Positions 1 through 10,064 of a DNA stretch of 10,064 nt are shown here, one piece after another. The stretch lies in assembly GCF_050015995.1 (NCBI RefSeq), contig NZ_JBNHEP010000288.1, forward strand, positions 19,547 to 29,610. Reading direction: 5' to 3'. Position 1 is the first letter of the stretch. Each line of letters starts with the position of its first letter. This DNA is from Dapis sp. BLCC M229. Lineage in GTDB: Bacteria; Cyanobacteriota; Cyanobacteriia; Cyanobacteriales; Microcoleaceae. The notes beneath the pieces were generated by a model. The model was not told where the DNA came from. It searched no databases and was given only the letters and a program-made list of their open reading frames with translations. A program made the position numbers and the translations under genes.

Positions 1-55
1 ATACAACTATCAGGACTGTAATTTATCAAACTTCAAACATACCTGTTTTTCTCTG
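1..55. repeat. 55-bp direct repeat, copy 1 (window-truncated on the left); identical to 266-320
   Basis: Exact string atacaactatcaggactgtaatttatcaaacttcaaacatacctgtttttctctg occurs at 1-55 and 266-320. The flanks diverge immediately after position 55 and 320. A GAA-rich low-complexity tract (gaagaaggaagaaggaagaagaag) follows copy 1. Confidence 0.9.
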
Positions 56-265
56 AAGAAGGAAGAAGGAAGAAGAAGTAAAGTAGATTAGTCTATAGAT
101 TAATACCATTTTGATAAATGTTGACTACGAATCTTTATTCCCTATTTTCTATTCCCTAGTTAGAAGTTAGAAGAGTGAGAAATAGAACAGGAGAAAAAGA
201 TAAAATCTCAGCCATGATCATATTCACCATCTCCCAATATTTATAGCCGTTTTCATAAATATAGA

Positions 266-320
266 ATACAACTATCAGGACTGTAATTTATCAAACTTCA
301 AACATACCTGTTTTTCTCTG
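266..320. repeat. 55-bp direct repeat, copy 2
   Basis: Perfect 55/55 match to positions 1-55. Confidence 0.9.
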
Positions 321-800
321 TAGTCTACCTTTGTGAAAACCGCTATAAGTGCATAAATAAACCTCTCTTAAAATCCAAAATAAAATTAATTATTATTCAT
401 AAATTATCAATCTATTACCTCTTTTATAGAAATGTCTAATAGTTTCCAAATGAGTTCTATAGATACTCAAGATACTCAACAAAATAGTTGTCTGTTTTTT
501 TGATGAGATAGAATATAATTTATACCCTTCCTGGCTAAATAAAAGTATGATTTTACAGCAGTTAGGAGTCAGGACTCTCAGATTTATACTAAGTTACAAA
601 ACAATTAAACTATCAGTAATAAAGAAAGTACCAAAGAATATCCACTTAAAACAGAGAATAATGGTATAATTAGTCTGAAGCCACAACAGTATATTCATGT
701 TCTTGACAATAATACTGGTGTTACCAGACTAGAAATAGGTCCGCAAACTATTACTCTAGGAGATGCGGAAAGGTTAGTCTTACAACCAAGACCGACCATT

Positions 801-1280
801 GTGGTTCCACCTAGCTATTACTGTATAGTGGCTAATCCTGTATTAAGAGATAGTAATGGTCAACTGGTGGTAGATGAGTATGGTCAAATTAGACTTAGAT
901 ATGGCGATCGCGAAATTCGCTTTGCTCAAGACCCTTTCCCTTTATATCCAGGAGAAATACTCGAAGAAGATGTAACTCAACTACAGATAGTTGAGACAAA
1001 CCAAGCACTACGTCTCAAAGCAATACGAGATTTTACTGATACAGTCACCGTTGCAGGAGAGTCTCAAACCGTCATTCGTGCTACAGGGGATGAATGGTTA
1101 TTTGAGGGGCCGGGAACTTACACCCCAAGGGTAGAAGTTGAAGTCATAGATATAGTTACCGCTAAAATAATTAAACCTAACCAAGCCTTACGACTCCTGG
1201 CAAGACAAAATTGTATAGACCGTCAAGGTAACAGACGTAGAGCGGGGGAAAAATGGTTGGTCAGGGAAGAAGGTGACTAA
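801..1280 (+). pseudogene. MVP relic, N-terminal fragment (vault repeat domains R1-R2); ORF-track ORF with a GTG pseudo-start
   Basis: Contains HYC(I/T)VANPV, [9 protein letters not shown] and [11 protein letters not shown], which are signature motifs of MVP repeat domains. The reading frame actually continues upstream to 609 into MVP N-terminal sequence. One HIP1 site lies inside (904-911). Confidence 0.8.
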
Positions 1281-1369
1281 TATTGATATTCAGTCCGTGG
1301 AGCCAGTTGATGAGGAGACGTTGAAGAGTTTACAGAAGTCGGTACAACTAGCAATTCAAATTACTACTG

Positions 1370-1951
1370 ATGCTCAGGAAGCTGCTGCCTGCCCGTCGAG
1401 ATGCTGAAAGAATTGAACAGGAGGCTAAGGCGAGGTTGGACAGGCAGATAATTGTAGACAGGGGTGCTTCGGAAGTAGAGCGGAAACAATTATTGGAGTT
1501 AGAGGCGGAAAATGATGCTATTGAGGCGACGGGTATAGCTAGTGCTGAGGCTAGGGCGAAGGCAGAAGCGGCTCAGATTCAAGGCCAGTTAGCGGTGAAT
1601 TTGGCACAGCAGGAAGTAGAAGCAGCACGCATTTGCCATGAGGCGGAAATGGCTCAGTTGAGGGCGCGTCACGAGACTGAGTTAGCCCATCAGCAGACAC
1701 TGAATAATTTAGAGATTGAGAAGGCAAGGCAAATGGCTGAAATTACTGCCACTGAGTTTCAGCAAAAAGTGGAGGCTTTGGGGGCTGAGACAATTCAGGC
1801 GATCGCTCAAGCTGGCCCAGAAATGCAGGCCAGGTTGTTAGAGGGGCTTGGTCTTCAGAGTGTTTTGATTACTGATGGTAAGAGTCCGATTAATCTTTTT
1901 AGTACGGCTAATGGGTTGATTAATCCGAATAATGCCACAAATAAATTCTGA
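1370..1951 (+). pseudogene. MVP relic, C-terminal fragment (cap-helix coiled coil plus cap-ring). The ATG at 1370 is a fortuitous internal start created by the frameshift.
   Basis: The Ala/Glu/Gln-rich heptad region followed by GPEMQ...LITDG.SPINLF matches the MVP C-terminus. Upstream MVP-homologous sequence (QSVEPVD...[10 protein letters not shown]) is in a different frame (frame 1, 1273-1389). One HIP1 site lies inside (1799-1806). Confidence 0.8.
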
Positions 1952-2233
1952 TTCTTGATTTGTTGAAAATTTTTTGAAAGCAAGGGGTAGGAAGGAATTT
2001 TTTCTATTAAAAAACTATTGTCTATTCAGGCAAGTCTCTACTTTTTTCTCTCTTCCATATTGCCTGTTTCTTTGTAAGCATTTCTGTGCCGGAATGCTCC
2101 GCAAACAGCTATTAGCGGTCAGCTCTCATTTTTTTAATAAATGAAGTAAGCATTGTTTAAGACTTCTGAAGTTACCAGGGGAACTTTTAATTTATATTTA
2201 TAATTAGATTAAATCTGTCAATGCTAACTTCTG

Positions 2234-2385
2234 CTTTAAAGCAGGGCTATTTCATTCTAGAATAAACTGAGGATTTTACTAGCTTTTAGAGATTGGTTGA
2301 TATAACCTTCAACCCTTGAAAAGACATATTTTCTTTAAATGCAGAAAAAGTCATAAATTAGAACGAAATAGCCCTGGCTTTAAAG
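2234..2385. repeat. Nested 20-bp inverted repeat pair (2234-2253 and 2365-2385, one indel) bracketing about 110 bp; the left arm contains the 14-bp palindrome ctgctttaaagcag
   Basis: ctttaaagcagggctatttc compared with the reverse complement of gaaatagccctggctttaaag, which is ctttaaagccagggctatttc. Confidence 0.6.
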
Positions 2386-2451
2386 GGTATAACTTATTAG
2401 TTATTAAAATCGCTCTGAAAGCTAAAATCTGACGGCTGAATACTTACCGGA

Positions 2452-2490
2452 TAATTAATAATTAAATAATTAAATAATTAAATAATTAAA
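2452..2490. repeat. Microsatellite (TAATTAAA)n: four full copies plus a 7-bp partial copy
   Basis: taattaaa at 2459-2466, 2467-2474, 2475-2482 and 2483-2490, preceded by taattaa at 2452-2458. Confidence 0.9.
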
Positions 2491-2684
2491 CAGTTTAGGT
2501 TAAAAGCCTCCCCTTTGGATAGGGGAAAAAAGCGGTCGTTTGCGGAGCATTCCGTAGGATGGGATGGCGAGGTTTCCTCGCTAGCCTCCAATCTCCCCTT
2601 GAGAAATAAATTTTTTCCTTATTGGTCAATCCTCTCCCTTTTAGGGTAAGGTAATTATCCATTATCCATTAATGAAGTTTCTTT

Positions 2685-3023
2685 TTAAATTGTGGCTGAA
2701 TTATTCAGACTAATTTGATATACCATAACTGCTACAGCAGCAATACCAGTTAAAATCATTAACCCCGCAGGCATCATTTTACGGGTTTTAACTAAACGGA
2801 TAATAAATGTAATTACTAGAATAGTTGTTATAACTATAGAAAATATTAAACCCCAATATATTCCTATTAGCTGAATAATACCACTAATAATTAGTAGTAA
2901 ACCGCTGACACTACCAGATATTAAGGATATTTTGCTGCCTACTTTTGTATATCCAATAATGCCTCCAACAATTGCTAATATACCATAGGCGATCGCTGCT
3001 ATTATGCCGATATTTATAGTCAT
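2685..3023 (-). CDS. TMEM14 / UPF0136-family small membrane protein (four transmembrane helices)
   Basis: 112-aa ORF with four hydrophobic segments. The motifs GGIIGYTKVGSKISLISG and K(M)MPAGLMILTGIAAVAVMVY resemble the TMEM14 family signatures GGIIGYVKTGSVPSLAAG and KFMPAGLIAGASLLMV. A HIP1 site lies in the coding sequence (2990-2997). Confidence 0.7.
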   Translation of the reverse strand: MTINIGIIAAIAYGILAIVGGIIGYTKVGSKISLISGSVSGLLLIISGIIQLIGIYWGLIFSIVITTILVITFIIRLVKTRKMMPAGLMILTGIAAVAVMVYQISLNNSATI

Positions 3024-3424
3024 TATTATTAAATTCCAAAAACTAAAACTAACTTATACAGCTTATTTGTGGCAATAGCTAGCCAATTTATCAAAACTTA
3101 ATATTGCTTAAATAAGGCTTGCTGATTAACTGATAAAGCATTTACAGATAAAGGCTAAAGCCTTTATTATGTGAAAAAAGTGCAAGCTTTTCGGTCGTTT
3201 AACCTCAAAAAGTTAGCATTTTGAGCAGATAAAGGCCGAAAAATCAAGGGAGAATTATTCCTACTACCTCACTCTAGAATTCCTATTACTCCTAAATTAT
3301 GAATCAAAAGGTCCTCAGCTAATCTTAGTAATTGCTTCATTCTTTCCCAAGCTGATAATGCAGTTCCTCTGTAAGAGGCTAGCTGACTGCAAGTTAGCTG
3401 AATACTTAAAGATTAGATAAAAAG

Positions 3425-3454
3425 TCGGAAATGATTAGTTCGGAAATGATTAGT
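3425..3454. repeat. Tandem duplication of the 15-mer tcggaaatgattagt (two copies)
   Basis: Exact adjacent copies at 3425-3439 and 3440-3454 inside the long ORF-free intergenic region. Confidence 0.9.
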
Positions 3455-4052
3455 TCTGTTCTTTGTTCCCAAATTCCGAGAGATTTTATACACAACCAGA
3501 CTGAGGACTACTACAACAGTTTTTGAGATATTTCCCTATTCTCAGGCATATCTGAAGTCGTAAGCATTCAGTTATTAGCTAGCCTCTTACGAAGGAACTA
3601 CATTAACAGCAGTCAGCAATAACAATCAAGTCAGTTATTGGGTAATTAAGTCTAGACAATTTGTAGAGGTGACATAGCAGAGAACTTAGTTTATCCAATC
3701 TGCTTTTCCCTATACTTTTAATTCTTCTAACTTCACTTATCCTGATGCTAGTAACTGGTAGCTAATGACTGATAGCTGAATGTTTACCTTAAGTCAATGT
3801 AAAAAAACAGTAGTTTAGAACTATAAGATAGTAAAATTATAGCAATTCCCATACTGGTAAGGTACAAAATCTGTTTGTTTTAGGGAACAGGGAATAGGGA
3901 AAACTTAACTGGGAATAGAATAGAAATAAATATAGGTGTATCTTATTAGCCTGATAAACGCTATATCTCTATAATTACATGTTTATTTACTCAACAAAAT
4001 TAGTGAAAAAAATAGCCTGTGATTAATCAGTCTATCAAATAATTAATCAATT

Positions 4053-5360
4053 ATGTCTTGTTTAGATGCCCAAGTTATCGCCCAAATTCAAAACTTGCAA
4101 CAGCAAATAGCATCTCTTTTGTTATATCAGTCTGTTCTCAAAAAAACAGTGGGTGAAGCTTTTATCCTGCTCTTACAATCTTTGTCTAAAAATGATGGGA
4201 TGGGAATAGAATGTATTCGAGCTTATGGTAATTGGTTTAGAACTATTGCTAGTAAAAATATTTCCTGGCAAGAATATCTAATTTCTCAGATTATTCAAGA
4301 TGATAATCCCTTTAGTCAACAAGTTCAAAAAATAAATATTACCAGCCTATCTCCAAATTTAATCGCAGCAGCAAAACATGATTTGCAAGTTTTACAAAAT
4401 CTTTATCAGTGCAGTGGTACAACAATTAGTCAGTGGGTAAAAACAATAGCTAAATTAGAAAAACCTCCCATTGCTTGGGAACTAGAATCAGAAAAAAAAG
4501 AAGCTATATACGAAAAATTAAGAAATTTAGAAAATTGGTCAGATGCTATTGAGACCTTAGCCACTCACTATAGTTATTTTGGCACAGGTTTATTCCCTGA
4601 ATCAATTGCCTTTGAATGGCGCAATGGTCAACTATTAACTATTACCCATCACGATCCAGTTAAATTAAAAGAATTAATAGGATATGAATTCCAACGAGAC
4701 ACTTTAATCAAAAATACAGAATTTCTTCTATCAGGATATCCAGCACTTAATGTTTTACTTTATGGTAGTCGTGGTTCCGGGAAATCTTCCTTAGTAAAAG
4801 CTTTATTAAATGAATATAGTCAACGTAATCTGCGTTTAGTTGAAGTAGCTAAGTCTGACTTAAAAGATTTACCATTAATTGTGGAAAAATTACGGAATGT
4901 TCCACAAAAATTTATTATCTTTGTTGATGACCTTTCCTTTGAAGAAGATGATGATACTTTTAAAGCTTTAAAAGTTGTTTTAGAAGGTAATTTAACTGCT
5001 AGACCAGCAAATGTGGTAGTCTATGCTACATCAAATAGAAGGCATTTAATAAGAGAATTCTTTAACGATCGCCCTCGCCCAAAAGATAGTGATGAAGTGC
5101 ATAATTGGGATACAGTTCAAGAAAAGCTTTCTTTTAGCGATCGCTTTGGTTTAACCTTAACTTTTGAACCTGCTAACCAAGATACCTATTTAATAATTGT
5201 CAGGCATCTGGCAAAGCAAGAAAAAATCAATCTAAATCCTGAAGATTTAGACTATCAAGCCTTACAATGGGCAACTAGAAATAATGGTCGTTCTGGACGA
5301 ACGGCACGACAATTTATTGATTTTCTCAAAGCTAATTTAGCAGTTTTTGAGAAGTATTGA
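4053..5360 (+). CDS. AAA+ ATPase of the COG2607 / DUF815 family with an N-terminal extension of about 190 aa
   Basis: 435-aa ORF. The C-terminal roughly 250 aa carry Walker A (LLYGSRGSGKSSLVKALLNEY), Walker B (FIIFVDDLSFEEDD) and the family-typical block VVVYATSNRRHLIREF. The order (Walker A, then LRLVEV.K.DL..LP, then Walker B, then ATSNRRHL) matches DUF815 proteins as recalled. The Gln/Leu-rich N-terminal 190 aa have no recognisable match. A HIP1 site lies inside (5137-5144). Confidence 0.75.
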   Translation: MSCLDAQVIAQIQNLQQQIASLLLYQSVLKKTVGEAFILLLQSLSKNDGMGIECIRAYGNWFRTIASKNISWQEYLISQIIQDDNPFSQQVQKINITSLSPNLIAAAKHDLQVLQNLYQCSGTTISQWVKTIAKLEKPPIAWELESEKKEAIYEKLRNLENWSDAIETLATHYSYFGTGLFPESIAFEWRNGQLLTITHHDPVKLKELIGYEFQRDTLIKNTEFLLSGYPALNVLLYGSRGSGKSSLVKALLNEYSQRNLRLVEVAKSDLKDLPLIVEKLRNVPQKFIIFVDDLSFEEDDDTFKALKVVLEGNLTARPANVVVYATSNRRHLIREFFNDRPRPKDSDEVHNWDTVQEKLSFSDRFGLTLTFEPANQDTYLIIVRHLAKQEKINLNPEDLDYQALQWATRNNGRSGRTARQFIDFLKANLAVFEKY

Positions 5361-5548
5361 AGAAGATGATAGGTTGCAGGTGATAGGTTTGAGGTTCTCT
5401 TGAATAATAGTGGAGTTTTTCACTCAATTTTATAGATGTTACCTAAAATTTTCTCATCTATAACCTAGGACTTACAACCTATTTCCTAAAACCTAACACT
5501 TAAGGTTGCCGAAAAATCGGAGCCTAGTAACAGTAAAAAAATTACTAA

Positions 5549-5554
5549 TGAGGT
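5549..5554 (+). promoter_or_regulatory. Shine-Dalgarno (GAGG) for the TerB-like gene
   Basis: tgaggt lies 8 nt upstream of the ATG at 5562. Confidence 0.5.
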
Positions 5555-5561
5555 AACTAAA

Positions 5562-6008
5562 ATGGGTCTTTTTGAGCAAGGAACAGCAACAATACAAGCT
5601 ACTGATATTAAATTAGAACCTGCTGAAGCTTTTGCAGCTATCGCTTTAATTGCTGTAGCTGCTGATGGTATTATTACTGAAAGTGAAAAACAAGGTATTA
5701 GTAATATTTTCTCTCGCATGGAACTATTCTCTAATTATTCAGAAGAAGGTAAGAGAGAAATGTTAGATCGTCTCTTGGGTATGATTAAGAATAAAGAGAT
5801 TAAGCCTTTGTTTGATGCTGCAGTTATTAAACTTCCTCAAGAGTTAAAGGAAACAGTTTTTGCTGTTAGTACAGATTTGGTTTTAGTAGATGGAGATCTT
5901 GCTGAAGAGGAAGAACAACTTTTGAATGAATTGTATAATACTTTGGAAATTTCCGAAGCAGTAGCTAATAAGATTATTGATGTAATGATGATTAAAAATA
6001 AGGGTTAA
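5562..6008 (+). CDS. TerB-like (tellurite-resistance TerB / DjlA N-terminal domain family) small acidic protein
   Basis: 148 aa. It has two half-repeats of the TerB pattern, a hydrophobic helix ending in ADG or VDG followed by an acidic stretch (AIALIAVAADGIITESEKQGI and AVSTDLVLVDGDLAEEEEQLLNELY), and a good ribosome-binding site. Confidence 0.65.
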   Translation: MGLFEQGTATIQATDIKLEPAEAFAAIALIAVAADGIITESEKQGISNIFSRMELFSNYSEEGKREMLDRLLGMIKNKEIKPLFDAAVIKLPQELKETVFAVSTDLVLVDGDLAEEEEQLLNELYNTLEISEAVANKIIDVMMIKNKG

Positions 6009-6455
6009 TTTAACAAATCTGCGACTATAATTCAGGAGTCAAGAGGTAATAAGAAAGAAGAAGACTGTAGTTATAATTCAGGAATTCATAAAGGGTTTAA
6101 ATTTCCCGTGCTTATTGCCTTCTTCACTTCTGCTTTACTTCAAAAAATTAATTTTGATTGATATGCAATTAAAAATCCTAAATTTAAGATTTTAGTAATT
6201 GCTTATTTTTCCATGAAAGTTTTGGCTAAAGTTTAGAAATTCTATACTAAATCCACCTTAGTAAGAGGGGATTCAAAAAATTCAAAGCCTTTGCCTAGAT
6301 TAAGATTTGAGGATAGGATACTTGTATCCTTTAATAACTGGATTTGGTATTATTATTTCTGAGTTTGAAATCCTTTGTAATGGTTTGGAGACCAAACTCG
6401 TACTTCGTATTTTTCAAGATATTATGTATCCTCACCATTCGATTTAATTCTATCA

Positions 6456-6872
6456 ATGTCTTTTTACTATACAAGAATAGTTCATTTTCAGGATACTGAT
6501 GCTGCAGGTGTGGTTTATTTTGCTAATGTTTTAGCAATGTGCCATGAAGCTTATGAGACATCTTTAATAGCATTTGGTATTAATTTGAAGGTTTTTTTTA
6601 GTAATCAAGAAGTTGCTATTCCAATTATTCATGCTAGTGTTGATTTTCGTCGTCCGATGTTTTGTGGGGATGAGTTAAGTATTAAATTAATGCCTAAAGG
6701 TTGGGGAGATGATGAGTTTGAAATTTCTTATCAAGTCTTTTTAAAAGAAGTGGGAAAAATGTGGGTGGCTAGAGCTAATACGAAACACGTTTGTATTCAT
6801 CCTCAAACTAGAAGTAGGCAAAAATTATCTGATGAAATGAGGCGATGGTTATTGAGTTTTGGAAGTTCGTAG
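6456..6872 (+). CDS. Hotdog-fold 4-hydroxybenzoyl-CoA-thioesterase (4HBT) family protein; probably the 1,4-dihydroxy-2-naphthoyl-CoA hydrolase of phylloquinone biosynthesis (Slr0204 type)
   Basis: 138 aa. The N-terminal motif RIVHFQDTDAAGVVYFANVL carries the catalytic Asp of 4HBT-class thioesterases. The size is typical, and the gene sits next to menE (7966-9381). In cyanobacteria the DHNA-CoA thioesterase is a 4HBT-like hotdog protein that often clusters with men genes. Confidence 0.75.
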   Translation: MSFYYTRIVHFQDTDAAGVVYFANVLAMCHEAYETSLIAFGINLKVFFSNQEVAIPIIHASVDFRRPMFCGDELSIKLMPKGWGDDEFEISYQVFLKEVGKMWVARANTKHVCIHPQTRSRQKLSDEMRRWLLSFGSS

Positions 6873-6886
6873 TTAAGTAAAATTAG

Positions 6887-6891
6887 AGGAG
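6887..6891 (+). promoter_or_regulatory. Shine-Dalgarno (AGGAG) for the small ORF 6901-7131
   Basis: aggag lies 9 nt upstream of the ATG at 6901. Confidence 0.45.
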
Positions 6892-6900
6892 AATAGAATT

Positions 6901-7131
6901 ATGGATACATTGAAGCCTTTTTATGATTTGATAATAAATTCCTTGAAGATAGGATTTACAATATTTTTCTTTGTAGTTCGTTTAATTGCACCATTTGAGA
7001 ATAGATGTCTGATTTTTGCGATAATTGCAGCTATCATCATTTTTTTCCTTGCTACCGTTTTTTCTCCCTTTATCCAGAATATTCAGGGAACTGAAAATGC
7101 TATAGATATCAACTATGCTTCTTCGTATTGA
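6901..7131 (+). CDS. Hypothetical small hydrophobic (two-helix membrane) protein
   Basis: 76-aa ORF with a strong ribosome-binding site and two hydrophobic stretches (IGFTIFFFVVRLIAPF and LIFAIIAAIIIFFLATVF). It lies 28 bp downstream of the thioesterase gene on the same strand. No family was recognised. Confidence 0.4.
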   Translation: MDTLKPFYDLIINSLKIGFTIFFFVVRLIAPFENRCLIFAIIAAIIIFFLATVFSPFIQNIQGTENAIDINYASSY

Positions 7132-7345
7132 CTGGAGGATTTGCTTTAGGAAAAATATCACAGTGGATAACAAAAAGATTATTCATGTAAATCAAGTAAA
7201 ATTGAAAAATTTAATATAGATAAAGTCATAACAGACTAGATTTTTATATCAGTCAAGTTAAGTTATATTACTCTAATAATTTGATTGACATATGAGAAAA
7301 GTTTTTTGAGTTTTCAGGTTTCATAGTGGGAGAGTTAGAAGTTTA

Positions 7346-7795
7346 TTGATTATTTAAAAGTCGCTGATAATCTTCTCTTTGTCGAATATCATCTAATGGT
7401 GATTCTGGTTGTGGAGGTTCATCATAAAATAATTCAAATTCCATAGTTTGAATACTAGCATTTTTGAGTATGACTTGAATTCTCAGCTTACCAGGTTTCC
7501 AAATTTTAGAACCAAGTTTTAATATCTTGCACTCAATACCTTCTATAGGAAAAATTAACTTGATATTTCCGAAAGTAATTCCTACTTCATTTTCAATAAT
7601 TTCTAGCCTTTGTTCAAAAAGTCAAGAGGCAATTTGCTTAGAACTATTTGTGTCTTTATCTACATATCGCTTCCAGAATCTATCTCTAATTTTTTTCCCT
7701 GCTAACTCCTTAAACCGTTCAACAGTAAAAATATCCTTCCCAATCATTAAAAAAATATCAGCATCAAATTCTAAAGGTTCAAATGTATTAGTCAT
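7346..7795 (-). pseudogene. Hypothetical protein gene interrupted by a single in-frame TGA at 7622-7624 (minus strand). Either a nonsense-mutated pseudogene or a sequencing error.
   Basis: Manual minus-strand translation from the ATG at 7793-7795 gives MTNTFEPLEFDADIFLMIGKDIFTVERFKELAGKKIRDRFWKRYVDKDTNSSKQIAS, then a TGA stop. The same frame continues with LFEQRLEIIENEVGITFGNIKLIFPIEGIECKILKLGSKIWKPGKLRIQVILKNASIQTMEFELFYDEPPQPESPLDDIRQREDYQRLLNNQ and ends at the TAA at 7343-7345. The product is about 150 codons with protein-like composition and only one stop. The plus-strand ORF 7527-7820 that overlaps it is low complexity. Confidence 0.45.
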
Positions 7796-7965
7796 AATAT
7801 CCGAGCAAACTTTTATCTAGTTAAGAATAACACAATACTTTCACAAATATAAAATGTATTTGTACAGTTTCCTTATTTTATAAAATAACAACAAAGCCAA
7901 ATTTTATATTCACCAATTTCAAACAATACTTATCCGATAATTGGTAGTGGCAGACTGTTTATACC

Positions 7966-9381
7966 CTATCCTCTAATTTTTTCCAGAGTAATTTCCTTCA
8001 ATAATTCCCGATTAATTTTTCCTTGAGAATTACGAGGTAAGCTTTCAACCTTTAGCCAATATTTAGGTTGTTTAAATTTGGTCAATTTTCCATCAATAGC
8101 AACTAACAATTTTTCCCTAGAAACTTCAAAATTATTACCAACATAAACAGCAGTTACAACTTCACCCCAATATTTATCAGCTAAACCAATTACACAAACA
8201 TCAGTAACTAACCCAGTTGCTAAAATAGCAGCTTCCACTTCTGCCGGAAAAACATTTTCCCCACCAGTAATAATTTTTTGACTGCTACGACCTACTATTT
8301 TTAAGTAACCTTGATCATCAAAAAATCCTAAATCATCCGTTGCTAAACTTTCATAATTCTTAAATATATTAGGATAATATCCTAAGGCTAAAGAATTAGC
8401 TTGAATACTAATATTACCAATTTTATTATGACTTAATATCTCCCGATTTTCATTTTTAACGATAATTTTAGCGTGAGGTAATACTTGACCGTTACTATTA
8501 TTTCCTGCTAAAAAATCTTCTGGTTTAAGAGTCGCAACTTGAGAAGCAGTTTCTGTCATTCCATAAGTTGGAGCTAATTTAATCTGATATTTTCTTGCTG
8601 CATTAAATAATTCTTCCCAAGCAGCGGCACCACCTAAAAGCACTGTCTGAAAATTTGATAACCAATTAGCTATTTCTGCATTTTGTAGCAAATTTTGTAA
8701 CTGGGTTGGCACCAGGGAAATGAAAAAATCATTGGGGTTAATATTCCATTCCTTTTTGTCGAAAATTTCTTTATAGGATGGCAAAATTACTAGATTTCCC
8801 TCAGTGGTAAAAGAGCGCATAAACTGCATTAAACCACTGACATGATATAGGGGTAAAACACAAAATGAATTAATTTGTTGTACTTGAAAATATTCTTGGA
8901 AACCTCTAACCGATGATATTAAAGTTTCCCATGTATGAATAGCAAATTTAATTTTTCCAGATGATCCACCAGTAGGAATCATAATCAAATTTTTTTCATT
9001 AGGGAGATTTTTTTTCCAGGGATTATCTGTAGGCAACCTAGATGTTTTTTCTAAACTCCCTTCTAGAAATTTATGGTTAAGGATATTTCCCAAAATTATG
9101 TCTGGTTGTACTGATTGTAAAACTTGTTCCCATTCCAATTTTCCCCAGTTAGGATTACATAAAAATACTTGACAACTAGCGCCAACAGCAGCAATAAAAC
9201 TGGCAATAAATTCTGTTGGTTTTAGTTCTGATATTAATACTTTGCTTGGAGTTTCTGGATTTGTTATTTTGATTAACTCGGCAAATTTTTTCTCGGCAAG
9301 ACAAGAAAATTTAGTAGAGGTAAAGAAGTTGGTATCTCTTTTGAGTTGGTATTGTTTTAGGTAGTTAAAAATTTGCTTCAT
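7966..9381 (-). CDS. menE: o-Succinylbenzoate-CoA ligase (MenE; AMP-dependent synthetase/ligase, short-N-domain type)
   Basis: 471 aa, colinear with E. coli MenE. IPTGGSSGKIKFAIHTW matches the phosphate-binding loop TSGSTGLPK. LVPTQLQNLL matches LVPTQLWRLL. LLGGAAAWEELFNAARKYQIKLAPTYGMTETASQV matches LLGGAAIPVELTEQAREQGIRCFCGYGLTEFAST. GGENVFPAEVEAAI...VIGLADKYWGE matches GGEGIQPEEVERVI...VPVADKEFGH. Its length is typical of MenE and shorter than FadD-type ligases. It sits next to a hotdog thioesterase. Confidence 0.8.
   Translation of the reverse strand: MKQIFNYLKQYQLKRDTNFFTSTKFSCLAEKKFAELIKITNPETPSKVLISELKPTEFIASFIAAVGASCQVFLCNPNWGKLEWEQVLQSVQPDIILGNILNHKFLEGSLEKTSRLPTDNPWKKNLPNEKNLIMIPTGGSSGKIKFAIHTWETLISSVRGFQEYFQVQQINSFCVLPLYHVSGLMQFMRSFTTEGNLVILPSYKEIFDKKEWNINPNDFFISLVPTQLQNLLQNAEIANWLSNFQTVLLGGAAAWEELFNAARKYQIKLAPTYGMTETASQVATLKPEDFLAGNNSNGQVLPHAKIIVKNENREILSHNKIGNISIQANSLALGYYPNIFKNYESLATDDLGFFDDQGYLKIVGRSSQKIITGGENVFPAEVEAAILATGLVTDVCVIGLADKYWGEVVTAVYVGNNFEVSREKLLVAIDGKLTKFKQPKYWLKVESLPRNSQGKINRELLKEITLEKIRG
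9224..9290. repeat. Direct-repeat copy A (inside the menE 5' coding region) of a roughly 70-bp diverged duplication; partner at 9385-9450, offset 161 bp
   Basis: ttagttctgatattaatactttgcttggagtttctggatttgttattttgattaactcggcaaa at 9224-9290 matches ttagttctgatattaatattttgcttagggtttctagataggaggttttgattaagtgaattgtaaa at 9385-9450, including an 18-bp perfect core. Confidence 0.8.
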
Positions 9382-9384
9382 AAA

Positions 9385-9450
9385 TTAGTTCTGATATTAA
9401 TATTTTGCTTAGGGTTTCTAGATAGGAGGTTTTGATTAAGTGAATTGTAA
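9385..9450. repeat. Direct-repeat copy B, immediately upstream of the menE start codon (9379-9381 on the minus strand)
   Basis: See copy A. About 80% identity over about 68 bp, colinear. Confidence 0.8.
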
Positions 9451-9454
9451 AAAA

Positions 9455-10064
9455 GACTATAAATTTCTACTTCTGACTTAATTTTATCTGAGACCAGAGA
9501 AGATTTTGTCGGCAAAATTAGCTGAGGAGCAAAATATTTCATCTGCCACAACTATATGAGGTAAAGTTCAACTCCCTTAAATAGATACAGACTCGAAATT
9601 TCTACTTCTAACTTAATTTTTTCTCAGACAACAGAACATTTGTTGGTCAAATTAGCTGAGGAGCAAAATATTTTATCTGCCACAACTATATAGATAAAGT
9701 TCGACTCCCTCAAACAAATACAGACTCGAAATTTCTACTTCTAACTTAATTTTTTCTCAGACAACAGAACATTTGTTGGTCAAATTAGCTGAGGAGCAAA
9801 ATATTTTATCTGCCACAACTATATAGATAAAGTTCGACTCCCTCAAACAAATACAGACTCGAAATTTCTACTTCTAACTTAATTTTTTCTCAGACAACAG
9901 AACATTTGTTGGTCAAATTAGCTGAGGAGCAAAATATTTTATCTGCCACAACTATATAGATAAAGTTCGACTCCCTCAAACAAATACAGACTCGAAATTT
10001 CTACTTCTGCCTGAATTTTCTCTCAAACCAGAGAAGATTTTGCCAGAGAAATTAGCTGAGGAGC
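9455..10064. repeat. 133-bp tandem repeat array, at least 4.6 copies, running off the right edge of the window. Three identical internal copies flanked by diverged edge copies.
   Basis: Unit starts at 9455, 9588, 9721, 9854 and 9987, period exactly 133. Copies 2-4 are identical (cagactcgaaatttctacttctaacttaattttttctcagacaacagaacatttgttggtcaaattagctgaggagcaaaatattttatctgccacaactatatagataaagttcgactccctcaaacaaata). Copies 1 and 5 are a diverged variant (...ctgagaccagagaagattttgtcggcaaaattagctgaggagc...). 133 is not a multiple of 3 and neither strand has an ORF. Each unit contains an imperfect hairpin, gacaacagaacatttgttggtc, nested in ctcag...ctgag. Confidence 0.9.

Follow-up and report, generated by a model that had tools for sequence, protein, structure and literature searches.

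Segment 2090–2554 of the window (the whole 10,064-nucleotide stretch that we analyzed) is an ordinary intergenic repeat mosaic, not a single transposon. The arms of the perfect 17-bp inverted repeat that bounds it are two independent copies of a high-copy dispersed repeat and are not the termini of one element. Taken overall, the region is very probably a mosaic of spacer DNA, small repeats, a 135-bp MITE and a composite repeat that we call R. The spacer would have been colonized by three unrelated kinds of miniature mobile DNA.

The spacer and its orthologue

The host is a marine, filamentous cyanobacterium resembling Dapis. Two genes converge on the spacer: a vault-protein gene, now decayed, whose end is at 1951, and the minus-strand TMEM14 gene, with its stop at 2685. 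The open reading frames of the window comprise vault fragments, TMEM14, a DUF815 ATPase, TerB, a thioesterase and MenE. The original prediction described 2090–2554 as ORF-free and AT-rich in its interior. Two mechanical ORFs do run across its ends (1974–2144 on the plus strand and 2495–2662 on the minus strand), neither of which resembles a gene; the GC content is indeed 31%, but this does not distinguish the segment in a window that is for the most part at ~32%. A promoter and terminator scan of 1900–2750 gave match counts no higher than in shuffles, and ARAGORN found no tRNA and no tmRNA in the whole window. An effect on TMEM14 termination can at most be inferred. The mosaic comprises the following features, with the strand given where one was assigned.

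2074–2127, plus strand: heptamer-run module GTAAGCATT^CAGCTATTAGCGGTCAGCTCTC, host of the left small repeat; ancestral spacer, common to Dapis M126
2083–2105, plus strand: small repeat copy 1, 23 nt, TCTGTGCCGGAATGCTCCGCAAA, inserted at TT^C
2233–2241: left copy of the 9-bp target-site duplication, GCTTTAAAG
2242–2376, plus strand: 135-bp MITE, ISAs1-family-derived, with CAGGG termini; absent from the orthologue
2377–2385: right copy of the 9-bp target-site duplication, GCTTTAAAG
2408–2449, minus strand: second heptamer-run module, minus-strand GTAAGTATTCAGCCGTCAGATTTTAGCTTTCAGAGCG; ancestral spacer, common to Dapis M126
2450–2672, minus strand: 223-bp composite repeat R; absent from the orthologue, with no clear target duplication
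2451–2490: (ATAATTAA)x5.1 microsatellite, the left terminal AT-rich array of R
2509–2526: hairpin TCCCCT-TTGGAT-AGGGGA, conserved in the left half of R; family consensus CCTCCCCTTttaAGGGGA
2532–2603, minus strand: module m4 (~50 nt) with its own 21-nt insert
2539–2559, minus strand: small repeat copy 2, 21 nt, minus-strand TCCTACGGAATGCTCCGCAAA, nested in m4, itself within R
2654–2671: (ATTATCC)x2.6 heptamer array, the right terminal array of R

Dapis sp. BLCC M126 (locus L120) and a further locus, L125, are collinear with 1814–2241, 2377–2447 and 2678–3100 of the window. Both are without two blocks, 2242–2376 (the MITE) and 2450–2672 (R), and at the site of the MITE both have a single GCTTTCAAG and no element. 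The unique interior of the segment is all present in Dapis M126; the right arm of the inverted repeat is absent. The left arm is found in L120 and L125 as GTTTGCAGAGCATTCCG, with one mismatch, and copy 1 of the small repeat (2083–2105) is older than the divergence from Dapis M126. Three other loci (L118, L121 and L122) have an unrelated spacer.

On parsimony, these differences would be insertions in the window rather than deletions in M126. For the MITE, we read the difference as an insertion because of the target duplication, a mark that R does not carry. If the window instead kept the ancestral state, M126 would have lost both the MITE and R by precise deletion, for which the missing target duplication of R and a 5-nt microhomology (CTTAC/GTAAG) at one junction can be cited. 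We consider this unlikely: at the M126 site the 9-bp MITE target is present exactly once, as is classical for an empty site, and parsimony favors two insertions, of elements demonstrably multi-copy and polymorphic elsewhere, over two precise deletions that arose independently.

The inverted repeat as two copies of a small dispersed repeat

The 17-bp inverted repeat itself is real. The sequence CGGAATGCTCCGCAAAC stands at 2090–2106 and its exact reverse complement at 2538–2554; three matches to this 17-mer, allowing up to three mismatches, were reached in none of 200 dinucleotide shuffles of the window. The 17-mer is the core of a 21–23-nt repeat, TCC-N3-5-GGAATGCTCCGCAAA, plus the target base C. 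The left arm is 16 nt of copy 1 followed by its target base C, and the right arm is 16 nt of copy 2 with its target base. A pair of consensus copies of one unit, 431 bp apart and facing each other by chance, thus accounts for the perfect inverted repeat.

We found the 17-mer in at least 114 stretches, ~110 of those listed being from Microcoleaceae or other cyanobacteria, mostly with one copy each; the host genomes are Okeania, Dapis and Trichodesmium-like. There are 127 exact copies and 89 variants in 815 kb. In 417 kb not chosen for the repeat its density is 36 per Mb, with 0.0008 copies expected by chance. Conserved sequence upstream of the 17-mer amounts to only ~9 nt among the copies compared, and the 21–23-nt unit carries a mini-hairpin, TCC...GGA.

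The small repeat inserts at TT^C, without target duplication. TT immediately precedes it in 122 of 155 copies, and the base that follows it is C in 179 of 185. When empty sites were reconstructed, 14 of 125 were found exactly elsewhere, against 0 of 125 for controls with shifted junctions. The reconstructed empty site of the left copy, GTAAGCATTCAGCTATTA, has 14 occurrences in related loci; junctions shifted by one base have none. Neighboring copies less than 1 kb apart form 43 direct and 17 inverted pairs, with spacings of 22–892 bp, none of them fixed. Perfectly complementary flanks of at least 7 bp enclose ~10% of copies vs 1.4% of controls, so that a hairpin-loop location is a tendency, not a rule; we therefore rejected the proposal that every copy occupies a larger hairpin's loop. 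Deeper nesting of small repeats occurs in L073, L062 and L032, and heptamer runs were also seen as hosts.

These properties bear on the original prediction that the whole of 2090–2554 is one MITE with the 17-mers as its terminal inverted repeats. A perfect 17-nt inverted repeat does bound a non-coding segment, and the 17-mer is multi-copy in related genomes. However, there is no direct repeat at the flanks of the 17-mers (...ttctgtgc/CGG and CCG/taggatgg...), and the 17-mer is mostly single; its paired copies vary in spacing and orientation and have unrelated interiors. Of the two arms, the left belongs to a 23-nt unit inserted into a heptamer run, and the right lies within a 223-bp repeat that continues to 2672; in Dapis M126 the left arm and the interior occur, but the right arm does not. 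The 1.28 Mb of related DNA examined contains no collinear copy of the whole 465-bp unit. In the same 1.28 Mb, interior 2165–2228 has one match, which is a MITE match spuriously extended through AT-rich sequence, and interior 2390–2440 has two weak matches. The 465 bp are not present or absent as one block, and the orthologue comparison refutes the single-MITE reading, to which we leave next to no probability.

Annotation of 2090–2554 as a MITE is wrong because its inverted repeat is a by-product of two high-copy units. The description as MITE-like was apt insofar as the repeats are miniature, non-coding and mobile, and the nested inverted repeat is a true MITE; it erred in the unit and its boundaries. 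The heptamer AGCGGTC, noticed near both arms, does occur there (2114–2120 and 2531–2537), but the two copies are direct, not inverted. The left one is one heptamer of module 2074–2127, and the right one is the terminus of m4.

The MITE and the composite repeat R

The inner inverted repeat of the original prediction is present, with arms of 25 nt at 2235–2259 and 2359–2383 (84%), and it is the MITE at 2242–2376. The terminal inverted repeats of the MITE are of the CAGGGCTATTTCATTCTAG / CTAATTCTTGCTTTATCGGGAC type, with the right end reading ...TTAGAACGAAATAGCCCTG; its ends, CAGGGCTATTTCATTCTAG ... CTAGAACGAAATAGCCCTG-type, agree with the ISAs1 rule (14–22 bp, starting CAGGG). It has no coding capacity and folds as a hairpin (z = -4.8). 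We found 53 metagenome stretches matching the MITE, many at contig ends. There are 33 distinct copies of 134–136 bp, and perfect 8–10-bp target duplications of unrelated sequence flank 24 of these; a plasmid of Anabaena cylindrica carries a copy whose duplication is 10 bp long. An apparent leftward extension of the MITE in L168 was rejected as chance AT-rich similarity.

Two ISAs1-family ISs have the 18-nt ends of the MITE and a 10-bp duplication: one of 1154 bp in Gloeobacter pGMOR2 (L181, 1370–2523) and one of 1206 bp in Nostoc flagelliforme pNFSY07 (L180, 2501–3706). Their ORFs are annotated as ISAs1 transposase and contain the domains DDE_Tnp_1_assoc and DDE_Tnp_1. A tblastn search with the ISAs1 transposase gave no match in 1.28 Mb of related loci, and when full-length ISs were sought among the MITE-end matches without a nearby right end, all proved to be diverged MITE copies. 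Transposase homologues in the protein search came from Nostoc, Scytonema and Moorea, with none named Dapis or Okeania among the best 120.

ISAs1 inverted repeats start with CAGGG, and the direct repeat is 10 bp (PMC11946415, PMC6305408). Like ISAs1 ISs and MITEs, the 135-bp unit has CAGGG ends, 9–10-bp duplications, no ORF, a stable hairpin, and both filled and empty sites, and it belongs to this known kind, the ISAs1-type MITE. Passages in PMC3184786 and PMC6042816 describe Nezha (Zhou et al., 2008; reference copy NC_007413:2978180–2978317) as a cyanobacterial MITE of ~135 bp with a 10-bp direct repeat and ends in common with ISNpu3. The MITE of the window is probably Nezha, to which we liken it by size (~135 bp) and direct repeat only. 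We infer that the enzyme moving it in this host is an ISAs1-family transposase; the MITE would have inserted, with its 9-bp duplication, by the action in trans of such a DDE transposase on the CAGGG... ends.

R consists of two halves that bear hairpins and a middle that varies, and an AT-rich array terminates it on either side. The element begins 12 nt past the TMEM14 stop codon and reaches 118 bp beyond the right boundary originally drawn. The family span is 2444–2672, and there are copies in L101, L115, L009, L106, L102 and others. Its terminal arrays show an imperfect inverted match (2444–2464 vs 2652–2672, 81%). The microsatellite reported earlier is there, as the (ATAATTAA)x5.1 array at 2451–2490; other R copies have (AATAATT)n in its place. 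The earlier hairpin, TCCCCTTTGGATAGGGGA, was likewise found, at 2509–2526, 2 nt off the 2507–2524 first given.

Module m4 reads ...GGTCG/ATTGGAG..GCGAGGAAACCTCGCCATCCC[unit]CGACCGC on the minus strand. It is missing from the R copies in L024 and L005, and present in those of L009, L101 and the window. Its junction, CCATCCC/T/CGACCGC, is empty in nine copies and holds a 21–23-nt unit in another nine. The tiers of nesting in R are thus three: small repeat in m4 in R. R would have inserted beside the TMEM14 stop and brought along, within m4, the second copy of the small repeat, in opposite orientation. Heptamer module 2408–2449, in the adjoining spacer, is inverted relative to module 2074–2127.

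R is like BIMEs and minisatellite-carrying MITEs in being modular, with AT-rich terminal arrays of variable copy number, and in having a variable middle that accumulates other small repeats. Unlike them, its termini are imperfect inverted heptamer arrays and not defined terminal inverted repeats, it has no target duplication, and no cognate transposase was identified.

The alternative offered earlier was that the two inverted repeats fold into a large structured RNA, which the 17-bp stem would close and in which the inner repeat would make a second long helix. The predicted fold is strong (-140 kcal/mol, z = -7.8 vs shuffles), but this follows trivially from the repeats, and no Rfam match appeared in the whole window at E up to 1. 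The closing stem and inner helix are missing in Dapis M126, the spacers of L118, L121 and L122 are unrelated, and the helices belong to separately mobile units. We do not accept the z-score as evidence because the helices are mobile repeats absent in the orthologues, and we find an RNA here scarcely credible.

Known invertible promoters are flanked by inverted repeats of similar length. That the 17-bp repeats are recombination sites of a switch flipping the 431-bp interior, in which one weak promoter-like match lies (2235–2263), is barely conceivable, for the window has no recombinase gene, shuffled sequence yields about as many promoter-like matches, the right arm came in recently within another repeat, and the 17-mer occurs hundreds of times per genome.

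Kinship and possible mobility of the small repeat

The small dispersed repeats SDR1–8 of Nostoc punctiforme, the subject of work by Elhai and colleagues in 2008, are reportedly nearly identical, highly repeated units of 21–27 nt. They are said to lie in non-coding DNA, often inside tandem heptamer runs and other repeats, and to have been recognized as insertions against otherwise identical sequences. These repeats of Nostoc punctiforme and relatives are cited in passages of PMC3116915 and PMC4390886, the latter of which places the SDR5 insertion point between nucleotides 3 and 4 of HIP1.

The 21–23-nt unit described here is similarly nearly identical among its many copies. It is a precise insertion with filled and empty sites (shifted-junction controls 0), and is nested in other repeats and heptamer runs. 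In this case the unit is TCC-N3-5-GGAATGCTCCGCAAA and its target TT^C; neither the sequence nor the target was found in the literature searched, and a literal search of the literature for the 17-mer and the MITE ends returned no relevant paper. The host clade here is Oscillatoriales (Okeania, Dapis, Trichodesmium-like), whereas that of the SDRs is Nostocales, and we liken the two by kind, not by sequence. The small repeat is probably an undescribed family of the Nostoc type of small dispersed repeat.

There are also likenesses to REP/REPIN (RAYT) and IS200/IS605 systems. The small repeat is short and hairpin-bearing, reaches very high copy number, and inserts beside a short specific sequence with no target duplication; some copies lie in the loop of GTAG...CTAC palindromes. 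Unlike REP/REPIN elements, it is without a GTAG/CGTC tag of its own, its inverted pair here forms no tight hairpin doublet, and no RAYT or TnpA gene was identified in association with it. We rejected a REPIN reading, given arms 431 bp apart, the missing tag and the finding of no RAYT gene in the window. Our best guess is that the small repeat is moved by an HUH/Y1 enzyme of the IS200/IS605 or RAYT type, through single-strand 'peel-and-paste', because insertion is site-specific and without duplication and the unit has a hairpin. It may even be that, in the Okeania/Dapis/Trichodesmium clade, the small repeat moves actively as a 'nano-transposon', copied into single-stranded TT^C by a trans-acting enzyme; we put this forward tentatively, as possible and on balance rather doubtful.

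In a cyanobacterial genome rich in repeats, even a perfect inverted repeat with widely separated arms is not necessarily the mark of an element. The MITE insertion is well documented by 33 copies, sites both filled and empty, and autonomous ISs that match it, and its host clade is reported to exceed all other prokaryotes in MITE diversity (PMC11602168). The TT^C rule and the Russian-doll nesting extend the phenomenon of small dispersed repeats from Nostocales to marine Oscillatoriales, and the small repeat offers a concrete substrate for finding the responsible enzyme. Were the nano-transposon reading true, the repeat would be among the smallest mobile DNA units known, and its exact junction rule, with hundreds of filled and empty sites, would make the movement of small dispersed repeats directly testable.

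The spacer and its orthologue

The segment 2090-2554 is part of the spacer separating two convergent genes in the genome of Dapis, an AT-rich filamentous cyanobacterium of the Microcoleaceae. The original prediction treated it as a single MITE-like unit with 17-bp arms. The arms are real: CGGAATGCTCCGCAAAC at 2090-2106 has its exact reverse complement at 2538-2554, a match count reached in no shuffle of the window, and AGCGGTC lies just inside both arms (2114-2120 and 2531-2537), in direct orientation. The interior is AT-rich as described (31% GC), with no distinction from the window background (about 32%).

Features of the spacer and its flanks
801-1951, plus strand: two ORFs, vault-protein gene fragments, upstream of the segment
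2242-2376: MITE, 135 bp, terminal inverted repeats of about 20 nt, CAGGGCTATTTCATTCTAG... / ...GAACGAAATAGCCCTG
2233-2241 and 2377-2385: MITE target duplication, GCTTTAAAG on each side
2450-2672: composite repeat R, left end, AT-rich array, (AATAATT)n or (ATAATTAA)n; right end, AT-rich array, (ATTATCC)n
2685-3023, minus strand: TMEM14, 100% identity over 110 residues with Dapis sp. BLCC M229, 87-99% with Okeania homologues

Identical proteins were found in only two Logan contigs, both from run SRR33627862, one of which stops at window position 2297, within the repeat region. The vault-protein (MVP) gene at 801-1951 is a pseudogene: relative to the 865-aa gene that is intact in a related metagenome contig (L118, 6682-9279), about 1.26 kb has been deleted from its interior at 1272-1275, and what remains is the two ORFs 801-1280 and 1370-1951. 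At 46-51%, its GC content exceeds the 32% seen elsewhere in the window; in Dapis sp. BLCC M126 the gene is reduced to a 43-aa remnant.

The TMEM14/vault-remnant spacer of M126 (L120), and an identical Logan contig (L125), are 80-95% identical to the window and collinear with it at 1814-2241, 2377-2447 and 2678-3100. M126 is without exactly two blocks, 2242-2376 and 2450-2672, and retains the left 17-mer with one substitution (CGGAATGCTCTGCAAAC); the left arm is thus ancestral at the locus, and the right arm came in afterwards, within another element. That M126 lost R by precise deletion, instead of the window gaining it, is less improbable than the same alternative for the MITE, which is unlikely since the empty site holds a single target copy, GCTTTCAAG. 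No locus collinear with the whole of 2090-2554 was found in 1.28 Mb of related DNA. The spacer is unrelated in three further relatives (L118, L121, L122-124), indicating fast turnover of this region. Two heptamer-run modules, 2074-2127 and 2408-2449, starting GTAAG(C/T)ATTCAGC, are mutually inverted in the ancestral spacer and both present in M126; their leader is found again at 3559-3572 and beside many repeat copies elsewhere.

A MITE with ISAs1-type ends

The inner inverted repeat (2235-2259 and 2359-2383, 25 nt, 84%), the nested repeat of the original prediction, belongs to a true 135-bp MITE. The palindrome noted there, ctgctttaaagcag, is present, and is merely the target duplication joined to the CAG tip. 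The first 20 nt of the MITE matched 53 stretches in a metagenome scan, many at contig ends. The distinct copies number 33, at 134-136 bp; in 24 of them the 8-10-bp duplication is perfect and of unrelated sequence, and in several others it has 1-2 mismatches. A copy with identical ends, 71% identity and a 10-bp duplication occurs on Anabaena cylindrica plasmid pANACY.01.

The 18-nt ends also bound insertion sequences of 1154 bp in Gloeobacter morelensis pGMOR2 and 1206 bp in Nostoc flagelliforme pNFSY07, each with a 10-bp duplication and ORFs annotated as ISAs1-family transposase (domains DDE_Tnp_1_assoc and DDE_Tnp_1). ISAs1 elements have inverted repeats of 14-22 bp beginning CAGGG and a 10-bp direct repeat (PMC11946415, PMC6305408). 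The ends and 9-10-bp duplication of the MITE are typical of ISAs1-family DDE transposition, and an ISAs1 transposase would move it in trans; none was found in the sampled relatives of the host. Nezha, a cyanobacterial MITE, measures about 135 bp and has a 10-bp direct repeat and ends in common with ISNpu3 (PMC3184786, PMC6042816); compared by published description, the window MITE is alike in size and direct repeat (9-10 bp) and probably belongs to the same family.

Related genomes contain multiple copies of three further intergenic segments, 242-419, 3090-3301 and 3827-3966 (blastn matches: up to 9, 38 and 21, respectively); these, too, are probably MITE-like repeats. A tandem repeat with a 133-bp period and at least 4.5 units occupies 9449-10064, just upstream of the menE homologue, and continues past the right-hand edge of the window; towards the left-hand edge there is a 58-nt direct repeat (1-58 and 266-323, 98% identity). 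Breaks in Logan contigs fall at or close to both.

The small dispersed repeat and its insertion rule

With one genome searched per species, exact matches to the 17-mer were found in at least 114 stretches, most of them with one copy. Of those listed, about 110 belong to Okeania, Dapis, a Trichodesmium MAG and allied Microcoleaceae MAGs, and four, in unrelated phyla, are chance matches. When all instances were aligned, conservation did not go beyond the 17-mer itself and some 9 nt on its upstream side (tTTtCCtnn), with unrelated sequence further out. Related metagenome contigs picked for another reason than the repeat (417 kb) contain 15 copies of the core, or 36 per Mb (0.0008 expected by chance), and 815 kb yields a further 89 copies when 1-3 mismatches are allowed (about 2 expected). 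The 17-mer is a dispersed small repeat rather than a terminus. Of the neighboring copies up to 1 kb apart, 43 pairs are direct and 17 are inverted, spaced by 22-892 bp, so copies that face each other across a few hundred bp are common and their spacing is not fixed.

The repeat unit, TCC-N3-5-GGAATGCT(N)CGCAAA, measures 21-23 nt and carries a TCC...GGA mini-hairpin. The next base is C in 179/185 copies, and TT precedes the unit in 122/155. Units were cut out in silico and the rejoined 18-mer sought elsewhere, with four shifted junctions as controls: 14 of 125 were matched exactly, against 0 of 125 at the shifted junctions. For the left copy of the window the rejoined site GTAAGCATT/CAGCTATTA was seen 14 times and its shifted versions never. 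One module junction, CCATCCC/T/CGACCGC, is empty nine times and filled by a 21-23-nt unit nine times, with deeper nesting in three further copies. Insertion is at TT^C without target duplication. By this rule the unit accounts for 16 nt of each 17-nt arm and the target base C for the remaining one, and the perfect match ends there because the two units diverge in their 5' parts (TCTGTGC vs TCCTA).

About 10% of copies lie directly within a larger perfect stem, versus 1.4% in controls. By analogy with IS200/IS605 and REP/RAYT, which also insert beside a short specific sequence, without duplication and with hairpins, the repeat would move via single-stranded DNA by an HUH/Y1-type enzyme, as a candidate class only; such genes are plentiful in cyanobacteria (PMC6006769). 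That the 17-mers flank an invertible switch is opposed by the right arm being a recent passenger and by the lack of any recombinase within the window. A REPIN-type doublet does not fit, since the arms are 431 bp apart and the GTAG tag is absent.

A sibling repeat, ACCCTACGGGAAGCTRCGCTA(A), occupies the same junction of the m4 module, a unit of about 50 nt nested in R, at three related loci (L106 4008, L113 3127, L073 560). Compared with the TCC...GGA of the window's unit, its mini-hairpin, CCC...GGG, differs in a compensatory manner and the stem is retained; at L073 the sibling has the window's unit nested inside it. In L111 (1922-2779; MAG08_tar_biofilm, JAXHSW010000161.1) the 17-mer is present in every unit of an 84-bp tandem array at least 10 units long, so amplification within a minisatellite is another way in which the repeat can multiply. 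A different small repeat, AGCTAGCCTCTTAC.GAGGAACT.CATTA.CAGC, forms an inverted pair at 3351-3384 and 3577-3610 (34 nt, 88%), showing that facing pairs recur within one window; both copies adjoin the heptamer leader GTAAGYATTCAGC, and the module comes after the 17-mer at loci L045, L047, L068 and L078.

Small dispersed repeats were reportedly described in Nostoc punctiforme by Elhai et al. in 2008. Compared by description, the window repeat behaves like these, and differs in sequence and host clade; its sequence is absent from the searchable literature.

Composite repeat R and the assembly of the spacer

In blastn against related loci the right-hand repeat family spans 2444-2672, well past the predicted boundary at 2554. 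Near full-length copies occur at L101 (81% over 229 nt), L115, L009, L106 and L102, and the terminal arrays are imperfect inverted matches of each other. Both the predicted microsatellite, (ATAATTAA)x5.1 at 2451-2490, and the predicted hairpin, at 2509-2526 instead of 2507-2524 (2 nt off), are conserved parts of the family.

Tiers of R
Core only: L024, L005
Core and m4: L009
Core, m4 and small repeat within m4: window, L101

The repeats nest in a defined order, and the right 17-mer is a third-order nested insert. No clear target duplication of R was seen; one junction has 5 nt (CTTAC) in common with the target. R begins 12 nt past the TMEM14 stop codon, and so lies within the TMEM14 3' region; an influence on TMEM14 termination would be conjecture, and a terminator scan found none within R.

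That 2090-2554 is a large structured RNA does not hold up: it folds well (z = -7.8), but the fold strength stems from the repeats, Rfam gave no matches and both helices are unconserved in orthologues. As a candidate 465-bp MITE or RNA the segment fails; as a record of spacer assembly it is clear, but ordinary. Okeania genomes are reported to have the most diverse MITE complement among prokaryotes (PMC11602168), so a spacer of this kind is typical for the clade. What may interest mobile-DNA specialists is solely the exact rule by which the small repeat inserts.

Follow-up and report, generated by a model that had tools for sequence, protein, structure and literature searches.

NsiR1 is a small RNA of ~60 nt with a terminator at its end and a heterocyst-specific promoter, and each of the NsiR1-type repeats carries a heterocyst-type promoter (DIF+, TCCGGA). 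The NsiR1 array lies upstream of hetF in Nostocales and is made up of tandem direct repeats (Ionescu et al. 2010; PMC9045159, PMC6596454). Its units are defined sRNA genes, and the hetF-adjacent copy is antisense to the hetF mRNA (PMC9045159, PMC6596454). In Trichodesmium erythraeum IMS101, a tandem array of >6 kb yields the most abundant ncRNAs (Pfreundt et al. 2014, PMC4143802). The units of this array are 736–973 bp long and include a duplicate of the 3' part of the neighbouring gene, and measured transcription revealed one transcription start per repeat (PMC4143802).

The array described here likewise consists of cyanobacterial tandem direct repeats. It is found in the marine filamentous cyanobacterium Dapis sp. 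BLCC M229, in a stretch of 10,064 nucleotides that is referred to in its entirety as the window. As in the NsiR1 system, the repeats lie directly upstream of a protein gene, and they end 73 nt from the ATG (position 9381) of menE. The menE gene (7966..9381, minus strand), located downstream of the array, encodes 2-succinylbenzoate--CoA ligase with the Pfam domains AMP-binding and AMP-binding_C. The MenE protein from the window is 100% identical to that named 2-succinylbenzoate--CoA ligase by NCBI in Dapis sp. BLCC M229, and its closest relatives are found in other Dapis, Okeania and Trichodesmium. The gene order in the cluster of these relatives is menF-menA-msrB-menH-menC-menE, with menE last. 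The array occupies the position of the relatives' menC–menE gap, between two genes of the vitamin K1 pathway, and its functional orientation is that of the window minus strand, with menE.

Tandem Repeats Finder identified one array at 9454–10064 (period 133, 4.6 copies, 93% matches, score 985), which is the sole long-period array in the window and confirms the tandem array upstream of menE that had been described in an earlier note on this DNA. Its 4.6 units of 133 bp are oriented as menE (minus strand), and the array is cut by the window edge. Alignment of the units showed that the inner units at 9587–9719, 9720–9852 and 9853–9985 are mutually identical, in agreement with the 100% identity reported before. 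The proximal unit on the menE side (9454–9586) shares 85.7% identity with the inner units, and for the cut distal unit (9986–10064) identity amounts to 82.3% against the inner units and 85.7% against the proximal unit. Both edge units have in common a version of the middle segment (~26 nt), ccagagaagatttt, that differs from the inner one; edge versus edge, 21 of 26 positions are identical, and edge versus inner version, 18–19 of 26, so the diverged middle variant ascribed to the first and the partial last unit is indeed present.

When the array is read in the register of the menE sense strand, its three identical inner units cover 9610..10008 (10008–9876, 9875–9743 and 9742–9610; minus strand), and each starts with AGAAGTAGAAATTTCGAGTC. 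The spacing of their anchors is 133/133/133, whereas the menE-proximal unit (9475..9609, minus strand), again 85.7% identical to the inner units, is 135 nt long in this register. Hence, the period of exactly 133 bp given in the earlier note holds for the inner spacing and not for the proximal unit, which has aaaatcttctctgg, the form common among relatives, as its middle segment. The diverged distal unit is represented by its 3' part (10009..10064, minus strand), as placed by the unit alignment, with the rest cut by the window edge. A unique leader (9382..9474, minus strand) connects the last unit with the menE ATG; it opens with a truncated unit start, agaagtagaaatttatagtc, and homologous leaders are present in a JGI metagenome contig (L007), a Trichodesmium MAG (L013) and a further relative (L019). 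The repeats contain no ORF longer than 29 codons and are non-coding, as had been proposed. Two other features did not hold up as described: the hairpin reported as conserved is present only in the three identical inner units, being missing in the edge units and in all relatives, and the constant tail (attagctgaggagc...) is constant only inside this strain and variable among relatives.

CRISPR arrays have repeats of ~24–48 bp separated by unique spacers, usually with cas genes near. The menE array is not of this layout, as its units are 133 bp long and three of them are identical throughout, including the segment that is otherwise variable. No CRISPR repeat family matched the array, and no cas domains were detected among the ORFs of the window. 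Small tandem repeats are present in long intergenic regions of the window at 2451–2490 and 3425–3456 (five copies of ATAATTAA and 2.1 copies of a 15-bp unit).

In all close relatives examined, the menC–menE gap holds a homologous element, always in the orientation of menE. Across 8 genomes or contigs, the homologous arrays range from ~1 to >6 copies with a unit length of 115–142 bp. Dapis M172 (L005) has at least 6 units of 136–142 bp with one N-gap, L007 has ~3 units, an Okeania sp. (L011) has ~1 unit with a 20-bp direct repeat on both sides, and the Trichodesmium MAG L013 has 6.4 units of 115 bp with a higher-order period of 229 bp, in each case in the menC–menE gap. One MAG and two metagenome contigs (L009, L017 and L018) start within the array directly upstream of menE. 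A 69-aa gene annotated within the M172 array (L005:9161–9369) is almost certainly spurious, because it lies wholly inside repeat units and the N-gap.

The unit was not found to belong to a dispersed family, a point that the earlier note had raised for checking. Searches by BLAST, pattern and nhmmer revealed no further unit in the remainder of the window or across ~164 kb from related loci, and a unit-profile search of these ~164 kb gave matches in these arrays only. A metagenome collection scanned with the conserved core yielded menE-upstream arrays only, and a scan of a viral collection produced no match; two initial collection scans used the strain-specific attagctgaggagc segment and were uninformative on relatives. 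A 16-mer match at window 3310–3325 was weak and was judged to be due to chance. Considered as a possible regulon motif, the GAGTCGAAC box was not found upstream of other genes in ~130 kb. Long-period arrays are rare in the ~164 kb of fetched loci, where the sole other one is at the menE 3' end in Okeania L014–L016. The menE-upstream array therefore characterizes this locus rather than the whole genome, being a locus-specific tandem amplification of the menC–menE spacer.

The second array of Okeania (L014/L015/L016:4454–4767; period 93–100, 3.2 copies) straddles the 3' end of menE (stop 4482), and repeats flank both ends of the gene in these loci. On the downstream side, menE and the 4HBT thioesterase gene are separated in relatives by apbA and a KGK-domain gene, both of which M229 lacks (window 7131–7966 compared with L005:11431–15411); only short unannotated ORFs are left in window 7131–7966, which indicates a rearrangement downstream of menE in M229. 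A non-coding stretch of 347 nt that extends from apbA to the KGK-domain gene (L005:12584–12930 and L013:5791–6136) shows 95% identity when Dapis M172 is compared with the Trichodesmium MAG, far above its surroundings. This stretch, which is missing from the window, matches no Rfam family and lacks ORFs of ≥50 aa; an RNA gene that has escaped annotation and a recent transfer are both conceivable. At the other end of the window, an ORF at 801–1280 has Major Vault Protein repeat domains (Vault and Vault_2), and the next ORF (1370–1951) has no Pfam match; the two may represent one fragmented gene. The vault ORF stretch has a GC content of 46% versus ~31% elsewhere, and the syntenic position in L007 is occupied by an MVP_shoulder gene. 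Vault-like proteins are unusual among bacteria. L007 further includes IS605 OrfB/TnpB-type genes on either side of the men region (949–1434 and 20874–21413), not adjoining the array, and one of these has a Cas12f1-like_TNB match.

An alignment of 18 units from eight sources was used to assess conservation. Units cluster mostly by genome. The exception is unit 5 of M172, which is 96% identical to the L009 units and 78% identical to its own neighbours, making this array a mosaic. The Trichodesmium units form two alternating subtypes, in an array with the 229-bp higher-order period. The likeness of units within a genome, together with a copy number that varies between strains, is the behaviour of a concertedly evolving tandem duplication, and the identical inner units, diverged edge units and mosaic arrays fit the pattern that would be expected of unequal crossing-over or gene conversion. 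The same process had been proposed from the M229 units, and the differing copy numbers, mosaic arrays and two-unit higher-order period of the relatives lend support to it.

Short reads are unable to span three 100% identical 133-bp units, and the short-read assemblies of the strain and its relatives break or leave N-gaps in the array, as would be the case if the assembler had created or multiplied the identical inner units. An independent Logan short-read assembly of the same strain includes a 5.7-kb contig whose end falls within the array at 163 bp upstream of menE, and five further assemblies have breaks or N-gaps inside the homologous arrays. However, the Logan contig stops precisely at the point where the sequence specific to the proximal unit ends and this unit turns identical to the inner units. 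Because the contig ends exactly at this unit-specific boundary, the repeat is real and not made by the assembler, whereas the number of identical inner copies is unreliable, since short-read assemblies break or hold N-gaps in these arrays. Moreover, at least 8 assemblies produced by different projects contain the repeat independently, and in these the unit variants can be told apart and the junctions to unique flanks are intact. An artefact is very improbable on this evidence, and doubt is limited to the number of identical copies. As a practical matter, short-read assemblies of these cyanobacteria should be expected to break at the menC–menE array.

The origin of the units was indicated by L019, a further relative with 76% MenE identity that has a 146-bp array in the same gap. 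The L019 units are pseudo-copies of its own menE 5' end (score 116, compared with a shuffle maximum of 32), in which the ATG has become ATC. The M229 unit matches the 146-bp unit of L019 in a common register (z 6.9, reached by 0 of 500 shuffles). Similarity is very clear in the half that includes the ribosome-binding site and first codons (z 6.9) and suggestive only in the other half with the core (z 1.8–3.3). Units of M229 and L019 share a novel junction, at which a downstream coding fragment (…AAATATTTT…CAGC) is joined to the TAATTT that precedes the start codon, and this common junction points to one ancestral duplication. In M229, a non-coding near-copy of menE nt 106–160 (window 9222–9276) is located at 9385..9439 (minus strand; 46/55 identical, 84%), where it adjoins the real menE start codon on the upstream side. 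The remnant of menE nt 106–160 is also present in L007, L013 and L019, and in L019 it is continuous with a full pseudo-5' end. It is through the L019 bridge and the copy in the leader that the units are linked to menE, because direct comparison of the M229 unit with the real menE coding sequence gives weak similarity.

The more distant Okeania L016 and L021 have several copies of their own menC 3' end/menE 5' end in the gap, 84–92% identical, and the outgroup L022 (60% identity) has a menC–menE gap of 88 bp with no repeats. Nearly all of this 88-bp gap is a long palindrome (L022:2405–2468; tcgtagtaatcgc…gcgattactacga), which could be a terminator or a REP-like hairpin. An origin of the distal end of the unit from the menC 3' end was also considered and was dropped after the comparison with L019, which suggests instead that menC of M172 and L007 simply ends within the first unit. 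As judged by homology, the array units are descendants of decayed menE 5' copies.

Silent cassettes that act as donors in gene conversion are a feature of antigenic-variation loci. By analogy, the pseudo-5' ends might form a silent store that donates to the expressed menE 5' end by gene conversion, given that the units are partial copies of the 5' end of the adjoining gene and that the copies in L019 and L016 are still 85–92% identical to the real gene. This explanation is hardly credible, however, as there is no evident reason why MenE, a biosynthetic enzyme of the cytoplasm, should undergo programmed variation, and the Dapis-type units are too decayed for coding.

A consensus scan revealed a promoter-like core, TTGAGG-17 nt-TATAGT, at 9951..9979 on the minus strand, facing menE, and again at 9818–9846 and 9685–9713. 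A degenerate core, TTAAGG...TATAGT with one extra base, was placed by exact coordinates at 9551–9580 on the same strand. Four Trichodesmium units have TTGCCG-17-TATAGT in the same arrangement on the menE strand. Consensus identity among Dapis-like, Okeania and Trichodesmium units amounts to 60% between the start of the unit and the last base of TATAGT, as compared with 31% downstream, and GAGTCGAACTTT and ATATAGTT are invariant in the comparison of the three genera. Thus, the sigma-70-like -35/-10 block is the best-conserved part of the unit across the three genera. As a control, two of three ordinary intergenic regions could not be aligned between Dapis M172 and the Trichodesmium MAG, whereas the core aligns; in comparison with Okeania, conservation of the core is about that of other promoter-proximal segments. 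In five relatives, a distance of 66 nt separates the last core from the menE ATG downstream of it, and the unit continues directly into the Shine-Dalgarno sequence. Taken at the level of the alignment, the pattern is one of selective conservation of the promoter-like block.

Each unit also includes an imperfect inverted repeat (9966..9996, minus strand) formed by TTCGAGTC (9996–9989) and GAGTCGAA (9973–9966), which lies just upstream of the -35 element and overlaps it. Among 14 distinct units, 85% of cells are paired, and in Okeania both arms are altered (TTCGACTT/AAGTCGAA). The covariation score of this inverted repeat was reached by 17 of 500 shuffles, and is suggestive only, modestly beyond controls.

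Several observations speak against a stack of promoters. The nearest core is ~170 nt from the ATG in the window, L007 and L013, and the last Trichodesmium unit has lost its -10. Matches to the consensus -35/-10 are not above those in shuffles (3 found versus 3.7 expected), and one unit subtype of M172 has a poor -35. In L019, L016 and L021, junction repeats are kept without a promoter-like core; hence, such repeats persist independently of the promoter-like box. Conservation of the core in the inner copies could result from gene conversion from a single functional copy. Of the functions put forward in the earlier note, that of repeated promoter elements is nevertheless favoured by the comparative data, in particular by the conserved -35/-10-like box facing menE; what these data establish is conservation, and promoter activity is putative.

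A rival explanation is a neutral minisatellite, derived from one ancestral duplication at the junction and then expanded, contracted and turned over by slippage and unequal crossing-over. In that case at most one copy would matter, the extra copies would be without effect, and menE would be transcribed from no more than one copy or by read-through from menC. In line with this, different lineages keep arrays of quite unlike unit composition at the one place, copy number ranges from ~1 to >6 with no obvious pattern, and a single unit suffices in one Okeania. Long non-coding stretches are also tolerated in these genomes, as seen in the intergenic gaps of the window and elsewhere (Pfreundt et al. 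2014, PMC4143802). Against this, the promoter-like block has been kept in inner and proximal units of three genera while the rest of the unit and nearby intergenic DNA diverged, and long-period arrays are no general feature of the surrounding 164 kb. We regard the neutral explanation as possible but rather unlikely.

The reading that we prefer, with moderate confidence, is that of an array of degenerate menE 5' regions in concerted evolution, by which promoter/leader modules would be stacked upstream of menE. It builds on the observed structure, orientation, locus specificity, homology and conservation pattern of the array, and supposes in addition that there is a benefit from several copies. 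According to this reading, the menE 5' region, comprising the ribosome-binding site, start and N-terminal codons, was duplicated with internal deletions, and the copies decayed until they were non-coding. Within a genome, they would be kept alike by unequal recombination and gene conversion, which would produce identical inner copies, diverged edges and strain-specific copy numbers. The constrained block of the Dapis/Okeania/Trichodesmium-type unit consists of the upstream dyad and the sigma-70-like -35/-10 facing menE. Each unit would then, we infer from its sequence, be an active promoter, and transcription could start in any unit and read through later units into menE. Such a stack would uncouple menE from menC, and the copy number would set the level of menE.

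The other function suggested earlier, a repeated small RNA, was examined by RNA-level analyses. If the units were NsiR1-like small-RNA genes, each would give a short regulatory RNA, sense or antisense, and an RNA from units derived from the menE start might act on the menE translation-initiation region. The layout resembles that of NsiR1, with repeats upstream of a gene, identical inner copies and diverged edge copies (PMC9045159, PMC6596454), and each unit has a promoter-like box. However, no intrinsic terminators were detected in the array of the window or that of Trichodesmium, and none recurs across the M172 units; on neither strand is there a recurring terminator in any array. An Rfam 15 scan of the array gave no credible family match even at E up to 10. 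Folding of one unit and across copies, as the earlier note had advised, provided little for this option: the folds of single units do not surpass those of shuffles for either strand, and the alignment fold gave a modest signal for the sense strand (z -2.6) and none for the antisense strand (z -0.8). Pair counting for two explicit helices showed 87–89% pairing with one true C-G to G-C swap, located in the small hairpin after the -10, but the covariation of both helices is within the range that the tool gives for unconstrained alignments. What would be transcribed, namely the sequence after the -10, is the poorly conserved part of the unit. A set of small-RNA genes is improbable on these grounds.

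Pair counting was applied to three candidate structures, namely the hairpin after the -10, the upstream dyad and a long hairpin around the -10, and none was clearly above controls. A tRNA-like reading of 'gttcgactccc' was rejected; ARAGORN was negative, and the flanks form no T-stem in any relative.

A more elaborate proposal is that the array is a conserved regulatory device for phylloquinone in the Trichodesmium/Okeania/Dapis clade, in which every unit fires and the leader RNAs serve as decoys for menE initiation. We consider this unlikely, if slightly less so than small-RNA genes. Were it true, MenE output would be tuned by the number of copies together with the decoy RNAs, or these would titrate a regulator, and the array would be a functional analogue of the NsiR1 array made from the 5' end of the target gene itself.

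If the units are active in the way that we prefer, the array would represent a natural promoter stack of variable copy number that sets expression in a biosynthetic operon, and a clear case in which the decayed copies of a gene's own start gave rise to new regulatory DNA. If the units are inactive, the array is a well-documented tandem duplication that persists and turns over at one junction in several genera. No long-standing question is opened in either case. The evolutionary interest lies in persistence at one junction across genera and in a promoter-like module embedded in decayed gene copies.

The menE array and the NsiR1 array are alike in their conservation across genera and in having identical inner and diverged edge copies. 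A promoter in every unit is proven for NsiR1 and only inferred for the menE array. In contrast to NsiR1, the menE array has no terminator and no similarity to NsiR1 or Rfam families, and the promoter-like box points at the gene, whose own 5' end gave rise to the units. The TCCGGA motif of NsiR1-type promoters was not found anywhere in the window. The array of T. erythraeum is from the same clade, also adjoins a gene, has a partial gene duplicate in each repeat, and combines near-identical inner copies with a diverged edge copy. For the menE array, the partial duplicate of the adjoining gene in each unit is seen through the pseudo-5'-end homology of L019 and the leader copy, direct similarity to menE being weak. 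The two arrays differ in that their sequences are unrelated, their sizes are not the same, and a 5' rather than a 3' gene part is involved. Ordinary bacterial tandem duplications and minisatellites are also arranged head-to-tail, with concerted evolution, copy-number polymorphism between strains and assembly breaks. Unlike these, the menE array has been retained at one junction in at least three genera with a conserved promoter-like block, and such retention and conservation are not expected of a purely neutral satellite. The menE array thus does not constitute a genetic system of a new kind. It is a curiosity of evolution in the Trichodesmium/Okeania/Dapis cyanobacteria and an undescribed but unsurprising member of the concertedly evolving tandem duplications that lie beside cyanobacterial genes.
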